Positions 1 to 64,000 of a stretch of DNA of 64,000 bases are shown here, piece by piece. Source of the DNA: Trueperaceae bacterium (GTDB lineage: Bacteria; Deinococcota; Deinococci; Deinococcales; Trueperaceae). The first letter of the stretch is position 1; the number at the start of each line of letters is the position of its first letter. The stretch is from positions 1,728,001 to 1,792,000 of the forward strand of contig OZ243927.1 of the NCBI GenBank assembly GCA_965213925.1. Reading direction: 5' to 3'. The notes beneath the pieces are model-generated. The model made no database searches and was not told the DNA's origin. It saw only the letters and a list, made by a program, of their open reading frames with translations. The translations under genes and the position numbers were made by a program.

Positions 1-560
1 CAGGCGATGAGCATCGCCATAACGGTAGTTTTGCCTGCGCCCGTCGCGAGTTTTAGCGCTAGGCGGGATAGGTCGGGATTCGCGTCTTGGTTGACCCTAC
101 GCAAGTGCTCCAGGAAGTCTTTGCCGACCTTGTTGTTCGGCGCGACCTCGGTGAGCCAGATAGCGACTTCCACCGCCTCGACCTGACAGAAGAAAGGGCG
201 GATGCTGCTGAAAGGGTGGTGTCGCCAGTGCTTGAGTAGGCGGGCAGTCTCGGGCGTAACGCACCACTTGCTCTCCGGCAGACTGCGCCACTCATCGACG
301 TGTGCCCGCAGTTCGTTGATAATTGAGGCGTTGTACTGCTGGTCTCCGGTTGAAAGCCCTTCGCCCTCGTCAAACGCAATCCTCTGCGCCTGCGCACCTC
401 GCTGTTTCTGTGATCTAGGAATCGGCGAGATAAACTCAGCGCGTCGCCGCCGCTCAACCACTTTACGTGTCGGCTGTCCGTTCTCGTCCAGTTCCCAGTG
501 CCGCTTAGGATACTCGTAAGGCGAGTTTAGAATAGGCTGGTTGAAAAACGTATCACTCAC
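1..560 (-). CDS. Type III restriction endonuclease Res subunit / SF2 helicase, 5' part (runs off the window edge)
   Basis: Not in the ORF track; translated by hand from GTG at 560 after a GGAG SD: MSDTFFNQPILNSPYEYPKRHWELDENGQPT...FFCQVEAVE...RLALKLATGAGKTTVMAMLIA (Walker A). Confidence 0.85.
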   Translation of the reverse strand, partial: MSDTFFNQPILNSPYEYPKRHWELDENGQPTRKVVERRRRAEFISPIPRSQKQRGAQAQRIAFDEGEGLSTGDQQYNASIINELRAHVDEWRSLPESKWCVTPETARLLKHWRHHPFSSIRPFFCQVEAVEVAIWLTEVAPNNKVGKDFLEHLRRVNQDANPDLSRLALKLATGAGKTTVMAMLIA

Positions 561-756
561 GCAAGACTCCTGAGAAGTTATGTAGAGCTGGCGCTGAGCG
601 ACCTAGCTATACGTAGAAGTCAAGATAGTCTCCCGAAAGCATTAGGAGCTATGAAGCCCTCAACTTCTGCGTTCTTGAGCTTGTCTACTTTTCCACTTCT
701 TGGATAAATGAAAAATTTATCTCAATAGTTTGCCCAGTTCTTCACTTCTCCCAACT

Positions 757-834
757 AGTCGAGATTGAAGACGAGCTTTCACTCCACTTCGTTGCGTTCA
801 GAATGACATCACTCATCTTTTAGTTGACAGAGTA
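757..834 (-). mobile_element. MITE family A, truncated copy 1
   Basis: CTTTCACTCCACTTCGTTGCGTTCAGAATGACATCACTCATCTTTTAGTTGACAGAGTA followed by CTTAG; matches the reverse complement of the left half of the other copies. Confidence 0.75.
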
Positions 835-1118
835 CTTAGTCAACTACTGGGTACACCATGAAGCAGCTTCTTCTCGAGAAGTACATAAACAGCTTTCCCT
901 GCTCAAAACATCACTCGTGACGCGGTGCAAGAGGGTAGTCTTGCGGCAAACCTCAAACTTCAAGCAGTATCCGATAGCCCGCGCAAATTAGCTGGTATAC
1001 GCACGCCTTGCCGGCGACCAGAAGTGCGCCCACAATCTCGCGGTTTGTCCCGGAGTTATCGTCTAAAATTTGGGATGTGCCAGACCTAGAGACGACGCTG
1101 AAGGCTGCTCGAGAGCCC

Positions 1119-2573
1119 TTACGGGCAATACAGCTTGATAGCCTCGGCAAGAGGCACGTCCAGCTTCGGTAGAGGCGTGCTCATAGGCGGAGTCGTGTCA
1201 AAAAACGCGAGTGGTGATACCCTTTGCGGCGGCTTCGGGGCGCAGCGTGGCGCGTTGTTGCTGTAGTCCAGCGCGGTGTAAACGCTCAACACTGGCGCGG
1301 CAAATGAGGTGCCCGCCACGCTGATGTCGGGATAGGTCGTCCAAGCACCGCTAATAGGGTCGAAGAAGGTGAGTCGGTAGTACCCGCCTGACAGCAGCAC
1401 CTCGCCAGTGTTCGAGTAGTCCGCATCTTTGAGACCGGCGGGACCGCTCAGGTTCTCCGCGCTCACGCTGACGAACTCAGGCCAGTGGCCGGGAAAGAGG
1501 GCGTAGTCGAGCTGATAGTTGCCAGCGGCAGCTAGGTAGGTGATCGCGGCTGCGCCCCCGTACTTCTCCCGGTCTCGCTGCGCGAGGATACGCAGCGGGT
1601 CTACACCCACGGGCACAGTCAACACGCGGGCGAGTTCCTCTCTAAACTGTGCGGCGTCGAGGTTGTTCGCTTTCATCACCGCCTCCTGATATCGCTCGAA
1701 GGTCGGAAACTGTGCCTTGCTTGCCTGGAAATCTTCTAAAACACTACAGGGCACGAGGCCGAAGCTCAGGTTGACGGCGAAGCGTTCAACGCCTCCCTGG
1801 GCTGCCAACATGCGAAGGGTCGCGGCGATTCGTCCTGCAATGATGGTCGTGTCGAAATCTTCGGTGTCCACGGCAGCGACGAGAATACCCAGGTTGGTAA
1901 ATTCGGCGAGAATCACGTCGAGAGGCTCGAAGGCGAAGGGCACGCCAGGCGCAGGCGTATCGACGCGCAAAGTGCTGATGTTTACGTCCTGGTCGAGGAC
2001 GCTGAGCAGAGCCAACGTGTGGTTAAAAACGAGCGCCCCGTGCGAGACTTGTCCGTTGGCTTCTAACGTGTCTAGCTCCGCTTCCTGCTGCGGCGTTCTG
2101 GCGTTCAGGTCCAAAGGTAGACGTGAGGATAGACCGCCGAGCGTATCGCCTCCTCCTTGGTCGGGGAAATATACGCCAGGCACGCGGAGTCCCTGACCGT
2201 TGAAATCGTCGACCACGAGGATAGCCGAGGGTTGGTCAAACTTGGGGGCAGCGAGACTCTCAATATGTTGACTGACGGGAAGCACGTCGCCAGGAGTGCT
2301 CCCCAAAGGATAAGGCTTAACAGCCAGCCCGCCGATGCCGCCCCGAGCGCGTACACCCTCGCCTGGTATCTTAAACTCGTTGATCGGGCAGTTGCCCCTC
2401 CCCACGTCGATGAGCCTCTCTTTACTGGAGTCACTGATGGCGATCAGCTTGGCTGCGTTGAGCGAAGTTTCGAATTCTAAGCCCGCCGTTTGGATAGGTT
2501 TGAGTCCCTCTCCGCCACAAGCGACGAGGAGCAGCGACAACGTAAGCAGTTCTATAGCTAAGTATCGGTTCAT
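1119..2573 (-). CDS. Lipoprotein, subtilisin-like S8 serine protease
   Basis: Lipobox LLVA-C; VVDDF (Asp), SHGALV (His), AAAGN (oxyanion Asn), GTSFAAP (Ser). Confidence 0.85.
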   Translation of the reverse strand: MNRYLAIELLTLSLLLVACGGEGLKPIQTAGLEFETSLNAAKLIAISDSSKERLIDVGRGNCPINEFKIPGEGVRARGGIGGLAVKPYPLGSTPGDVLPVSQHIESLAAPKFDQPSAILVVDDFNGQGLRVPGVYFPDQGGGDTLGGLSSRLPLDLNARTPQQEAELDTLEANGQVSHGALVFNHTLALLSVLDQDVNISTLRVDTPAPGVPFAFEPLDVILAEFTNLGILVAAVDTEDFDTTIIAGRIAATLRMLAAQGGVERFAVNLSFGLVPCSVLEDFQASKAQFPTFERYQEAVMKANNLDAAQFREELARVLTVPVGVDPLRILAQRDREKYGGAAAITYLAAAGNYQLDYALFPGHWPEFVSVSAENLSGPAGLKDADYSNTGEVLLSGGYYRLTFFDPISGAWTTYPDISVAGTSFAAPVLSVYTALDYSNNAPRCAPKPPQRVSPLAFFDTTPPMSTPLPKLDVPLAEAIKLYCP

Positions 2574-2601
2574 GTATTCTCCTAAAGCCGCACATTACAT
2601 G

Positions 2602-5235
2602 CTAGGCGTCAACTAGACGTGAATTTCGCTCGGTTAGGAGCCGCTCGACCTGGTCTGCCTCGGCTCGCGCGTGGTTGGCGTCGTAGAGCTTGAGCGCCTT
2701 CTCCAAATAATGCTCGCCTATCTGCCGCTGCTGCGCGTCCATATACATCTCGCCTAGCTCATGCAGCGCGTAGGCTTGCCACAGTCTGGTTATCATGAGG
2801 CGGTAGCGATGCCTAGAGCCTCCTTTCTGAGGATCACGGCCTCACTCGAAGTTGCCGAGCTTGCGTTTCGCCTCGCCTAGATTCAAGACGGCGTAGAAGA
2901 GGAGGTCAGCGGCGCGGGCCTGGTCTGCGTTAAGGTCACGTTTTAGCGTGCGGGCTACCTCTACGGCTTCCATGTTCAGGCGCTCCACTAGAGCCCAGTC
3001 GTGACGGAAGGCGGCCACGTAGCCGCGATGCTGTAACACCTGTCCGAGGGCGTCCCCATCGCCTACGCCTTGTGCAAGTTGGTACGCCCGCTCGAAGTCC
3101 CGCTCGGAGCCTGCGCCGAGGTGATGGCGGCTGACGCCGCAAAGACTGATCAAGATCGCCTCTCGCGCCGTATTTTTAGTGCGCCGTGCGAGCCGTGCAC
3201 CTTCGGTATAAGCCTCTAACGCCCTGGCGAAGTCATGGTGCTGCACGCGGTAAGCGTCGCCGAGTCTGGTTGCGAAGTGATGCGCTCTACTGAGCTGCCC
3301 AGTTTCCTTTGCCCAACGCACCGCCATTTCCAAAATGCTCAAGGAGCGCGGTGTGTGCCCGCGAACGTAGAAGTACGCCTCGCCGATGACCAAGCCCGCC
3401 ATCATCTCCACCAAAGCGTGCTGGTCGTTCGCTTCGTGTGCCGCGCCGAGCGCCCCGACGAGGTTGGCCATCTCCGCGCCGAGCAGCTCGAAGTCTTTCT
3501 GGGCTGTGCGGATGAGGTCACGGCAAGCCTGAATCACCGTTCGCGTCCGCACATAAGTCTTCTCCCGCGCGAAGCTGTGCGCTAGGTCGTGCAGCGCGTA
3601 GCGCACCAGGTCGCTGCCGGGGCTTGCTGTGCGCTCGGCGAGGGCGCGAGCCTGGAGTTCGATGAGGGCGATCTCGGCGGTCTCCGTATCGCGGCGCAAC
3701 AGGCGGGCTAAGAGCGGCGCGGTGACGGCGCGTGAAGGAAGTGCCCCGACCGCTAGAAACGCCTCGTATGCGTCGTCGCTCAGCGCATCTAAGCTCGCCT
3801 GTAAAAGGGCGCTCACGCTCTCTCGCCCCGTTTCTCGCCAGCCTTGAGGTGCTTGTAAGGCGTGTGGGGCGTTTGCGAGTTGTGCCAGCAGTTGCGGCGG
3901 GCTGAGCCTGTCGTGCTTGAGCTTAGCTGCGGCCAGACGCAGGGCGAAAGGGTGGTCGCCTAGCGTCTCACACAAGGCGTCCAAGTTGGGGTCGGTATCA
4001 TATTCAGTGAGCGCCACACCCGCTTCGAGAGCGAGCAAACGCCGTGCGTCTTCGCGAGCGAGTATCCCGATGTCGAGACGCTTCAATCCTGTTATACGCC
4101 GCCTCGCCGTGACCACCAGGGGCAGGCTGGGCAAGCGCTGGCGAAGCTCGGTAACGGCGTTTTCGTCCCAGACGTCGTCGATCACGACGAGCGCAGTTTG
4201 TTCACGGCGCAGCGCTTCGCGCAGGGTGTCCGAGGACAGGAGTCCGCCTTGAATCCCCACCGCTTGACCCGCTGCCTCCGCGAGTTCGGTCGCTGTGCTC
4301 AGCCCTGCTTGGAGCCACAGCACGTTTCCTGTGCTCAGCCAACCCGAAGCGAGTTCGGCGGCCAGCGCCGTCTTTCCGACGCCGCCGAAGCCGTGTAGGA
4401 GCACGGACCGCTCTTTTACCTCGGCGCTCAGCCCTGCGAGGAGCCCCTGACGACCGACCAGCCGCGTCGCTCGACCCGGCACGCGGTCGCCGAGCCTGAG
4501 CAAGAGCCCCTCAGCGCCTGCACCGTGCGTCCCCATGAGCTGGCGGTGCAGCTTGAAGGTTTCCGGGGCAGGTTTGCATACGCCCAGGTATTCTTTAAGC
4601 GCGGCGCGGCAGCGCTCAAAGGCGCGGTGCACGTTCTCGAGGTGACCGCTGTCATACTCCAACTGCATCAGCAGCCGGTGGGCAGCTTCGTTCAGCGGGT
4701 TACGGGCTACGAGTTGCTCGGCGAACCTTTTAGCCCGAGCGTACTGACCTCGCTCCGATAGAGTCAGGGCCGCGCTCTGGAAACGCTCATCCAACAGGGT
4801 GTTTGCCCGCCGCCGCTGCTCTTCGAGCCACTCACCGTAAGAGGGAGTGGGGGGCTCAAACCCGAACAGGAGTTCGCTCGTGTCGGCATCGGCGCAAGTG
4901 GCTAAGTGGTTTAGCTGTGCGTCAGAAGGGGTGCGCTCAGCCGCTAGTCGCTCGAGACCATCCAGGTCACTCCGCCCCCGAATCTCGATAAAGTCGCCAT
5001 CATCCACGAACCACGTGTCCGCGCCAGGGAGCCGCCGCAGTTTGTAAAGGGCTGTGCGCAAGCTGCCGCCTCGCCCGGTCCCCCAGAGGAGTTCGGTGAT
5101 CTCACCTCTGGTACAGGCCCGTCCTTGCAGGACCACATAGCAGATGAGCGCTAAGTGCTTGTTCTGGACATCTAAAGCATGTCCCTGGTAGGAGAGGCGG
5201 GGTACGCCTAAAAGGGTAAGGTCTAACACGCTCAC
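2602..5235 (-). CDS. SARP-like BTAD + NB-ARC (STAND ATPase) + TPR regulator, interrupted near the C-terminus
   Basis: N-terminal LTLLGVP and BTAD-type NPLNEAAHRLLMQL; Walker A GFGGVGKT, Walker B VVIDDVWD, GDHPFALRL (GxP), LHDLAH (MHD); TPR-like tail. ORF 2602-2796 is in the same frame after the TGA at 2842-2844. Confidence 0.85.
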
Positions 5236-5386
5236 AGTTTGCCAGACGGAGCCTGACTTCGGCCTGACCGCATCCTGCGAAGCGTTTAAGCCGCCCTAGG
5301 CGGCGTTTAACGGCGAGTTGACGCCCCCTCTCTACCCTTAGGAGGTCATCTAACCAAACTCTCAGGATGACGGAGAGGAGACGCAC

Positions 5387-6625
5387 ATGAGGCGTCAACT
5401 ATATGGGCTGGTCGGGATTACGTGTGTGGTGCTGTTAGCGGCCTGCGGACAGCCGCTAAGCTCACAGCCGGAACTGGACGCGCAGGGCTCCGAGGCGTTC
5501 AAACAGATTAGGAACGAACTCGATTTGGAACCTGTCGAAAAGATTCTCGCGCAAGGGGAGCCGACCCGGTTCGAGGGTGAGGGCTACCTAGTCGACTTTC
5601 TCGGCAAGGGTCGCACCATCAAAGTGGAGCAGGTCGAACCACCTAGGATTGTCGATAACGGCAAGTCTGGCGAGGAAGAGGAAGACCCTGAGCTGCGCTT
5701 CGACACGCAGACTTTCGTGGCGTTTAACCCGTCCACTGGGCTCGAATTCGCCGTGACCGTCGAGGAGAGCCTGCACGAGCGGCTCTTCGAGCTTTTCGAA
5801 GTTTACGAGGTGCCGATTAGCTCGGGCAAGGCGGACGAGGGGTTAGAGCGCGAGAAAGGCTTCCGCCCACAAGCGATCACGGACAGTGTCGATACCCGTA
5901 TCCGCCTCAATAACCCGGCGGGCTTCTCCACTTGGCGGCGCATCGTGCACCTCAGCAACGGCTGCACCGGGACGATGGTCGGTCCTCGCGTCGTGCTCAC
6001 CGCTGCGCACTGTCTCGTCAATAGGGGCTCAAACGCCTACTTCTCGATGTCGGTCGCTCCGGCTCGTGAGGGCACCAGCCAACCTTACGGCTCTTACTTC
6101 GTAGGTCCCGGCGTCTCCAACACCTTTGTGTGGGTGCCGTCACAGTGGCGTAACGGCGCGGTCTGCAACACTTACAGCGTCGAATGCCGCCGCTACGACT
6201 ACGGCTACCTCGTGTTGGCCGACGATATCGGTAATGAGACAGGTTGGATGGGTGTTGAACCGACCTCGGTGTGGACCTTGGACGACAAAGCCCTTTACAA
6301 CCGGGGCTATGCTGGCTGCGGCTACTCAAATTCGCCTAGCGGCTGCGTACCTCGCAATCTTTATGGTGACACGAGCACCGGCGACATCGGCGACTACCGC
6401 TATCTGACGAGCGGCTGGTACCAAATCCTGCACCACAGCCTCGACACGAGCGGCGGTCATAGCGGCAGCGCCGTCTATCACTACCTGAGCGGTCACCCCA
6501 CCGTCGCGATGGTGCATCACTCCTGGAACTCCAGCAAGCCGAGCGACGCGCACCTGCGCAACGTAGGGCGGCGGGTCGCGCCCGACATCAAGAACAACGT
6601 CAACTTCCTCAACACGGTCTTCTAA
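5387..6625 (+). CDS. Lipoprotein, trypsin-like (S1, glutamyl-endopeptidase-like) serine protease
   Basis: Lipobox LLAA-C; LTAAHC, YDYG, GGHSGS motifs; AGGAG SD. Confidence 0.85.
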   Translation: MRRQLYGLVGITCVVLLAACGQPLSSQPELDAQGSEAFKQIRNELDLEPVEKILAQGEPTRFEGEGYLVDFLGKGRTIKVEQVEPPRIVDNGKSGEEEEDPELRFDTQTFVAFNPSTGLEFAVTVEESLHERLFELFEVYEVPISSGKADEGLEREKGFRPQAITDSVDTRIRLNNPAGFSTWRRIVHLSNGCTGTMVGPRVVLTAAHCLVNRGSNAYFSMSVAPAREGTSQPYGSYFVGPGVSNTFVWVPSQWRNGAVCNTYSVECRRYDYGYLVLADDIGNETGWMGVEPTSVWTLDDKALYNRGYAGCGYSNSPSGCVPRNLYGDTSTGDIGDYRYLTSGWYQILHHSLDTSGGHSGSAVYHYLSGHPTVAMVHHSWNSSKPSDAHLRNVGRRVAPDIKNNVNFLNTVF

Positions 6626-6643
6626 ATACACTGCTGATCTTAC

Positions 6644-6672
6644 AGGGCGAGAGCGAACTCTCGCCCTACTTT
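6644..6672 (+). terminator. Intrinsic terminator
   Basis: AGGGCGAGAG-CGAA-CTCTCGCCCT hairpin just after the protease stop. Confidence 0.6.
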
Positions 6673-6717
6673 CAGCGTCGGCATCCGTGCGCTTGAGCGC
6701 CTCTCCACGTACAGTCT

Positions 6718-6915
6718 TTAGATGCGCTCTATGCTCGTCTCTTCTTCCAAAACGATGTCTGCGGGTTCGAGCAGAACGATCTCACCATCTTGCCACACCA
6801 CGGCAGGAACGCCTGCCCGCTTATGTTGCTGGAGCGCTCTTCGAGCCGCTTTCGCTAGAGCTTTGTCGAGCAGTGCGGGGTCTTTTAAGCGGTCGTGTAT
6901 TGTTTTAGCTTCCGT
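6718..6915 (-). pseudogene. 65-aa ORF with ACG start, resembling small partners of zeta-toxin-like ATPases
   Basis: GAAGGAG SD then ACG; (M)EAKTIHDRLKDPALLDKALAKAARRALQQHKRAGVPAVVWQDGEIVLLEPADIVLEEETSIERI. An in-frame TGA lies just upstream, so no canonical start is available. Confidence 0.55.
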
Positions 6916-7201
6916 AGCGCTCCTTCAAACCTTGCCAGACGGACGCCCTTGACTTGTTCGGTTTGTAGTTTCTGCAGCCTTTCTACAACATACTGGGACA
7001 GATAAACGCGGATATACCCGCTAAAGCAGCTAGCGGGAGCGGTTTCCTACGGCGCTCTATATAGTGGGAGCGTCGCTCCGCACGACTTCATTCACTCTGA
7101 TTCCTTCTTTCCGCCCGATTTTTCCAAGTTCGCACCGCTAAACCTCCCTTTCGTCGTTACATTCCTGCTTTTGGGTTGCCAAACACGTTAGACTAACCTT
7201 A

Positions 7202-9622
7202 ATGAGCGATTTAGACCGGGAGCAACTTTTCTCCTTTTTCAAAGACCATCCTGAAAAACCCTGGCACGTCCAGGATATTCAAAAACGACTTAAACTAAGC
7301 GACCGCAGCGACTTGCGCCGCGAGCTGACCCTCCTCGTGGACGAGGGCAAGCTCGTCAAGACGCGGCGGCGCACCTATGGGCTGCCCCAAGAGATGAACC
7401 TCATGTTGGGGCGCTTGCAGGTCACGGCGGGCGGCTACGGCTTCGTAATCTCCGACGCCGAGGACGAGAAAGACCTCTTTATCCCGGCGGACAGCTTGAA
7501 CGGCGCGTGGGACGGCGACAGGGTTATGGCCCGTCCGAACTCGCAGGGCAACGGTAGTGGACGCGATAACGAGCGCATCTCCGGTGAAATCGTGCGCATC
7601 TTGGCGCGCAAGCATGACCTTGTGGTAGGGAGCTTAGAGTATTCGCGCGGCTACGCGATTTTGCGCCCCGACTCGCCGAGGTTGCGCGAGCGCATCTTGC
7701 TGCTGCCCGACTCGGTAGGGAAGTTGGAGGCGGGCACGCGCATCGTCGCTAAAATTATCTGGCCTGAAGACTCCGGCGAGCGCGACCCCTTCGGCGAAGT
7801 CGAGGAGGCATTAGGCGAAGGGGACGACCCCGAGGTCGAGACCCGCGCCGTCATCGTCAAGTACGACCTCAAGGACGAGTTCGACCCTAAGACGATTGCC
7901 GAGGCGGAAGCGGTGCCCGAGGCCGTCTCCGGCGAGATGATCGCGGGGCGCACCGACATGCGCGGCATCAACACCTTTACGATAGACGGCGAGGACGCCA
8001 AAGACTTCGACGACGCGATCTCCTTGGAGCGTATCGGCGGGCGCAACGGGCATCTGCGCGTCGGCATCCACATCGCGGACGTGTCGTACTACGTCGCGGA
8101 AGGCACCAGCCTAGACCGCGAGGCGTTCGAGCGGGCGACGAGCGTGTACCTGCCCGGCAAAGTCTTGCCGATGCTGCCCGAGGCGCTCTCCAACGGAATC
8201 TGTTCGCTCGTCGAGGGCGAGGCGCGCCTGGCGCTATCAGTTTTGGTCGATGTGACGAGAGAAGGCGACATTAAAGGGATGAAGGTCAAAGAGACCGTCA
8301 TCTCGTCCGATGCGCGGCTCACCTACAACCAAGTGCAAGACTTTGCGGACGGTGAGCGTTTGCCCATCGGCAAGCGCAAGTTAGAGCGCGACATCAAGCA
8401 GCTGATTAAGCTCACGCAGCTTTTGCGAGAGGCTAGGCTCGAGAACGGCGCACTCGACTTCCAGTTCACCGAAGCCAAAGTGGACGTAGACGACGAGGGC
8501 GAACTGCACGTGACCCCCGTGCGCCCGAACCAGGCGCGGCAACTCATCGAAGAGCTGATGCTTTTAGCGAACCGTTTGGTCGCGCAAGAACTCTCGAGCA
8601 AAGACATCCCCGCTCTGTACCGCGTCCACGAAGACCCCAGCGACGCCAAGATTCAGGCGCTTCAGGGCAGCCTCGGCAAGTTGGGTTACGAAATCGACAT
8701 GGAGCACGCCGGACCTCAAGACCTGCAAAGCGTCATTCGGCAAGCGGCGGGCAAGCCTGAAGCGCAGCTCGTCAACACGCTCCTCCTGCGCTCCTTAAAG
8801 CAAGCCCGCTACAGCGCCGACAACTTGGGTCACTTCGGTTTGGCGTTCGACAACTATCTGCACTTCACCTCGCCGATTCGCCGCTACCCCGACCTCGTCG
8901 TGCACCGCGTGCTGCGCGCCATGCTCCAGCACCGCCTCTCGCCGACCTTAAAAGAGCGCATGAAGAGTGACTTTCCCGCCCTGGGCGAGCACACCAGCGA
9001 GCGCGAGCGCGTCGCCGAGGACGCCGAGCGCGACCTTACGCGCTACTACCACGCGAAGTGGGCCAAGGAGCACCGGGGCGAGACCTTTAACGGCACGATC
9101 ACAGGCGTGACGAACTTCGGGCTCTTTGTGGGGATGCCCAACGGCGTCGAAGGACTCCTGCACGTCTCGCAACTCGACGACGACTACTACATGTATATCG
9201 AAGACGCGATGATGCTCATGGGCAAGTCCACGAAGAAGAAGTACCGGCTCGGCAACCGCATCGACATAAAGATTTTGAGCGCGAACCCGACGGTTCGCCA
9301 GATCGACCTAGGACCGGAGTCCGCCGAGTTGCCCGACGAGGAAGAGGAGACGACGCGGCGTCCGCAGCGTCCGCCTAAAAATCTCAAGACGCCCCTCTCC
9401 GCGTCGCCCATCGAGTCGAGAGAGGCGGAGCGGAGCGCGGGGGCGATTCGCAAGGATAAGCGGGCGGACGCTCTGCCCGAAATGGAGCGAGAGGCGAGCG
9501 CACCCGAGCCAGCTAAGCAAGTTGAGCCTGACGTATCCGAGCAGGACCAGGGTCCCCCACCGCCCGTCACCCCCAAACGTAAACGCCGCATCCTCGTTTT
9601 CGGGGACCCCACCCGGCGGTAA
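7202..9622 (+). CDS. rnr: Ribonuclease R
   Basis: Cold-shock domains, FTIDGEDAKDFDDA, HFTSPIRRYPDL, C-terminal S1 domain. Confidence 0.95.
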   Translation: MSDLDREQLFSFFKDHPEKPWHVQDIQKRLKLSDRSDLRRELTLLVDEGKLVKTRRRTYGLPQEMNLMLGRLQVTAGGYGFVISDAEDEKDLFIPADSLNGAWDGDRVMARPNSQGNGSGRDNERISGEIVRILARKHDLVVGSLEYSRGYAILRPDSPRLRERILLLPDSVGKLEAGTRIVAKIIWPEDSGERDPFGEVEEALGEGDDPEVETRAVIVKYDLKDEFDPKTIAEAEAVPEAVSGEMIAGRTDMRGINTFTIDGEDAKDFDDAISLERIGGRNGHLRVGIHIADVSYYVAEGTSLDREAFERATSVYLPGKVLPMLPEALSNGICSLVEGEARLALSVLVDVTREGDIKGMKVKETVISSDARLTYNQVQDFADGERLPIGKRKLERDIKQLIKLTQLLREARLENGALDFQFTEAKVDVDDEGELHVTPVRPNQARQLIEELMLLANRLVAQELSSKDIPALYRVHEDPSDAKIQALQGSLGKLGYEIDMEHAGPQDLQSVIRQAAGKPEAQLVNTLLLRSLKQARYSADNLGHFGLAFDNYLHFTSPIRRYPDLVVHRVLRAMLQHRLSPTLKERMKSDFPALGEHTSERERVAEDAERDLTRYYHAKWAKEHRGETFNGTITGVTNFGLFVGMPNGVEGLLHVSQLDDDYYMYIEDAMMLMGKSTKKKYRLGNRIDIKILSANPTVRQIDLGPESAELPDEEEETTRRPQRPPKNLKTPLSASPIESREAERSAGAIRKDKRADALPEMEREASAPEPAKQVEPDVSEQDQGPPPPVTPKRKRRILVFGDPTRR

Positions 9623-9625
9623 GGG

Positions 9626-9817
9626 GTGCGCCAGAGAGTGCGTTGCGCGAGCTGCGGTGAAGTTTTCCCCGTCGAAGAGGTCAAGGACGTAGTGGTGAGG
9701 TGTCCCCACTGCGGTCATGAGGGCAGACCCGCAGGTGTGATGCGCACGCCCGACTTCCCGAGTGTGGACACGTTCGCGCGGAGCGTGCAACGGTCGCTAG
9801 CGCTAGAAGAGGAATAA
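9626..9817 (+). CDS. Small zinc-ribbon protein
   Basis: CASC...CPHC; starts 3 nt after rnr. Confidence 0.6.
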   Translation: MRQRVRCASCGEVFPVEEVKDVVVRCPHCGHEGRPAGVMRTPDFPSVDTFARSVQRSLALEEE

Positions 9818-10283
9818 TTCACATTTTCAGAGAGTTATAGTTTTAAGTCGAATGCTGCCGCGTGCTCCCTCTGCTATCTCTACGTGATAAACGAAGGGTT
9901 GACATTCCTCGCTTTGCCATCAGCGTCATTCCAAAAAGAGCTACTACCTTTTAGAAGAGGGCTTGGGGTCGCGCCTGAGCCCTTTTCTTTGCGGAGTAGA
10001 TGCGAAGAACCAGCTCGAGGTGTAAAAAAGCCATGAGAAACGCCCTCGACAAGTCTTAACGTTTTACGCGGACCCTTTAACCGCGCCTCATCCAAACTTC
10101 ACAAACTACCCAGAGTATCTACCGCGAACCATTGCCCCTCAGGTGCCTAAGTCTGATACACTTGAGCCAACACCAACCGCAGCTCCCCCTAGGTCGCGGG
10201 AGCGCGTATTCTTTCGCTGACCCACGCGGCGAGCGGCTAAGCTGCGCTGCTTACGTGCTCTATTGCCTTTTAGGGGAGCTTTC

Positions 10284-11648
10284 ATGTCGGATGATTTCAC
10301 CTACCCTCTCACCCGCGTTTGCTTGCGTTCGGGGCAGCTCACCCTCCCCCAAAACATGCTCCACCTCTTTCCAGACGAAGGCACCGTCCACGTTCTCGAC
10401 ACGAGCACCGACGGCGAGTTCGAGCTGACCATGCGCACGCCCCGGCACGTGGCGGGGCTCTCCGAGTTTTTTGAGACGCACAACTTAGAGGTGAACGACC
10501 GGGTGAAACTGAAGCGGTTAGACGACGGGCGCGTCTCGCTGACCCCTCTAGTCCGCCCTAAAAAGACCGACTACGCGCGCCCCGAGATGGTGCGCGCCCT
10601 CTTAGAGAAGATTGTCGAACTCGCCCCGATGTCCGAAGCGGAAATTCGCAACGTCGCGCCCGACTTGCCCGCCGAGTTCGAGCTTAGGGAGCTTTTGGAA
10701 TCCGACGAACGTCTCGCGCTCAACCACGAAGGGCGCTGGGCGCTCTCGGACAAGGAGCGGACGAGGGAGCCGGGCGCGGACGAAGGCGAAGAAACGGCCT
10801 CTAAAGCGAGTCGTCCTACGGTGACCTCTTACGCACAGGACCGCGAGTTGGAGTACCTCTCGCTCAACTCGGCGGCGCAGGGCTTGGGCGACGCCACCCT
10901 CTTCACCCGCGCTAGGAGCGCCCTCCAAGCCTTCGGCTTCCGCGTCGAGGCGACCCCCCACGCGCAGCTTTTGGCCCACGCCGAGCTAGGCAGACACCAC
11001 TACAGCGCCCTTATCCACCTCCACAGCGAAGGTGCTAAGCCCGACTGGAACAAGCTAGTCACGCGCCGCCGCGAGGCGGGCGCGACCTACCTGGCGATCT
11101 TTGGGTCACACCGCGAACTGCTGCGCCTTCAGAAACACGCTGGTCAGTCGAAGGTCACGCTCTGGTCTTGGCAGGGCCTAACCCGCGCTCAGGACCTCTC
11201 TCAGAGCGTGCCGACGAGCCCCTTCGACCTGGAGCCGCATTTCGCCAGAGACGGGCTTTTCGACGCGGGGCTCGCCCGCTTCGAGCGCACTGTGCAGAGT
11301 CGCATCACCGAGCGCGGTCACTTCTCGCTCGTCTTGTCGCAGCTGGCGACGATGAGAGCGCCGACGGTCTTTCTGCTCGACGACGTGTTGACGGACGGAC
11401 ACTTTCCTAGGGACCAAGCGCTGAGCGTGTTAGAAGGACTTGCCCAAGCGCCCTTTCACATGGTCAGCAAGGTGGGCAGCGGCGAGTTTTGTCTGCGCGT
11501 AAACGTGTCCGAGACCTTGACGCACCTCTCCGACTACGCCCTGTCGCTCCGCGAGCGTTTGCCTACAAGACGCACCGAGCGGCTGCGCGGTACGGGTGAA
11601 GAGGTCGAGGAGACCGAGGCTAAGCAAACCAAGCAAGCGCGGGAGTAG
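10284..11648 (+). CDS. Hypothetical protein
   Basis: Long ORF with host-like codon usage; ATG 10284 after GGGGAG SD. Confidence 0.75.
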   Translation: MSDDFTYPLTRVCLRSGQLTLPQNMLHLFPDEGTVHVLDTSTDGEFELTMRTPRHVAGLSEFFETHNLEVNDRVKLKRLDDGRVSLTPLVRPKKTDYARPEMVRALLEKIVELAPMSEAEIRNVAPDLPAEFELRELLESDERLALNHEGRWALSDKERTREPGADEGEETASKASRPTVTSYAQDRELEYLSLNSAAQGLGDATLFTRARSALQAFGFRVEATPHAQLLAHAELGRHHYSALIHLHSEGAKPDWNKLVTRRREAGATYLAIFGSHRELLRLQKHAGQSKVTLWSWQGLTRAQDLSQSVPTSPFDLEPHFARDGLFDAGLARFERTVQSRITERGHFSLVLSQLATMRAPTVFLLDDVLTDGHFPRDQALSVLEGLAQAPFHMVSKVGSGEFCLRVNVSETLTHLSDYALSLRERLPTRRTERLRGTGEEVEETEAKQTKQARE

Positions 11649-11672
11649 GGGCGATTCATGAATCGCCCCTAC
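11645..11672. repeat. GTAG-type REP palindrome
   Basis: Perfect 28-bp palindrome GTAGGGGCGATTCATGAATCGCCCCTAC overlapping a stop codon between convergent genes. Confidence 0.8.
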
Positions 11673-11727
11673 GGGGTAGCGTTTTGAGGAGATAGAGCGT
11701 GTGGTTCGTCCTACGCGGTTAGCGTCA

Positions 11728-12165
11728 TCACGACGTCCTCGAGACGTACTCCTCTTCCTCTTCGAGGGTCTCATACCTGAGTTTCTCCAAACCCGCGAAG
11801 AGCGCGGAGAGCCCCGCCGCAAGTTCGATGCCTAAAATCATGAGGTTGAGTGGCGTCACCGCGAAGTCGATAGGTAGGATGCTCAAAAAGCGACCGAAGC
11901 CAATCGTGAGCCAGACGAAACTCGCCGCGAGCACCCAAGGCCGCCCCCGCGGCCGCGACGCGAGCCCCCACACCATCGCCGCCGCCACGCCGATAAAGAG
12001 CACGCCGAAAACCGCCCGCATCGTGCTGAGACCGCGCGGACCCTCGATGCTCAGCCCTACGAACTCCGACATGAAAAAGGGGTTAATGAGACCCAATATG
12101 CCTACGGCTAAAGTGAATAGCGCAGATACGTAGGCGAGCTGCGTGCGTTTGCTCATGCCCATCAT
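11728..12165 (-). CDS. Small membrane protein (DUF4345-like)
   Basis: About 4 hydrophobic segments; MRAVFG and GRFLS motifs. Confidence 0.7.
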   Translation of the reverse strand: MMGMSKRTQLAYVSALFTLAVGILGLINPFFMSEFVGLSIEGPRGLSTMRAVFGVLFIGVAAAMVWGLASRPRGRPWVLAASFVWLTIGFGRFLSILPIDFAVTPLNLMILGIELAAGLSALFAGLEKLRYETLEEEEEYVSRTS

Positions 12166-12533
12166 CCTACTTCTCGAGCCTTGCCGTCATAGCTTAAAAC
12201 GTGCACGTGCGTGTGAAAGACCTCTTGCCCCGCGCCCGCCCCGAGGTTGACGACGAGCCGGTAGTCCTTCACGTCGTTCGCGCGCGCCGCTCTAACCGCC
12301 GCCTCGAAAAGCGCCCCCACGTCCTCCTTGCCCTGCGCGTCCAACATCTCGTCTAGGCGCGGGCTGTGCTTTTTAGGGACTACCAGAAAGTGAACCGGCG
12401 CTTTAGGCTGAATGTCCTTAAAGGCTAAAAAGTGCTCATCCTCGTACACGCGGTCCGCAGAGATGTCACCGTCGATAATTTTTTGGAAGATGCTCCGGTT
12501 GTCTGCGCTGTCTTTGCCGCTCTCGTTCGCCAT
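12162..12533 (-). CDS. HIT-family nucleotide-binding protein
   Basis: SIFQKII, PKAPVHFLVVPK, GQEVFHTHVH triad; start reassigned to ATG 12533. Confidence 0.92.
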   Translation of the reverse strand: MANESGKDSADNRSIFQKIIDGDISADRVYEDEHFLAFKDIQPKAPVHFLVVPKKHSPRLDEMLDAQGKEDVGALFEAAVRAARANDVKDYRLVVNLGAGAGQEVFHTHVHVLSYDGKAREVG

Positions 12534-12636
12534 AATGAGGTAGTTTACCCGAAGGCGCAGCTCGGTGTCGGAACTTGCGCCCAGATGAAAAACTTCACCC
12601 CCCCGGTCAGCGCGACAAGTGTTACCATAATAAGCT

Positions 12637-12942
12637 GTGACGCTCCGCCTATTTTTTCTGACGATTCTCGTTCTAGCGCTCCCGCTGCCCGTGCAGCCTT
12701 GGGGCGTTAGCAGCGACGAATCCTCGGGCATGAGCGCGCCTGTGCCGATGGTCGCGGAGCCTGCGCAGCGCCTTATCCTGCCGAGAGTCGGTAAGAACAG
12801 TTTTCACCTCTTGCCCCCGCTCATCGCCAGTTTCACGGTTGCCGTATGCGCCGCGCGCCTCATCACGTCGAAACGCCTAACGGGCGCCGCGCGGCGGCGC
12901 ACCTTCTTGGTGTTCGGGAAGTTGAGGCTCGAGGGGGGCTAA
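12637..12942 (+). CDS. Signal-peptide/TM upstream ORF of secDF, candidate arrest peptide
   Basis: Hydrophobic N-terminus MTLRLFFLTILVLALPLP; C-terminus RRRTFLVFGKLRLEGG-stop; same strand, directly before secDF. Confidence 0.65.
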   Translation: MTLRLFFLTILVLALPLPVQPWGVSSDESSGMSAPVPMVAEPAQRLILPRVGKNSFHLLPPLIASFTVAVCAARLITSKRLTGAARRRTFLVFGKLRLEGG

Positions 12943-13037
12943 AAGCAGCGATTAGCTTTTAGCAAAAGCCTCTAAGCTAACGGCTAACAGCCTTTCACCC
13001 AATCTCGAGACTCAATCCTCTTAACAGAGCAACTCAG

Positions 13038-13269
13038 TACTCTGTTAATTAAAAGATGAGTGATGTCATTCTAAACGGAGCCCTACGGCGAGCGTAGGAT
13101 AGACTCCGCGGAGTGAAAGAATCTCTGACCTTGCTGACTCCTCTGACAGAGAACGAAAGTTACAGAGTTTTGGCATAGCCAAACGAGACCCTTACGCCTT
13201 CGCCGGACTTCGTCTGACTGCGTGAACAGGGTGACATGTAAGAGGTATCAAAACTAACTTAACAGTGCA
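13038..13269 (+). mobile_element. MITE family A copy 2
   Basis: TIRs TACTCTGTTAATTAAA / AACTAACTTAACAGTGCA; CTCAG duplicated at 13033-13037 and 13270-13274. Confidence 0.9.
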
Positions 13270-13283
13270 CTCAGGAGAAAAAT

Positions 13284-15500
13284 ATGAATCAACGCTCATT
13301 CACGGGCATCCTCGTCCTTGGCGTTCTACTCGCCGCCATTCTTTACATGTGGCAGCCGTGGGCGGAGGACGCCTCGCTCAAACTCGGCTTAGACTTGCAG
13401 GGCGGCTTGCGCGTCGTTTTGCAAGCTGACGACCCCGACCCCGTACCCGAAGACCTCCAGGCAGCGCGGCGCGTTATCGAAAACCGCGTCAACGAGTTCG
13501 GCGTGGCGGAGCCCATCATTCAGACCTCGGGCGCGAACCGCATCGTCGTCGAGCTGCCCGGCTTGACGGCGGAGGAGCAAAACCGCGCGCAAGACCTCAT
13601 CGGACAACAAGCGATTTTAGAGTTTCGCCTCGTCAGACCGGGCGCGAGCGAACCCCTCACGCCGGACAAGCTGCAACCCGCTTCCTTCACGGGTGAGGTG
13701 CTGCGCGGCGCGCAAGTGGCGTACGACCAGTTCGGCCAGCCGATTGTTACCTTCCAGATTCGCGGGGCTGACGCGCCCGCGTTCGGGCAGTTTACGGGCA
13801 GCAACTTGGGGCAGCGCATGGCGGTCGTCTTGGACGGCAACGTCATCACCGCGCCCAACATCAACGGGCGCATCGCCGAGAGCGGGCAGATCGAGGGGCA
13901 GTTCACACTCGAGGAAGCCTCCGACTTAGCCCTCGTCCTCCGCTCGGGCAGCCTTCCCATCTCGCTCAACATCGAAGAGATTCGCGCCATCGGCCCGACG
14001 TTGGGTCAGGACTCGGTCGCAGCCGGTACGACCGCCGCGATTATCGGCGGTATCGCCGTCGTCGCCGCGGTTATTCTCTACTACGGTCCACTTTTCGGCG
14101 GCGTTTTGACGGTCGGTCTCATCTACGTCTTGCTCCTCATCTTCGGCATCCTCTCCGGTCTCGGCGCGGCGCTCACGCTGCCCGGTCTGGCCGGTCTCGT
14201 CTTGACCATCGGCGCGGCGGTGGACGGCAACGTCATCTCGTTTGAGCGCATCAAAGAGGAGCTGCGCGAAGGCAAAAGCCTGCGCCTCTCCATGCGGAGC
14301 GGTTTCAGCAACTCGCTCTCGGCGATCATCGACGCGAACGTCACGACGCTTTTAGCGGCGGCGGCGCTGTACCAGTACACCTCGGGTCCGGTGCGCGGCT
14401 TCGCTATCACGTTAGCCATCGGCATCGTGTCGGCGGTCTTTGTGAACACCGTCGTCGTGCCCTTTTTGCTCGACGTGCTCACGGTGCGCTTCAAAAAGCC
14501 GCTCATGCCCAAAGGTTTTTACTTCACCGACCTCAAGTTCGTTTCGCGTGCGCCCATCGTTATGAGCATCTCGGGCGGACTCGCGCTCTTGGCGCTCCTC
14601 ATCGTCATCGTGAGCCCCTTAAACCTCTCGACGGACTTCACGGGCGGCACGAGCGCGCTCTATAGCGTCTCGGAAGAGACGACCATCGACGAGGTGCGCA
14701 CCGCCATCAGCGAACTCAGGCTGCCCGGCGTGGACGGCGGCTCGGCGACGGTGCAAGAGGTGCAAGACACCACGATTCGTACAGAGGGAGGTGCAGAAGG
14801 CGGCACGGACGACGCCGAAGCAGCAGCGGGCGCGAACAAACTCCTCTCGGTGCGTATCGGCGTTAGCGAGGACAGCGGGGCGCGGGGTGAATTTCCGAAC
14901 CTCTTAGCGGAGCGGCTTGACGCGGAACTCTTGCAGGCCGACTTCGTCGGTCCCTCCGTCGGCGAAGACCTGCGCAACGGCGCGGTCTTGGCGGTGCTCG
15001 TCTCGCTCGGGCTGATCTTGCTCTACGTCGGGCTGCGCTTCTGGCCGAACTGGATCGTCGCGGTCGCCGCGATTCTGGCGTCGATTCACGACGTCGGCAT
15101 CGTGATGGGCTTTTTGGACCTCATCGGCGCAGAGTTCGGCGTGCCCGTTTTGGCGGCGCTTCTCTTCGTTGTCGGTTACTCCTTAAACGACTCCATCATC
15201 ATCGCGGACAGAATTCGCGAGAACTTGCGCAAGGTGCGCGGGCGTTCGTACAACGACATCATCGACCTTTCGGTGAGCCAGACGCTCTCGCGCACCGTCG
15301 TGACCTCGGGCACGACGCTCCTGCCCGTGTTGGCGCTCCTCTTCTTCGGCGGCAGCGTCTTGCGCGACTTCAGCATCACGCTCCTAGTGGGCATCGGCTT
15401 CGGGACGTACTCGAGCATCTTCATCCTCGCCCCGATGGTGGCGTGGTTCAAGAAGCGTCAGCGCAAGCCTAAGACCGCGGTGCGTAAAAGCGCAGCTTAA
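13284..15500 (+). CDS. secDF: Protein translocase SecDF (fused)
   Basis: LGLDLQGG, IGAAVDGNV, DFTGG, GYSLNDSIIIADRIREN. Confidence 0.95.
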   Translation: MNQRSFTGILVLGVLLAAILYMWQPWAEDASLKLGLDLQGGLRVVLQADDPDPVPEDLQAARRVIENRVNEFGVAEPIIQTSGANRIVVELPGLTAEEQNRAQDLIGQQAILEFRLVRPGASEPLTPDKLQPASFTGEVLRGAQVAYDQFGQPIVTFQIRGADAPAFGQFTGSNLGQRMAVVLDGNVITAPNINGRIAESGQIEGQFTLEEASDLALVLRSGSLPISLNIEEIRAIGPTLGQDSVAAGTTAAIIGGIAVVAAVILYYGPLFGGVLTVGLIYVLLLIFGILSGLGAALTLPGLAGLVLTIGAAVDGNVISFERIKEELREGKSLRLSMRSGFSNSLSAIIDANVTTLLAAAALYQYTSGPVRGFAITLAIGIVSAVFVNTVVVPFLLDVLTVRFKKPLMPKGFYFTDLKFVSRAPIVMSISGGLALLALLIVIVSPLNLSTDFTGGTSALYSVSEETTIDEVRTAISELRLPGVDGGSATVQEVQDTTIRTEGGAEGGTDDAEAAAGANKLLSVRIGVSEDSGARGEFPNLLAERLDAELLQADFVGPSVGEDLRNGAVLAVLVSLGLILLYVGLRFWPNWIVAVAAILASIHDVGIVMGFLDLIGAEFGVPVLAALLFVVGYSLNDSIIIADRIRENLRKVRGRSYNDIIDLSVSQTLSRTVVTSGTTLLPVLALLFFGGSVLRDFSITLLVGIGFGTYSSIFILAPMVAWFKKRQRKPKTAVRKSAA

Positions 15501-15709
15501 TACACTGTTAGCTAAAAAATGAGCCATGTCATTCTGAACGTAACGAAGTGGAGTGAAAGAATCTCTGCCTTTGCCTCCTCTTCTGCGAGAGCGCGCGAGA
15601 CGAGACCCCTCGACGGAGTCTATCCTACGTTCACCGTAGGGCGGAGTCTATCCTGTCAAGGGCTCCGCTCGGGGTGACAACAATGTTGCAAAATTTGGTC
15701 AACGATATA
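15501..15709 (+). mobile_element. MITE family A copy 3
   Basis: Starts TACACTGTTAGCTAAA directly after the secDF stop (left flank CTTAA); right TIR degenerate. Confidence 0.85.
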
Positions 15710-15830
15710 CCTGATACTGCTTCTGGAGAATTCCTATAAGAAGATTCTTGCGGAGCAGCGTGGCATATAAATTGGTGAAAGGTAGAACGAGGAGCGAGCT
15801 TAGTACTTGCTCCTCATCTTTTTACATCCT

Positions 15831-17078
15831 TCACGTCGTCAGCGCCTTTGCTAACAACCCGCTATGTCCGAACGCCGTGCGCGTCAGCGGGAAGCGCACG
15901 GCGTTCGGCGCGTGCGCGAAAAGTCGCGCCATCGTCTCGGCTTGGTCTTTCACGCTGAGCGTCCCCGAGAGGTAGCCCTGCCAGAGGGGTGCGGGAAGTT
16001 CGAAAAAGGCTGCTAAGAAACTTCTAAGCTGCGCTCCGTCCAGTTTGAGCTGCGCTTCTAAGCCGAAGAGGTAGAGCGAGCGTTGACGTACCTTAGAGGC
16101 GGACCACAAGGTGTTCCAGGCGAGGTTGGAGACGCCCGTTACGTCCCCCCTTCCCAACGCTTGCGCTACGGTTTTCGCAAGCGTCGGCGCTGTATTCAAA
16201 ACCGACGCCATCATGTACCCCGACGCCGGGTGCACCATGCTCGCCGCGCCGCCGAAACCCACCACGCGCTGAGAGAGGTCAGGTAGGGGCAAGCCCATCG
16301 GAAAGAGGCAGCGCTCAGCTTCAGTAGTTTCTTTAACGGTGACACCACGATGTGCCAAGCGACGGTAGAGGCGTTTTTGTAGCACGTCTAAAGACATACC
16401 AGGACGGCGCACCAGCGAGGTTTCCTCCACGAAGTAAAGCCCGCCGCCCAAATCCATCGCGTAGAGGAAGGTGGGCTCTTTGCGCTCCGCGTCGCTCAAG
16501 TGCGCGTCGCGGAAGTCCATGAGCACCATCTGGCCTGCGGGAATCGGGGGGGCGGAAAAGTAGCCGGTGACGCCGTAAGCAGCTTGAAAAGCGATTTGAG
16601 AGGCGCGCGGACGTTCGACCAGGGCGGGGAAATGACCGCTCGCGTCGATGACCAAGCGGGCGCGGTGGCGCTGACCCTCGCGGCACCTCACCTCGGAGTG
16701 ACTCGAGGTGTGCGCCACCTCAGCGGCGTGCCCTCTAAGAAACTGCACCTCGCCGCGCTCGCAACGCTTTAAGGTTCGCGCTTGGAGTTTGGCGTTGTCG
16801 AGACGACCGTACGAACGTTCTAGTCCGACCTCTTGCTCGCCCTGATGTCCACCCCGATTTCCTATGTAGACCAGCGGCGCGGACCACGTCTGTGTAAAGT
16901 TGACGTAGCCTAGCGCGGCGACCTCGTCCGTCCACACGCCGTACGAGTTGGGCCAAGGTACGACGCCGTCCGGCGCTAGACATGCTACCCCCAAGCCCGC
17001 GCCGCTAAGCTCCGCCGCGAGCAGCAAGCTCGAGGGTCCCGCGCCTACGACGAGGACGTCATAAATGTCAGCCTTCAA
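15831..17078 (-). CDS. Lycopene cyclase (CrtL/CrtLm type)
   Basis: VVGAGP FAD motif, WPNSYGVW, MDFR, PTFLYAM, VEETSLV, GGAASMVHPASGY. Confidence 0.9.
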   Translation of the reverse strand: MKADIYDVLVVGAGPSSLLLAAELSGAGLGVACLAPDGVVPWPNSYGVWTDEVAALGYVNFTQTWSAPLVYIGNRGGHQGEQEVGLERSYGRLDNAKLQARTLKRCERGEVQFLRGHAAEVAHTSSHSEVRCREGQRHRARLVIDASGHFPALVERPRASQIAFQAAYGVTGYFSAPPIPAGQMVLMDFRDAHLSDAERKEPTFLYAMDLGGGLYFVEETSLVRRPGMSLDVLQKRLYRRLAHRGVTVKETTEAERCLFPMGLPLPDLSQRVVGFGGAASMVHPASGYMMASVLNTAPTLAKTVAQALGRGDVTGVSNLAWNTLWSASKVRQRSLYLFGLEAQLKLDGAQLRSFLAAFFELPAPLWQGYLSGTLSVKDQAETMARLFAHAPNAVRFPLTRTAFGHSGLLAKALTT

Positions 17079-18247
17079 TAGCGCTCATCCACCACGAGGT
17101 CGCCCGTCACCGAATCCTCCACGTGAATTTCGTTCATGCCGACGCCCAGCGCGCTTCGGATGCGCTTCGCCAGCTCGAACGTGTTGGTGTCCGGGTCGCC
17201 CTCGACGTGCAGCGCGGCGACGTCGGTGCCGTCCGCGCCGCGTTTCACGCGCAGTTGGTAGTTGCGGAAGTTGAGCCCTTCGGTCGCGGCGAGGAGAAAC
17301 AGTAACTCGCGCGGATAGACCTTGACCCCTTTGAGCTTGACCATCGTGTCGGTGCGCCCGAAGACGCCCCTGGGTAAAACGTTATCCGACCCCTTGAGCG
17401 TGAGGTCGCCCGTCAAAAAGCGGAGCATGGGCATCCCTTCACGGGTCAAACTTGTGATGACGACCTCGCCCTTGTCGCCCTCTGCGACGGGCTCGAGCGT
17501 CTGCGGGTCCAACACCTCGACGATGGCGGCTTCGGGGACCAGGTGCATCCCATCCCGCGCCGACGTCTCCGCCGCGATGACGCCCGTCTCGCTGAGCCCG
17601 TAGGCGTCGTACGCGGTACATTCCAAACTCGCCTCGACCTCTTCGCGCAGCCCCGGCACGGCGCTGAAGGGCTCGCCCGCCGCCAGGAGCGTCTCGAAGC
17701 GCCCGCCCGCCGCGCCGATTTTGCCCGCGAAGCTCGGATTGGAGACGAGCACGTTGAAGCCGTACGTCCGCGCGATGTCCACGACCGTGTCGGCGTCGCT
17801 CGGTCCTAGCGCGAGCACGGCCGCACCCAAAGCGGTGAGCCCCTCGTGAAAGAGCCAGCCGCCCGCGAGCATGTGGTAGCTAAAGACGACCAAGCAGCGG
17901 TCCCCAGCGCCCAGCCCGCAACGCCCCACCTGCTCGCGGACGGCGTCGGCTTGCCACCTGATGTCTTGCGCGGTGAGATACTCAGGCATCCTGCCGCCCG
18001 GCGCGGGCGTGAGGTGCATCTGGACGATATCGTCTGTGGTGCCATCTGCCAAAAAGCCCCCGTGCGGGTCATCACGCCCAGCGTGCGCCTTGAAGTGCTC
18101 GGTGAGGTCGTTTCTAGTCACGAAAGGCAGCGTGCTCACGTCGTCTGCGCTCAAGGCGTTCGGGTCTACGTCGCGCAGCCGCTCCTCGTAGAAGGGGAGC
18201 TGCTTGGCTCGAGAGACGATGTGGCGAAGTCGGTCGGTTCTATCCAT
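17075..18247 (-). CDS. Phenylacetate-CoA ligase (PaaK)-like adenylate-forming protein
   Basis: YDAYGLSE, RFLTGD, GRTDTMVKLKGVKVYP motifs. Confidence 0.8.
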   Translation of the reverse strand: MDRTDRLRHIVSRAKQLPFYEERLRDVDPNALSADDVSTLPFVTRNDLTEHFKAHAGRDDPHGGFLADGTTDDIVQMHLTPAPGGRMPEYLTAQDIRWQADAVREQVGRCGLGAGDRCLVVFSYHMLAGGWLFHEGLTALGAAVLALGPSDADTVVDIARTYGFNVLVSNPSFAGKIGAAGGRFETLLAAGEPFSAVPGLREEVEASLECTAYDAYGLSETGVIAAETSARDGMHLVPEAAIVEVLDPQTLEPVAEGDKGEVVITSLTREGMPMLRFLTGDLTLKGSDNVLPRGVFGRTDTMVKLKGVKVYPRELLFLLAATEGLNFRNYQLRVKRGADGTDVAALHVEGDPDTNTFELAKRIRSALGVGMNEIHVEDSVTGDLVVDERY

Positions 18248-18378
18248 AGCGCTCCTCGTTATCTATAGGCGGTGCACCACGTTTCGTGTTGGAAGCCCCG
18301 CGAAGTCTGTGAGAGAGGTGCTTGCGCATTCACCTGCGTACGAAACGGGACACCTTGTAGTTTTTCTGTCGAACTAAC

Positions 18379-18584
18379 TACACTGTTAAGCAAAAAATGA
18401 ACCATGTCATTCTGAACGAAACGAAGTGAAGTGAAAGAATCTCTGCCCTTGCTGACTCCTCTTGCAGAGAGTGCGAGTTACAAAGTTTTGACGTAGTCAA
18501 ACGAGACCCTCACGCCTTCGCCGGACTTCGTCTGACTGCGTGAACAGGGTGACAACAGTGTTGCAGAATTTAGTTGACAGTGTA
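18379..18584 (+). mobile_element. MITE family A copy 4
   Basis: TACACTGTTAAGCAAA ... TTTAGTTGACAGTGTA; flanks CTAAC / CTCAT. Confidence 0.9.
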
Positions 18585-18643
18585 CTCATCATGTCGGTCT
18601 CTCGCCACTATACCTCTTCGCTCGAGCAAGTTTAGATAACCCC

Positions 18644-19423
18644 TCAGAGAACAACCCTCGTCCCCGCCTCTCCCGTCAGTGCGCGTTCCAACGTCCCCGG
18701 CACCCGCCCATCCGCAATCACCGCGAAGCGCGCGCCCTTGTCGAGCGCGTCCAGTGCCGCCTCGACTTTAGGAATCATGCCGCCCGCGATGCGCCCGTCT
18801 CGGATGCGCGCGTCGACCTCTTGCTTGGAGAGTTCGTTGAGGAGGCTCTCGGGGTCTTCGGGGCGGTCCAGGACGCCGGGTATATTGCTCAGAAAGACGA
18901 CCGGGGCGGCTAGCGCGCCCGCCACCGCGCCCGCGACGCTGTCGGCGTTGACGTTGAGAACCTCCGGTTTGTCCCGCACCCCGGCGATACAGGCAATCAC
19001 GGGCGTGAGCGGCAGCGCGAGAAGCTGCCGCAGCACCTCCCGGTTGACCTCGACCACCCTGCCGACGTGACCGAGCACAGTATTTGAAGGTATGTCTAAA
19101 GGTTCGGCGATGAGCAACCCCACGTCCCGCCCGGTGAGCCCTACCGCGCCGCCGACCTCTTGCGCCAAGACCTTGCCGAGCCGGGTCAACACGCTCTCAA
19201 TGACGAGTAAGCTGGCGTCGTCTGTGACCCGTAGCCCGCGCACGAAGGCGCTGGGGATGTTCGCGTTGAGGAGCGCCTCGCCGATAAAGGGACCGCCGCC
19301 GTGTACGACGATGGGCGCGTAGGTCTCTCTCAACAGGGCGATCTCCGCCGCGACGCGCCTGCGGAGCGCCACGTCGGTCATGGCGTTGCCGCCATACTTG
19401 ATGACGATAGGGGAGCCGGTCAC
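18644..19423 (-). CDS. argB: Acetylglutamate kinase
   Basis: VIKYGGNAM, VHGGGP, GLRVTD, NVNAD, GGMIPKV. Confidence 0.88.
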   Translation of the reverse strand: MTGSPIVIKYGGNAMTDVALRRRVAAEIALLRETYAPIVVHGGGPFIGEALLNANIPSAFVRGLRVTDDASLLVIESVLTRLGKVLAQEVGGAVGLTGRDVGLLIAEPLDIPSNTVLGHVGRVVEVNREVLRQLLALPLTPVIACIAGVRDKPEVLNVNADSVAGAVAGALAAPVVFLSNIPGVLDRPEDPESLLNELSKQEVDARIRDGRIAGGMIPKVEAALDALDKGARFAVIADGRVPGTLERALTGEAGTRVVL

Positions 19424-19485
19424 TGACCTAGTTTACCGCTCCCTTTGCGGCAGTTTTGCAACGCAGTGGATACACCTCTCGAGGC

Positions 19486-20421
19486 TCAAGCGACAAGCAG
19501 CTTCGCCACCGCCAAATCCTCCAACGCCACCCCGACCGACTTAAAGAGCGTCGTCACCTCTTCATTGCTACGTTTTGTGCGCCCTAGCACGAGGCTCGAG
19601 AGGTCACCCTTGACCTCTTCAAACGACCAGCCTTCTTGCGCCGCTTGGATGAGGTCACCCGCTTCGATTTTTGCAGCTTCTACGTCATCCACGAAAACTT
19701 CCGCACCTCTTACCGTCTCACTATCCGACTCGCGCATCTCGGGGACGAACGCGCCGACTAGGTCGATATGTTGTCCACCTCCCTGCTGTCTATCTCTCAA
19801 GAACTCAGCGCGGACGAGGGGTTGGCTCGAGGTCGTCGCCGCGCTCACCGTATCCGCTCGGCTCAAGACCTCTTCTAAGTTAGACGCCTCGCTAACCTCT
19901 ACGTCCGTAACCTCTTCTCGCACCTCTTTCACTGTCTGCGCCGCTTTGCTTTCGTCTCGTCCCCACACGAGAATCCGCTCGTACGCTCTCACTTGTGCGT
20001 GCGCCTGCGCCATGTAGGGCGCGAGCGAGCCCGTGCCGATGATGAGGAGCGTTTTGGCGTTCTCAGGTGCAAGATACCTCGCCGCTAACGCCGACGCGCC
20101 CGCCGTGCGGATGCGCGTCAAGACCGTGGCGGCGGCGCTCAGGACGGGCGTTCCGGTCGGGTTCATCAGCGTGTAGTGGGCTTGGACGGTGGGGAGGTCG
20201 CGGTTGGCGTTCGTGGGGACCACGCCGACCTGTTTCACGCCGAACCAGCCCTCGGCGTCGGCGCAGGGCATGGTGAGGTAGGAGCCCGCTTCGGGCGCAG
20301 GGATGACGACGCGCTCGGGGGAGAAGTAACGGTCCGGGTTCTGAAAGGCGGTTTCTAAGCTGCTCAGCACCGCGTCCCAAGAGAGCGCGGCGCGCACATC
20401 GCTGTCACTAAGAACGTTCAT
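19486..20421 (-). CDS. Ornithine cyclodeaminase / mu-crystallin family
   Basis: LTRIRTAGASALA, IIGTG, FKSVGVALEDL. Confidence 0.9.
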   Translation of the reverse strand: MNVLSDSDVRAALSWDAVLSSLETAFQNPDRYFSPERVVIPAPEAGSYLTMPCADAEGWFGVKQVGVVPTNANRDLPTVQAHYTLMNPTGTPVLSAAATVLTRIRTAGASALAARYLAPENAKTLLIIGTGSLAPYMAQAHAQVRAYERILVWGRDESKAAQTVKEVREEVTDVEVSEASNLEEVLSRADTVSAATTSSQPLVRAEFLRDRQQGGGQHIDLVGAFVPEMRESDSETVRGAEVFVDDVEAAKIEAGDLIQAAQEGWSFEEVKGDLSSLVLGRTKRSNEEVTTLFKSVGVALEDLAVAKLLVA

Positions 20422-20649
20422 GGCGACAGCTTAACGGATTGTAGTAGCAGGTATCATCTGGTCAGAGACACTCTCACTATATGAAGCAACGTTTCGCTTT
20501 GCGAAAAGTGCCTAACTAGCACGCACATTCGATGATGATACCTGCGACAATCTGTCTCAGTATGTCTTGGAACCGCTGTAGGAAGCGGCGTTCGCGCGTC
20601 GGGAAGCGACGTCCTTTTGAGAGGATAGTTGAAAGGGTAAGGTAAGTGC

Positions 20650-21339
20650 GTGTTCACCTTCCCAAAACCAGAAAGTTTGGACGAGGCGCGGCGCTTGCAA
20701 AAGGAGCTTGCGGCGCGGGTGAGGCTCGAGGGTCTCGCCCCCGTGCGCACCCTAGCCGCTCTGGACGCCTCCATGACGCAAGACGGGCCCATCATCGCCG
20801 CCGCCGTTCTTTGGGACGTCGCCGCGCAAGAGGTCAGAGAGGTCGGGCTCGCGGCGGTGGACCAGCGGGAGGTTTTCCCCTACCTCTCCGGCTTCCTCTC
20901 CTTCCGCGAAGCGCCCGCCTATCTGAGCGCGTTAGCCGAACTCTCGGAGCAGCCGGGGCTCTTGCTCGTAGACGGTCAAGGACTTGCGCACCCGAGGGGG
21001 CTCGGCATCGCGTCGCATTTAGGCGTTCATCTGGACCTGCCGAGCATCGGCGTGGCGAAAAGTCGGCTCTACGGAAAAGCTGCCGGAGATTTGAACGAAG
21101 AGGTCGGGAGCGCGGTGCCGCTAGGGGCGAAAGGGGCGCAGCTCGGCTGGGTGTACCGCTCGAGGACGAACGTCAAACCGCTCTACCTCTCGCCGGGGCA
21201 CAGGGTGGATATGCAGAGCGTTCTGGACTTCGTCCGCAGCTTGCCGGGCAAGACCAAGCTGCCCGAACCGCTGAGGCAAGCGCACAACTGGGCGGGCAGG
21301 GCGCGCAAAGAGGGGCTAAGAGGGCGCGTCAGCCCGTAA
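20650..21339 (+). CDS. nfi: Endonuclease V
   Basis: FPYLSGFLSFRE, VDGQGLAHPRGLGIASH, GVAKS, PLYLSPGH, KLPEP. Confidence 0.92.
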   Translation: MFTFPKPESLDEARRLQKELAARVRLEGLAPVRTLAALDASMTQDGPIIAAAVLWDVAAQEVREVGLAAVDQREVFPYLSGFLSFREAPAYLSALAELSEQPGLLLVDGQGLAHPRGLGIASHLGVHLDLPSIGVAKSRLYGKAAGDLNEEVGSAVPLGAKGAQLGWVYRSRTNVKPLYLSPGHRVDMQSVLDFVRSLPGKTKLPEPLRQAHNWAGRARKEGLRGRVSP

Positions 21340-21384
21340 CCTTCTCCTCATGCTGGCGTCACGCCCTAGGGTAAACTCGGAGCT

Positions 21385-21708
21385 ATGCGCGTTCTCGCCC
21401 TCGCCCTTTTTATCGCTCTAGTCGGCGTGCTCACCCTCTCGAACCCCACCACCGAAGCTTTCGCGCAGCGCTACGCCGACGAAATCAACCGCGACGTGGC
21501 GCAGGAGTTGGGGCTTTCAGGCAGCCTCGGCAACCTCTTAGGCAACGCGACCCAAGCGCTCATCGAGGAGGCGTTGGCGCAGGAGACGCGGCGCAACAAC
21601 TACGCGGTGGCGAGTGTCTTTAACGTGCCGCTTTCGGGGGAAGACTTGCGGGTTCTGGGCGTCGCAGGGCAGTTCATCCCGCTCAATCAGCCCGGTGAGC
21701 AGCAATGA
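21385..21708 (+). CDS. Small secreted/membrane protein (DUF4359-like)
   Basis: N-terminal TM then SNP; RNNYAVASVF...GVAGQF. Confidence 0.65.
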   Translation: MRVLALALFIALVGVLTLSNPTTEAFAQRYADEINRDVAQELGLSGSLGNLLGNATQALIEEALAQETRRNNYAVASVFNVPLSGEDLRVLGVAGQFIPLNQPGEQQ

Positions 21709-21729
21709 AGACACGAAGATTGCTCAGCG

Positions 21730-21963
21730 TCACTCCGCTTCGCCCTCCAACTCCAGCACGAACTCCTCCTCCCCCACGCGCACCACATCTCCCTCTCTAA
21801 GCTTGCGCTTGCGCCGCGTCTCCACCTCACCGTTGACCAACACCTCTCCGGCTTGAATCATCACTTTGGCGTGTCCGCCCGTCTCGGCTAAACCGGAGAG
21901 TTTGAGGGCGTCATTCAAGGTAATCGTTTCGACTTGCGCGTCTACACTGATATCCGAATCCAT
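21730..21963 (-). CDS. S4-domain RNA-binding protein (YbcJ/YaaA-like)
   Basis: ITLNDALK...TGGHAK...VNGEVETRRKRKL. Confidence 0.9.
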   Translation of the reverse strand: MDSDISVDAQVETITLNDALKLSGLAETGGHAKVMIQAGEVLVNGEVETRRKRKLREGDVVRVGEEEFVLELEGEAE

Positions 21964-21986
21964 GTGCTCAGTCTAGCCCGTCAAGT

Positions 21987-22712
21987 CTAGCTCGTGAGCA
22001 GTTGCACCGCAGGCGCGAGGAGTAAAATCCCAACAACGCGGTTAAAGGTGCGCTGCGGCACGCGCCCGAAAAAGAGCGAGCCGAGCCAGAGCCCCAAAAA
22101 CATCGGTACGATGAGCCCGACGCTCCACAGTAAAACGTTCGGCGTGTAGAGCCCGCGCAGGCTGTAGACCGCGACTTGCGAAGCGGAGCCGACCAGGAAG
22201 ACGTAGGTGAGAAGCAACCGAAAGTTTTCTTTAGGATAGCGCAGCCCGAGGTAGATGATGAGCGGCAGCGCGCCCGCCCCGACCGCTCCGACGATGAGAC
22301 CGCTGAGGCTCGAGACCACCAAAAGCCTCACCTGCTCACCTCTGTCTAAAAGAGGCCTTTCGTCGACTTGCCGCCCACCCCAAAGCTGATAACCACAAAA
22401 CCCGACGAGCGTCGCCCCGAGAATCTTCTGCAAGACCGCTTCGGGCAAAATGACGAGCAAGTTGCCGCCGAGCGCCACGCCGACGCCGAAGCCGATGGCG
22501 GCAGGAATGAAGCTCCGCTTAGGCAGTTGACCTCTTCCTGAAAAGGCGAGGGGAAGGTTCGAAAAGAAAAGGAGTGCGCCGCTGATAGGCACGACTTCGG
22601 TGAAGGGCAGAAAATAGCTGAAAACTGGGACCATCACGAGGGCGGGACCGAAGCCCGTCAAGCCTTTGATGACGAAGGCGAGAAGCGTGGTGAGAACGAA
22701 CGTGATAAGCAT
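21987..22712 (-). CDS. TauE/SafE family membrane exporter
   Basis: KGLTGFG motif, multiple TM helices. Confidence 0.8.
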   Translation of the reverse strand: MLITFVLTTLLAFVIKGLTGFGPALVMVPVFSYFLPFTEVVPISGALLFFSNLPLAFSGRGQLPKRSFIPAAIGFGVGVALGGNLLVILPEAVLQKILGATLVGFCGYQLWGGRQVDERPLLDRGEQVRLLVVSSLSGLIVGAVGAGALPLIIYLGLRYPKENFRLLLTYVFLVGSASQVAVYSLRGLYTPNVLLWSVGLIVPMFLGLWLGSLFFGRVPQRTFNRVVGILLLAPAVQLLTS

Positions 22713-22728
22713 GGTGTTAGAGATAGCG

Positions 22729-22806
22729 GTAGACAGTAGTCAGAATTCAGTAGACAGCCGTCAGCGTGAAAGCCCTACTGAATTCTGACCTCTGACCCCT
22801 GACTAC
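22729..22806. repeat. Heptamer-repeat hairpin
   Basis: 15-bp perfect inverted repeat GTCAGAATTCAGTAG (22739-22753) / CTACTGAATTCTGAC (22775-22789), plus CTCTGAC CCCTGAC units. Confidence 0.7.
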
Positions 22807-22813
22807 CTCTAGC

Positions 22814-23662
22814 CTACGGCTCCACGATAGATGGCGCAGCCGGATACGATCCCAAGAACTTCACGAACGCCGCTTTCCTCATAAGCCCGGTCATCGCGTT
22901 TTGCACGTTCTCGTCGTCTAAATGCCCTTCGATGTCGATATAGAAGAGGTAGCTCCAGGGCTTGTCGCGGCGCGGGCGGGACTCGAGCTTCGTCATGTTG
23001 ATGCCGTACACGGGGAACTGCTCCAAGCACGCCACCAAGTCGCCGGGGCGGTGGCGCGTGGCGATGACCAAACTCGACTTATGCTTGCCTTCGCCTTTGG
23101 GTTTCTCGTCGGGTCCCAAAATAAAAAAGCGCGTGTAGTTAAAGTCCACGTCTTCGATGTGCTCACGCAGAATCTCTAACCCGTAGATTTCGGCGGCGCG
23201 TTTGGAGGCAATCGCGGCTTTGCCCTCACCTCCGTTGTCCGCTAAGAGTTTGGCTGCGCCTGCGGTGTCGAAATCGGTAACAGCTTCCATATGGTGCTTT
23301 GCTAAAAACGCCTGGCACTGCGCCAGGGCCTGTGGGTGGCTGTAGACGCGCTTAACCTCTTCTAGTTTGGTGCCGGGTTTCGCTAAGAGGTTGTGGTGGA
23401 CGCGCACGATCTGCTCACCGACCACGTGCAAGACCGAGTCGGTCAAGAGGTCATAGGTCTGGTTGATGGAGCCTGCGAGCGAGTTCTCGACGGGCAAGCA
23501 GGCGAAGTCGCAGCTTTCCGTGACGGTGGCTTGAAACGCCTCTTTGAAGGTGTGAAAGCCGATAGTCTCGCCGTCCGGGGCGAACTGCAAGGACGCCTCT
23601 TCGCTGAACGCGCCGGAGATGCCCTGATAGGCGATGCGGGGGACTTTTTGCGTGACGCTCAT
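22814..23662 (-). CDS. pheA: Prephenate dehydratase
   Basis: AYQG..GAFSEEA, PVENS, SHPQALAQC, NYTRF, LESRP ACT domain. Confidence 0.95.
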   Translation of the reverse strand: MSVTQKVPRIAYQGISGAFSEEASLQFAPDGETIGFHTFKEAFQATVTESCDFACLPVENSLAGSINQTYDLLTDSVLHVVGEQIVRVHHNLLAKPGTKLEEVKRVYSHPQALAQCQAFLAKHHMEAVTDFDTAGAAKLLADNGGEGKAAIASKRAAEIYGLEILREHIEDVDFNYTRFFILGPDEKPKGEGKHKSSLVIATRHRPGDLVACLEQFPVYGINMTKLESRPRRDKPWSYLFYIDIEGHLDDENVQNAMTGLMRKAAFVKFLGSYPAAPSIVEP

Positions 23663-23974
23663 GGAGTAGCAGTGTAACAGGAGAGGAGCACTTCAGCTAG
23701 TCAGCCGGTCGGCGTGGCAGGTTCTCTTGCCCTGTTACGAAGTTTTCGGGTTACACAGTTTCCGCGCAGGCGGAACGAAACTAGCTGACACGCTCTTTTA
23801 CCCTTGCAGCAAAATCCATGCTTCTCAAAGGAGAAGGGGCTGAACGGTCTAAGCGTGCGCTCGGTCCTTTCTCCCCGCTTCGCAACCCCGCGGAAAGTTC
23901 TTTGAGACATTCTAAAAGTCGGTTGAGCGGGCGCGCACGACCTCGCATTCCTCTATTGCCGAAGTGTCCGCGGG

Positions 23975-24841
23975 TTATATCGAATGCTGCTCGCTGTGCG
24001 CTTCGTCATCCTCGGGGCGTTTCAGCGTGATGAGGGTGAGTTCGGGCATGCAGAAGATGCGTAGGGGCACCAAGCTAAAGCCGATGCCGCGGTTTACGTA
24101 GAGGCTGTTGCCCGCGTTGGCGTGCGACGTGATCCAGTCGTCGTCGTACACTTCTCCGTCGCGGACGCGAGTCAGCAGCGACCAGCCAGGCGCTTTAGGC
24201 AGGCTGATCTGCCCGCCGTGCGTGTGCCCGGCGACGGCTAAGGGCGCGCTATGAGCCGGAAAAGCGGTGAACGAACTCGGGTGGTGCATCAGGACGAGAC
24301 GAGGCGCGTCCTGGTCCAGGTGCGCCAACGCCAACGCCGGGCTATCCTCGCCGGGCGTGTGCGCCCCAATTCCGACGAGGTAGAGCGGGTTGTCGGCAGC
24401 AGCGCCGGGTAACGGTAGTGCCGCAACTTCGTTGTGCATAACCTTGACGCCAATGTCCTCTAACGCCCTGTGCAAGTCCGCCGCAAGTTGCTTGTCCGGC
24501 TGGTCATCTTTGGTCGGTTGGGCGTAGTCGTGGTTGCCGAAAACGGCGTAGGTGGGTAGTCCGGCGTCGACGAGCGGCTTAGTCAGTTGGACGGCTTCGG
24601 GAATCGCGGTGCGTTTGTCGTAGATAAAGTCGCCCGCGATCAGCACGCAAGCCGGGCGCTCCTCGATGATCTTGCGGACGATGCGGCGGATCGTCGGCGT
24701 GTTGTGCAGCCACATGCCGACCTGAAAGTCCGCGATGAGCGCGACGCGCTCGCCCCGCCACGCAGCCGGTAAGCGCGGGATGAAACCCTCTTTTTCCTGT
24801 ACGTCGATAAAATAGGGCTCGATAAGACCCCATAGAAGCAA
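23975..24841 (-). CDS. Metallophosphoesterase (YkuE-like); true start uncertain
   Basis: ADFQ, AGDF, GNHD, GHTHGGQ, NRGIG motifs. Confidence 0.85.
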   Translation of the reverse strand: MLLWGLIEPYFIDVQEKEGFIPRLPAAWRGERVALIADFQVGMWLHNTPTIRRIVRKIIEERPACVLIAGDFIYDKRTAIPEAVQLTKPLVDAGLPTYAVFGNHDYAQPTKDDQPDKQLAADLHRALEDIGVKVMHNEVAALPLPGAAADNPLYLVGIGAHTPGEDSPALALAHLDQDAPRLVLMHHPSSFTAFPAHSAPLAVAGHTHGGQISLPKAPGWSLLTRVRDGEVYDDDWITSHANAGNSLYVNRGIGFSLVPLRIFCMPELTLITLKRPEDDEAHSEQHSI

Positions 24842-25134
24842 GCCTAGTACGAGCGCTAGAAAGCCGAGTAGTACGGTGGCGATGGCGATGACATACCCCT
24901 TTCGCTCGTTACAGTCAAGTTAAGCGGAGCGCGCGGTGTTAAAGCAATAGAAGACGATACAACAAAAGTCAGATTTAAGACCCGGCGCGGCGCGATATTC
25001 ATCTCACAGTAAGCTTAGCGGCGTGCCAAATGCACCGTTAAATCTTTCACAACCCTATAAGCTAGGAGTGTGAGACTATACACATAGCACCAACGTATTT
25101 GGAGCAGTGCCTCGAGCGCTTTGGGAGGAGAAAG

Positions 25135-26082
25135 ATGAATAGACCCCTACGATTAACCTACGCAGTGATCCTTTTAGTCGTCCTCGCCGCGTGCGGCGAA
25201 GTGGATTCGGAGCCCGCCGTCGTTACCGAAGCTCCGGTCATCAGCAGTTTTAGCGCCTCGCCGAATACGCTCGAGCCCGGACAGAGCAGCACGCTCACCT
25301 GGGAGCTAGCCGGGGGTGAAGCGACTTCCGTCACGGTTGATAACGACGCCACAATCATCGGAAGCAGCGCAAGCGTTTCACCTAGTGAGACCACGACGTA
25401 TACGCTTACTGTTCAGAACGAGGGTGGCATTGACTCAAAGACGCAAACAGTTGATGTAACCCCCTCGGACGATCCCACACCCGCGCCGCCTATTAGTGCC
25501 CCTATAATCGAAAGCTTCACCGCGACGCCGGACATGCTCGAGGCAGGTCAAAGTAGCACCCTTACGTGGACCTTGTCAGGGGATGAAGCGACCTCTATAA
25601 CCATCGACAACGGTGTGGGCGAGGTGACAGGAGATACCGCCGAAGTCTCTCCCACCGCGACGACGACGTATACGCTCACTGCGACGAACGAGGGCGGTGA
25701 CGACACGGAGACCGTGACCGTCGTCGTGAGCGAAGCCGCTATCGTCCCGCCTAGTGATGACGACACGATCGAGGCGGCAGACGTAGAGATTACCGGGGAG
25801 ACGGACGGCGTCACCATCGACGGACCGTTCGTCATCATCGACGTGGGTTATATCCTCGGCAGCGCGACCTATCCCGAAGCGGGCTACAGCGCGCCTGAGC
25901 TGAGTATTCCGTCGGACACAACGGCGAACGGCACCGTTTTCGCAGAAGATGGTGAGATTTTCTACCTGTCGGACGGGGAGGATATCAGCGCAGACTCGTT
26001 CGAGTACACGCTCTCTGTCACGAACGAGAGCACGGGGGAGGCGCTCGAGGACGGAGGAACCATCACGCTAGACGTGCAGTAG
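25135..26082 (+). CDS. Acidic surface lipoprotein with tandem Ig-like repeats
   Basis: Lipobox LAA-C; two repeats of PxIxSFxA.P..L..GQSSTLTW...TTTYTLT..N.GG; GGAGGAG SD. Confidence 0.85.
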   Translation: MNRPLRLTYAVILLVVLAACGEVDSEPAVVTEAPVISSFSASPNTLEPGQSSTLTWELAGGEATSVTVDNDATIIGSSASVSPSETTTYTLTVQNEGGIDSKTQTVDVTPSDDPTPAPPISAPIIESFTATPDMLEAGQSSTLTWTLSGDEATSITIDNGVGEVTGDTAEVSPTATTTYTLTATNEGGDDTETVTVVVSEAAIVPPSDDDTIEAADVEITGETDGVTIDGPFVIIDVGYILGSATYPEAGYSAPELSIPSDTTANGTVFAEDGEIFYLSDGEDISADSFEYTLSVTNESTGEALEDGGTITLDVQ

Positions 26083-26100
26083 TCGCTTAACCAATAGTGT

Positions 26101-26131
26101 AGAGGGTGAGCAACCGCTCGCCCTCTTTCTA
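26101..26131 (+). terminator. Intrinsic terminator
   Basis: AGAGGGTGAGC-AACC-GCTCGCCCTCT followed by a T-rich tract. Confidence 0.65.
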
Positions 26132-26161
26132 TTTACCCTCTTTCTATTTAGTCGCACTCGC

Positions 26162-26202
26162 AAACCTCACGAAACCTTCGTCAAACCTTCATGAACCTTC
26201 AT
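26162..26202 (+). promoter_or_regulatory. Four phased AACC(T)TCR direct repeats, putative regulator-binding site
   Basis: AACC at 26163, 26173, 26184, 26194, upstream of the second lipoprotein gene. Confidence 0.5.
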
Positions 26203-26361
26203 TTTCTCATCACTATTTGTTATTTTGGGGTATCCGCGTTGCCCTTATGGGGCAGGTATAATTGCGCAACCTTACCCTCTACGTTCGTTGACGCTCACTG
26301 TCACTGACAGTCTACACGCGGCGTGTTCGTAGAGGCGTAGACTTGAGGATTGGAGGTCTTC

Positions 26362-28473
26362 ATGCGACAATTCCACCGATGTTTCTTCTTACTCGTGCTC
26401 ATCGTTTTGGCGTCATGTGACGAGATAGAGGGCGGCGACAACGTCGTAGACGACGGCAGCCCGACTATCGTGAGTTTTACGCCCTCTCCCGGCGAGGTGA
26501 ACCCCGGCGAAAGCGCCACGCTCTCGTGGAGCGTCAGCGACGCGACGTCCATCGTTATAGATAACGGCATCGGCGACGTAACCTCGGACGCGGACAATCA
26601 GTTCACCGTAACGCCTACACAGACGACGACCTACACCCTGACCGCGACGAACGCGCAAGGTGAAGACGTCGAGCAAGCGAGGGTCGTCGTGAGCGGCGAT
26701 ACGCCGCCCCCACCCCCACCCGGTCAGGACACCGCCGCGCCCACAGGTAGCTTCGGCGTGAGCGAGACGCAAGGTGGGCCCTTCCAGAACGACGAAGCCA
26801 GCAACATTCAAGACGCTTCCGACGATCGCATCGTCGCAGTCCAGCCCGGCAATACGTTCTACGCCCAGGTCGATTACAGCGATCCGAGTGGCATCACGGA
26901 CATCAACATCAGCCTCGTCAACAGCGACCCGCCCAACATCAGGGGCGAACTCGACCCGAGCGACCCCCAGCTAGGCTACTTCACCAAGGGTGAGCCCGTA
27001 GGACCCTGCACGCTCTCGAGCACCCAAACCGACGTGACCTGCGTCTATCCGATCACGGTCTCAGACGACGCGGTCAACATCACCGAACTCGACAACCCCG
27101 ACGACGAGTTCGCCTACGTGTTCCGCACGCTCGTGACGGACGGCGCGGGGAACACGTCCGAAGAGCTTATCCGGGGTTATGTGATTGTGGACGGCGACGG
27201 CGATCCGACTGATCCGACCGACCCGACTGATCCCACAGACCCGACCGACCCGACTGACCCTACAGACCCGACTGATCCGACTGATCCGCCCGAGGAGAAT
27301 AGCGCTCCGGAGGTGAGCATCGAACAGGTTGATGAGCTGACGCTGAACGACGACGGCACGGTGACGACGAGCTTAGACGCCACCGTGACCGACGAGGAGA
27401 ACGACACGCTCAGGTATCAGTGGAGCCTCACGCAAGGTAACTTCAACAACGTGACCTTCGCGGCAGAGACGAACGTAGACACGGACGTTACTTTTAACTC
27501 AGCGGGAGAATACACCTTACAGCTCACGGCGACCGATGTAAACGATGACGGGAGCTTCGGCTCCGGTACGGTGGACGTTACCGTTGTGGGCGGTGACTCA
27601 GCCGAGCCACCTCCACCCGCTAATCAAGAACCTGTTGCTGACTTCTCCTGGCAGCAACAGGAAGGGTCGCTCAACGTCCGGTTCAACGCTTCATCGTCCA
27701 GTGACCCTGACGGTACAATCGATTTGTACAGTTGGGACTTCGGCGACGGAAGCAACACGACGACGGACGGGGCTGTTTTCACCAAGACATACAGCGAAGC
27801 CGGTGACTACGAGGTTTCGCTGACCGTCACGGATGATGGCAGCGCGACGAGCGCGGCGAATACGCAGACCGTCACGGTCGAAGAGGTCGACGCGGACGAA
27901 GCACCCGAAATCGTCTTCTTCACCGCCAACCCGAACCCCGCTGCTCCTGACGAGGAGGTCACGCTCGCCTGGGAGATAGATGGCGAGGTGACGTCACTCA
28001 CGACGCTGGATTTGGAAAACGACAGCGATAGGGACGTGACGGGTGAGACGAGCACGGTCGTGCAGGTGCCAACAAGCCGAACGTTTAGGCTTATTGCTGC
28101 CTATGGCGACGGTGAAGAAGTAACTGAAGACGTCACTCTGAATATCAGCGAGGGCGCTGTCGTACCGCCTGACGACGCCCTCGACGCCGTCAATGACGAG
28201 GTCCCGGAAGCTGGGGAGGAAATGTCTGACACGTATGAGGTCGACGTTATCGTCAATGACACCTATCCGGAGAGTGAGTTTCCCAACATCTCAGTGGCGA
28301 GCCTGCCCGCGAACGGCGAAGCTTACGAAGACGACGACAAGATTTACTATGTAGCGAACGACGGCTTTAATGGTGTCGATACCTTCGAGTACAAGCTTAC
28401 GCTAACGGACCGACAGGCTGGCACCGTGCTTTCTGACACGGCGACCGTCACTGTCAACGTGGGACAGAACTAA
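26362..28473 (+). CDS. Acidic surface lipoprotein with Ig-like/PKD domains and a (DPT)n linker
   Basis: Lipobox LAS-C; PKD motif YSWDFGDG; Ig-like repeats; C-terminal Big_9-like AVND...DTFEY segment. Confidence 0.85.
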   Translation: MRQFHRCFFLLVLIVLASCDEIEGGDNVVDDGSPTIVSFTPSPGEVNPGESATLSWSVSDATSIVIDNGIGDVTSDADNQFTVTPTQTTTYTLTATNAQGEDVEQARVVVSGDTPPPPPPGQDTAAPTGSFGVSETQGGPFQNDEASNIQDASDDRIVAVQPGNTFYAQVDYSDPSGITDINISLVNSDPPNIRGELDPSDPQLGYFTKGEPVGPCTLSSTQTDVTCVYPITVSDDAVNITELDNPDDEFAYVFRTLVTDGAGNTSEELIRGYVIVDGDGDPTDPTDPTDPTDPTDPTDPTDPTDPTDPPEENSAPEVSIEQVDELTLNDDGTVTTSLDATVTDEENDTLRYQWSLTQGNFNNVTFAAETNVDTDVTFNSAGEYTLQLTATDVNDDGSFGSGTVDVTVVGGDSAEPPPPANQEPVADFSWQQQEGSLNVRFNASSSSDPDGTIDLYSWDFGDGSNTTTDGAVFTKTYSEAGDYEVSLTVTDDGSATSAANTQTVTVEEVDADEAPEIVFFTANPNPAAPDEEVTLAWEIDGEVTSLTTLDLENDSDRDVTGETSTVVQVPTSRTFRLIAAYGDGEEVTEDVTLNISEGAVVPPDDALDAVNDEVPEAGEEMSDTYEVDVIVNDTYPESEFPNISVASLPANGEAYEDDDKIYYVANDGFNGVDTFEYKLTLTDRQAGTVLSDTATVTVNVGQN
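27202..27288 (+). repeat. Coding 9-bp tandem repeat (DPT)x9 + DP
   Basis: GAY-CCN-ACN units with synonymous variation. Confidence 0.9.
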
Positions 28474-28495
28474 TACGGATTCGGCTCAACCCCTC

Positions 28496-28547
28496 AGCAC
28501 TTAGGAAAGACCATACCGCTCCGTCGGTATGGTCTTTCCTAAGTGCT
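28496..28547. terminator. 23-bp perfect inverted repeat between convergent genes
   Basis: AGCACTTAGGAAAGACCATACCG-CTCCGT-CGGTATGGTCTTTCCTAAGTGCT. Confidence 0.75.
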
Positions 28548-28677
28548 AAAGCGTATTACCCAGGTTAGAGCACCGTTCGTTTGCTGCGCAAGACCGTTCT
28601 ACGTGAGGACTTACGTACACCAGCCCTGTGCCCCGTATGGGGTATGACTGGACTCAAAGGTCGTTCATTCCCGGAAG

Positions 28678-30321
28678 CTAGTGGGAGCAAAGCGACGGGC
28701 TCTTAGCCTTCCACACCAACCACTTCTTCCATGTGCGCCCCACGTCCGCCTGGGCTGGCAGGGGCTGCGTGAGCTTGTAGATAGTCAGCTCGACCAGCGC
28801 TTCGTCCGGCGCGTGTTCGCAGTTCCACTTCGCCGCTAGCGCGCGGCCTAAAGCGTCGAAAAGCGCCTCCTCGTCGTCGTAAGAGTTCGCTTTCGCCATC
28901 GCCAAGCGCCACTTGCTGTTTTCCTCAAAGAGCGCGTTGGGTCTCTCTTGGTGCGCCCAGACGACGGGACCGCCCTCTTGCAGCGTGTCGACCCAGGTGC
29001 CGTTGGCGAGTTGCGCCTTGGCGACGTACCAGGTTGCGACTGTACTAGGGTTGGTGAATAGCCCCCAGTTCTGGTACAGGTTGAGCCCTCGGATGAGCGT
29101 CCAACTATGGGGTGGATACGTCAGCTTAACGATGTTCATGCTCTCTAATCCGGTCGCCACGGTGAGCGCGGCGAAAATTAACGCGAGCGTCGTGGCTAGC
29201 GCGGTACTCGCCGCCTCTCCCGCTGTGCGGATTGCTCCCTTGGCGCGGCGGTCGCCCTGCTCTACGTTTGCGCCCGGCACATCCGGTCTACCGAATAACG
29301 TAGCGGCGCGTCGCCCTAGTCGCGTTGACGTGAGTTTCGACGACAACGTTGCAACTAAGGTTATGAGGGGACGCAGCGCTCGAGCCGAGTCGTCCCAGAA
29401 CGCAGTCGGGAGTAGCGCGAGTAGGCCGGCGCTCGCGTAGAACATGAAAAAGCCGACGTCGAGCATGGTGTGAATGCCTAGATTCAGGGCGAGCAGACCC
29501 AGCACCGCTAGCGCGCGGAGCCGGCCGCGCCAGAGCGGAACGAAAAAGAGCAGGGGCAAGATGATCTCTGCCCAGGGCGTGGCGAGCGACATGAGGTGCA
29601 AGAGCGGTTCGAACTGAGCGAACCAGAGCCCGAGCGGACGAACGAGCATGTTCATGTCGAAGACGTTGCGCAGCGCGGTGCCGTTTTGCCAAAAGCTGCT
29701 GCCCAGCTTCGACGCACCCGAGGCGATGTAGAGCACCGCCATCTGCGTGAGCAGCCACAAAAAGCCTACGTAGGCAACCGGGGCAACTGGGGCAACCGGG
29801 CTTTGCGTGCGGGGCGCGTTGCGCACTCTGCCGAACGGATGCGACAGCGGCAGCCACGCCGCGATCAGCAAGAGGATGGGCGCGAGCTTGTCGCCGCCGT
29901 AATGCAGGAGGGGGTTGCGTAACACGAGTGACAGCATGAGCACCCAACTGAGCAAACTGACTAGGCGCGTCCGGTAGCCGACGAGCAGCGCGAACGCCAG
30001 CACAATCTGGAAGAGGAGCAGGGCGTAGAGGAGCCCTGGGCTCAAGAAGTGCAGCGACCAGTAGTACGCCCGCACGCCGAACAGCGTCTCCCAAATCTCT
30101 TGTGGAAGGATGCCGTCCTCGCTATAGAAGTAGGGCGCGTTTCTCAAGCGTTGCGTGAGGTCTAAAAGCAACCCTAGCGCCAACATGACGCGGAAAGCGA
30201 CCAGAGAGCGACGGTCGGGCTGAAAGTTGCGCTGAACCGCACGCTGGAGGTCTAGCCACAACCTCCCTAGCGGTGCGCGTCTCGCCGCATCTTCTTTTGC
30301 GTTCGCCAGGTGCAGCTTCAT
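28678..30321 (-). CDS. HTTM-domain membrane protein (vitamin K-dependent carboxylase-like)
   Basis: DRRSLVAFR, FYSEDGILP, LVGYRTR, RNP..YGGD, SK....WQNGTAL, LYQNWGLF. Confidence 0.85.
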   Translation of the reverse strand: MKLHLANAKEDAARRAPLGRLWLDLQRAVQRNFQPDRRSLVAFRVMLALGLLLDLTQRLRNAPYFYSEDGILPQEIWETLFGVRAYYWSLHFLSPGLLYALLLFQIVLAFALLVGYRTRLVSLLSWVLMLSLVLRNPLLHYGGDKLAPILLLIAAWLPLSHPFGRVRNAPRTQSPVAPVAPVAYVGFLWLLTQMAVLYIASGASKLGSSFWQNGTALRNVFDMNMLVRPLGLWFAQFEPLLHLMSLATPWAEIILPLLFFVPLWRGRLRALAVLGLLALNLGIHTMLDVGFFMFYASAGLLALLPTAFWDDSARALRPLITLVATLSSKLTSTRLGRRAATLFGRPDVPGANVEQGDRRAKGAIRTAGEAASTALATTLALIFAALTVATGLESMNIVKLTYPPHSWTLIRGLNLYQNWGLFTNPSTVATWYVAKAQLANGTWVDTLQEGGPVVWAHQERPNALFEENSKWRLAMAKANSYDDEEALFDALGRALAAKWNCEHAPDEALVELTIYKLTQPLPAQADVGRTWKKWLVWKAKSPSLCSH

Positions 30322-30335
30322 ACGCGGGGCTGCGG

Positions 30336-32093
30336 CTATTTTTGAGTTTCCGGGGTGGGAGTGCTGCCGAGCGCGTCCACCTCGTAGCTCAAGCGCTGCA
30401 CTTCGGACTGCGTCTTGGCTAGCTCCCCTTGGAGGTCCTCTAAACGTCCCAACTCGCTCCGCACGAAACGGGTGTAGGGGCTGATTGCGGCGTTCACCTT
30501 GTCGGTGGCGCGGCGCAGCTCGTCTCCAAACTGCGCGCCTAAGCGCTCCTCCAAGCCGTCCCGTAGCGCTTGCATCCGCTCGTGGAGGTCGCGTTTGGCG
30601 GCGCGGCGTCGGCGCGGCAGCACGAGAAGACCCAAGCTCGTCACGGCGAGCCCCGCGACGACGCCTGTGACGTCCAAAGCTGCGCCCGATAAAAAGGCAA
30701 CTGCCGCTGCCCCCAAGCCGATGCCGCCCACCTGGATCAGTCCGGTCTGCATAACCGCGCCCTGCAGCGAATTCGCCAGGCGACGCGACTCGGCGTTCTC
30801 GTCGTAGGTCTCTAAAATTTCTTCGGCGCTGCTGCCGAGCGAGCGGATCAGCGCGTCGCGGTCGTACTGAAACTTGCCGCCGACCTCGCCCATGACCCCC
30901 TCGCGGCTCGACTTGCGCCGCTCCTTCACGAACGCCATCACGTCTTCCCAGAGCTGCAAGTTGCGCTGGATAAACCAGTCCACCATCTCGCTGACGGCCC
31001 GGTCGATGTCACGGTCCGCGCCCCGGATGACCTGCGCCTCGAACTGCTCGCGTATGCGCTCAGAATTGATCAAGCTGCCGACCTTTTGTATGCGTATGGT
31101 GTCGTCGAAGAAAACCTCGCCGCGCCGCTCGACCTCTAGGAGCACGGTCTTGACCCGCGCCAGGTAGCTCTCGAACTCGCGCTGCATGTCGCGCTCGAAC
31201 TGCTTGAGCTGCCTGTCCACCGCGTCCAAGGTGCGGCGGTCGTCGCCGAGCAGGACGAGGCGCTCGCTGATCACGTCGCGGTAGGTGCTCGAGACCCGCT
31301 TGGCGATTCCCAAGGGCGTACCCAACTTGAGCTTGAGGCGCTCTTCGGCGGCTAAGGCGGTCTCGATGTAGCGCTCGAGTTCCCGTAGCCCGGTTTCCTG
31401 AAGCGCCGCGTCGTCTCGGTCTTGCCGCGCTCTAAACGCATCTCGAGCCGCCACGCCGAAGACCTCGGGGGTTACGTCCAGCGTTTTATGGGCGTGCTCG
31501 CTCACGAACGACAGGACCTTCTGCCGCTCCGCGTCGCCCAAAATATCGATCTTGTTGACGACGACGACGACCTTCTTGCCCCACGAGCGGATCAGCTCCA
31601 AAAAGCCCCGCTCGCTCTCGGTGAAGGGTCTGTCGGCGGAGGTGACGAAGAGCACCAGGTCGGCGCGGGGGATAAAGCCCTCCGTCAGCTCCTGGTGCTG
31701 GCGGATAACCGCATTCGTGCCGGGCGTGTCGACCAGCGCGACCTCGCGCAAGATGTCGGCGGGATACTCGCGCCGCACCACGAAGCCGCGCTCCTCGGTG
31801 ACGCGCTCCTCCTTGCCGTACGAGACGATGGTGATGCGGTCCGTGGTGGGCGTGACGCCTTCGGGCATGACGTGTGCGCCCAAAAGCGCATTGACAAAGG
31901 TGGACTTGCCCGCGTTGTATTCGCCGCACACGACTAGCAGGAACAGACCCTCCAGGTCACGCAACGCCCTCTTAATTTCTTCTACGTCGCGCGGCGCGGC
32001 GTCTAAGCGTCCTAACAGTGTGCTGAGGTCGGCGAGCACCGACCGTTCGCGCCGTATGAGGTCACGAGCGGCGTCGCTCATGTCGAGATTCAT
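30336..32093 (-). CDS. Dynamin-like GTPase
   Basis: GEYNAGKS, GVTPTT, DTPG, NKID; long helical stalk with a C-terminal hydrophobic hairpin. Confidence 0.9.
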   Translation of the reverse strand: MNLDMSDAARDLIRRERSVLADLSTLLGRLDAAPRDVEEIKRALRDLEGLFLLVVCGEYNAGKSTFVNALLGAHVMPEGVTPTTDRITIVSYGKEERVTEERGFVVRREYPADILREVALVDTPGTNAVIRQHQELTEGFIPRADLVLFVTSADRPFTESERGFLELIRSWGKKVVVVVNKIDILGDAERQKVLSFVSEHAHKTLDVTPEVFGVAARDAFRARQDRDDAALQETGLRELERYIETALAAEERLKLKLGTPLGIAKRVSSTYRDVISERLVLLGDDRRTLDAVDRQLKQFERDMQREFESYLARVKTVLLEVERRGEVFFDDTIRIQKVGSLINSERIREQFEAQVIRGADRDIDRAVSEMVDWFIQRNLQLWEDVMAFVKERRKSSREGVMGEVGGKFQYDRDALIRSLGSSAEEILETYDENAESRRLANSLQGAVMQTGLIQVGGIGLGAAAVAFLSGAALDVTGVVAGLAVTSLGLLVLPRRRRAAKRDLHERMQALRDGLEERLGAQFGDELRRATDKVNAAISPYTRFVRSELGRLEDLQGELAKTQSEVQRLSYEVDALGSTPTPETQK

Positions 32094-32239
32094 GGACGTA
32101 CCATATCATGCGCACTACGAGTATCCTCTGGTCACGGACACGCGCGGTGAAACGTATGCTGTCTAACACGTACTTCAATGGGTGGTTCTCGTGCAATCTA
32201 CCCGCAGTTTCCCGAGATAAGTGCTCGCACCTATTTAAG

Positions 32240-32473
32240 CACACCGTTAAGCAAGTATTGCTACTTATTAGTATGTCACCCTGTTCACGAAGTAGAGCGG
32301 AGCTTCGCCGAAGGCGTGAGGGTCTCGTTTAGCTACGCTAAAACTCTGTAACTTTCATTCTCTGTCAGAGGAGTCAGCAAGGGCAGAGATTCTTACACTC
32401 CGCGGAGTCTATCCTACGCCCGCCGTAGGGCTCCGTTCAGAATGACACGACTTATTTTTTACTTAACGCTGTA
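32240..32473 (-). mobile_element. MITE family A copy 5
   Basis: CACACCGTTAAGCAAG ... TTTACTTAACGCTGTA; inner modules in reverse orientation; no clean target duplication. Confidence 0.88.
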
Positions 32474-32595
32474 GTAGTGAGTATCCTCTATCTTCCAAAG
32501 CTTTCCCCTTCGCAACTCGCCCCGATATCGTCTTCGCGCCTCTGGGCTAAAGTGTTTATGTTTGCTAAGCTCGAGCCAGAAACCGGAGGAGCGAG

Positions 32596-34179
32596 ATGAC
32601 AACGGAAGCCGCCAACGTACCCGAAACGATGAAAAGGCTCAAAGCGGAACTCGCCGTTTTAGAGGATTTGTCGCAGGCGCAGAGCCTGCTCTCCTGGGAC
32701 CAGAACACCTACATGCCAGATGGCGCGGCCACAGCGCGCGCTCAGCAGATGGCGACTTTGAGTAAACTGAGTCACGAGCGGCTTACCAACCCCAGCGTGA
32801 GAGAGATGCTGAGCACGCTGGAGAGCGCCGCTCCTTCTAAAGACAGTACTGAAAGTGGCGCTGAGGACGATGCTGAGAGCGCGTCAGATAAAGAGGATGA
32901 CGCGGCGCTTTTAGAGGTGACGCGCCGCAACGTGGCGCGGGCGGTCAAGTTGCCGAGCGACTTCGTCGAGGACTTTACCAAAGCGCGTTCGGCGGGTCAG
33001 CAAGCCTGGATTAGAGCGCGCGCGAACGCCGACTTCGCGCTTTTTGCGCCCCACTTGGACAAGATATTGGACTTCGCGCGGCGGCAAGCGGACTATCTAG
33101 GCTACGACGACCACCCCTACGACGCGCTCCACGACCTCTACGAACGGGGCTCGAGCACCGCCAAGGTCAGGACCGTCTTCGCCGAACTCCGCGACGCCAC
33201 CGTGCCGCTCGTCAAAGACGTGGTGGAAAAGGGGCGCGATATTGACGACTCGAGCGTCCATCAGCCCTTTGGCGAAGCCTTGCAAGAACAGTTTGGCACC
33301 GAAGTCGTGAAGAGTTTTGGCTACGACTTTGAACACGGGCGCTTAGACCGCACGGTGCACCCTTTCGCGACGGGCATCAGCAAGTACGACGTGCGCATCA
33401 CGACGCGCTATCAGCCCGACTTTCTCAACCCCGCGCTCTTCGGCACCATGCACGAGGCGGGGCACGCGATGTACGAGCAAGGAATTGCCAGCCGCTACGA
33501 CCGCTCGCCGCTCGGCAACGCGGTAAGTTTGGGGATTCACGAGTCGCAGTCGCGCTTGTGGGAGAACCTGGTGGGGCGGAGTTACGGCTTTTGGGAGTTC
33601 TACTATCCGCGCTTACAAGAGGTCTTTCCCGCGCAGCTAGGCGAGGTCTCGCTGGACGACTTTTACGCGGCGATCAATAAGCTCGAGCCCAGCCTCATCC
33701 GCGTCGAGGCGGACGAAGTGACCTACAACCTTCACGTGATGGTGCGCTTCGAGTTGGAGCTGGCGCTCTTGGAGGGGTCGCTCTCCGTTCAGGACCTGCC
33801 GGACGCCTGGAACGCCAAGTACGAGGATTACTTGGGGCTCACCCCGCCCGACAACGCGCAAGGGTGCTTACAAGATATCCACTGGTCGTTCGGTGCCATC
33901 GGCTACTTCCCGACCTACACGCTAGGCAACATCATGAGCGTGCAACTCTTCGAGGCGGCGAAGCGGGCGCACCCAGAGTTAGAAAAGGAGATTCGGCAGG
34001 GGACGTTCACGACGCTTCTAGGCTGGCTGCGGGGCACCATTCACCAGCACGGCTCCAAGTACGAGCCCAGCGACCTCTTGCAACGCGCGGTCGGCGGCGA
34101 GCTTGATGCGAAACCCTACATCAACTACCTGAACACGAAGTTCCGTTCGCTCTACGGCGTGGAGGAGGGTGATTCATGA
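32596..34179 (+). CDS. Carboxypeptidase Taq (M32)
   Basis: HPF, HEAGH, HESQS, IRVEADE, QDIHW, GYFPTY. Confidence 0.95.
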   Translation: MTTEAANVPETMKRLKAELAVLEDLSQAQSLLSWDQNTYMPDGAATARAQQMATLSKLSHERLTNPSVREMLSTLESAAPSKDSTESGAEDDAESASDKEDDAALLEVTRRNVARAVKLPSDFVEDFTKARSAGQQAWIRARANADFALFAPHLDKILDFARRQADYLGYDDHPYDALHDLYERGSSTAKVRTVFAELRDATVPLVKDVVEKGRDIDDSSVHQPFGEALQEQFGTEVVKSFGYDFEHGRLDRTVHPFATGISKYDVRITTRYQPDFLNPALFGTMHEAGHAMYEQGIASRYDRSPLGNAVSLGIHESQSRLWENLVGRSYGFWEFYYPRLQEVFPAQLGEVSLDDFYAAINKLEPSLIRVEADEVTYNLHVMVRFELELALLEGSLSVQDLPDAWNAKYEDYLGLTPPDNAQGCLQDIHWSFGAIGYFPTYTLGNIMSVQLFEAAKRAHPELEKEIRQGTFTTLLGWLRGTIHQHGSKYEPSDLLQRAVGGELDAKPYINYLNTKFRSLYGVEEGDS

Positions 34180-34201
34180 ACCACCTCTTATTATGTCTTA
34201 G

Positions 34202-34401
34202 TACTCCGTCAGATAGAGAAGGAGTGAGGTCATTCTGAACTAGGTTAGAGCAAAGCTCAATAGGCTCTTAGCCTTCACCTGTGTAGTGCAGCGAAGTGAA
34301 GAATCTCTGCATTCGCCTTCTTGTCTAGCCGAGAGTGCGAGGCGAGACCCCTCGACGTGGCTCGGGGTGACAACAATGTTGCAAAACTAGTTGACGGTGT
34401 A
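34202..34401 (+). mobile_element. MITE family A copy 6
   Basis: CTTAG duplicated at 34197-34201 and 34402-34406; same inner REP-like doublet. Confidence 0.88.
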
Positions 34402-34464
34402 CTTAGAGCAGCGCGGTTCGTCAGTACAGAGAACACGGAAGCGTAGCTTTGAGTTTCGACATCC

Positions 34465-35100
34465 TTACACAGGTGCTTGCGAAGCTGAGAGCGCGTCCAG
34501 GGCTTGCAAAAACGTCCCGACAGGTTGCGCGCCCGAAAGCCCATGTGTGCCGTTAAAGACGTAAAAAGGAACGCCCGAGATGCCCAAACGCTGCGCCTCT
34601 TCCTGACTCTCCCAGACCTCTTGCGTGTAAGCGTCGCCCCGCAAGGTCGCCTCAGCCTCCTCTAACCCGACCTCTTGCGCCACTTCTAAGAGGTCATCCA
34701 AACGGTTCAAGTTCCGCCCGTGGGCGAAGTACCCCCGAAAGAGCGCGCGCGCCGTCTCCCAGGCTTTACCCTGACGAGACGCCAGCAGCACGAGCCGGTG
34801 CGCGTCCACCGTATTGGGCGCACTCGCCACGCGCCCGAAGTCGAAGGTTAAACCTTCTGCCTCGGCAAGGTGCGTCACCTGCGCGAAGGCAGCTTCGGCG
34901 TTACGCATGCCGCCGAACTTTTCCTCCGCGAAGTCGCGCCAGGGCAGCCCCTCCGCGGGCATCTCGGGGCGAAGCTGGAAGGGACGCCAGCGCCGCGTAA
35001 CCTCGAGTTCTGACCGTTCAGCCAACGCGCTTTCCAACCGCGCCTCACCGATGACGCACCAAGGGCAGACGATGTCGGCATAAATGTCGATATGAAGCAA
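34465..35100 (-). CDS. DsbA/FrnE-family oxidoreductase
   Basis: DIVCPWC, PNTVDAHRL, GISGVPF, SGAQP; TTG start after GGAGG. Confidence 0.9.
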   Translation of the reverse strand: MLHIDIYADIVCPWCVIGEARLESALAERSELEVTRRWRPFQLRPEMPAEGLPWRDFAEEKFGGMRNAEAAFAQVTHLAEAEGLTFDFGRVASAPNTVDAHRLVLLASRQGKAWETARALFRGYFAHGRNLNRLDDLLEVAQEVGLEEAEATLRGDAYTQEVWESQEEAQRLGISGVPFYVFNGTHGLSGAQPVGTFLQALDALSASQAPV

Positions 35101-35138
35101 AGTAAAACCTCCAGACAAGGGTATGGAATCAATACTGT

Positions 35139-35230
35139 AGCAATCTAGTCGAGCTGGTTACGCAGTCTCCCGTAGGGAACGAACGGTGAGTTCCGAGCAA
35201 TGAGTGAAAATCCTTAGACTCATTGCTCAT
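35139..35230. repeat. Repeat family B copy, interrupted by MITE A
   Basis: AGCAATCTAGTCGAGCTGGTTACGCAGTCTCC...GAACGAACGGTGAG, near-identical to 57335-57384. Confidence 0.8.
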
Positions 35231-35422
35231 TACAGCGTGAACTAAAAAATGAGTTGTGCCATTCTGAATCCTACAGCGAGCTATAGGATAGACTCCGCGC
35301 AGCGTAGTGAAAGAATCTCTGACCTTGCTGACTCCTCTGACTGAGATTGCAAGGCGAGACCCCTCGGCTGGGCTCGGGGTGACAAGTAAGAGGTTGTATT
35401 ATAGAATTTGCTTAACGGTGTA
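35231..35422 (+). mobile_element. MITE family A copy 7
   Basis: CTCAT duplicated at 35226-35230 and 35423-35427. Confidence 0.9.
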
Positions 35423-35432
35423 CTCATTGCTA

Positions 35433-36065
35433 TCAATAACTCACCACCGGCGCATCGTGAACGTACGTATCGTCCGCCACTTGTTCAAGCATGAAGTCGG
35501 CGGTGTCGGCGTGGGAGATTTGGGTGCTCGAGTTCTTTCCCACGTACCCTACGCGGTACGTTCCCGTGTGGGCTCCGTTCGTGAGCCGAGGGCCGCGCAC
35601 CATCACCCAGTCGATATCTCTGTTTTGGCGGAGCACCTCGGCGTGGTTCTTCGCGTCTTCTAACACCTTGCCTGCGAAGGTCTTGAGTAAAAAGCGGATG
35701 ACTTTGTCGGCAAACTTGGGCTCGTCGTTCGGGTCTTCGACGCCTGCGCCCGTCAAGCTGACGAAGCGTTTCACGCCGCGCCGCTTCATCGCCGCGATGA
35801 TATGCCCCGTCGCCACGGTCTGCACGTCGTCGGGCGAGCCCTTCGCGTGACCGAGGGCGCTCAGTACGGCGTCTGCGCCGATGATGATGCGGTCTACGTC
35901 GTGGGGGTCCGTGGCGTCGCCCTGCACGAGCATAAGGTCAGGGCTCTGAATGGGGAGCTTGGACGGCGTGCGCACGAGCGCCGTCACCTCATGACCTTGT
36001 GCTAACGCCTGTTCTACGAGCGGTCGTCCTGTTTTTCCTGTTGCACCAAAAATCGCGAGTTTCAT
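35433..36065 (-). CDS. NAD(P)-binding oxidoreductase (flavin reductase-like atypical SDR)
   Basis: IFGATGKTG, DWVMVRGPRL. Confidence 0.88.
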   Translation of the reverse strand: MKLAIFGATGKTGRPLVEQALAQGHEVTALVRTPSKLPIQSPDLMLVQGDATDPHDVDRIIIGADAVLSALGHAKGSPDDVQTVATGHIIAAMKRRGVKRFVSLTGAGVEDPNDEPKFADKVIRFLLKTFAGKVLEDAKNHAEVLRQNRDIDWVMVRGPRLTNGAHTGTYRVGYVGKNSSTQISHADTADFMLEQVADDTYVHDAPVVSY

Positions 36066-36068
36066 TCT

Positions 36069-36974
36069 TTATTTTACCGTCTGCCCTTGAAACGCCTCTG
36101 CGTGCTGGCGCGCCCACATTTCCAAAGAGGTCAGCTCGATAGGCATTTTCTCGAGCGCCGCGTCTAGGTCGACGCTCGAGGAGAACATCTCCGGGTGCTC
36201 GTACGCCATCGCGTAACCCTGCGCCGCGCTCTCGCCCATGCCGGGGAAAACCGCGTCGATTTTCTCGCCGAATTCGGACGCGGGCATCGGGCGGAAGGTG
36301 ACGTCTCGCTCTAAGCCTCGGCTGAAACGTTTCGCGACCTCCGTGCCGCTGAGCTTCTCGGGGCCGCACACCTTGATGTTGAGGTCGGCAAGCTCGGGGT
36401 GCTCTAGGGCGTACACCGCAAAGGACGCCATGTCGTCCGTCGCGACCCACTGCATCTGTACGGTGTCGGGCGTCGGATAGGCGAACACATCATCTTCGGC
36501 AAGCTCGGCGCGCGTCCACGGACCCAAGAAGTTCTCCATGTAAGCGGTCGGCTGCAACACGACGTGCGGCAGACCGCTCGCCTGCAGATGCTCCAGGATG
36601 TCAAGGCGCACGTCGAAGCCGGGGTTGCCGCTACGCTCAGGGGGAATCTCGCCGCTGGTATTCCAGACCAAAAGGTCCACGCCCGCCGCTTTCGCCGCGT
36701 CGATAGCGTTCTTCCCGTAAGTGACGCCGTCGGTGGGGTTCTGGGTGAAGAAGGGGACGAGCAAGAAGACGGCGTCCATTCCTTCGCTCGCACGCTTTAG
36801 GGCTTCTAAGTCGCCCATATCGCCCTCGAAAACCTCTGTGCCGGCCAAGTCCTCGGCTCTGCTGGGGTTCCTTGTCACCACACGCACGCCGTGTCCCGCG
36901 TCTAAGAGTTTTTTCGCTACGGGTTTAGCTTGTGAGCCAGTTGCACCGTAGACTAATACGTTTTGGTTCGTCAT
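36069..36974 (-). CDS. NmrA-family NAD(P)-binding protein
   Basis: VYGATGSQ, LQPTAYMENF; ATG 36974 after AAAGGAG. Confidence 0.88.
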   Translation of the reverse strand: MTNQNVLVYGATGSQAKPVAKKLLDAGHGVRVVTRNPSRAEDLAGTEVFEGDMGDLEALKRASEGMDAVFLLVPFFTQNPTDGVTYGKNAIDAAKAAGVDLLVWNTSGEIPPERSGNPGFDVRLDILEHLQASGLPHVVLQPTAYMENFLGPWTRAELAEDDVFAYPTPDTVQMQWVATDDMASFAVYALEHPELADLNIKVCGPEKLSGTEVAKRFSRGLERDVTFRPMPASEFGEKIDAVFPGMGESAAQGYAMAYEHPEMFSSSVDLDAALEKMPIELTSLEMWARQHAEAFQGQTVK

Positions 36975-37159
36975 ATCGCTCCTTTGTTTTGATGAACGCT
37001 CGCCTAGTAAGAAAGGCATAAAACGAGTTTAGCAGCAAAAGTTCTATTTGTGAAGTAGTATCTAAAAAGTAACTAAAAGAGGCTCGAGTAACGTTTTGGC
37101 GGCGCAGGCGAGGCGGGCACGCTTGACGAAGCTTACCCGCTGTAACATAATTTTAGGTA

Positions 37160-37489
37160 ATGAACCGAGATTACCAGGATAAAGTGGCGAATACGCCCCA
37201 GTGTACCGTCGAACGTACCGTCAACATCATCGGTGGCAAGTGGACGACGCTGATCGTGCGCGAGCTGCTAGGCGGCACGAAGCGCTTCGGCGAAATACGC
37301 ACCTCTTTAACCGGCGTGAGCCCGAAAACGCTGACCGACCGGTTGCGTGAACTCGAGGCGCACGGTATTTTAGAGCGGGAGGTCTACGCCGAAGTGCCGC
37401 CCAGGGTCGAGTATTCGCTGACTGAAAGGGGCAGGGCGCTCAGACCGATTTTCGACGCGATGAGTGAATGGGGGGGCAAGTGGACATAA
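37160..37489 (+). CDS. HxlR-family transcriptional regulator
   Basis: IGGKW, RFGEI, LRELE, VPPRVEYSLT; divergent from the NmrA/SDR pair. Confidence 0.92.
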   Translation: MNRDYQDKVANTPQCTVERTVNIIGGKWTTLIVRELLGGTKRFGEIRTSLTGVSPKTLTDRLRELEAHGILEREVYAEVPPRVEYSLTERGRALRPIFDAMSEWGGKWT

Positions 37490-37508
37490 AGAACATGGGG
37501 GAGCCGAG

Positions 37509-38447
37509 TTGGTTTCCTCATTAGGAACACTTAACAGTCTGGAGCGGGTGGCGCTAGGCGGTCTGGAGCAGACCCTCCTCTTGCGCGGTTCGCCCCGTAA
37601 CCCGGTGCTGCTCTTTTTGCACGGCGGACCCGGCGTCTCTGAGATGAGTTTGTCGCCTTACATGCGAGCCTTGGAGCGGCATTTTTTGGTCGTTCACTGG
37701 GACCAGCGCGGCGCAGGTCGGAGCTTCTTGCCGGGCATGTCGCGTGAATTTATGACGCTCGAGCAGCTCATCGCCGACACCAAAGACCTCGCTAAAACTT
37801 TACAAGGACGCTTTCAGCGGGAGAAGCTCCTGCTCGTCGGTCACTCGTGGGGTAGCGCCTTGGGCGCGCTCACCGCGCAACGTTACCCCGAGCTGTTTCA
37901 CGCGCTCGTGGGTGTGGGTCCGCTCGTGCACGGTCAGGAGAACGAGACGCGCTTTTACAACTACGTCCTCGCGAGGGCGCAGCAGCTTAAACGCATGGCG
38001 ACCTTGCGCCGCCTGCACCTCTTAGGCGAGCCCGACGCGGCGGCGAACAGCTTCTTGATGCGTTGGTGGTGGCTCTACCGGATGGGCAATCTCTTCTATC
38101 AGTCGAGAGACCTCTTCCCGGCGCTCTGGACGGGGGTGCGCTTCTATATGCCTAGAGAGGTGCCGCGCTACTTTCAGGCGCTCTTTTTTTCCCTGGAGTC
38201 CCTTTGGTCCACCAAGCTGCGGCTCAACCTCTTCGAGAGCGCCGCCTCGCTGCAGGTGCCCCTGTACCTCTTCGCGGGGCGTCACGACGTGGTCACGCCT
38301 ACCGACTTAGCGCAGGCCTATTTTCACGAGGTGGACGCGCCGCATAAAGAACTCGTGTGGTTCGAGCGTTCGGCGCACTGTCCGCATTTGGAAGAGCCGG
38401 AGAGCTTCGCGCAAGCCTTGGCGAGCCGAGTTTTACCTCTTGTTTAG
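37509..38447 (+). CDS. Alpha/beta hydrolase (proline iminopeptidase-like)
   Basis: LHGGPG, WDQRGAG, GHSWG, SAHCPHLEE; start uncertain. Confidence 0.85.
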   Translation: MVSSLGTLNSLERVALGGLEQTLLLRGSPRNPVLLFLHGGPGVSEMSLSPYMRALERHFLVVHWDQRGAGRSFLPGMSREFMTLEQLIADTKDLAKTLQGRFQREKLLLVGHSWGSALGALTAQRYPELFHALVGVGPLVHGQENETRFYNYVLARAQQLKRMATLRRLHLLGEPDAAANSFLMRWWWLYRMGNLFYQSRDLFPALWTGVRFYMPREVPRYFQALFFSLESLWSTKLRLNLFESAASLQVPLYLFAGRHDVVTPTDLAQAYFHEVDAPHKELVWFERSAHCPHLEEPESFAQALASRVLPLV

Positions 38448-38458
38448 CAAACGCTTAT

Positions 38459-38647
38459 TACTCTGTCAACTAAATAATGAGTGATGTCATTCTGAGCGGA
38501 GCCCTACGACGAGCGTAGGATAGACTCCGCGGAGTGAAAGAATCTCTGCATTTGCCTTCTCCTCTGACAGAGAAGGAAAGACGAGACCCTCACGCCTTCG
38601 GCTCAGGGTGACATGTTAATAAGTAGCAATACTTTGTTTACGGTGTA
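38459..38647 (+). mobile_element. MITE family A copy 8
   Basis: CTTAT duplicated at 38454-38458 and 38648-38652. Confidence 0.9.
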
Positions 38648-38652
38648 CTTAT

Positions 38653-38868
38653 TATAGCGTTAAGTTGAGAAAATAAGGCATGTCATTCTGAGCCCTACAG
38701 CGAGCTATAGGATAGACTCCACGCAGTGGAGCGTAAGAATCTCTGCCCTTGCTGACTCCTCTGACAGAGAATGAAAAGCGAGACCCTTACGCCTTCGCCG
38801 AAGCTCCGCTCTACTTCGTGAACAGGGTGACATCAGTAAGAAGGCGTCAATACTTAGTTTACAGTGTA
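38653..38868 (+). mobile_element. MITE family A copy 9, tandem to copy 8
   Basis: TATAGCGTTAAG ... TTAGTTTACAGTGTA; flanks CTTAT / CTCAC. Confidence 0.88.
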
Positions 38869-38927
38869 CTCACTTAGCAAACGCTTATTTAGTAAAGAGG
38901 TCCATCGACACCCTAAATTTGTCATCC

Positions 38928-40127
38928 CTACTCCGTCGACTGCTGCGCCGTCTGTCCTGGGCGTACTAGCTTATAGAGCACGGGGGCGTCCGCGTAGACC
39001 AAGAGGTAGTCGCCGCCCGCCCAGAGCGGATAACCGACCACAGCCCGCCAGGTCCTCTCCCCGACGCTGAGCTGCGTGTAGTCGCCCTGCGGCGACGCGC
39101 TCCAGCCGTCGCCTAAGAGGGTGCGCGAGGTGTCGCGCCCTAGTTCTCCTTCTGAAAAGAGCGTCTGCAGGTCGAATAGGGGGACGGGTAAGTCGGTTGG
39201 GAAACCCTCGGGCGGCGCGCGGTTGAACCAGGTGAGGCTCGGACCGCCGGGCGGCATCCTTTCGGGCGGGTTGCCGAGGGCGCGGTAACGTTCGCCGCGC
39301 AACGCCGCGACGTCGGACGTGGAGCCGCCCGACACCGCACCACCCGACACTGCGCTCGTCCCGAGGACCGCCGCTCGTTCGGCTGCCATACCAAACTGCT
39401 CGGCGAGCACCAGGTAGGGCGCGCCGCGTCCGGGCTCGAACAGGGTAAAAGGGCGCACCTGCTCGGGCGTCAGCTCCAGGCTGCGAGCGACCTCTTCGAG
39501 CCGCGCTTCGGCGTACGCCTCGCGCTCGGCTTCGCTCATCTCTCCGCCGGGCCAGAGTGAGAGGTTGTAGGTGCGTAGCGCGGTCCCCCCTGACCCTTCT
39601 TGCGGCGCGGCGCGCCACGCTTCGAAGATGACGCTGTCCGCGCCGGGGCGCAGCACGCGGTACTCGGCGATGAAGGGTTGGTCTTCGAAACGACCCTGGG
39701 TGCGCAGCGCTGCCCCTTCGCCCCAGGGCATGACCTCGAGGCTCACCATTTCGGGCGCGCTATCAAAACGCTCTAAAAGAGAGGGCTCCAAGGGGAAGAG
39801 TTCCGCCGGAATCCCTTCGGCGAGCGCGGGCACGGGCGCGGTGCCGCCGACGCCGCCCATCGCCTCGGCGTAGGTCTGCGCGGCGGCGCGGTCGGCGAAC
39901 GCGCCCACGCGCAGGCGAAAGATCGTGCCGCTCTCGCTCGGCACGCTCACCAAGTAAGCCGGATACCCCTCCCCGCGCAAACTCTGCTGCAGCGCTAGCG
40001 CCGCGTCCTCGTCGGAGAGGGCGGCGACTTGAACCGTATAGGAGATAGCCGCGCTCTGGCAAGCCAATTGTAAAACGAATAGAATGATGAAAAAGATAAA
40101 ATATGGACGTAAAGACTGAACGCGCAC
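38928..40127 (-). CDS. SPOR-domain secreted protein
   Basis: Signal peptide; YTVQVAAL...FRLRVGAF. Confidence 0.8.
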   Translation of the reverse strand: MRVQSLRPYFIFFIILFVLQLACQSAAISYTVQVAALSDEDAALALQQSLRGEGYPAYLVSVPSESGTIFRLRVGAFADRAAAQTYAEAMGGVGGTAPVPALAEGIPAELFPLEPSLLERFDSAPEMVSLEVMPWGEGAALRTQGRFEDQPFIAEYRVLRPGADSVIFEAWRAAPQEGSGGTALRTYNLSLWPGGEMSEAEREAYAEARLEEVARSLELTPEQVRPFTLFEPGRGAPYLVLAEQFGMAAERAAVLGTSAVSGGAVSGGSTSDVAALRGERYRALGNPPERMPPGGPSLTWFNRAPPEGFPTDLPVPLFDLQTLFSEGELGRDTSRTLLGDGWSASPQGDYTQLSVGERTWRAVVGYPLWAGGDYLLVYADAPVLYKLVRPGQTAQQSTE

Positions 40128-40383
40128 CTCGCTAGCGTACCACCCGTAACCCCTGCAAGAGAAGCTTTATAGGGCACGAAGCACAGTCGCGCAACGCTCC
40201 CGCTGGGCGAAGCAACGTAGCGGACTGGGTAGCAGCGCATCTTAGCAGCGCTATAGGTTGTGCTGAGTAGCGAGGCTAGCTCGAAAGGGGTAACTCAGGG
40301 GTGTTTTGCCGGGTAGGGATGGGGTACATTCGGTAGCGAGAAATTCTCGAGGTGGCGGGGGCAGCGCCAAACTAAGGAGCGTT

Positions 40384-41286
40384 ATGATCAACTTTGACTT
40401 CGGTCAAGCCTTGCAGCAACTCACCGAAAAGCTCACCGGTTGGGTGCAGAGCGCCGTCGTCGCCCTGCCGAACCTCGTCATCGCCGTTCTCGTCTTTCTG
40501 CTCTTCTACTTCGGCGCGAGAGCCGCTAGAAATCTTATTCAGCGCGGGCTAGATAACGTTTCACACAACCGCCAAGTCAACGGTTTAATCGCCACGACGA
40601 GCTACGTCGCGCTCATTATCGTCGGCGTCATGACTGCGCTAAGTATCCTCAACCTCTCGGGCGTCGTCACTTCCCTCTTGGCAGGCGTCGGCATCATCGG
40701 TCTGGCGCTCGGTTTCGCCTTTCAAGATTTGGCGGCCAACTTCATGTCGGGCATCTTGATCGCCATCCGGCAACCCTTTAATATCGACGACGTGGTCGAG
40801 ACGAACGACTACACGGGCACGGTTGAGAGCGTTTCGCTGCGCTCCACCTCGATTCGCACCTTTCAAGGGCAGATCGTGCTCATCCCCAATAAAGACATCT
40901 TCGGCAACCCTATTGTCAACTACTCGACCACGAGAAAACGCCGCATCGACCTCTCGTGCGGCGTCGCCTATGGGGACGACTTGGAGAAGGCGAAGGAGCT
41001 AGCCATCCAAGCCGTGAAGTCACTCGACTACCTCGACACGAACAAAGAGGTGCAGCTCTTTTACACTGAATTCGGCGATTCGTCGATCAACTTCGACCTC
41101 CGCTTCTGGATAGACTTTAAGAGCCAGGTGGACTATTTGCGGGCGCAGAGCGACGCGATTGTAAACATTAAAAAGAGTTTCGACGACAACGGTATCACCA
41201 TCCCCTTCCCGATTCGCACCTTGGACTTCGGCGTGGTCGGCGGGGAAAAGCTCGCCGAGGCGTTGCCGCCTAAGTTGAGAGGGTAA
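40384..41286 (+). CDS. mscS: Small-conductance mechanosensitive channel family protein
   Basis: GLALGFAFQDLAANFMSG, PFNIDD, IPNK, ITIPFP. Confidence 0.88.
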   Translation: MINFDFGQALQQLTEKLTGWVQSAVVALPNLVIAVLVFLLFYFGARAARNLIQRGLDNVSHNRQVNGLIATTSYVALIIVGVMTALSILNLSGVVTSLLAGVGIIGLALGFAFQDLAANFMSGILIAIRQPFNIDDVVETNDYTGTVESVSLRSTSIRTFQGQIVLIPNKDIFGNPIVNYSTTRKRRIDLSCGVAYGDDLEKAKELAIQAVKSLDYLDTNKEVQLFYTEFGDSSINFDLRFWIDFKSQVDYLRAQSDAIVNIKKSFDDNGITIPFPIRTLDFGVVGGEKLAEALPPKLRG

Positions 41287-41338
41287 TCATACCGCTACAT
41301 CCATTTCGCTGGTGCGAAAACTGCGCGATTGTTCCCAC

Positions 41339-42112
41339 TTAAAAGTCCTTCCGCTCAAAGAGCGTCACCGCGAGCGCGGCGAAGGCGGCAGCGTAGACGG
41401 CTAGGAGCATCATCGCCCAAGGTAGCGTGCCGCCGGGCGCGGCGTAGGCGTCCAGATGCTCGGTGAGCAAGAAACGCCCGAGCCCCGGAAAGACGACGAG
41501 GAGTTTCATGAAGATGAGCACGGACAGCGTCGCTAAGGCTCCCCCGGCAGCGTTCATGAAGATAACGGTGAAGAGCACCGCGAGAAGACCGATGGGGACG
41601 AGGCTAAAGGCGGCGACGAAGTAGGCGCGCAAGAGTTCGCCCAGCGCCGCCCCCGGTGTCGTTACGCCTTGCCCCAAAAGCCCCGCTTCGCCGACACCCG
41701 TGCCGCCCACGAACCCGCCGTAGCCGAAGAAAACGCCCGACACGAGCGAGGCGAGCAGGAGAAAGGCGAGGAGCAAAAAGGGGTAGGCGAGCGCCACCAA
41801 GAGCTTGGTGAGCAGCCACTGCGAGCGGGTGACGGGGCGCAAGAGAACGGTGGGCAAGGTGCCGTGCGTGCGCTCTAAACCGACCAGTTCGGCGCTGGCG
41901 ATGGCGACGAGCAGAGGCAGTAAGAACTCCATGCTCGAGAGTAGCGTCAGCCCCGGCACCTGGTAGCCCGAGACGATGAAAAAGCCGTAGATTTCGCGAA
42001 TACCCGGCGCGTACGCCCACACGATGGGGAAGAGCGCCAAGAGCCCCAAGCTGAAACGGAGACTCGAGAGGTGAAAGAGCTTGCCGAATTCCAATCTGAG
42101 GAGCGTTTTCAT
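41339..42112 (-). CDS. ABC-2 type exporter permease
   Basis: ERTHGTL..VL.RP, C-terminal FERKDF. Confidence 0.85.
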   Translation of the reverse strand: MKTLLRLEFGKLFHLSSLRFSLGLLALFPIVWAYAPGIREIYGFFIVSGYQVPGLTLLSSMEFLLPLLVAIASAELVGLERTHGTLPTVLLRPVTRSQWLLTKLLVALAYPFLLLAFLLLASLVSGVFFGYGGFVGGTGVGEAGLLGQGVTTPGAALGELLRAYFVAAFSLVPIGLLAVLFTVIFMNAAGGALATLSVLIFMKLLVVFPGLGRFLLTEHLDAYAAPGGTLPWAMMLLAVYAAAFAALAVTLFERKDF

Positions 42113-43188
42113 GCGGCTTCCTTCGCGCTGTCGGTATTTTCTACCTTGGAGTTTCTGGAGGTTCTTTTGACCGCGCCACCATGTGTTTTTTGCGCAGCCG
42201 CTTGGTTCCGCGCCACGCGCTCGGCGTAGTACGCTTGCAGGTTGAACGTGTCTTTTGTAAGCGAGAACACCTCGACGCCCGCGCCGACTAAGGTACTGGA
42301 GACGCGCCCCAGCGCGCCCTCGTCCGTCAGCGCGAAGACGACTTCGCCTTCGCCCCCGCCGACCTCGCCGATGAAGGGTTGCGTCTGCAGCGCGACTTTG
42401 GCTTGCGCCGCGTTCGAAACGCGCGCTTTGTAGCGCTGGCGGCGCTCACGTAAATCGACCTCTTCGACCAGCGCGCCCTCTTCTAAGATAGCGACCCTCG
42501 AGCAGTACGCCACGACCTCGTCCAGGTGATGCGTCGAGAGCAGGACCGCCGCGCCGCCCTCCGCCGCTCCGCGCAGCACGCGGTGCACGAGGTGGAGGCT
42601 CAAGGGGTCCATCCCGCTCGCGGGCTCGTCTAAAATGAGCACGTCGGGGCGCGTCAGAATCGCCGCCGCCACGCCCAAGCGCTGCCGCATCCCCAGGCTG
42701 TACGCGCCGACCTTGCGCTCCGCCGCGTTGCCGAGTTCGACGGTGTCCAACACCTCGGTGATGCGCCCCGCTTCGACGCCGCCCGCGAGCTGCGCGTGCA
42801 GGTGTAAGTTGGCGCGTCCCGTCAGGTAGGGGTAGAACGCCGCCGGAGCCTCCACGACCGCGCCCAACTTGCGGCGCACCTCCGGCGCGGTCAAGGGGTC
42901 CTCGCCGAGCAGCTTAACGGTACCGGAGGTCGGAAAGATAAGCCCGGTCAAAAGCCGAATCACCGTCGTTTTGCCCGCGCCGTTCGGTCCGACGAGCGCG
43001 TAGACCTCGCCGGGGTCGACGTGGAAGCTTAGGTCGCGCACGACGGGGCGTTTGCCCCGCACTTTGTTGAGATTCTGCACCTCGATAGCTTTTTGAGGTG
43101 CGTGGACGGCTGCGGCGATTTGCTTGCCCAACTCGTCCTCAACCTCGAAGTCGCTATCTAAGTCATCTAAGGAGAAAGCGTCATCCAT
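42109..43188 (-). CDS. ABC exporter ATP-binding protein
   Basis: GPNGAGKT, YSLGMRQR, LDEP. Confidence 0.92.
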   Translation of the reverse strand: MDDAFSLDDLDSDFEVEDELGKQIAAAVHAPQKAIEVQNLNKVRGKRPVVRDLSFHVDPGEVYALVGPNGAGKTTVIRLLTGLIFPTSGTVKLLGEDPLTAPEVRRKLGAVVEAPAAFYPYLTGRANLHLHAQLAGGVEAGRITEVLDTVELGNAAERKVGAYSLGMRQRLGVAAAILTRPDVLILDEPASGMDPLSLHLVHRVLRGAAEGGAAVLLSTHHLDEVVAYCSRVAILEEGALVEEVDLRERRQRYKARVSNAAQAKVALQTQPFIGEVGGGEGEVVFALTDEGALGRVSSTLVGAGVEVFSLTKDTFNLQAYYAERVARNQAAAQKTHGGAVKRTSRNSKVENTDSAKEAA

Positions 43189-43299
43189 GCCCTCTTATAT
43201 CAGCCGAGCGAGAGGGGCGACGCGAGATGTTTCTCAGTTGTGGGATGGCTCCCCCCGCTTGTCTGTGACGGATGCACAGCCAATGACGTTTAACGCGCC

Positions 43300-43776
43300 T
43301 CACGCCCCTCCCTGTAAGGTTTCTAACTTCTTCGCCACGCGCTCCGCGTGTCCCGTCGCTTTAACGTCATACATCGCCTCGGCGATCAGCCCTTGCGGGT
43401 CGATGATGAAGGTCGAGCGGATGATGCCCTCGTACGTCTTGCCGTAATTTTTCTTCTCGCCGTACGCGCCGTAGCGCAGGGCGACCTCGTGCTCCGGGTC
43501 ACTCAGGAGCGGAAAGGGCAAGCTGTTCTCCTCGGCGAAACTCTCGTGAGAGGAGAGGTCGTCCGCTGAAATGCCCAGCACTTGCGCGTTCAACCTCGCT
43601 GAGCTAGACAAGTCGCGAAAGTCGCACGCCTCCTGGGTGCAGCCCGGTGTGGCGTCTTTGGGGTAGTAGTACACCACAACCCATTCGCCTAGATGCTCGG
43701 CGAGTGTTTTGATCCCTCGGTTGGAGGGTAAGCTGAAGTCGGGGGCCCTGTCGCCCGCTTTGAGTTTGGTGCTCAT
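43300..43776 (-). CDS. bcp: Peroxiredoxin Bcp
   Basis: YYPKDATPGCTQEACDFRD. Confidence 0.92.
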   Translation of the reverse strand: MSTKLKAGDRAPDFSLPSNRGIKTLAEHLGEWVVVYYYPKDATPGCTQEACDFRDLSSSARLNAQVLGISADDLSSHESFAEENSLPFPLLSDPEHEVALRYGAYGEKKNYGKTYEGIIRSTFIIDPQGLIAEAMYDVKATGHAERVAKKLETLQGGA

Positions 43777-43925
43777 GAGGACAGCTTGACATGCGAAGAG
43801 GGCGCAGACAGTGTGGCGTCTCAGCTTCTCGGCAGGTCAGCCTTTCAGGAGAATCGTCGAGCGTCGTTCCCCAATCTCCTGAACCAACAGCGCAAACCTG
43901 TTTTCCTATTCGTCTTCTAACTTAC

Positions 43926-44082
43926 TACTCTGTCAGCTAAGTTCTGCGACGCTGTTGTCACCCTGAGCTTGTCGAAGGGTCTCGTCTTGCAATCTCGGCT
44001 AGCCGAGATTGCAAGACGAGATTCTTTCTCTCCGCTGCGCTGCGCTCAGAATGACATACTTCATTTTTTAGCTGACAGTGTA
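43926..44082 (-). mobile_element. MITE family A copy 10, minimal form
   Basis: TACTCTGTCAGCTAA ... TTAGCTGACAGTGTA; CTTAC at 43921-43925 and 44083-44087. Confidence 0.9.
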
Positions 44083-44087
44083 CTTAC

Positions 44088-44302
44088 TACTCTGTTAAGT
44101 GAAAGATGAGTCATGTCATTCTGAACGTAACGAAGTGGAGCCCTTTACAGGATAGGCTTCGCCTGATGAAAGAATCTCTGACCTTGCTGACTCCTCTGAC
44201 AGAGATTGAAAGTTACGTAGTTTTGGCTACTGCCAAACGAGACCCCTCGACTGCGCTCCGCTCGGGGTGACAACAGTGTTGCATTCCTTGCTTAACGCTG
44301 TA
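44088..44302 (+). mobile_element. MITE family A copy 11
   Basis: CTTAC at 44083-44087 and 44303-44307; opposite orientation to copy 10. Confidence 0.9.
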
Positions 44303-44435
44303 CTTACTCCAAATCCTTACAACCTGACTGGCTGACAAGATGACCAGCTTTTTCCTGATCGACTGACGAGCTGACACGCTTCTTCTGCTAAAGTGGACCT
44401 CATGACACTATCCTCTTACTGCGAGGGCTACGAGC

Positions 44436-45119
44436 GTGCCTGACCTCGAGGCTCAAAAAGAACAAGCTGCCTTGAAAGCGTTGGGGCACATCGAAAGCGG
44501 TATGCGCGTCGGGCTCGGCACGGGCAGCACGGCAAAATACCTCATTCAAGCGTTGGGGCAAAACCTTCGCAAAGGTGCGCTGCAAGATATCTCCGCCGTG
44601 CCGACCTCAGAAGCGACGGCGCAGATGGCGAGAGACCTCGGTATTCCTTTACAAGACCTCTCTGCGTCGGGCGTGGACGTCGCCGTCGACGGCATGGATG
44701 AGGTGACGGATACCTTAGACGCCATCAAAGGACTAGGCGGCGCGTTAGCGCGGGAGAAGGTCGTAGCGGCGAGAGCGGCGCGCTTCATCCTCATCGGCGA
44801 CGACACCAAGCGCGTGCGCTATCTGGGCGAGAAAGCGCCTGTCCCCGTCGAGGTGCTCCCCTTCGGTTGGCGAGCGGCGCGCGCGGACCTCGCCGCGCTC
44901 GGCTGCGAGGTCGTGCTGAGAGAGAAAGAGGGCGAGACCGTGAAGAGCGATAACGGTAACCTCTTGCTCGACTGTCACTTCTCGGAGCCCTTTGACGTGC
45001 AAGAGGTCGCCGTGCGAATAAGCGTCATTCCCGGCGTGTTGGAGCACGGCCTCTTCTTAGGGCTCGCCGAACGCGCCTTCGTCGCCACCGCCGAAGAGGT
45101 CACCGAACTTCGTCTATGA
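44436..45119 (+). CDS. rpiA: Ribose-5-phosphate isomerase A
   Basis: GLGTGST, DGMDEV, KGLGGALAREK, SDNGN, GVLEHGLF. Confidence 0.95.
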   Translation: MPDLEAQKEQAALKALGHIESGMRVGLGTGSTAKYLIQALGQNLRKGALQDISAVPTSEATAQMARDLGIPLQDLSASGVDVAVDGMDEVTDTLDAIKGLGGALAREKVVAARAARFILIGDDTKRVRYLGEKAPVPVEVLPFGWRAARADLAALGCEVVLREKEGETVKSDNGNLLLDCHFSEPFDVQEVAVRISVIPGVLEHGLFLGLAERAFVATAEEVTELRL

Positions 45120-45129
45120 GGCTTAGCCT

Positions 45130-45489
45130 ATGATTGTCGCTATCGGGCTCGACGTAATCGAATTGGAGCGCATCCAGGGTGTCTGGAACCGGCACCGCCA
45201 CCGCTTTCTGGAGCGGCATTTTCACCCGGACGAACTCGAGTACTGCCTCAAGCAGAAGAACGCGCTGCCGAGTTTAGCGGCCCGCTTCGCCGCCAAAGAA
45301 GCCTTTCAGAAGTGCTGGCCCGAGCCGCACGGCTGGCGCGACGTGTGGGTGCTGCGCGACGGGATGAAGCCCGTGCTGCGTTACAGCGAAGAAATAGAGG
45401 CAGTCATGGCGCGCGAAGGGTGGCGCGCGCACCTGAGCTTGACGCATTCCAAAGCGCACGCGGCGGCGGTGGTGGTGCTCGAGACGTAG
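45130..45489 (+). CDS. acpS: Holo-ACP synthase
   Basis: [19 protein letters not shown]. Confidence 0.93.
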
Positions 45490-45490
45490 C

Positions 45491-46414
45491 TTAGTCGTTA
45501 CGCGCTAGAAACTCGAGCACCACCTCGTTGAACGTCTGCGCCCGGTCCTCATTCGGCAAGAGCTTCGCACCCGTAATCGGCACGAACTCGGTCTGCGGTC
45601 TCGCCCGCAAGAAGTCCGCCGCGTCGCCGATGGGCGTCGTGTCGCCCTCCGTCCCCCACAAGATGAGGGAGGGTTGCACCACCTCCGGCCAGAGCCCCGA
45701 GACATCTTGGTCTAAGTTGCCCGAGATAAAGGAGAGTACCGCCCACTTCGCGTTCTCCACCTTGAGGTTGCGGTCGTAGGTCGCCAGGACCTCGGGCGTG
45801 AGGCTCTCGCGGCTCGCGTAAGCGTCTAGGAGAAAGAGCCGCTGCGTCCCCTCATCTAAGAGCGTGACGTAGATTAAATTGCCCGTGAAGCCGGTGAAGC
45901 GCCCGAACGCCTCTATACGCGCCTCGTTCTGAGGTCGCGCCAAGCGCTCGTATCCCGTCGGGCTGATGAGGACGAGGCTTTTCGCCGCGCCCGGTCGCTC
46001 CGCCGCGATGCGAATCGCGTACGCCGCGCTGAGCCCGTTCGCCACGAGCACCGCTTCGCCCGAGACCTCTTCTAAAAACGCCGTGAGTTGCGCCACGTAT
46101 AGGTCCTGCGTGTAGCGAAGCTCGGGATGCGCGCTGCGCCCGAAGCCCAAGAGGTCGACGACGTAGACCCTGTAGCCAGCGGCGGCGAGCGCGGGCGCGT
46201 TTTTGCGGTACTGAAAGCCGGAGGAGCCCCCGCCGATGCCGTGCACCATCACAACGGCTGGACCCTCCCCGATGACCTCGTAGTAGGTTTCGTATTCGCC
46301 CAGCGTGACGGTTCGCGTCTGCGTCCCCGGAATGATCGCAGGCTCTTGCTCGATATCTAACGAGGGCAAGCACGCGCTGAGCAGGAGCGCTAGGGGGACG
46401 AAAAAGCGCTTCAC
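45491..46414 (-). CDS. Lipoprotein with alpha/beta hydrolase fold
   Basis: GTG overlapping the sufU stop; lipobox LLSA-C; VHGIGGG, DLLGFGRS. Confidence 0.8.
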   Translation of the reverse strand: MKRFFVPLALLLSACLPSLDIEQEPAIIPGTQTRTVTLGEYETYYEVIGEGPAVVMVHGIGGGSSGFQYRKNAPALAAAGYRVYVVDLLGFGRSAHPELRYTQDLYVAQLTAFLEEVSGEAVLVANGLSAAYAIRIAAERPGAAKSLVLISPTGYERLARPQNEARIEAFGRFTGFTGNLIYVTLLDEGTQRLFLLDAYASRESLTPEVLATYDRNLKVENAKWAVLSFISGNLDQDVSGLWPEVVQPSLILWGTEGDTTPIGDAADFLRARPQTEFVPITGAKLLPNEDRAQTFNEVVLEFLARND

Positions 46415-46830
46415 GGGGCGCGCTCTAAGGCACGCTCGAGCGTCACCCACGGCAGCGCGGCGCACTTCACGCGGGCGTGCAGCTTCGCGACGCCCTGGAG
46501 CATCCTCAAGTCGCCGAGGTCGGCGCTAGGCGGCTCGCCCTGCAGCATCGCCTTGAACTTTTCGCTCGTCGCTAAGGTCTCTGCCAACGTCTTGCCCTTG
46601 ACCGCTTCGCTCATCATCGAGGCGGAACTCTGGCTGATGGCGCAGCCCTCGCCCACGAACTTCACGTCGGTAATGACGTTTTCCTCGACGATAAGAAACA
46701 GCTCCAACTCGTCGCCACACGAGGGGTTGAGTCCCTCCTCGCGCACGGTGGCGTCCGCGAGTTCGCCCCGGTTACGCGGGCGTTTGTAGTGCTCTAAGAT
46801 GACCTCTTTGTATAGATTCTCTAGTGCCAT
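46411..46830 (-). CDS. sufU: SufU/IscU-type Fe-S scaffold / sulfur-transfer protein
   Basis: LYKEVILEHY, NPSCGD, GCAISQSSAS, RVKCA. Confidence 0.9.
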   Translation of the reverse strand: MALENLYKEVILEHYKRPRNRGELADATVREEGLNPSCGDELELFLIVEENVITDVKFVGEGCAISQSSASMMSEAVKGKTLAETLATSEKFKAMLQGEPPSADLGDLRMLQGVAKLHARVKCAALPWVTLERALERAP

Positions 46831-46839
46831 CTGGGTTCC

Positions 46840-47232
46840 CTACATCATTCCTGAGTTGTCGGCGACTTCCCAAAGGTGACCATCAGGGTCAGCGAAATAG
46901 CCCGAGTATCCACCCCAAAAAGCTTTTTGCGCATACTTCACGATACGTCCGACCGCTCTTTCTGCTTGTTTTAGAAGCGCATCAACCTCCCCTTCGGTCT
47001 CGACGTTATGCGCGAGTGTGACGCCTGAAAAGCCGGCTTCTCCGACGGGTACTTGAGCGTCTTCGGCTAATGCGTCTCTTGAGAAGAGCGCGAGCGTTAG
47101 ACCTCTAAGGGGGATGAAAACGATGCTACCGCTATTCTCGCTTGGAGTTAGACCGAGTCCATCACGGTAAAATGAGAGGGAGCGCTCCAAGTCTTGAACG
47201 CCTAAGGTAACGATGCTGATGCGAGGTTCCAT
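46840..47232 (-). CDS. VOC/glyoxalase family protein
   Basis: MEPRISIVTLGV...WGGYSGYFADPDGHLWEV. Confidence 0.9.
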   Translation of the reverse strand: MEPRISIVTLGVQDLERSLSFYRDGLGLTPSENSGSIVFIPLRGLTLALFSRDALAEDAQVPVGEAGFSGVTLAHNVETEGEVDALLKQAERAVGRIVKYAQKAFWGGYSGYFADPDGHLWEVADNSGMM

Positions 47233-47448
47233 AGAGCTAAGCTTACTCGAAAAAGTCAAGCGTGCGCGTTTCGGGGCTCGAGCATCCTTTTGCCACGCTG
47301 GACGACCTCGCGAACCCTGTGTTACGCTCCAGCTATGCTTCATCAGGTACTGACAACTGGTCCTGCTCGTCCGCACGGTGGCTCGGGCGACATCAGGCAA
47401 TAGGGACTGGTCTGTCAACTTTTCATCTCTAAAACCTGAGGAGTACCC

Positions 47449-48645
47449 GTGCAAAATTTACGTATTCGTTTGTTGCGTTTCTACGCCACTGTGTCGTCTC
47501 ATTCCTATCAAAAACAGCAATTCTTCTCCTGCCTCGCAATCTTTTTCGTTCTCGGGTTACAGTCGGGCGCGTGGACCGTGCTGCTCGCTGATCTTGCGGA
47601 GGCTGCGAATGCTAACCCGGCTCGGTTGGGCGTTGCTCTGACGAGCATATCCGCTGCGGGCATCACGTCGCTTATCTTCGGAGGACGCCTAACCGATGTC
47701 CTCACTCGGCGTACGATTCTCGTTCTTTCTCTTATCGGCTCAGCCATGTTCTTTGCCATGCTCAGCGCGGTTTCTACCTACACGCAACTACTTGCCGCTT
47801 TCATCTTCGGGGGTCTCGTCATCAGCTTCTTTGACCTCATCGCCAACGCGATCGGCGGCGACTTTGAGCAGCAACACGGGAAAGCTCGCCTTACCTTCTT
47901 CCACGCGGGCTGGAGTTTCGGTGCGGCGTTGGGAGCCCTTGCAAGCGGGGTCGCCCTAGCTGTAGAGATAAGCTACTCGGCGCTCTTCGTTAGGTTGGCG
48001 GGTCTGCTTGTCTTTGCTGGACTCTTGAGCATCATTGCGCCCTTCCCTAAACAAGTGCGAGAACGAGAAGCGTCAGCGCAAACATCAGGGCGTGTGCTTA
48101 GTATCCGGGGTGTACTGCTCGCCGCACTACTAGTCGTTTCGACCTTCTCCATTGACGCGGGGCTCGAGGGCTACATCTCCCTCTATCTAAGGCAACTCAT
48201 CGGGAGCGGCGCACTTTTGGGCGGTATCAGTGTGGCGCTTCTCTACAGTGCTGCGGTTGTAGGAAGGCTCATGAGTGGCGCGGCGATTGGGCGTTTCGGA
48301 GAGCGGCATGTCATCTTGGTGTCCGGCGTGCTGACGCTGGTTGCGCTGCTACTTATCACGCTCTTCACCTCCACCTTACCTGTCGCTATAGGACTGCTTA
48401 TTATCGGTCTGGCATTATCCCCGCTCGCTCCCATTGCTTATTCGCAAGCAGCGAGAGCTGTGCCGGGGCGCGGTGGGCAAGCCGCCTCTGCGGTGACAAT
48501 CTTCGGTTACAGCGCCTTCTTGATTGCGCCTCTAATTATTGGTGGTGTAGCTGAACTTGCCTCATTGAGAACTGCGTTTATGCTACTTTTCGTCTCCGGT
48601 TTTGGCATTGTTGCGGTGTCTCGAGCGACGAAACCAAGCGCGTAG
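47449..48645 (+). CDS. MFS transporter
   Basis: About 12 TM helices; GGRLTDVLTRR and GRFGER loops; start uncertain. Confidence 0.85.
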   Translation: MQNLRIRLLRFYATVSSHSYQKQQFFSCLAIFFVLGLQSGAWTVLLADLAEAANANPARLGVALTSISAAGITSLIFGGRLTDVLTRRTILVLSLIGSAMFFAMLSAVSTYTQLLAAFIFGGLVISFFDLIANAIGGDFEQQHGKARLTFFHAGWSFGAALGALASGVALAVEISYSALFVRLAGLLVFAGLLSIIAPFPKQVREREASAQTSGRVLSIRGVLLAALLVVSTFSIDAGLEGYISLYLRQLIGSGALLGGISVALLYSAAVVGRLMSGAAIGRFGERHVILVSGVLTLVALLLITLFTSTLPVAIGLLIIGLALSPLAPIAYSQAARAVPGRGGQAASAVTIFGYSAFLIAPLIIGGVAELASLRTAFMLLFVSGFGIVAVSRATKPSA

Positions 48646-48682
48646 GACATATGTCTAACCTCTCAAAAGGTAAACTGTTCAC

Positions 48683-49807
48683 ATGAGTCAAGGTCCTACC
48701 GGAATCGTCATGATGAACTTGGGCGGTCCCAAAAATTTAGATGAGGTCCAACCCTTTCTCCTCAAACTGTTCGAAGACCGCGAGATCATCCAACTTCCCG
48801 TGCAGAAATACCTGGGTCCTTTCATCGCGAACCGCCGCACCAAAAGCGTGCAGCAGAACTACGCCGACATCGGCGGCGGCTCCCCGATTCTCAAGTGGAC
48901 TGAGGAGCAGGGGCAGGGCATGGTGGAGCGCTTAGACGAGATGTCACCGGAGACCGCGCCACATAAGTTTTACGTCGCATTTCGTTACGTCAACCCCTTT
49001 AGCGAAGACGCCCTACAAGCGATGAAAAACGACGGCGTCAAGCGAGCGGTGGCGTTCACGCAGTACCCGCAGTTTTCGTGCTCCACAACGGGCTCGTCCT
49101 TGAACGAACTCTGGCGGGCAGCGCGTCGCGTCGGATTGCAAAACGAGTTCGAGTGGAGCGTCATTGACCGCTGGCCCACCCATCCGCGCTTCATCGAGGC
49201 GATGACGGAGACCGTGAAGCAAGGTCTGGAACAGTTCGACGAGGCAGACCGCGACGACGTGCTCGTCCTCTTTAGCGCGCACTCGCTGCCCTTAGACGTT
49301 ATCAACCGGGGCGACGCCTACCCCGCCGAAATCGGCGCGTCGGTCCACGAGGTGATGTCGCGCTTAGACTACTCGCATGAATACATTCTCGCCTATCAGT
49401 CCGACGTAGGTCCGGTGCCCTGGCTCGGACCTGGCACCGAAAAGGTTCTCAAGAATTTAGGCGCGAAAAAGCGCAAAAACGTCCTCGTCGTCGGCGTCGC
49501 CTTCACGAGCGACCATATCGAGACGCTCCACGAACTCGACATCGAGTATGGCGAGTTAGCGCATGAGGTGGGCATCGAAAACTACAAGCGTGCGCCCGCT
49601 CTAAACGGAATGCCTGTCTTTCAAGACGCGCTCGCGGAAATCGTACATGAGCATCTTCAGTCCGGCGAAGCCTGCACGAAGCAGTACGGTTTGCGCTGCC
49701 CCGGCTGCGTGAACCCGCAGTGTCGCAACATCCTCAATCCGGTTGCGCCTTATAAGCGCACGAAGGTGAGTGTGGGGAAAGGGAACAAGCAGTATCAGGC
49801 GGTGTAA
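48683..49807 (+). CDS. hemH: Ferrochelatase, animal-FECH-like with C-terminal Cys cluster
   Basis: NLGGP, GGGSP, QYPQFSCSTTGSS, FSAHSLP, GPVPWLGP, FTSDHIETLHELD, CPGCVNPQC. Confidence 0.95.
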   Translation: MSQGPTGIVMMNLGGPKNLDEVQPFLLKLFEDREIIQLPVQKYLGPFIANRRTKSVQQNYADIGGGSPILKWTEEQGQGMVERLDEMSPETAPHKFYVAFRYVNPFSEDALQAMKNDGVKRAVAFTQYPQFSCSTTGSSLNELWRAARRVGLQNEFEWSVIDRWPTHPRFIEAMTETVKQGLEQFDEADRDDVLVLFSAHSLPLDVINRGDAYPAEIGASVHEVMSRLDYSHEYILAYQSDVGPVPWLGPGTEKVLKNLGAKKRKNVLVVGVAFTSDHIETLHELDIEYGELAHEVGIENYKRAPALNGMPVFQDALAEIVHEHLQSGEACTKQYGLRCPGCVNPQCRNILNPVAPYKRTKVSVGKGNKQYQAV

Positions 49808-49855
49808 CCGCTATTCGAAGTAACAGAGAAAGGAGTAGCGCAGAGTAGTGCCGCG

Positions 49856-50332
49856 CTACTCCTTTTTCAGTTGCCCCATTTTGTAGAGATACACCGCTAA
49901 AATCAGCAGGGGAAGAAAAAGACTCGAGACAATCAGCACCGGCACGCCCCATGCCACCTCGACACCTTGCGCCGTTCGCACCGTGAGCCACGAGAGAAAG
50001 AAAAAGATGCTGACAGTGAGCAGCTTGAGCCACGCCATCAGTTCGTTTACGAGAGGTCTCGAGCGCCCCGACGTGTCTTCTTTAATGTGCTTGGGGAGAT
50101 TCCAAAGAGGTGAACGGAGCGGTACGAACGAGAGCGCCGTGAACATCGCATAGAGTCCTAGACTAACGAACCAGAGTGACCAGATACTGTCTTTAGAGCC
50201 GAAGTCGTCCGCTTGCCCTGCCGCATTAAAGTGTGTCGGCACGGTGCTCGGTAAAGAGGTGTAGGAAACCCAGAGGTAGACGAGGTGCAGCGCGAGCACC
50301 GTAAGAGAGAGACTCTCGAGCCAGCGCCGCAC
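49856..50332 (-). CDS. DUF1648-domain membrane protein
   Basis: LPSTVPTHFNAAGQADDFGSK. Confidence 0.85.
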   Translation of the reverse strand: MRRWLESLSLTVLALHLVYLWVSYTSLPSTVPTHFNAAGQADDFGSKDSIWSLWFVSLGLYAMFTALSFVPLRSPLWNLPKHIKEDTSGRSRPLVNELMAWLKLLTVSIFFFLSWLTVRTAQGVEVAWGVPVLIVSSLFLPLLILAVYLYKMGQLKKE

Positions 50333-50338
50333 TGACCT

Positions 50339-51760
50339 CTACTCCGTACCCTCGAGTTCTATCGTCACCACTTCCCCAAACTCCTCCAAAGGCATATCGA
50401 ACTGCGAAGCGTCCCCTACGACCATCACGACGAGCCCGTCTGGGCGCAGCTCCGAACGCGCGACCTCTTGCACGTCCTCCGCTGAGACCTCTTGGACGCC
50501 GTTGATGTAGTCTTCGTAGTAGTTCTCTTCTAGGTCTAAAAACTCCGCTTGCGCGCTGCGCTGCGCCACTTGCGCCGAAGAGGTGAAGCGGAAGACGGCG
50601 CGGCTCAGCAGGGTCTCTTTTTGCTGCTCCAACTCGGCTTCGGTGACGCCCTCTTGTTGCAACCCCTCGATTTCCGCTTGCAAGAGATTCAAGACTTGCC
50701 CGGTGGCGTCGCCGCGCGAGAGCGAATAAGCGTAGAAAAAGCCCGGATACTGATAGCCCTGCGTCAAGCCGCTGCCTGTCGCGTACGCTAAGCCGCGCCG
50801 CGTGCGAATCTCCGTGGTGATGCGCGAGGAGAAGCCTTCGCCGCCCAAAATGCCGTTCGCCACGGTGAGGTCGGCGTAGTTGGGTGAGTAGGCTAAAACG
50901 CTCGGGTGCCCCATGAAGATGACGCTCTGCGTAGTCTCTTTAGGGGCGTAGTAGACTCTCGGCTCGGGCGTGGGGTCGAACTCGGGCAGCTCGGGGTAGT
51001 TTACGTCCACTCGTTCCCAGTCGCTGAAGGTCGCCTCGAGCTTCTCCACCATCTCATCGCGTTCGAAGTCGCCGCTGACCGCCAGAACCGTCTCGTTCGG
51101 CGCGTAGTAGCGCTCATAGAAGCTCACTACATCGTCTCTCGTGACACTCTGAACCGTCTCCACAGTAGGAAATTCACCCACCGGATGCCCCTCCGCGACG
51201 CGCCTCACGAACTCGCGCTGGGCGATGCCGACCGGGTCGTCGTTCTGGCGGCGCAACTCCTCCAGGGTGCGTCCGCGCAGGAGTTCCAGGCGGTCTTCAC
51301 TGAATTGCGGACGCTGCAGCACATCGCCGAACACCTCTAAGACCTCGTCGATATTGTCCGAGAGCGCCGAGAAGCTCACCGCGGCGGAGTTGTTGCTGGC
51401 GGAGCCCTCCACCGAAGCGGCTAAGAACTCCAAGGTCTCGTCTACCTCGTCAGCACTCCTCTCGCCCGCGCCGCCCGTGCGCAAGAGGTCGGCGGTCATC
51501 GCGGCTAAGCCGATTTTACCTTCCGGGTCGTAGAGGCTGGGGGCGCGGACGTAGGCAAGTCCTTCGGTGAGGGGCAGCGAGGAATCAGTAAGCAGATACA
51601 CCACCATTCCGTTAGAGAGTTCGACGCGCTCGGGCTCGAGCGTGACCTCATCTAACTCGCCGAAGGTCATCTCGAAGGGGTCGGGCCAGCTATCGGGGGC
51701 GGGCTGCGCCGTAGCGAGGGCGAACGTTGCTAACAGGAGGGAAAGTGAAAGACGAATCAT
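50339..51760 (-). CDS. M16 peptidase, non-catalytic subunit
   Basis: LSNGM, SSR...EIRTRRGLAY; lacks HxxEH; signal peptide. Confidence 0.9.
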   Translation of the reverse strand: MIRLSLSLLLATFALATAQPAPDSWPDPFEMTFGELDEVTLEPERVELSNGMVVYLLTDSSLPLTEGLAYVRAPSLYDPEGKIGLAAMTADLLRTGGAGERSADEVDETLEFLAASVEGSASNNSAAVSFSALSDNIDEVLEVFGDVLQRPQFSEDRLELLRGRTLEELRRQNDDPVGIAQREFVRRVAEGHPVGEFPTVETVQSVTRDDVVSFYERYYAPNETVLAVSGDFERDEMVEKLEATFSDWERVDVNYPELPEFDPTPEPRVYYAPKETTQSVIFMGHPSVLAYSPNYADLTVANGILGGEGFSSRITTEIRTRRGLAYATGSGLTQGYQYPGFFYAYSLSRGDATGQVLNLLQAEIEGLQQEGVTEAELEQQKETLLSRAVFRFTSSAQVAQRSAQAEFLDLEENYYEDYINGVQEVSAEDVQEVARSELRPDGLVVMVVGDASQFDMPLEEFGEVVTIELEGTE

Positions 51761-53310
51761 GGGTTGCTCTCCTCAGTTATTATCTCACTGGTGGATTCGC
51801 TGGTAGACTCACTTGTTGCACCACCGGAAGAATGAGGGTTGATAGGCTCGAGCCGCGTCACGATGCGGTTGTCTTCGTTAAAGATACGCTGCGCGACCGC
51901 TTGAACCTCTTCAGCGGTGACCGAGTTGATAATCTCCTCGTACTCCAAGATGCCGTCCCAGCCGCCCAAGAAGAGTTCGTAAAAGGCGAGCTGCGAGGCT
52001 AAACCGCTGCCCGAACCCAAACCGCGAATGAAGCCCGCCCGCACCTGATTTTTGACCTTCTCTAGTTCGCGTTCGGTCACGCTCTCATTCTTAAGACGTT
52101 CGACCTCTTCGTAAAAGACGCGCTCCATATCCTCATTCGTGTTCGGAAAGCGCGGCGCGCCGCCGAAGACGAACAAGTTGGGCTCGCGGATACCGGGGAA
52201 GGCGGAAGAGGTGAAGACGTCTAGTGCCACCTGGTCTTCAACCACCATACGCTCAAAAAGCCGAGAGGTGCGCCCCGCGCTCAAAATCGCGTCGATAACG
52301 TCCATCACGTAAGCGTCGCGCTCGGGATAGGTCGGCTTGTGGTAGCCCACCGCGAGCTGCGGCTCGGCGTCGAATTCGACGCTGCTACGGCGCTCCTCGG
52401 TCTGGTCGGGCTCTTCGGGAATCGCAGGGCGCGCGTCTGGGGCTCCCTCTAACACGCCGAAGTAGCGCTCCAAAGTGACGATGTCGCGTTCCGGCTCCAC
52501 GTCGCCGACCAGCACCAGCACGGCGCGGTTCGGGTCGTAGTAGCGCTCGAAGAAGGCTTCCGCTTCGGAGGCGAGGTAGCTTTCCAACTCGTTCGGCGCA
52601 CCGATGAGCGGGCGTCCATACGGATGAACCTGATACGCTTGACCTAAAAATTCTTCGAACAGCACGCCTTGCGGGTCGTCCTCGGAGCGCTGCCGCCGCT
52701 CTTCGCGCACCACGTCGCGCTCTTCATAGAAGGAGCGGAAGACGGTGTCGCGTAAAATATCGGCGTAGACGCGGGCGTAGAGTTCTAAGCGGTTTGAAGG
52801 CATGGAGATGACGTAAGCGGTGCGGTCGTAGCCCGTCGAGGCGTTGAGTCCGACGCCGCCGTTCGCGTCGAAGAGTAAGTCCAGCGCGTTCGGCGAGGCG
52901 AAGGCTTTGGCTTCCTCCCTAGCCTCCAAAAATGCTGCCTGCGTCTCGGCGATCTCCTCCTCAGTGCCGTTTTTACGGACCCACTCGAGCGCCAGCGCCA
53001 GCACCTCGACCTTATCCAGCGCCTGTTCCTCCAAGTCGGGCGTGTCCGTGCCGATGGTCTGCGTGCCCTTAAACGCCATGTGCTCGACCATGTGCGCGAT
53101 GCCGCCCAGACCGTCCGGCTCGTCGATGCCGCCCACATCGAACATGAGGTTAAAGGAGATCACGGGCGCGGCGTCCTGTTCGACCATGATGACGCGCATC
53201 CCGTTATCCAGCGTGTAGGTGCTCACCTGCTCGCGGAGGTCTTGGGCACTCCCGAGCGCCAAACCCAGCAGGAAAGACAGGGTTAGGAGGGTACGTGCGG
53301 CTAGTTTCAT
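51757..53310 (-). CDS. M16 peptidase, catalytic subunit
   Basis: GIAHMVEHMAFKGT, NASTG, ERDVVREERR; signal peptide. Confidence 0.92.
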   Translation of the reverse strand: MKLAARTLLTLSFLLGLALGSAQDLREQVSTYTLDNGMRVIMVEQDAAPVISFNLMFDVGGIDEPDGLGGIAHMVEHMAFKGTQTIGTDTPDLEEQALDKVEVLALALEWVRKNGTEEEIAETQAAFLEAREEAKAFASPNALDLLFDANGGVGLNASTGYDRTAYVISMPSNRLELYARVYADILRDTVFRSFYEERDVVREERRQRSEDDPQGVLFEEFLGQAYQVHPYGRPLIGAPNELESYLASEAEAFFERYYDPNRAVLVLVGDVEPERDIVTLERYFGVLEGAPDARPAIPEEPDQTEERRSSVEFDAEPQLAVGYHKPTYPERDAYVMDVIDAILSAGRTSRLFERMVVEDQVALDVFTSSAFPGIREPNLFVFGGAPRFPNTNEDMERVFYEEVERLKNESVTERELEKVKNQVRAGFIRGLGSGSGLASQLAFYELFLGGWDGILEYEEIINSVTAEEVQAVAQRIFNEDNRIVTRLEPINPHSSGGATSESTSESTSEIITEESNP

Positions 53311-53441
53311 CTCTCACCTCTTCGTGAAAATTTCTATCAGTATATAAGGCGAAAGACTGAAGGAGTGAAATGTGAAAAAGGGGGAGGCTCGAGCCTTAAC
53401 AGGTCTTCATCCACAAGGTGTAAAGGTACGTCTCGCCGTAT

Positions 53442-53645
53442 GAACGCGGTATCTCTTGTGAGGATGAGGACAGGTCTTCTTTATAAATCGCCCAAATCCT
53501 GTTCGGCGTAGAAGTCTGAAAACTCGCCCTCGGTTACGGGTTGTCGCTTATATCCCTCGGCGTGTCTTTGCTCGAGCCTCTCAACCTCTCCTTGCGCTTC
53601 TTGGCGGTCATCTCGAGCGTTCGTAAAGCTATCTCTTTTGCACAT
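53442..53645 (-). pseudogene. Degraded type II toxin-antitoxin relic (antitoxin C-terminus + PemK/MazF fragment)
   Basis: 54-aa ORF 53645-53481 ending LEQRHAEGYKRQPVTEGEFSDFYAEQDLGDL; directly after its stop, RRPVLILTRDTAF with no start codon. Confidence 0.6.
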
Positions 53646-53666
53646 GACGTCCTTTATACTCTAGGG

Positions 53667-54704
53667 ATGACGGAAGCAACCCTCAACTCAGAACAAACCA
53701 CCGCCACAAAGAAGAAAAAGCGCGTTTTTTCAGGGATGCAGCCCTCGAACGCGCTACATTTAGGTAACTACTTAGGCGCACTCAAACAGTGGGTCGCGAA
53801 TCAGTACGAGAACGACAACATCTTCTGCGTTGTGGACTTGCACGCGCTGACCATCCCCGAAGAGATTGACCCGAAAGTCTTATATAGACAGTCCAGAGAG
53901 GTCGCCGCCCTTTACCTCGCGTGCGGCATCGACCCCGAGAGCAACCTCGTCTTCATCCAGTCGCACGTGCACGAGCACGCCGAACTCGCGTGGGTCTTAA
54001 ACTGCACGACGCCTTTGGGCTGGCTCTACCGGATGACGCAGTTCAAGGCGAAGTCCGACCAGAAGGAGAGCGTTGGGACGGGTCTTTTGGACTATCCCGT
54101 GCTGCAAGCCGCCGATATCCTCCTCTACGACACGCAGTCCGTGCCGGTGGGCGAAGACCAGCGCCAACACATCGAGCTGACCCGCGACATCGCGATTCGT
54201 TTCAACAACCTCTTCGGCGACGTGTTCGTGCTGCCCAACGCGACAATTCCGCCTGCGGGTGCAAAGATCATGGGCTTCGATGAGCCCGAGGCGAAGATGA
54301 GCAAGAGTATCGCGCGTGAACGGAGCGGGCACGCCGTCAATCTCTTGGACAACCCCAAGACCATCAAAAAGACCATCATGTCCGCCGTGACTGACTCGGA
54401 GCGGGAGACGCGCTTTGAGCACGCTTCGCCGGGGGTGAAGAACTTGCTTTCGCTCTATCAGGTTCTGACCGAAGAGTCGCGAGAGGTCATCGAGGCAAAG
54501 TTTGAGGGTCAAGGCTATGGAACGCTCAAAAAAGCGGTTTTAGAGGTGGTGACGGAGACCTTGGAGCCGATTCAAACCCGCTACCAGGAAATCATGGCGA
54601 ACCCTGAGGGGCTCGAGTCCCTCCTCTCGAAAGGTGCAGCCCAAGCCCAGGAGATGGCGGCGAAGACGATGGCACGGGTTAAGGACGCGACGGGCATAGG
54701 ATGA
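53667..54704 (+). CDS. trpS: Tryptophan--tRNA ligase
   Basis: SGMQPS, HLGN, YPVLQAADIL, VPVGEDQ, KMSKS; start moved to ATG 53667. Confidence 0.96.
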   Translation: MTEATLNSEQTTATKKKKRVFSGMQPSNALHLGNYLGALKQWVANQYENDNIFCVVDLHALTIPEEIDPKVLYRQSREVAALYLACGIDPESNLVFIQSHVHEHAELAWVLNCTTPLGWLYRMTQFKAKSDQKESVGTGLLDYPVLQAADILLYDTQSVPVGEDQRQHIELTRDIAIRFNNLFGDVFVLPNATIPPAGAKIMGFDEPEAKMSKSIARERSGHAVNLLDNPKTIKKTIMSAVTDSERETRFEHASPGVKNLLSLYQVLTEESREVIEAKFEGQGYGTLKKAVLEVVTETLEPIQTRYQEIMANPEGLESLLSKGAAQAQEMAAKTMARVKDATGIG

Positions 54705-54723
54705 GGTTTAAGCGGATGAGAGC

Positions 54724-55653
54724 GTGAGCGTCCTCTTCGTCTTTTTAGACGGGGTAGGGCTTGGTGAGACAAATAAAGAGGTCAATCCGTTCGCGGCGGC
54801 GCACACGCCCTTTCTCGCTGAGTGGTTGGGGGGGAAGCTGACCTCGAGCTTAGAAGAGGTTAGCGAAGAGTACTTCGTTTTCACTAGAGCGGACGCGACC
54901 CTCGGGGTTGACGGTCTCCCTCAATCCGCCACCGGACAAACAACGCTCCTGACAGGTAAAAACGGCGCAACCATCATGGACCGCCACTACGGACCTTGGC
55001 CCGGTCCGACCTTGAAGCGCGTACTGGACGAAGGCACGCTCTTCTCTGGGGTTGTGGATGCGGGCAAACGCGCCGCTCTAGCGAACGTCTACCCGAGAGG
55101 CTATTTTTGGGCACTCGAGCACGGCAAGCAGAAGCTCAACGTGCCCGTGTACGCAGCGAGAGCAGCGAGCGTACCCCTTCGCACCGAAACGGATTATGCG
55201 GACGCTAGAGCGATAAGTGCCGACCTTACAGGCAAGTACTTACACGCGCAAAACGGCTCACCGCTACGCACACCTGAAGAGGCGGGCGCGAACCTCGCCG
55301 CGCTCGCCGCCGAGTTTGACTTCACCTTTTTGGACTTTTGGGCGACCGACCGCGCTGGGCATCGCTGGTCGTTTGCGGAGTCAATTAAGCTCGTGGAGCA
55401 GTTGGACGCTTTTTTTAGTGGGCTCGTGTCTGCGCTCGAGAATAGAGAAGAAAAAGAAGAGGTGACGCTGCTCGTCACCTCCGACCACGGTAATTTAGAG
55501 GATAAAACGACGAAGTCTCACACGGTGAACCCTGTACCGCTCATCGCGTTCGGACCCGCCGCGCATCTCTTCCAAAACGTAAAGAGCCTCCTAGACGTTG
55601 CGCCGGCGGTGCGCGCGGCGCTCAGCTTGGGCGTGTTTACGACCCTAAAATAA
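54724..55653 (+). CDS. Alkaline-phosphatase-superfamily metalloenzyme
   Basis: FLDGVGLG, PQSATGQT, DRAGH, TSDHGN, HTVNPVP. Confidence 0.85.
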   Translation: MSVLFVFLDGVGLGETNKEVNPFAAAHTPFLAEWLGGKLTSSLEEVSEEYFVFTRADATLGVDGLPQSATGQTTLLTGKNGATIMDRHYGPWPGPTLKRVLDEGTLFSGVVDAGKRAALANVYPRGYFWALEHGKQKLNVPVYAARAASVPLRTETDYADARAISADLTGKYLHAQNGSPLRTPEEAGANLAALAAEFDFTFLDFWATDRAGHRWSFAESIKLVEQLDAFFSGLVSALENREEKEEVTLLVTSDHGNLEDKTTKSHTVNPVPLIAFGPAAHLFQNVKSLLDVAPAVRAALSLGVFTTLK

Positions 55654-56716
55654 CGACCGCCGCCTCGTACCACGCGCCTAACATCAGCAGCAAGAAGGCG
55701 ATGGGTAGCATCATGATGAGCTTTCTCGAGCCGTCCCGAAAGCCCTTGAACCCTTCACGGATGACCGTCATGAGGAAGATACCGCCGCCCGCTGTCACGA
55801 CGACGTAGGCTGAAAGCTCCACGACGATGAGGATAAGCACGAACAAGACGTTGAGCGGTCCGGCGTCCACTAAAAAGCCGAAGGGGATACCGAGCGCCAA
55901 AAAGCGCAGCCCGTTAAAGAGGTACGCGCCTAGCCCAAGCGTGATGAAGGTGAGCGAGAAGGTGGTGACGAGCGTGCCCATCACGAAGTTTTGGTAGAGC
56001 GTCACCACGGCGGCTCGGCCCACGTTGCCGCTGCCATATGCCTCAGCCGCGCCGAGTTCTTCGACGGTGGTTTGCACAACGTTTGAAATCGCCGTCTGAC
56101 ATACGGGCGGAAGACCCGCCCCGATGCCCAACCCGACCGCAAAAAGCCCGAACATCGCGACGAACGTGCCGATAACGAGCGCGCGGTAGCCCTTGAGCAG
56201 CGCCCACCCCTCGGCAAGCCAGCGCCGGAAGAAGGACGGGCGCACGAGCAAATACACGAAGTAGAGGCTGAAAACGATAAATACCCACGCCGTTAAGGGC
56301 TGCTGAAAAACGCGCGGAATCGTGCCGCCGCCCTCGGTTTGCACGCCGATATCAGAAGCGGTCCAGCTACCCTCTTGCTGCTCGAGGGTAACTTCTAAGA
56401 CCTCCAAGCGCTCACTCGGAAAGGCGACGGGATAGGTGTAGCGGCGCGTACCGCCCGCGCCCGTCTCGCGCTCGACCCTGTCACCAAAGTTGACCCGCGT
56501 GCCTTCGGGTGGAGGCGGGCTCCCTAAAAGGGAAGGCAACTGCTGACAGAGTTGCTCGGGTGGGAGCCCTGAAAGGGTGCTCAGATTGGTGGGCGGTTGG
56601 TCCAACCACTCACGCACCGCGTTATCCGCCGCCGCTTCAGGGGACTGACCTAAGGCGAAGGTCGAGAGAGCGAGTAGAAAAATAAAGAGGTAAGGGATAG
56701 GATTTTTTAGAATCAT
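55637..56716 (-). CDS. SpoIIM-domain membrane protein
   Basis: Signal peptide; C-terminal TM bundle with VELSAY and GAWYEA. Confidence 0.75.
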   Translation of the reverse strand: MILKNPIPYLFIFLLALSTFALGQSPEAAADNAVREWLDQPPTNLSTLSGLPPEQLCQQLPSLLGSPPPPEGTRVNFGDRVERETGAGGTRRYTYPVAFPSERLEVLEVTLEQQEGSWTASDIGVQTEGGGTIPRVFQQPLTAWVFIVFSLYFVYLLVRPSFFRRWLAEGWALLKGYRALVIGTFVAMFGLFAVGLGIGAGLPPVCQTAISNVVQTTVEELGAAEAYGSGNVGRAAVVTLYQNFVMGTLVTTFSLTFITLGLGAYLFNGLRFLALGIPFGFLVDAGPLNVLFVLILIVVELSAYVVVTAGGGIFLMTVIREGFKGFRDGSRKLIMMLPIAFLLLMLGAWYEAAVVILGS

Positions 56717-56720
56717 AAGG

Positions 56721-57272
56721 TTAGATATCCTCGAGGGGTACGCCCTGGGCGCACAAGGAACAGTCGTCAGCGGGATAGGTGGGAAATGAGAGCGTTTGGA
56801 GCGCAGTGAGGGTCATATTAGAGGTGCCTCTGTCGATGATGCACCCGACGCCGACGCAGGTGCCGCCTTTAGCTTCGGCAGCGTGGATGGACTTTCGCAA
56901 GCTGCCGCCCGTCGTCACCACGTCTTCCACCGCGACGAAGATCTCTCCCTGCACGATTTCGAACGCCTCACGAATCTTCATGCCGCCCATCCCGTCCTTT
57001 TCGGCGAACAGCGCGCGGCAGCCGAGCGCTTTGGCGACCGTATGAGCAAGTACGACGCCGCCCATCGCCGGACCGAGGACAAACGCGGGAACATCGTCTA
57101 AGGTTTTATCAAAACTCTGGGCTAAAGCGCTGCCGACGGCTTCGGCGTGCTGCGGGTACTGCAACACCGTCGTAGACTGCAAGAACTTAGGCGAGTGACG
57201 CCCCGAGGCGAGCAGAAAATGCCCCTCTAAATACGCCCCCGTCTCTCTATAAAGGTTGAGAACATCCATCAT
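56721..57272 (-). CDS. pyrE: Orotate phosphoribosyltransferase
   Basis: GHFLLASGRHS, GPAMGG, VEDVVTTGGS. Confidence 0.93.
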   Translation of the reverse strand: MMDVLNLYRETGAYLEGHFLLASGRHSPKFLQSTTVLQYPQHAEAVGSALAQSFDKTLDDVPAFVLGPAMGGVVLAHTVAKALGCRALFAEKDGMGGMKIREAFEIVQGEIFVAVEDVVTTGGSLRKSIHAAEAKGGTCVGVGCIIDRGTSNMTLTALQTLSFPTYPADDCSLCAQGVPLEDI

Positions 57273-57334
57273 AAATCAGCATACAGCAGGGAGGCGCAAG
57301 TCGGTGTGGGAGGTGAAGAAAGTAACGAGTTAAA

Positions 57335-57448
57335 AGCAATCCAGTCGAGCTGGTTACGCAGTCTCCGAAGGAACGAACGGTGAGCAATGAGTCTAAAGGG
57401 TTTCACTTACCGTTCGTCCAGCTCGACTGGATTGCTCGTTGCTTCTAT
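57335..57448. repeat. Repeat family B, intact inverted-repeat copy
   Basis: 19-bp perfect arms 57335-57353 / 57418-57436 with a second inner stem. Confidence 0.8.
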
Positions 57449-57480
57449 TTTGCTCATCAAGCACAGCCACCGTCTTCGCG

Positions 57481-57996
57481 GTGCGTTATAGTAGCTCCGT
57501 GCAGAGCGCGACCTGGCTTAAAAATACGTTTTGGCGCACCACCGTCGCCCTCGTCCCCCAGCTCGCTCATGCGGACGACCGCTTTGCGAAACGGCTGCTC
57601 TCAGCGGAAGAGTATGGGCTCTACATGCAGATGGACGTGCGTGACCGCGACCACGCTTGCACCGTCACGAAAGCTTTGCTCGTTGGCTTCCCCGACGCTT
57701 CGCTCGAGCTTTTGCGAGCGGCGCTCCTCCACGATGTCGGCAAGACGAAAGCCTCTTATAATCCGCTCAGCCGCATTCTAGCGGCGCTCTATACGCCCCC
57801 CCAAATCCCTGCAAAGCCGCGCTTTTCGGGCGTGCGCGGGCTCTGGCAGATGAAGCGTCACCACGGTCGCTACGGCGCACAGATGATCCGTGCAGCGGGC
57901 GGCGACGCGCGCGTAGCGGAGATCGTCGCGCGGCACCACGCGCCCGCTGGCGACGCAGAAGCGTCACGGCTTAAAGAGGTCGATGAGCGCTTCTAA
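57481..57996 (+). CDS. HD-domain protein
   Basis: RDH...AALLHDVGK...HH; start uncertain. Confidence 0.8.
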   Translation: MRYSSSVQSATWLKNTFWRTTVALVPQLAHADDRFAKRLLSAEEYGLYMQMDVRDRDHACTVTKALLVGFPDASLELLRAALLHDVGKTKASYNPLSRILAALYTPPQIPAKPRFSGVRGLWQMKRHHGRYGAQMIRAAGGDARVAEIVARHHAPAGDAEASRLKEVDERF

Positions 57997-59278
57997 CCCC
58001 TCGCTGCAACGAGATACCGACCTCTTGGCGTGGCTCTTCGCGCGGCAGCGTTTCGGGATTAAGCCGGGGCTAGCGCGACCCCGCGCCCTATTACACGCCC
58101 TCGGCAACCCGCAGCGCCATTTCGACAGCGTGCTCATAGGCGGCACGAACGGCAAAGGGAGCACGGCGAGCACATTAGCAAGTATGCTGAGCGCGTCGGG
58201 AAGACGCACCGCGCTCTTCACCAGCCCGCACCTCAGCACCTTCACCGAGCGGTTCGTGGTAGACGGTGAGCAGCCAGCCATGACGGACGTGCTGAACACG
58301 CTAGCAAAGATGAAGCCCGCGGTAGAGGAGACGGGAGCGACCTTTTTTGAAGCAGTTCTAGCGCTCGCTTGTTTGCTCTTTGCGCAAGCGGACGCTGAAC
58401 TCGCGGTGATGGAGGTCGGGCTAGGCGGGCGCTTCGACGCGACGAACGTTTTAGAGCCCTCGCTCAGCGTCATCACGGGGATTTCGCTCGACCACACGCA
58501 TATTTTGGGGGGGAGCGTGCAGGAAATCGCGGTCGAGAAAGCGGGCATCATGCGCGCCGAAAACCTCTGTTTGACGGGCGCGCGGGGCGAAGCGCTGCAG
58601 GCGTTGCAGAGCGAAGCGCAGAGCAAGGGGGCGACGCTCTGGTCTTTTGAAGACGAGATGAAATTAGCGTATCGAGACCTAGGCTGGCAGGGCTTAGAGG
58701 TTAGTCTTTGGGGTCCACACGGTCAGCTCAGCGTTCACACGCCCCTACTCGGCACCCATCAGGCGAGAAACGTTGCGTTGGCGGCGGCGGCGGCGCAACG
58801 TTTGGGTGTACCTGACGAAGCGATTCGGCATGGCGCGGCGCGAACGCGGTGGGCGGGGCGGCTCGAGCCCATCCCCTACGAAGGGCGAACCTTCTTACTC
58901 GACGGCGCGCACAACGAAGAAGCCGCGCTCGCCCTCGCGCGCACACTCCGCGCGTTGGGTGTCCAGAACGTACTCCTCATCTTCGGCGTAGCGGTCGGCA
59001 AAGAGGTTCAGAAGATGAGCGCGGCGCTTTCTGAGTTGACTAGAGAGGTTATCCTGACCAAGGCGAGCCTGAGCCCGAGGGGAACGCCTCCCCACGAACT
59101 CACTTCATCATGGCAACCTTCGGTCGTGAGCGAGACGCCTCAAGAGGCGCTGGGGTTGGCTCTGGCGAAAAGCCAGCCCGGTGAGGTCATCGTGGTGGCA
59201 GGCAGCCTCTACCTCATCGGTGAGGTGAGACCGCTCCTGCTCGGCGAGGTCACCGAACCCTGGACGCGGTCTCAGTAA
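57983..59278 (+). CDS. folC: Folylpolyglutamate synthase / dihydrofolate synthase
   Basis: GTNGKGS, FTSPHL, EVGLGGRFDATN, LDGAHN, GSLYLIG. Confidence 0.95.
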   Translation: MSASNPSLQRDTDLLAWLFARQRFGIKPGLARPRALLHALGNPQRHFDSVLIGGTNGKGSTASTLASMLSASGRRTALFTSPHLSTFTERFVVDGEQPAMTDVLNTLAKMKPAVEETGATFFEAVLALACLLFAQADAELAVMEVGLGGRFDATNVLEPSLSVITGISLDHTHILGGSVQEIAVEKAGIMRAENLCLTGARGEALQALQSEAQSKGATLWSFEDEMKLAYRDLGWQGLEVSLWGPHGQLSVHTPLLGTHQARNVALAAAAAQRLGVPDEAIRHGAARTRWAGRLEPIPYEGRTFLLDGAHNEEAALALARTLRALGVQNVLLIFGVAVGKEVQKMSAALSELTREVILTKASLSPRGTPPHELTSSWQPSVVSETPQEALGLALAKSQPGEVIVVAGSLYLIGEVRPLLLGEVTEPWTRSQ

Positions 59279-59619
59279 GCGTCCCGCTTCAAGGCGTCGT
59301 AGGCTTGGGTTGCCTCTAACCTCCGCTCCTGCCCCAACCGCTCCGCCCGCAACCGCTCGACCTCATCCGCGAACACGTCCTTCTCATATTGCAGCTCGAG
59401 CCGCCGCAGATAAACCTGCTCTTTCGCCTCGAATTCACGCACCTCTTGTGCTGACGCTGCGCGTGATGAGAATTTCGCGAGGTCTTCTCGCAAGGCGACC
59501 TGGTGTGCGTTCCAGAGGGCTGAGCCGACCTCGACGTGGGTCCGGTAAAGCCGCACTAGGGTCCACGAGGCGGCGAAGAGGGACAGCACGAGAGCGCCGA
59601 AAACGAGTAAACCGATCAT
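59272..59619 (-). CDS. Hypothetical membrane-anchored coiled-coil protein
   Basis: N-terminal TM, charged helical tail. Confidence 0.55.
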   Translation of the reverse strand: MIGLLVFGALVLSLFAASWTLVRLYRTHVEVGSALWNAHQVALREDLAKFSSRAASAQEVREFEAKEQVYLRRLELQYEKDVFADEVERLRAERLGQERRLEATQAYDALKRDAY

Positions 59620-59676
59620 GCCTATTTATAGCGCACGTAGATGAAGTAGCGGTCCGACTTGGTAGGGCGAAAGGCC

Positions 59677-60733
59677 CTACACCGCTGAAAATCGGTACTC
59701 AATAATGTGGCGGTAGACCTCCCCCGGTTGCAAAATCACGCTGGGAAAATGCGGGATATTGATAGTGTTAGGATAGTGTTGGGGCTCGAGCGCCACCCCT
59801 GCGTGTTTCTCGTATACCGCGCCGCTTTTGCCCCTCAGCCTTCCCTCTAAAAAGTTACCGCTGTAAAATTGTAGTCCTGGCTGCGTCGTGTAGAGTTCCA
59901 TCACTCGTCCTGAAGCCGGGTCGTGGAGCCGCGCCGCAAAACGCAAATGACCTCTTTCACCAGCGAACGACAAAGTTCGTATCATAACCGCTGCCAGAGA
60001 TGCACTGCACATCCGGATGCTCAATATCCGCGCCTATTTTCTTCGCATTGGCGAAGTCAAACGGCGTTTCTTTAACCGTCAAAATTTCTCCCGTCGGAAC
60101 CGAAGTTTCATCCGTTGGCGTGTAGAGGTGGCTGTTCAGCGTCAACTCGTGGTCCAGGACATTTCCCGAACCCTCTCCGGCAAGGTTGAAATAGCTGTGC
60201 TGCGTGAGGTTGACGGGCGTGGATCGGTCTGTGGTGGCGCGCAGCTCGAGCCTCAAGCGGTCCGCTTTCAGGGTGTAAAGGGCGCTGACCTCGAGCCGAC
60301 CCGGATACCCCTCCTCGCCGTCCGGTGAGGTGTAGCGAAGCTCGAGCCCTTCGTCTAACACTTGAGCCTGCCAAACCCGCTTATCGAAACCTCGAGCGCC
60401 TCCGTGCAGATGATGCTTCCCTTCGTTCGCCGCGAGCGTATAGCCCTCTTCTCCAAGAGTAAACTGCGACCCAGCGATGCGGTTGGCGACGCGCCCGACG
60501 AGTGCGCCGAAGTAGGGACTGCTCTGCTTGTAAGCCTCAGACCTATACGCTTCTAGCGTCTTAAAGCCGAGCACCACGTCAGATGTCTCGCCGCGCTTAT
60601 CCGGCACGTGCAGCTCAGTCAAAACGCCGCCGTAGTTCGTTATCTTGGCGCTCAGACCATTCCCGGTACCTAGCGTAAAGAGGCTCACCGCCTCGCCGTC
60701 CACCTCGCCCCAGAATTCTCTTTCTACCCGCAT
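59677..60733 (-). pseudogene. galM: Aldose 1-epimerase, frameshifted
   Basis: GRVANRI, HLHGG, NLTQHSYFNL, GYD in one frame; TTQPGLQFYSGN and LEPQHYP in another; shift near 59965-59972. Confidence 0.85.
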
Positions 60734-60995
60734 ACCTATCACCTCTTCATGAATGTGTACTCAGCTTAGCAAGCTTCTTTACCCGCCAACAAAAACGCGC
60801 TATGCTGAGGAGTGAAGGTTACAACTCGAGCAGATTAAGAAGACCGCTCAACCCTGGGTTTGACGGCGTTAGGTGTAGCGAAATTAGCTCTAACGAACGA
60901 CTTTGAGCGACCACAGAGCGAACCGTTCGCTGGACTAGGACTGACTTCTTGTCTCTCGAGTCTCAAAACCTTGTGCAATCAGAAAAGGAGACGCA

Positions 60996-62228
60996 ATGAA
61001 ACGACTATCTATGCTACTTCTCACCCTACTCTTGGGCGCTGCCTACGCCCAAGAAGAGCTGGAAATCTTCTCCTGGTGGGCGGGCGACGAGGGTCCGGCA
61101 CTGCAAGCGCTGATCGACCAATATCAGCAGGAGTACGACAATACCGAAGTTATCAACGCCACCGTCGCGGGCGGTTCGGGCGTGAACGCGCGCGCTGTTC
61201 TTAAAACGCGCATGTTGGGCGGCGACCCGCCCGACTCGTTCCAGGTCCACGCCGGACAAGAACTCATCGGCACTTGGGTCACGGCGGAGCGCATGGAAGA
61301 CCTCACCCCGCTCTTCGAGGAGCAGGGCTGGATGGACGCCTTCCCGCAGGGCTTAATCGACCTCATCAGCACCGAGAACGGTATCTGGAGCGTGCCCGTG
61401 AACATCCACCGCTCGAACGTCATGTGGTACGTACCGAGCAACCTAGAGGAGTGGGGCGTCAGCGTGCCTTCAGGCTGGGACGAGTTCGTTAACACGACCT
61501 GTCCCGCTCTGCAGGAGCAAAACGTGACGCCTTTGGTCGTCGGCGAAAACTGGACGCAGCAGCACCTCTGGGAGTCGGTAGCGCTCGCGACGCTGGGTAC
61601 AGAGAACTACCAAAGGCTCTGGGACGGCGAACTTTCCTTCACCGACCCCGAAGTGGTGAGCGTCTGGGAGACCTTCGGGCAGATTCTGGACTGCACCAAC
61701 GAGGACGCCTCAGGTCTAAGCTGGCAGCAAGCCACTGACCGCGTCGCGAACGGCGACGCCGCCTTTAACGTGATGGGCGACTGGGCAGCGGGTTATATGA
61801 GCACAACGCTCGAACTCACTCCGAACGAAGGCTTCGGCTGGGCGGCGTCACCCGGTACGGAAGGCAACTTCATGCTCTTGTCCGACTCGTTCGGCTTGCC
61901 CGTCGGCGCGCCGCACCCCGAGAACGCTAGAGAGTGGCTGAGGCTGGTAGGTTCGCAAGCAGGGCAAGACACCTTTAACCCACTCAAAGGCTCCATCTCG
62001 CCGCGCCTAGACAGCGACTTGAGCCAGTACAACGCCTACTCGCAGTCCGCCGCTGAGGACTATCAGGAAAACACCCAGGTCGGCTCGCTCGTGCACGGCG
62101 CAGTCGCCAACGAGACCTTCATGAGTGAATTTGCCAGCGTCATGGAGAGCTTTTTAAGCTCACGCAACCCTGAAGCGGCGGCGAACGCCGCGCAAGAAAT
62201 CGCGTCGCAGACGGGAATCGGCAACTAA
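60996..62228 (+). CDS. Sugar ABC transporter substrate-binding protein (glucose/mannose-type)
   Basis: [35 protein letters not shown]. Confidence 0.92.
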
Positions 62229-62231
62229 GAC

Positions 62232-62354
62232 GGCAATGAGTTACGAGCAATAGTAAAAAGGTTAAAGGACTGAGGACTGAGAGAAAAGTAAAGACCAAAT
62301 CTCAGTCCTCAGTCCTCAGTCCTTTTCTCTCAGCTCATTGCTCGTTGCTTCTAT
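62232..62354. repeat. Heptamer (AGGACTG)n hairpin inside family-B-like ends
   Basis: AAAGGACTGAGGACTGAGA / TCTCAGTCCTCAGTCCTCAGTCCTTT, flanked by GCAATGAG ... CTCATTGCTCGTTGCTTCTAT. Confidence 0.7.
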
Positions 62355-62399
62355 CTCGCTTACAGCTTTCAACTCGTCACTGTCAAGAGACGGATCACC

Positions 62400-63518
62400 A
62401 TGAAAAACTACCGCGACAAATTCACCGCTATCGTAATGCTCTTACCCTCGCTTATCTTGTTGGGTATCTTTGTTTACGGCTTTATCGGGCAAACCTTTTG
62501 GGTGTCGCTGTCGAACTGGGGGCAAGACCCCGCGCAGGCGTTGGCGCTCAACCCTAAGCTCGAGTTCGTCGGCTTAGCCAACTACGAGCGGCTCTTTACG
62601 GGCGCGACCAACGCGCGTTTTCGGCAGGATTTGGTCAACACTTTTTTCTTCACTATCTTCTTCTTAGCGGGCTGCTTAGGTGTGGGGCTGCTATTAGCGA
62701 TTTTACTCGAGCAAAACGTGCGCGGCGAGGGCTTTTTCCGCACGATATTCCTCTTCCCTATGTCCTTGGCGTTCATCGTCACCGGCACCATCTGGCGCTG
62801 GATGCTGCAGCCGCAAGGGGGCGTCAACGTCTTGCCGACGACGGTTGGACTGCCTAGCGGCGAATTTCGCTGGCTCGCGAGTCGTGAGCAGATTTGGCAG
62901 TTCAACTGGCAAAATCTTCATCTTTACACGGGGGCTTTGGTTGCGCTCGTCTTGCTCTGGGTGGCGTTTCGCGCTTTTCGCAGTGGTAACACTCAGCGCA
63001 CCTTGATTGCGGGTATTTCAGCGGCAGCGCTCATCGTTTGGCTACTCACCGGCGCTCGCTCCGCCAAGTTGCTCCCTTTCAGCGAGACGCACGGCTTTAA
63101 CCTCGCCTTCATCGGTATCATCATGGCGGCGGTCTGGCAGATGTCGGGCTACACGATGGCGCTCTATTTGGCAGGGCTGCGCGGCATCCCCGACGACTTG
63201 CGCGAGGCGGCGCGGGTGGACGGCGCAACTGAAGTGCAGCTCTACCGCCACGTCATCTTCCCCTTACTTGCGCCCATTACACTCTCCGCGATGATCATCT
63301 TGGGTCACATCAGCTTGAAAATCTTCGACCTCATCTTCGCGATGGCGGGCGCGGACAACGCGACGACGGACGTGCCTGCGCTTCTCATGTACTTGCGCTC
63401 TTTTAGGGCGAATCAGTTTGCGGAAGGCGCGGCGATCGCGGTTGTGCTACTCGTTATGGTGGCGGCGGTGATTATTCCCTATCTCTACACCAGCTTGCGC
63501 GGGGAGGTGAGGCGGTGA
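62400..63518 (+). CDS. Sugar ABC transporter permease
   Basis: EAA loop [14 protein letters not shown]. Confidence 0.92.
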
Positions 63519-64000
63519 GTACGGCGCAGAAAACGGCGACGAAACAAGAGGTGCAAACAGGTAAAGGGCGCAGCTCAGGGCGCTGGATTGTCTATCTTCT
63601 TTTAGGTATCGCTACGCTCTTCTTCTTGCTGCCTGTCTACCTCGTTATCGTCACGAGCCTTAAAGAACCCGCCGCGATCAACCTCGCCAACACTTGGAGC
63701 TTGCCCGAAGTTTGGTACTGGCAATCCTTCGCGGAAGCGTGGGAGGCGTTCGCGCCCAAGCTGCTCAACAGCCTGATTCTTACGGTTACGGCGACGTTGG
63801 GCGCAGCTTTGCTCGGCTCGATGAACGGCTACATTCTTTCCAAATGGCGCTTTCCAGGCGCGAATGTCGTCTTTCCGCTCATTCTCTTTGGCATGTTCAT
63901 CCCGTATCAGAGCGTGCTGATTCCGCTTTTCGAGTTCTTGCGCGACTTGGGGCTTTACGGTTCACTGTGGGGGCTTATCCTGACGCACATCGTTTACGGG
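63515..64000 (+). CDS. Sugar ABC transporter permease 2 (partial)
   Basis: GTGA overlap with the previous stop; [15 protein letters not shown]; runs off the window. Confidence 0.88.

Follow-up and report, generated by a model that had tools for sequence, protein, structure and literature searches.

A conserved leader peptide upstream of secDF is a candidate Sec-monitoring translation-arrest peptide family in Deinococcota

What does the small open reading frame directly in front of secDF in a Trueperaceae bacterium encode, and does its product act on secDF as a secretion monitor? A sequence-only reading of a 64,000-nt stretch of this genome (the window) had described a 101-aa ORF with an N-terminal hydrophobic segment, located directly upstream on the secDF strand, as a candidate arrest peptide. 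The ORF, its quoted sequence and its arrangement were borne out. This upstream ORF (uORF) ends in RRRTFLVFGKLRLEGG followed by the stop codon. The features of the region are as follows:

12619..12631, plus strand: conserved block GTGTTACCATAAT with a -10-like CATAAT (12626-12631), 5 nt before the GTG start
12637..12942, plus strand: uORF, candidate secDF leader or arrest peptide, 101 codons plus TAA, GTG start, intact
12637..12699, plus strand: export signal or signal-anchor at the N-terminus (residues 1-21), with Arg4 before LFFLTILVLALPLPV
12727..12771, plus strand: conserved mid motif GMSAPVPMVAEPAQR, residues 31-45
12817..12819, plus strand: near-invariant Pro61, 41 residues from the C-terminus
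12904..12942, plus strand: C-terminal motif FLVFGKLRLEGG with the stop codon, proposed stall element
12947..12991, plus strand: short dispersed repeat of ~45 nt inside the spacer, with matches elsewhere in the window genome (G000) and in two congeners (G001, G002)
13033..13274, plus strand: 242-nt MITE-like insertion separating the uORF from the secDF ribosome-binding site
13284..15500, plus strand: fused secDF, the presumed regulated gene, 738 aa

The uORF is a real gene under purifying selection. Within the congener set of three genomes (G000, G001 and G002), the pairwise dN/dS values were 0.11, 0.20 and 0.09, and substitutions were in excess at third codon positions (19/10/45, 25/19/50 and 27/13/54 differences at the first, second and third positions of the three pairs). 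The last 16 codons differ between G000 and G001 by seven synonymous changes and one non-synonymous change. In a set of 64 sequences, synonymous codons differ at every conserved tail position; the last glycine (Gly-1) is encoded by GGC in 34, GGG in 13, GGT in 10 and GGA in 7 of them. The tail is conserved at the amino acid level, i.e. selection acts on residues and not on bases. These substitution and codon patterns contradict the view that the frame is open by chance in GC-rich intergenic DNA or that the region is a conserved promoter or non-coding RNA, which we consider very improbable. Such a reading could draw on the GC-rich genome with its many spurious ORFs, on an over-extended antisense ORF running across the uORF start and on the absence of the exact window protein from the large protein collection searched. 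However, metagenomes contain called proteins with 76-83% identity to the uORF product, the open frame is maintained in five families, and an Rfam scan of positions 11500-14000 at E up to 1 gave no match. The antisense ORF (12162..12731, minus strand) was rejected as a genuine overlap: it is an over-extended HIT gene. Congener comparison places its real start at the ATG at 12533, so that the uORF start has no true overlap. Upstream of the uORF, the block at 12619..12631 was kept in the three congeners and its flanks diverge. A promoter and terminator consensus scan of 12480-13320 found none, including no -35/-10 pair. The conserved block is a footprint rather than a proven promoter, and its -10-like element, taken by itself, suggests a leaderless uORF transcript.

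The encoded peptides are built alike: the N-terminus is signal-like, a GMxxPxPxxE motif follows, a proline ~41 residues before the end is nearly invariant, and the tail LxxLGRLQL(E/D)GG directly precedes the stop codon. A hydrophobic N-terminal 15-mer was present in 64/64 sequences (Kyte-Doolittle 1.6-2.8; for the window uORF the mean over 15 residues is 2.61), and relatives called by gene finders begin with M-A/T-R, followed by a hydrophobic core and an A-x-A-like end. Between the hydrophobic segment and the C-terminus lies a tether of 81-92 residues in 59/64 sequences, with a minimum of 81. In alignment A1, the mid motif has the consensus GMxAPxPxxLExxxR; its distance to the C-terminus is 67-77 residues in 49 of the 56 sequences scored, and the proline equivalent to Pro61 is at least 90% conserved among 44 sequences. 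The stretches between the motifs are hypervariable and of low complexity (mean column identity 23% in the 44-sequence alignment). AF2 modelling from this alignment gave no globular fold (pTM 0.25) and helices at residues 3-14 and 62-97 only; for the window uORF, helix 3-14 was predicted with a pLDDT of ~90.

Conservation was highest in the last 12 residues. The tail logo reads L-12 xx [LF]-9 G-8 R-7 [LRW]-6 Q-5 L-4 [ED]-3 G G stop for the 64 sequences, which were selected on the tail ending and carry Gly-Gly as the last two residues in every case. Positions free of the selection rule were conserved as well (L-12 in 43/64, L/F-9 in 46/64, G-8 in 37/64, R-7 in 42/64 and Q-5 in 37/64). In the window genome, three of 47,289 stop-to-stop ORFs of at least 50 aa end in L[ED]GG, and the full motif occurs in the uORF only. 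Among 87 stretches upstream of secDF, the motif ends 65/483 sense ORFs of at least 35 aa compared to 0/435 antisense ORFs. The tail is far beyond chance. The sequence-only reading had asked whether only the last ~12 residues are conserved; conservation extends further, to the mid motif, to one proline and to the overall length of the tether. Its GG ending applies to the 64 selected tails, but some lineages end in ...QL, ...RWNE, DGA or LEG. EGG is absent in two Trueperaceae genera (...QWRL-stop and ...GRLQL-stop), the fifth family has ...SRWNE-stop, and in Deinococcus three DGA and two LEG endings were found; one FGGG ending was seen as well. Because EGG is replaced in several lineages, Gly-Gly-stop cannot be the whole mechanism.

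Loci were gathered via the secDF protein, and the upstream stretches were then inspected for a uORF. A conserved upstream ORF with the C-terminal motif, as predicted for relatives of the window genome, was found in all five sampled families of the order. In Trueperaceae, the lineage of the window and distinct from Deinococcus, a uORF of the shared build precedes secDF in 64/87 loci, and three more loci carry truncated variants; the genomes are related, so that locus counts overstate independence. Three further families (Thermus-, Meiothermus- and Oceanithermus-like, T. thermophilus included) had the uORF in 21/21 fetched profile hits, Deinococcus in 5/5 genomes and 24/30 loci (three additional loci end in DGA) and the fifth family in 4/4 genomes. 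It was found in 0/40 secDF loci of other phyla. In all cases found, the uORF lies on the secDF strand directly upstream. About 20 of the 87 Trueperaceae stretches had no uORF, two of which offered less than 230 nt for inspection. In lineages lacking it, infB abuts or overlaps secDF, which fits a dispensable regulatory insert. A profile built from 44 Trueperaceae members was searched in 201 genomes of the phylum and matched 0/83 Deinococcus genomes, where direct inspection then found the uORF; a profile-negative genome thus does not equal absence. A single-protein search of 40 relatives returned matches in the two congeners only; the family is too divergent for one query. In Thermus, the uORF begins 5 nt downstream of the infB stop codon. 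In RNA-library contigs, infB, uORF and secDF lay in one piece in 4/4 runs; these libraries possibly contained DNA, and contigs reveal neither a transcript nor where it ends or how abundant it is, so that they do not count towards co-transcription.

Database searches did not assign the peptides to a family. The window uORF matched no Pfam family and the 44 members matched none in Pfam or NCBIfam. A search of the ESM Atlas yielded only generic clusters of small secreted proteins. One match in a PDB profile search (E 0.32) was taken as chance. Relatives with database names are hypothetical proteins without a Pfam domain, and the T. thermophilus entries are likewise hypothetical. The RLxxEGG/DGG-like endings that the earlier reading had named for hypothetical proteins of Deinococcota could be confirmed, e.g. 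in T. thermophilus Q5SKE5_THET8.

Fujiwara et al. 2024 (PMC10987492) defined four in-silico criteria for Sec/YidC-related monitoring substrates, and all four describe the uORF family. A small ORF without annotated function lies directly upstream of secDF on the same strand (i). Hydrophobicity, gene-caller N-termini and the AF2 helix 3-14 indicate an N-terminal secretion signal or TM segment (ii). The C-terminal motif (iii) is documented by the tail logo, alignment A1, its recurrence in other families and the antisense and genome-wide controls. From the signal to where the conserved motif ends, the spacer exceeds 30 residues (iv), measuring 81-92 in most sequences as given above. Moreover, stop-codon arrest peptides before secDF are an established class (PMC10987492). 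Judged from sequence, the uORF is a strong candidate for a new family of Sec-monitoring translation-arrest peptides serving secDF across Deinococcota, and we put the probability of this reading at roughly 0.55.

Alternatively, the small product could itself function as a secreted or membrane-anchored protein, e.g. as a SecDF partner in the place of YajC; the conserved motifs would then be protein-protein contacts, and the tail would be kept for binding or turnover and not for stalling. YajC is likewise a small single-span protein, encoded directly before secD or secDF in many bacteria. YajC (PF02699) was detected at the cut-off in 0/31 Deinococcota genomes compared to 7/14 control genomes; in the Deinococcota searched, the slot before secDF is thus taken by the uORF gene. 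The peptides have a YajC-like size (~92-130 aa) and N-terminal hydrophobic segment, in some lineages including that of the window a further hydrophobic stretch is present (residues 58-76), and three separate conserved elements together with a fixed length could mean a defined complex. However, 0/44 members match YajC or any other family (YajC at E up to 0.01; for the window ORF, PF02699 had no hit at E up to 0.1), in agreement with the earlier statement that the ORF is unlike YajC. The positive n-region and A-x-A-like signal end point to an N-in signal peptide, from which the topology of YajC differs. In contrast to YajC, the uORF family combines this signal-peptide-like N-terminus with a disordered, hypervariable body that AF2 leaves without a fold, and in every lineage the strongest conservation adjoins the stop codon. 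Furthermore, the uORF gene was lost repeatedly while secDF was retained. A function as a protein is, in our view, possible but doubtful.

How translation of the uORF might be linked to secDF expression was analyzed at the RNA level. A stem sequestering the Shine-Dalgarno (SD) sequence, the usual link, gained no support when 56 spacers of up to 200 nt were folded, once as free RNA and once with the stop codon covered by a ribosome footprint. The median unpaired probability of the secDF SD was 0.26 in the free RNA and 0.27 with the footprint, and it rose by more than 0.3 in only 1/56 spacers. RNAalifold analysis of 12 Thermus-like spacers placed a hairpin in the last codons only, with little covariation (covariation term -1.04 kcal/mol). 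The spacers contain more C than G in 60/64 cases (median skew +0.24; the reference median was 0.00 over 1,821 crude 5' regions of the window genome), and Rho is present. In the tna operon of E. coli, TnaC stalls at its stop codon, and a C-rich Rho loading site adjoins the leader ORF on its downstream side. TnaC lacks an export signal; it is a cytoplasmic tryptophan sensor with a C-terminal Pro. TnaC may serve as a model for the uORF family, whose C-rich and G-poor spacers suggest that Rho loading is blocked in a TnaC-like manner rather than that the SD is unmasked.

This spacer composition, the presence of Rho and the lack of an SD switch in the folded spacers would also suit a leader that acts on secDF merely by being translated (via Rho polarity, re-initiation or mRNA protection) and involves no export-sensitive arrest. 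The short distance between infB and the uORF in Thermus adds to this, as it suggests a chain infB-uORF-secDF that is linked by translation. Nevertheless, such a leader needs neither a conserved tail nor an export signal, a fixed length or a mid motif, and selection acts on the residues. We consider it distinctly unlikely.

The candidate arrest peptide was then compared with known systems. It is similar in layout to uDF_NAP-stop and uA_NSP-stop of Bacteroidota, small ORFs with a localization signal before secDF or secA and a motif that is exactly C-terminal. For these, the stop codon is reported to occupy the A site during the stall, with a residue that is slowly hydrolysed by release factors (PMC10987492). 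The two differ from the uORF family in phylum and lack sequence similarity; their last residue is Pro (N-A-P, N-S-P), whereas the uORF family has an acidic residue and Gly-Gly following LxxLGRLQL, together with a fixed tether and two more conserved elements. In the uORF family, Pro never precedes the stop codon; the final residues of the variants are L, E, A and G.

The clostridial uDF_DGMK-stop and LudP are likewise encoded in front of secDF, and each combines a signal peptide with a compact element at the C-terminus. Their essential acidic residue is followed by Gly in D-G-x-K (PMC10987492 and the preprint 10.64898/2026.10.26.761930). For LudP, the latter describes a nascent helix in the tunnel and arrest during elongation or termination depending on the stop position. 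This flexibility resembles the LEGG-stop, QL-stop and RWNE-stop variation of the uORF family. However, D-G-M/E-K and (E/D)-G-G-stop without Lys have the acidic-Gly pair alone in common, homology is not detectable, and the phylum and the spacing between motif and stop differ.

VemP, encoded before secD2F2 in Vibrio, is also a secreted monitor before secDF. Its arrest is reported to be released via SecDF-assisted translocation, and its nascent chain to be helical in the tunnel (PMC5449182). It differs in its elongation arrest, its unrelated 19-residue motif, a median spacer of 133 and an SD-sequestering stem. SecM, ApdA, ApdP and the RQH family share the order of export signal, spacer and C-terminal arrest motif before a sec gene. 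As the earlier reading had proposed, the uORF motif differs from RAPP/RAGP-like motifs: a test for the RAPP-like pattern R/Q/H-A/G-P-P/G, which unites SecM, ApcA, ApdA, ApdP and RQH, failed in 64/64 tails, and Pro is outside the six commonest residues at all of the last 13 positions. Published Sec monitors have long, variable spacers (PMC10987492), and the narrow tether of the uORF family is atypical against them. In the literature searched, arrest peptides are known from several phyla; none was found from Deinococcota, nor was the uORF family.

For the arrest-peptide reading, we propose the following sequence of events. The 12-residue tail, predicted to be helical as far as Leu-4, would sit in the upper exit tunnel, where it would slow either the release of the peptide or the final peptidyl transfers. 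The slowing would be reinforced by Gly-Gly at the peptidyl-transferase centre, since release factors hydrolyse Gly more slowly than any other residue; release is slowest with Gly before the stop codon, consistent with RF1/RF2 rates in bacteria (PMC10802582). The ribosome would pause at the stop codon or just before it. With a tether of 81-92 residues, ~45-55 residues would be outside the tunnel during the pause, and the GMxxPxPxxE segment might then be in the SecYEG channel or just past it. The pause would end when translocation pulls on the chain, a pull that the SecDF P1 head might itself exert. Poor export would prolong it and lead to more secDF expression. A more specific version is a ruler-type, phylum-wide SecDF sensor, in which the fixed tether would present GMxxPxPxxE at the periplasmic mouth of SecYEG, LxxLGRLQL(E/D)GG would stall the ribosome at or beside the stop codon by making use of slow release after Gly, a pull by the P1 head only would free it, and Rho access to the C-rich spacer rather than an SD switch would control secDF. 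This version is tentative and, as a whole, unlikely.

Known stop-codon arresters end in Pro or DGMK. If the arrest reading is true, a Gly-Gly-stop family with a fixed tether and an early-mature motif would constitute a new way of ribosome stalling and a rare case of conserved nascent-chain geometry between ribosome and translocon. It would give a candidate role to a widespread "hypothetical protein" and may explain SecDF tuning in a phylum without recognisable YajC in the genomes searched. Thermophile ribosomes are a classic structural model, and T. thermophilus structures have been solved for the ribosome as well as for SecDF. The idea is thus directly testable, and since T. thermophilus carries a member, the whole cycle is open to study with thermophile ribosomes.

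In the window genome itself, the downstream gene is a fused secDF with Pfam matches to SecD_SecF_C (E 4.9e-75), SecDF_P1_head, SecD_1st and Sec_GG. The spacer between uORF and secDF (12943..13283) comprises 341 nt, most of which is the MITE. The MITE-like repeat (window ~13027-13274) has 48 further matches in the same genome and terminal inverted repeats of 16 nt at 13033-13048 and 13259-13274 that are 81% complementary; its RNA fold is unremarkable (z-score -1.77). The first two bases of the secDF SD AGGAG (13273-13277) come from the MITE end. A MITE in the gap had been recognized before, but the remaining distance of ~104 nt was recomputed as 93-99 nt between uORF and secDF once the repeat is removed. 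Since the MITE now parts the uORF from the SD, the coupling of uORF and secDF may be altered in the window genome. At the spacer site, the insertion is missing in G001 and G002, and the ~45-nt repeat is present in G002 and absent in G001. Both congeners have a VapBC-like pair between the HIT gene and the uORF, and the uORF is still found together with secDF.

The candidate secretion-monitoring gene (uORF) and the features around it are listed below, in window positions unless a congener locus is named.

12637-12942, + strand: uORF, 101 codons, GTG start, TAA stop
13284-15500, + strand: fused secDF, the next same-strand gene; Pfam SecD_SecF_C (E 4.9e-75), SecDF_P1_head and Sec_GG
12162-12731, - strand: HIT-family gene, 189-aa listed ORF, antisense across the uORF start
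13033-13274: MITE-like element, ~240 nt (242 nt), with terminal inverted repeats of 16 nt (13033-13048, 13259-13274)
About 18430-18588 (+ strand) and 32242-32467 (- strand): further MITE-like copies
12947-12991: second dispersed repeat, ~45 nt, an inverted-repeat pair around AGCTAACGGCT
L002 683-1431 and L003 722-1396 (congener loci): VapBC-type pair just upstream of the uORF, assigned by eye from translations

Translation of the uORF gives a product that starts with MTLRLFFLTILVLALPLPVQPW and ends with RRRTFLVFGKLRLEGG. The sequence-only reading had described this locus correctly in all details that could be checked. No Pfam family, YajC included, matched the uORF, and an Rfam scan of window 11500-14000 returned no matches. 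Comparison with the congener G002 places the most likely start of the HIT gene at the ATG at 12533 (123 aa); the part of the listed ORF upstream of this is spurious, an antisense frame across the beginning of the uORF.

The uORF is a real gene. Its frame is open in both congeners, directly before secDF, with gaps of 83 and 121 nt and no MITE. Differences among the three congeners fall mostly in third codon positions (19/10/45, 25/19/50 and 27/13/54 for the three positions), and dN/dS (Nei-Gojobori) was 0.11, 0.20 and 0.09 in the three comparisons, with dS of at least 1.15. In both congeners, and not in the window's genome, the HIT gene and the uORF are separated by a pair resembling an AbrB/MazE-like antitoxin and a PIN-like toxin; the adjacency of uORF and secDF is kept despite this VapBC-like pair. 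In the window itself, the only Pfam match of a 461-aa ORF at 10263-11648 (+) is AbrB/MazE-like, weak (E 0.084) and confined to the N-terminus. The block GTGTTACCATAAT, ending 5 nt short of the GTG, is conserved in the congeners while its flanks diverge, and this suggests a leaderless mRNA. A consensus scan around the uORF start detected no promoter, so that we only infer the leaderless start.

The gap between uORF and secDF measures 341 nt in the window and contains a repeat (~13027-13274). Elsewhere in the 4.7-Mb genome this repeat has 48 more matches, 71-95% identical, and several of these fall within the window. Because of its 16-nt terminal inverted repeats it is a MITE-like element. In the secDF Shine-Dalgarno sequence (SD) AGGAG, the two leading bases come from the MITE end, and the distance from uORF to SD is enlarged by 242 nt. 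The uORF is intact and conserved relative to the MITE-free congeners. The three genomes of the genus all have the ~45-nt repeat; at the uORF-secDF site it is present in G002 and absent in the other congener, G001.

In the window's own GTDB family, Trueperaceae, secDF was located in 119 of 128 genomes (a tally that takes in one unpublished genome, G110, left out of later counts), and upstream DNA was inspected for 87 loci, the first 30 and 57 usable of 60 further ones. An ORF on the secDF strand with a terminal [LTDSQNF][EDG]GG-stop was found in 64 of the 87 (24/30 and 40/57), ending 39-408 nt before secDF. Three further loci from two genera encode a peptide of the same build with the stop directly after ...QWRL, ...RWQL or ...GRLQL. 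About 20 of the 87 loci have no uORF, two of these with less than 230 nt inspectable. Most of the remaining loci have infB running up to or into secDF, the gap from infB stop to secDF start being -4 to -7 (L046, L048, L049, L089, L090, L100, L103, L104 and others); in the uORF-bearing lineages the uORF is inserted between infB and secDF. Among ORFs of at least 35 aa in the 87 secDF-upstream stretches, the motif ending was present in 65/483 on the sense and 0/435 on the antisense strand. In the whole genome from which the window comes, L[ED]GG endings occur in 3 of 47,289 ORFs and the full motif in one.

On the sequence-only reading, relatives should have a conserved ORF and C-terminal motif before secDF, and this was borne out across a whole phylum. 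A profile of 44 members matched in 22 genomes from three other families of the order (Thermus-, Meiothermus- and Oceanithermus-like). In 21 of these 22 genomes the position was examined, and all 21 carry the uORF directly before secDF, with the ending ...YGRLQMDGG, ...ARLQLEGG, ...SRLQTDGG, ...MRLQLEGG, ...RRQLEGG or ...GRRQAEGG. One is identical to the 92-aa "hypothetical protein" BAD70521.1 / Q5SKE5_THET8 of Thermus thermophilus, where the ATG lies 5 nt past the infB stop. The profile gave no match in 83 Deinococcus genomes. Direct inspection revealed ...LGRRQ(T/S)DGG-stop before secDF in 5/5 Deinococcus genomes, and therefore the blank profile search is a failure of sensitivity. Named Deinococcus loci contain the uORF in 24/30 cases, two of them ending ...GRWQLEG; of the remaining loci three end ...DGA and three had less than 390 nt of upstream sequence. 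In a fifth family the uORF ends ...ARFSRWNE-stop or ...WYSRWLE-stop in 4/4 genomes, and no such ORF was seen at 40 secDF loci of other phyla. Thus, a core [L/F]-[G/S/Q]-R-[L/W]-[Q/N] adjoining the stop is found across the order, and many members, though not all, add the (E/D)GG extension.

All 64 Trueperaceae peptides have an N-terminal hydrophobic 15-mer (KD 1.6-2.8). Gene-caller versions of relatives (100-130 aa) begin M-A/T-R, followed by a hydrophobic core and an A-x-A-like end, the pattern of a Sec signal peptide. The alignment shows a motif GMxAPxPxxLExxxR after the signal region, and Pro61 (window numbering), 41 residues before the C-terminus, is at least 90% conserved. The consensus of the final twelve residues is L xx [L/F] G R [L/R/W] Q L [E/D] G G. 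At positions independent of the selection rule (counted back from the C-terminus) conservation was 43/64 for L-12, 46/64 for L/F-9, 37/64 for G-8, 42/64 for R-7 and 37/64 for Q-5; information content at -14 to -22 is only about 0.8-1.2 bits. Sequence between the motifs is hypervariable (mean column identity 23%). The tether length, in contrast, is fixed: the hydrophobic segment lies 81-92 residues from the C-terminus in 59/64 (median 88), and the GM motif 67-77 residues in 49/56 scored, the seven outliers reflecting a crude motif pick. Gly-1 is encoded by GGC (34), GGG (13), GGT (10) or GGA (7) and Arg-7 by CGG (19), CGC (9), AGG (9) or CGA (5). Such synonymous variety at conserved positions shows that selection is on the peptide and, with the dN/dS and codon-position pattern, rules out a chance ORF.

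The serious alternative is that the product is a YajC-like accessory protein, since none of 31 Deinococcota genomes gave a hit to YajC (PF02699) at its cut-off. In the YajC controls 7 of 14 genomes matched; the 14 include T. thermophilus and Deinococcus radiodurans, neither of which is one of the seven. Several features speak against such a protein: the N-terminus resembles a signal peptide, the body is disordered and hypervariable, conservation adjoins the stop codon, and the gene has been lost repeatedly. AlphaFold2 with a 44-row alignment predicted no fold (pTM 0.25, mean pLDDT 69), only helices at 3-14 and 62-97, and left the terminal EGG unstructured. Another rival is a leader acting merely by being translated, for which a conserved peptide would be unneeded.

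The most economical reading, as the sequence-only reading had proposed, is that the uORF encodes an export-monitoring nascent peptide, a well-founded hypothesis to which we give slightly better than even odds (about 0.55). With a ribosome at the stop, the conserved tail would occupy the upper tunnel, and the tether would bring the conserved motif of the early mature region into SecYEG or past it; the pull of translocation would then free the ribosome. Fujiwara et al. 2024 (PMC10987492) set out four in-silico criteria for recognising candidate Sec/YidC monitors, and as given there all four apply to the uORF. The motif is unlike every published one (RAPP-like, NAP, NSP, DGMK, LPPP, KYxIW). Published secA/secDF monitors, as described in PMC10987492, have long, variable spacers, whereas the tether of the uORF family is narrow. 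According to the LudP preprint (10.64898/2026.10.26.761930), an acidic-Gly motif causes elongation or termination arrest depending on the stop position, which recalls the LEGG-stop, QL-stop and RWNE-stop variation seen here. Full-text searches on translation arrest upstream of secDF, in Deinococcus or in Thermus turned up no description of the family. Neither Deinococcus nor Thermus nor Truepera is named in the main text of PMC10987492, PMC7897499, PMC12992588 or the LudP preprint. The Fujiwara candidate table has no Deinococcota row, though the genome list includes Deinococcota; raw uORF clusters may sit in other supplements, and the LudP preprint states that further candidates from this dataset exist.

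A ribosome at the stop does not make the secDF SD more accessible in folding predictions: over 56 spacers of up to 200 nt, median accessibility was 0.27 when the stop codon was covered by a ribosome footprint vs 0.26 without it, and a rise of more than 0.3 occurred in only one of the 56. RNAalifold found little covariation in 12 Thermus-like spacers. C exceeds G in 60/64 spacers (median skew +0.24, compared with 0.00 for 1,821 crude 5' regions of the window's genome), and in Deinococcus pyrimidine tracts precede the SD. Rho is present; TnaC-like control of Rho loading is therefore a candidate for the way in which export monitoring might be coupled to secDF.

By raw count, the 64 uORFs stop with TGA (50), TAA (13) or TAG (1). 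TAG, the RF1-only codon, is almost unused, which may hint at RF2. In a eukaryotic assay peptide release was slowest with Gly just before the stop, and rates correlated with those of bacterial RF1/RF2 (r 0.94-0.98), as reported in the text of PMC10802582. The window peptide also has a second strongly hydrophobic stretch at residues 58-76 (window 12808-12864), as do those at loci L080, L081, L110, L063 and L073. It lies 15-40 residues before the C-terminus in some lineages and is missing from most family members; with a ribosome at the stop codon it would be inside the ribosomal tunnel.

Follow-up and report, generated by a model that had tools for sequence, protein, structure and literature searches.

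A FECH-type ferrochelatase of Trueperaceae, probably gained from a Gemmatimonadota-like bacterium

Introduction

The window, i.e. the whole stretch of DNA analysed here, comprises 64,000 nucleotides from a Trueperaceae bacterium (Deinococcota). It contains a ferrochelatase gene whose product had been likened to animal mitochondrial ferrochelatase (FECH) in a preliminary description made from the sequence alone. This raises the question of which reaction the enzyme catalyzes and from where a member of this phylum obtained it. Among prokaryotes, ferrochelatases that carry a C-terminal [2Fe-2S] cluster have been described before. According to the accessible parts of Weerth, Medlock and Dailey 2021 (PMC8529089), such a protoporphyrin ferrochelatase (PpfC) was demonstrated experimentally in Caulobacter crescentus, and the same motif was called in Rhodothermus, Salinibacter and 1/2 Gemmatimonadetes. 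In the motif survey given there, no motif was scored in five species of Deinococcus-Thermus, among which Truepera was absent, and none in eight species of Chloroflexi. Our literature search found no publication linking Truepera with ferrochelatase. Within the searched literature on haem-pathway evolution, only Weerth 2021 was relevant to the phylogeny of ferrochelatases from Gemmatimonadetes and eukaryotes; the accessible parts of PMC8233740, PMC11914136, PMC10740692 and PMC13564367 do not mention bacterial relatives of the FECH type.

Results

The gene product resembles mitochondrial ferrochelatase

48683..49807, plus strand: FECH-type gene (hemH/ppfC), predicted to code for a protoporphyrin ferrochelatase; ATG start, 374 amino acids plus stop codon

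The encoded protein matches the Pfam family PF00762 over its full length (E 3.6e-110; 368.3 bits at a cut-off of 27; profile positions 2-317 of 317) and the NCBIfam model TIGR00109 hemH (E 6.1e-107; 357.8 bits at a curated cut-off of 124.6). At the level of sequence, its assignment as a ferrochelatase is confirmed by a family match far beyond chance. Among solved structures, human FECH ranks first (2qd3, E 4.8e-137); the alignment spans residues 5-349 (345 residues) and contains one single-residue gap. The blocks on which the proposed likeness to the animal enzyme was based are all present, namely SPETAPHKFYVAFRY (residues 88-102), AFTQYPQFSCSTTGSSLN (124-141), WSVIDRWPTHP (158-168), LFSAHSLPLDVINRGDAYP (196-214), AFTSDHIETLHELDIEY (273-289) and CTKQYGLRCPGCVNPQCR (331-348).

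An AlphaFold model with a mean pLDDT of 82.9 was superimposed on known structures. It matches human FECH (PDB 1HRK, 2QD3) with TM values of 0.87-0.90 and an rmsd of 2.1 Å, and the superpositions yielded identities of 56% to human FECH, 46% to yeast FECH and 26% to CpfC from B. subtilis. Identity to the named protists and yeast is 46-50%, compared to 56% to human. This closeness to animals fits the short metazoan branches of the tree described below rather than a direct link.

The ATG start agrees with the Trueperaceae homologues, which open with MSQGPTGIVMMN, MNRGPTGIVMMN or MTQGPTGIVMMN. No N-terminal targeting peptide was found; the protein begins five residues ahead of the conserved core, and the eukaryotic rows of an alignment of 14 bacterial and eukaryotic sequences (A1) have 20-60 additional N-terminal residues. 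Ferrochelatases of other Trueperaceae match at 80-98% identity, among them the Truepera radiovictrix enzyme at 82%, and relatives in the same genus have the same enzyme at 96-98% identity.

Cluster ligands and catalytic residues are conserved

49079..49081, plus strand: codon of C133, first putative [2Fe-2S] ligand (human C196); Cys in 81/81 bacterial FECH-type sequences
49280..49282, plus strand: codon of H200, catalytic histidine (human H263, in FSAHSLP); His in 81/81
49697..49723, plus strand: C339-X2-C342-X4-C347, the three C-terminal putative [2Fe-2S] ligands (human C403, C406, C411)
49727..49804, plus strand: tail after the cluster site, residues 349-374, NILNPVAPYKRTKVSVGKGNKQYQAV

The protein contains five cysteines at positions 133, 331, 339, 342 and 347. 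Four of them are spaced as C133-X205-C339-X2-C342-X4-C347 and align with human C196, C403, C406 and C411 in the comparison with 2qd3 (human numbering equals the chain index plus 64), which bears out both the ligand positions and the spacing given in the preliminary description. The fifth, C331, lies opposite human C395. All four ligand positions are invariant in A1; among the 81 bacterial FECH-type sequences, Cys was found at C339 and C347 in every case and at C342 in 80. It is plausible to assume that C133 of the core together with C339, C342 and C347 holds a [2Fe-2S] cluster. Residues 331-348 were modelled at lower confidence (block means 61 and 50), as is expected because the cofactor is absent from the model.

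D277, H278 and E280, which correspond to human D340, H341 and E343, are kept in 81/81 sequences; we take human H263 and the D-H-x-E acidic patch formed by the latter three residues to be catalytic. Leu13 occupies the position of human M76. This position presumably corresponds to Tyr13 of B. subtilis CpfC, and we consider a residue other than Tyr to be a feature of PpfC. The bacterial FECH-type sequences contain Leu here in 77 cases, Met in four and Tyr in none of the 81, and the Thermus-type enzyme reads AYGTP at this place. Protoporphyrin IX is the predicted substrate, and the enzyme is predicted to be a homodimer like human FECH. The start of the tail, C-R-x-I/L-x-N-P, is common to the enzyme and protist FECH, as judged from the C-termini in A1. 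The remainder is conserved within Trueperaceae, and the pLDDT of the whole tail is under 50.

The gene lies among ordinary bacterial genes

47449..48645, plus strand: MFS transporter gene (PF07690, E 1.1e-25), upstream and perhaps co-transcribed
48646..48682, plus strand: gap of 37 nt between the MFS gene and the ATG
49843..49861, plus strand: terminator-like hairpin with a T-run behind it, 36 nt past the stop codon

As had been noted beforehand, the neighbours of the ferrochelatase gene are ordinary bacterial genes. Within the gap, TAAACT occupies 48671-48676 and lies 6 nt before the ATG; it is preceded by a weak AAGG (48667-48670). The sequence does not establish the leaderless-type start that had been proposed: TAAACT is in place, but a gene on the same strand ends 37 nt upstream, and a consensus scan of 47300-50000 detected no sigma-70-type promoter. 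An MFS homologue adjoins the ferrochelatase gene in 0/80 related loci. Terminator-like sites are no commoner in the region than by chance (three observed versus 2.8 expected); it is therefore solely its position that argues for the hairpin. The G+C content is 0.565 in 48001-50000, compared to 0.56-0.64 across the window.

In 20 of the 80 loci, all of the Trueperaceae type, hemF was found upstream on the same strand, directly adjacent in 15 cases; this arrangement occurs in 0/41 Gemmatimonadota and 0/6 Chloroflexota loci. Many Trueperaceae possess a hemE-hemF-ppfC(-hemY) cluster, and no such cluster was detected in these 41 plus six loci. In the host genome, the cluster has probably been broken up, which would explain why the ferrochelatase gene lies between unrelated genes.

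The host and most Trueperaceae lack ChdC

The host genome is 96.9% complete and codes for exactly one true ferrochelatase, as determined by a PF00762 search. A second, weak match (24.7 bits) was rejected upon reading of its sequence, which is that of a CbiX-like two-domain chelatase adjoining a uroporphyrin methyltransferase-like gene. ChdC was not found in the host genome by a search that was positive in Deinococcus and Thermus controls, and HemJ was likewise not found there. HemF (406 bits) is encoded about 16 kb from the ferrochelatase, just beyond the end of the window, and HemY was detected with 289.6 bits. The best solved relative of HemY is the protoporphyrinogen oxidase of Myxococcus xanthus (2.3e-81, compared to 3.9e-59 for the B. 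subtilis enzyme). On comparison, neither HemF nor HemY proved specially eukaryote-like. The genome survey that had been recommended thus revealed the protoporphyrin-dependent partner set, with HemF and HemY present and ChdC/HemQ absent.

The ferrochelatase was further used as query in 301 genomes of the phylum. A match was obtained in 86 of 102 Trueperaceae genomes, in 85 of these at 67-100% identity (three of the 85 are fragments). The remaining 16 gave no match; five of them also lack a PF00762 match, including one that is a single contig and 98% complete. Other families of the Deinococcota match only at 30-35% identity. ChdC was found in 0/11 other Trueperaceae genomes, compared to 82/82, 49/49 and 7/8 genomes of the three (out of four) other families covered by this search. 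The Trueperaceae genomes G058, G086 and G189 contain HemF and lack ChdC; in G237, a CpfC (31% identical) is encoded 2.6 kb away from ChdC, and HemF is missing. In most Trueperaceae, the FECH-type enzyme is accompanied by HemF and HemY, and ChdC is absent. One genus, that of G237, has the CpfC-ChdC pair, presumably as a retained ancestral state.

Trueperaceae enzymes group with Gemmatimonadota and Chloroflexota

The main tree was calculated from 75 rows with LG+C20+F+G4 PMSF; supports are given as UFboot/SH-aLRT. The rows include many metagenome proteins and do not comprise Caulobacter (Cherax, Andalucia and one Armatimonadota were identified among the representative proteins), and the bootstrap was not fully settled (correlation 0.989). 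Trueperaceae ferrochelatases form one clade (97/95) within a 20-row clade (97/94) that also contains Gemmatimonadota and Chloroploca; the nodes immediately above Trueperaceae are poorly supported (90/42 and 83/81). The FECH-type clade including eukaryotes is supported by 95/96. Within it, eukaryotic FECH is monophyletic (93/98) with Trueperaceae excluded and the metazoa deep inside; in the best tree, the eukaryotes are nested among FECH-type bacteria beside two Chloroflexota (87/68). The CpfC enzymes of Deinococcota form a distant, separate clade (100/100). The phylogeny called for in the preliminary description thus groups the enzyme neither with standard Deinococcota HemH nor in a bacterial clade distant from eukaryotes. 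The usual HemH of the phylum is only 30-35% identical.

Alternative topologies were compared by means of AU tests, for which the groups were chosen after the trees had been inspected. Trueperaceae and eukaryotes as one clade were 47.8 log-likelihood units worse and were rejected (p-AU 0.033). Monophyly of all bacterial FECH-type rows, as sister to the eukaryotes, was not rejected (p-AU 0.268); monophyletic Gemmatimonadota with Trueperaceae outside were 17.8 log-likelihood units worse (p-AU 0.086). In the trees, the Trueperaceae enzymes stand beside or within Gemmatimonadota, and Gemmatimonadota, some Chloroflexota and Trueperaceae appear as the bacterial group nearest to monophyletic eukaryotic FECH. 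In a quick tree search, four alphaproteobacterial HemH and that of E. coli formed a clade (SH-aLRT 100) far from the FECH-type clade. The alphaproteobacterial rows were taken from PLSDB records; a further row in this tree, from an Azospirillum locus, is disregarded (wrong-frame ORF, end branch 10). The named alphaproteobacterial HemH from these records are only 24-28% identical to the Trueperaceae ferrochelatase. Plasmids yielded no FECH-type gene; the 160 PLSDB records with a match all stay below 60% identity, the best at 39.5%.

Discussion

Origin and role of the enzyme

With high probability, the gene codes for a cluster-bearing protoporphyrin ferrochelatase that was acquired long ago, in the course of a haem pathway switch, from a Gemmatimonadota-like donor. 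The enzyme, of the structural type of mitochondrial FECH, would put Fe2+ into protoporphyrin IX by means of the catalytic core H200, D277, H278 and E280; this is the last step of the classical protoporphyrin-dependent pathway. The ancestor of most Trueperaceae would have swapped the coproporphyrin-dependent end (CpfC plus ChdC) found in other Deinococcota for HemF, HemY and the FECH-type PpfC, the latter from a Gemmatimonadota-like bacterium. HemF was considered as a co-transferred gene, which is unsupported both by synteny and by a search of donor-group genomes: among five genomes of Gemmatimonadota or Chloroflexota with a FECH-type enzyme, only one was found to contain HemF (50-51% identity). 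Since HemF lacks the donor signal seen for the ferrochelatase, the pathway draws on several sources, unless the true donor is missing from the sampled genomes.

The two origins named in the preliminary description, horizontal transfer and a bacterial clade that is sister to the eukaryotic enzyme, can both be kept in refined form: Trueperaceae, together with Gemmatimonadota and some Chloroflexota, are the nearest bacterial neighbour of eukaryotic FECH, and they most likely received their gene by transfer from bacteria, not animals. A direct, fairly recent transfer from an animal or another eukaryote is hardly credible. It would account for human FECH (56%) being the best solved match ahead of yeast (46%) and for a C-terminal ligand spacing equal to the animal one, but the closer relatives are bacterial (Gemmatimonadota and Chloroflexota, 62-73%), the eukaryotes are monophyletic (93/98) with the metazoa deep inside, and the AU test speaks against uniting them with Trueperaceae in one clade (p-AU 0.033). 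Moreover, the gene is family-wide (85/102 Trueperaceae genomes), its local G+C of 0.565 lies within the 0.56-0.64 of the window, a presequence is missing, and the tail begins with CRNILNP as in protists and other bacteria, not like a metazoan C-terminus. A eukaryotic or otherwise foreign gene mis-binned during assembly has practically negligible probability: nothing beyond the unexpected similarity suggests it, whereas the gene is located at 1.78 Mb of a contig of 4,584,497 bases amid ordinary bacterial neighbours, relatives in the genus are 96-98% identical, and several of the 85 gene-bearing genomes (out of 102 in the family) consist of a single contig.

Very improbably, the enzyme is a CpfC of the coproporphyrin-dependent pathway, like Deinococcus and Thermus HemH, that merely looks like FECH. 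Dailey and co-workers reportedly classed Deinococcota as coproporphyrin-dependent, and ChdC was detected in the Deinococcus and Thermus controls. Some CpfC enzymes do carry [2Fe-2S] clusters, according to the accessible parts of PMC13564367. However, ChdC is absent from the host and 11 other Trueperaceae genomes, HemF is present, and HemY is nearest to a true protoporphyrinogen oxidase. The enzyme is only 25-27% identical to CpfC from B. subtilis and Listeria and 30-35% to Deinococcota HemH, contains Leu where CpfC has Tyr, and aligns with human PpfC with one single-residue gap. Somewhat less improbable, yet still unlikely, is vertical inheritance, with a FECH-type enzyme ancestral in Deinococcota or a wider bacterial group and replaced by CpfC and ChdC in the other families. 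In favour of this, the enzyme is ancient in Trueperaceae and occurs widely there, and neither bacterial FECH-type monophyly (p-AU 0.268) nor Gemmatimonadota monophyly (p 0.086) was rejected. Yet the other searched families and also one Trueperaceae genus hold a CpfC-type match, so that a single gain inside Trueperaceae is the simplest history; the 62-73% identity to Gemmatimonadota and Chloroflexota enzymes speaks against it as well, and the nesting among Gemmatimonadota in the best tree clashes with the relationships of the phyla.

Implications

Within Deinococcota, a phylum scored with zero motifs in the 2021 survey, one family as a rule possesses a ferrochelatase with the C-terminal motif, and the end of haem synthesis appears to have been swapped within this phylum from CpfC plus ChdC to HemF, HemY and PpfC. 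With the old state in one genus and a surviving gene cluster, this would be a clean natural case of the replacement of an essential pathway. Human FECH is far nearer to the Trueperaceae enzymes (56%) than to all bacterial ferrochelatases with a solved structure (about 26%); the Truepera radiovictrix enzyme, which is 82% identical to the one described here, could therefore serve as a bacterial stand-in for studying the unexplained cluster of human FECH.

The same enzyme is a possible handle on the origin of mitochondrial ferrochelatase. As the eukaryotes are nested among FECH-type bacteria and the four alphaproteobacterial HemH fall far outside, one may tentatively regard the enzymes of Chloroflexota, Gemmatimonadota and Trueperaceae as the surviving bacterial stem of the mitochondrial one; eukaryotes would have taken FECH from a bacterium of this group rather than from the alphaproteobacterial mitochondrial ancestor. 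We consider this possible but doubtful. FECH would then already have had the C-terminal [2Fe-2S] extension and the CR-x-I-x-NP tail when eukaryotes obtained it. Because the sister arrangement was not rejected (p-AU 0.268), the reverse donation from an early eukaryote to bacteria is also possible.

Comparison with known ferrochelatases

The Trueperaceae ferrochelatase shares with human FECH the catalytic His and Asp-His-x-Glu residues and the four cysteines, whose spacing is equal but for one residue. In contrast to human FECH, it is bacterially encoded, groups with bacterial sequences in the tree and has no mitochondrial presequence; it contains Leu instead of Met76, and after the last ligand it reads CRNILNP... 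instead of CRETKSFF.... The enzymes of Gemmatimonadota and some Chloroflexota (Ca. Chloroploca, Brachytrichaceae), at 62-73% identity, agree with it in length, the four cysteines, the tail start CRNILNP and their clade in the tree. They differ from it in the stretch of about 25 residues that follows NILNP in the tail and is Trueperaceae-specific. The Caulobacter-type PpfC, as described in the accessible parts of PMC8529089, is of the same prokaryotic kind, with protoporphyrin as substrate and three of the ligands located in an extension at the C-terminus. CpfC from Deinococcus, Thermus and B. subtilis, the form to be expected in the phylum of the host, has the Pfam family and the fold in common with the FECH-type enzyme (TM 0.70-0.74), whereas it lacks the C-terminal extension and its cysteines and is partnered by ChdC/HemQ; the B. 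subtilis and Listeria enzymes are 25-27% identical to the Trueperaceae ferrochelatase.

The window ferrochelatase resembles human FECH

The window (C1:1728001-1792000) belongs to a 4.75 Mb genome in 6 contigs (96.9% complete). Its ferrochelatase gene is real, intact and family-wide. The gene and its neighbours are:

46411..46830, - strand: NifU_N (IscU-like) iron-sulfur scaffold gene (E 7.6e-25)
upstream of the ferrochelatase gene: glyoxalase-family gene
37 nt 5' of the ferrochelatase gene, + strand: MFS transporter gene
48683..49807, + strand: ferrochelatase ORF, ATG start, 374 aa
downstream, opposite strand: DUF1648 membrane protein gene and two M16 peptidase genes

Profile searches identify the product as a ferrochelatase of full length (PF00762, E 3.6e-110; TIGR00109 hemH, E 6.1e-107). 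Among solved structures, entries for human FECH rank first (E 4.8e-137; residues 5-349 align with only one gap, of a single residue), ahead of yeast (1e-102) and of the coproporphyrin ferrochelatases (CpfC) of Bacillus or Listeria (~1e-35). Cysteines are found at positions 133, 331, 339, 342 and 347. Counted along the human FECH alignment, human C196, C403, C406 and C411 correspond to C133, C339, C342 and C347, and human H263, D340, H341 and E343 to H200, D277, H278 and E280. The AlphaFold model (mean pLDDT 82.9; below 50 in the tail 349-374) superposes on human FECH with a TM of 0.87-0.90, an rmsd of 2.1 Å and 56% identity; the identities in the model comparison were 46% for yeast and 26% for B. 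subtilis CpfC. Profiles, alignment and superposition bear out the preliminary description of a FECH-like ferrochelatase with all four [2Fe-2S] ligands, and the peptide blocks quoted there are all present in the ORF. The post-cluster tail (window 49727-49804, residues 349-374, ~25 residues, …PYKRTNVS.S.KNK.Y) is kept across Trueperaceae and predicted to be disordered.

As described previously, the gene lies among ordinary bacterial genes; the G+C content nearby (0.565) is inside the range for the window. The NifU_N gene sits 1.85 kb upstream of the ferrochelatase gene, whose product is itself a predicted iron-sulfur enzyme. The 37-nt gap contains TAAACT 6 nt 5' of the ATG and a weak AAGG, and a consensus scan found no promoter around the gene. 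A leaderless start is therefore only possible. A terminator-like hairpin follows 36 nt 3' of the stop codon, such sites being here not above chance frequency.

Relatives and phylogeny

When one genome from each prokaryotic species was scanned, 588 relatives came up, the best 80 of which are Trueperaceae (72-89% identity), Gemmatimonadota (62-73%, 41 loci) and Chloroflexota (64-71%, 6 loci from Ca. Chloroploca, a Chloroflexia MAG and Brachytrichaceae). Proteins 80-98% identical to the window enzyme come from records named Trueperaceae, with Truepera radiovictrix at 82%. Candidatus Chloroploca mongolica has a FECH-type gene on two contigs of one assembly (L049 and L050), equal in identity (71%), E-value and C-terminus, so that either the gene is duplicated or one contig is present twice in the assembly. 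The window enzyme is 46-50% identical to the FECH of named eukaryotes (Cherax 50, Dictyostelium and Aphanomyces 49 each, Andalucia 46), and two further proteins with presequence-like N-termini reach 55%. Alphaproteobacterial HemH named in PLSDB records is 24-28% identical, the E. coli enzyme ~29%.

Among 81 bacterial FECH-type sequences, the cysteines corresponding to C133, C339 and C347 are invariant, and C342 is kept in 80; H200, D277, H278 and E280 are conserved in all 81. The position of human M76, which is Tyr in CpfC, is Leu in 77 sequences, Met in four and Tyr in none.

An exploratory FastTree phylogeny (152 sequences) and an IQ-TREE phylogeny (75 sequences, 363 columns, LG+C20+F+G4 by PMSF, quick then careful search) are in agreement; supports are given as UFboot/SH-aLRT from a bootstrap that had not fully settled. 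A FECH-type clade of 51 sequences (95/96) contains all eukaryotic sequences together with Chloroflexota, Gemmatimonadota and Trueperaceae. The eukaryotic FECH sequences are monophyletic (93/98), as are those of Trueperaceae (97/95), which are joined with loci L031 and L054 at 83/81; the coordinates of L031 are those of a genome in the window's own family. Trueperaceae are nested in a clade of 20 sequences (97/94) shared with Gemmatimonadota and with Chloroploca at the base. A metagenomic pair (P0139 and P0151, 93/98 together) is long-branched within the FECH-type clade and keeps CxxCxxxxC; the pair is 42% identical to the window enzyme and has no named close relative, the best matches of P0139 being 49% identical.

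Grouping with standard Deinococcota HemH was looked for, and the window enzyme was placed elsewhere: the Deinococcota CpfC sequences, including that of genome G237, form a distant clade (100/100). In a quick tree with named hemH, four Alphaproteobacteria and E. coli formed one clade (SH-aLRT 100) far outside the FECH-type clade; a fifth sequence, from Azospirillum, was disregarded because it had been taken in an incorrect reading frame. In AU tests of groups defined after the trees had been seen, a single clade of Trueperaceae and eukaryotes was rejected (47.8 log-likelihood units, p 0.033); one clade of all bacterial FECH-type sequences (11.8 units, p 0.268) and one clade of Gemmatimonadota with Trueperaceae outside (17.8 units, p 0.086) were not.

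Haem pathways within Deinococcota

A protein search with the window enzyme covered 301 Deinococcota genomes and gave matches in 86 of 102 own-family genomes. Of these, 85 are 67-100% identical (three being fragments at contig ends), and G237 is at 31%; none of the conclusions rests on G251, an unpublished genome among the 86. Other families match at only 30-35% identity (28/112, 61/62 and 14/14 genomes), and a fifth barely detectably (8/10 genomes, E ~1e-7). ChdC/HemQ is the partner of CpfC. It was found neither in the window's genome nor in 11 other own-family genomes at least 90% complete, and it occurs in 82/82, 49/49 and 7/8 genomes of this completeness from other families. A survey of the window's genome for the remaining steps, as the preliminary description had envisaged, located HemF (406 bits) and HemY, the closest solved structure of the latter being Myxococcus xanthus protoporphyrinogen oxidase; HemJ was not found there. 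Three further genomes (G058, G086, G189) likewise have HemF and no ChdC. Going by this distribution of ferrochelatase type, ChdC, HemF and HemY, the pathway is protoporphyrin-dependent in most Trueperaceae, whereas it is coproporphyrin-dependent in the remaining phylum.

The single-contig genome G237, also from this family, encodes ChdC (185 bits) 2.6 kb from its CpfC-type ferrochelatase (G237:C1:936621-940644), and HemF was not found in it. Its genus may preserve the condition that preceded the pathway swap. In G141, G161, G166, G182 and G253 (Trueperaceae, 91-98% complete, one single-contig), no ferrochelatase-family match whatever was obtained in the accessible part of the sequence; haem synthesis may have been lost. 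In the window's genome, L002:1183-2753 (G000:C1, ~688-690 kb) encodes a 246-aa two-domain CbiX-like chelatase with a weak PF00762 match (24.7 bits); its gene shares 4 bases with a neighbouring one that resembles uroporphyrin-III methyltransferase. Rather than a ferrochelatase, this protein is probably a chelatase of siroheme or cobalamin synthesis.

In 80 loci compared, hemF lies 5' of the ferrochelatase gene on the same strand in 20, all Trueperaceae-type, and directly adjacent in 15; hemE precedes hemF in 18, and hemY directly follows ferrochelatase in six. The MFS, DUF1648 and M16 neighbours of the window were found beside ferrochelatase in none of the 80, and the hemE-hemF-ppfC(-hemY) cluster typical for the family is therefore broken up in the window's genus. 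Here hemF, with a hemE-like ORF upstream on the minus strand (G000:C1:1793679-1796066, locus L083), is ~16 kb from the ferrochelatase gene, just beyond the window end (~1.7 kb). Simple import of the whole cluster from the sampled Gemmatimonadota was rejected, since hemF is beside the gene in 0/41 of their loci. HemF was found in one of five Gemmatimonadota/Chloroflexota genomes searched, at 50-51% identity.

Proposed mechanism

Sequence and structure comparisons establish the homology and fold of the window enzyme and the conservation of its catalytic residues and cluster ligands, and genome searches establish which pathway genes accompany it. The enzyme would insert Fe2+ into protoporphyrin IX supplied by HemF and HemY, probably as a homodimer. 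C133, C339, C342 and C347 are the predicted [2Fe-2S] ligands and, by analogy with human FECH, would tie the C-terminal extension to the core. PMC8529089 and PMC13564367 describe the role of this cluster as not understood even in human FECH.

Comparison with known ferrochelatases

Our literature search, which did not cover one relevant review, found no paper naming Truepera together with ferrochelatase and no description of these bacterial relatives of eukaryotic FECH. The survey of 482 ferrochelatases by Weerth, Medlock and Dailey (2021; PMC8529089) reports C-terminal motifs in several bacterial phyla, including one of two Gemmatimonadetes, and none in five species of Deinococcus-Thermus (Truepera not included) or eight of Chloroflexi; an alphaproteobacterial origin is assumed for the eukaryotic cluster-bearing enzyme. 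Prokaryotic protoporphyrin ferrochelatase (PpfC) with a C-terminal [2Fe-2S] motif is thus already known, and the window enzyme is a further member. It is notable for its closeness to the mitochondrial enzyme and marks a haem-pathway swap within Deinococcota, and it raises the question of whether the bacterial FECH-type group was the source of eukaryotic FECH. A tail start of C-R-x-I/L-x-N-P after the last ligand is common to these bacteria and to protist FECH from three supergroups, in contrast to metazoan FECH, which is without it.
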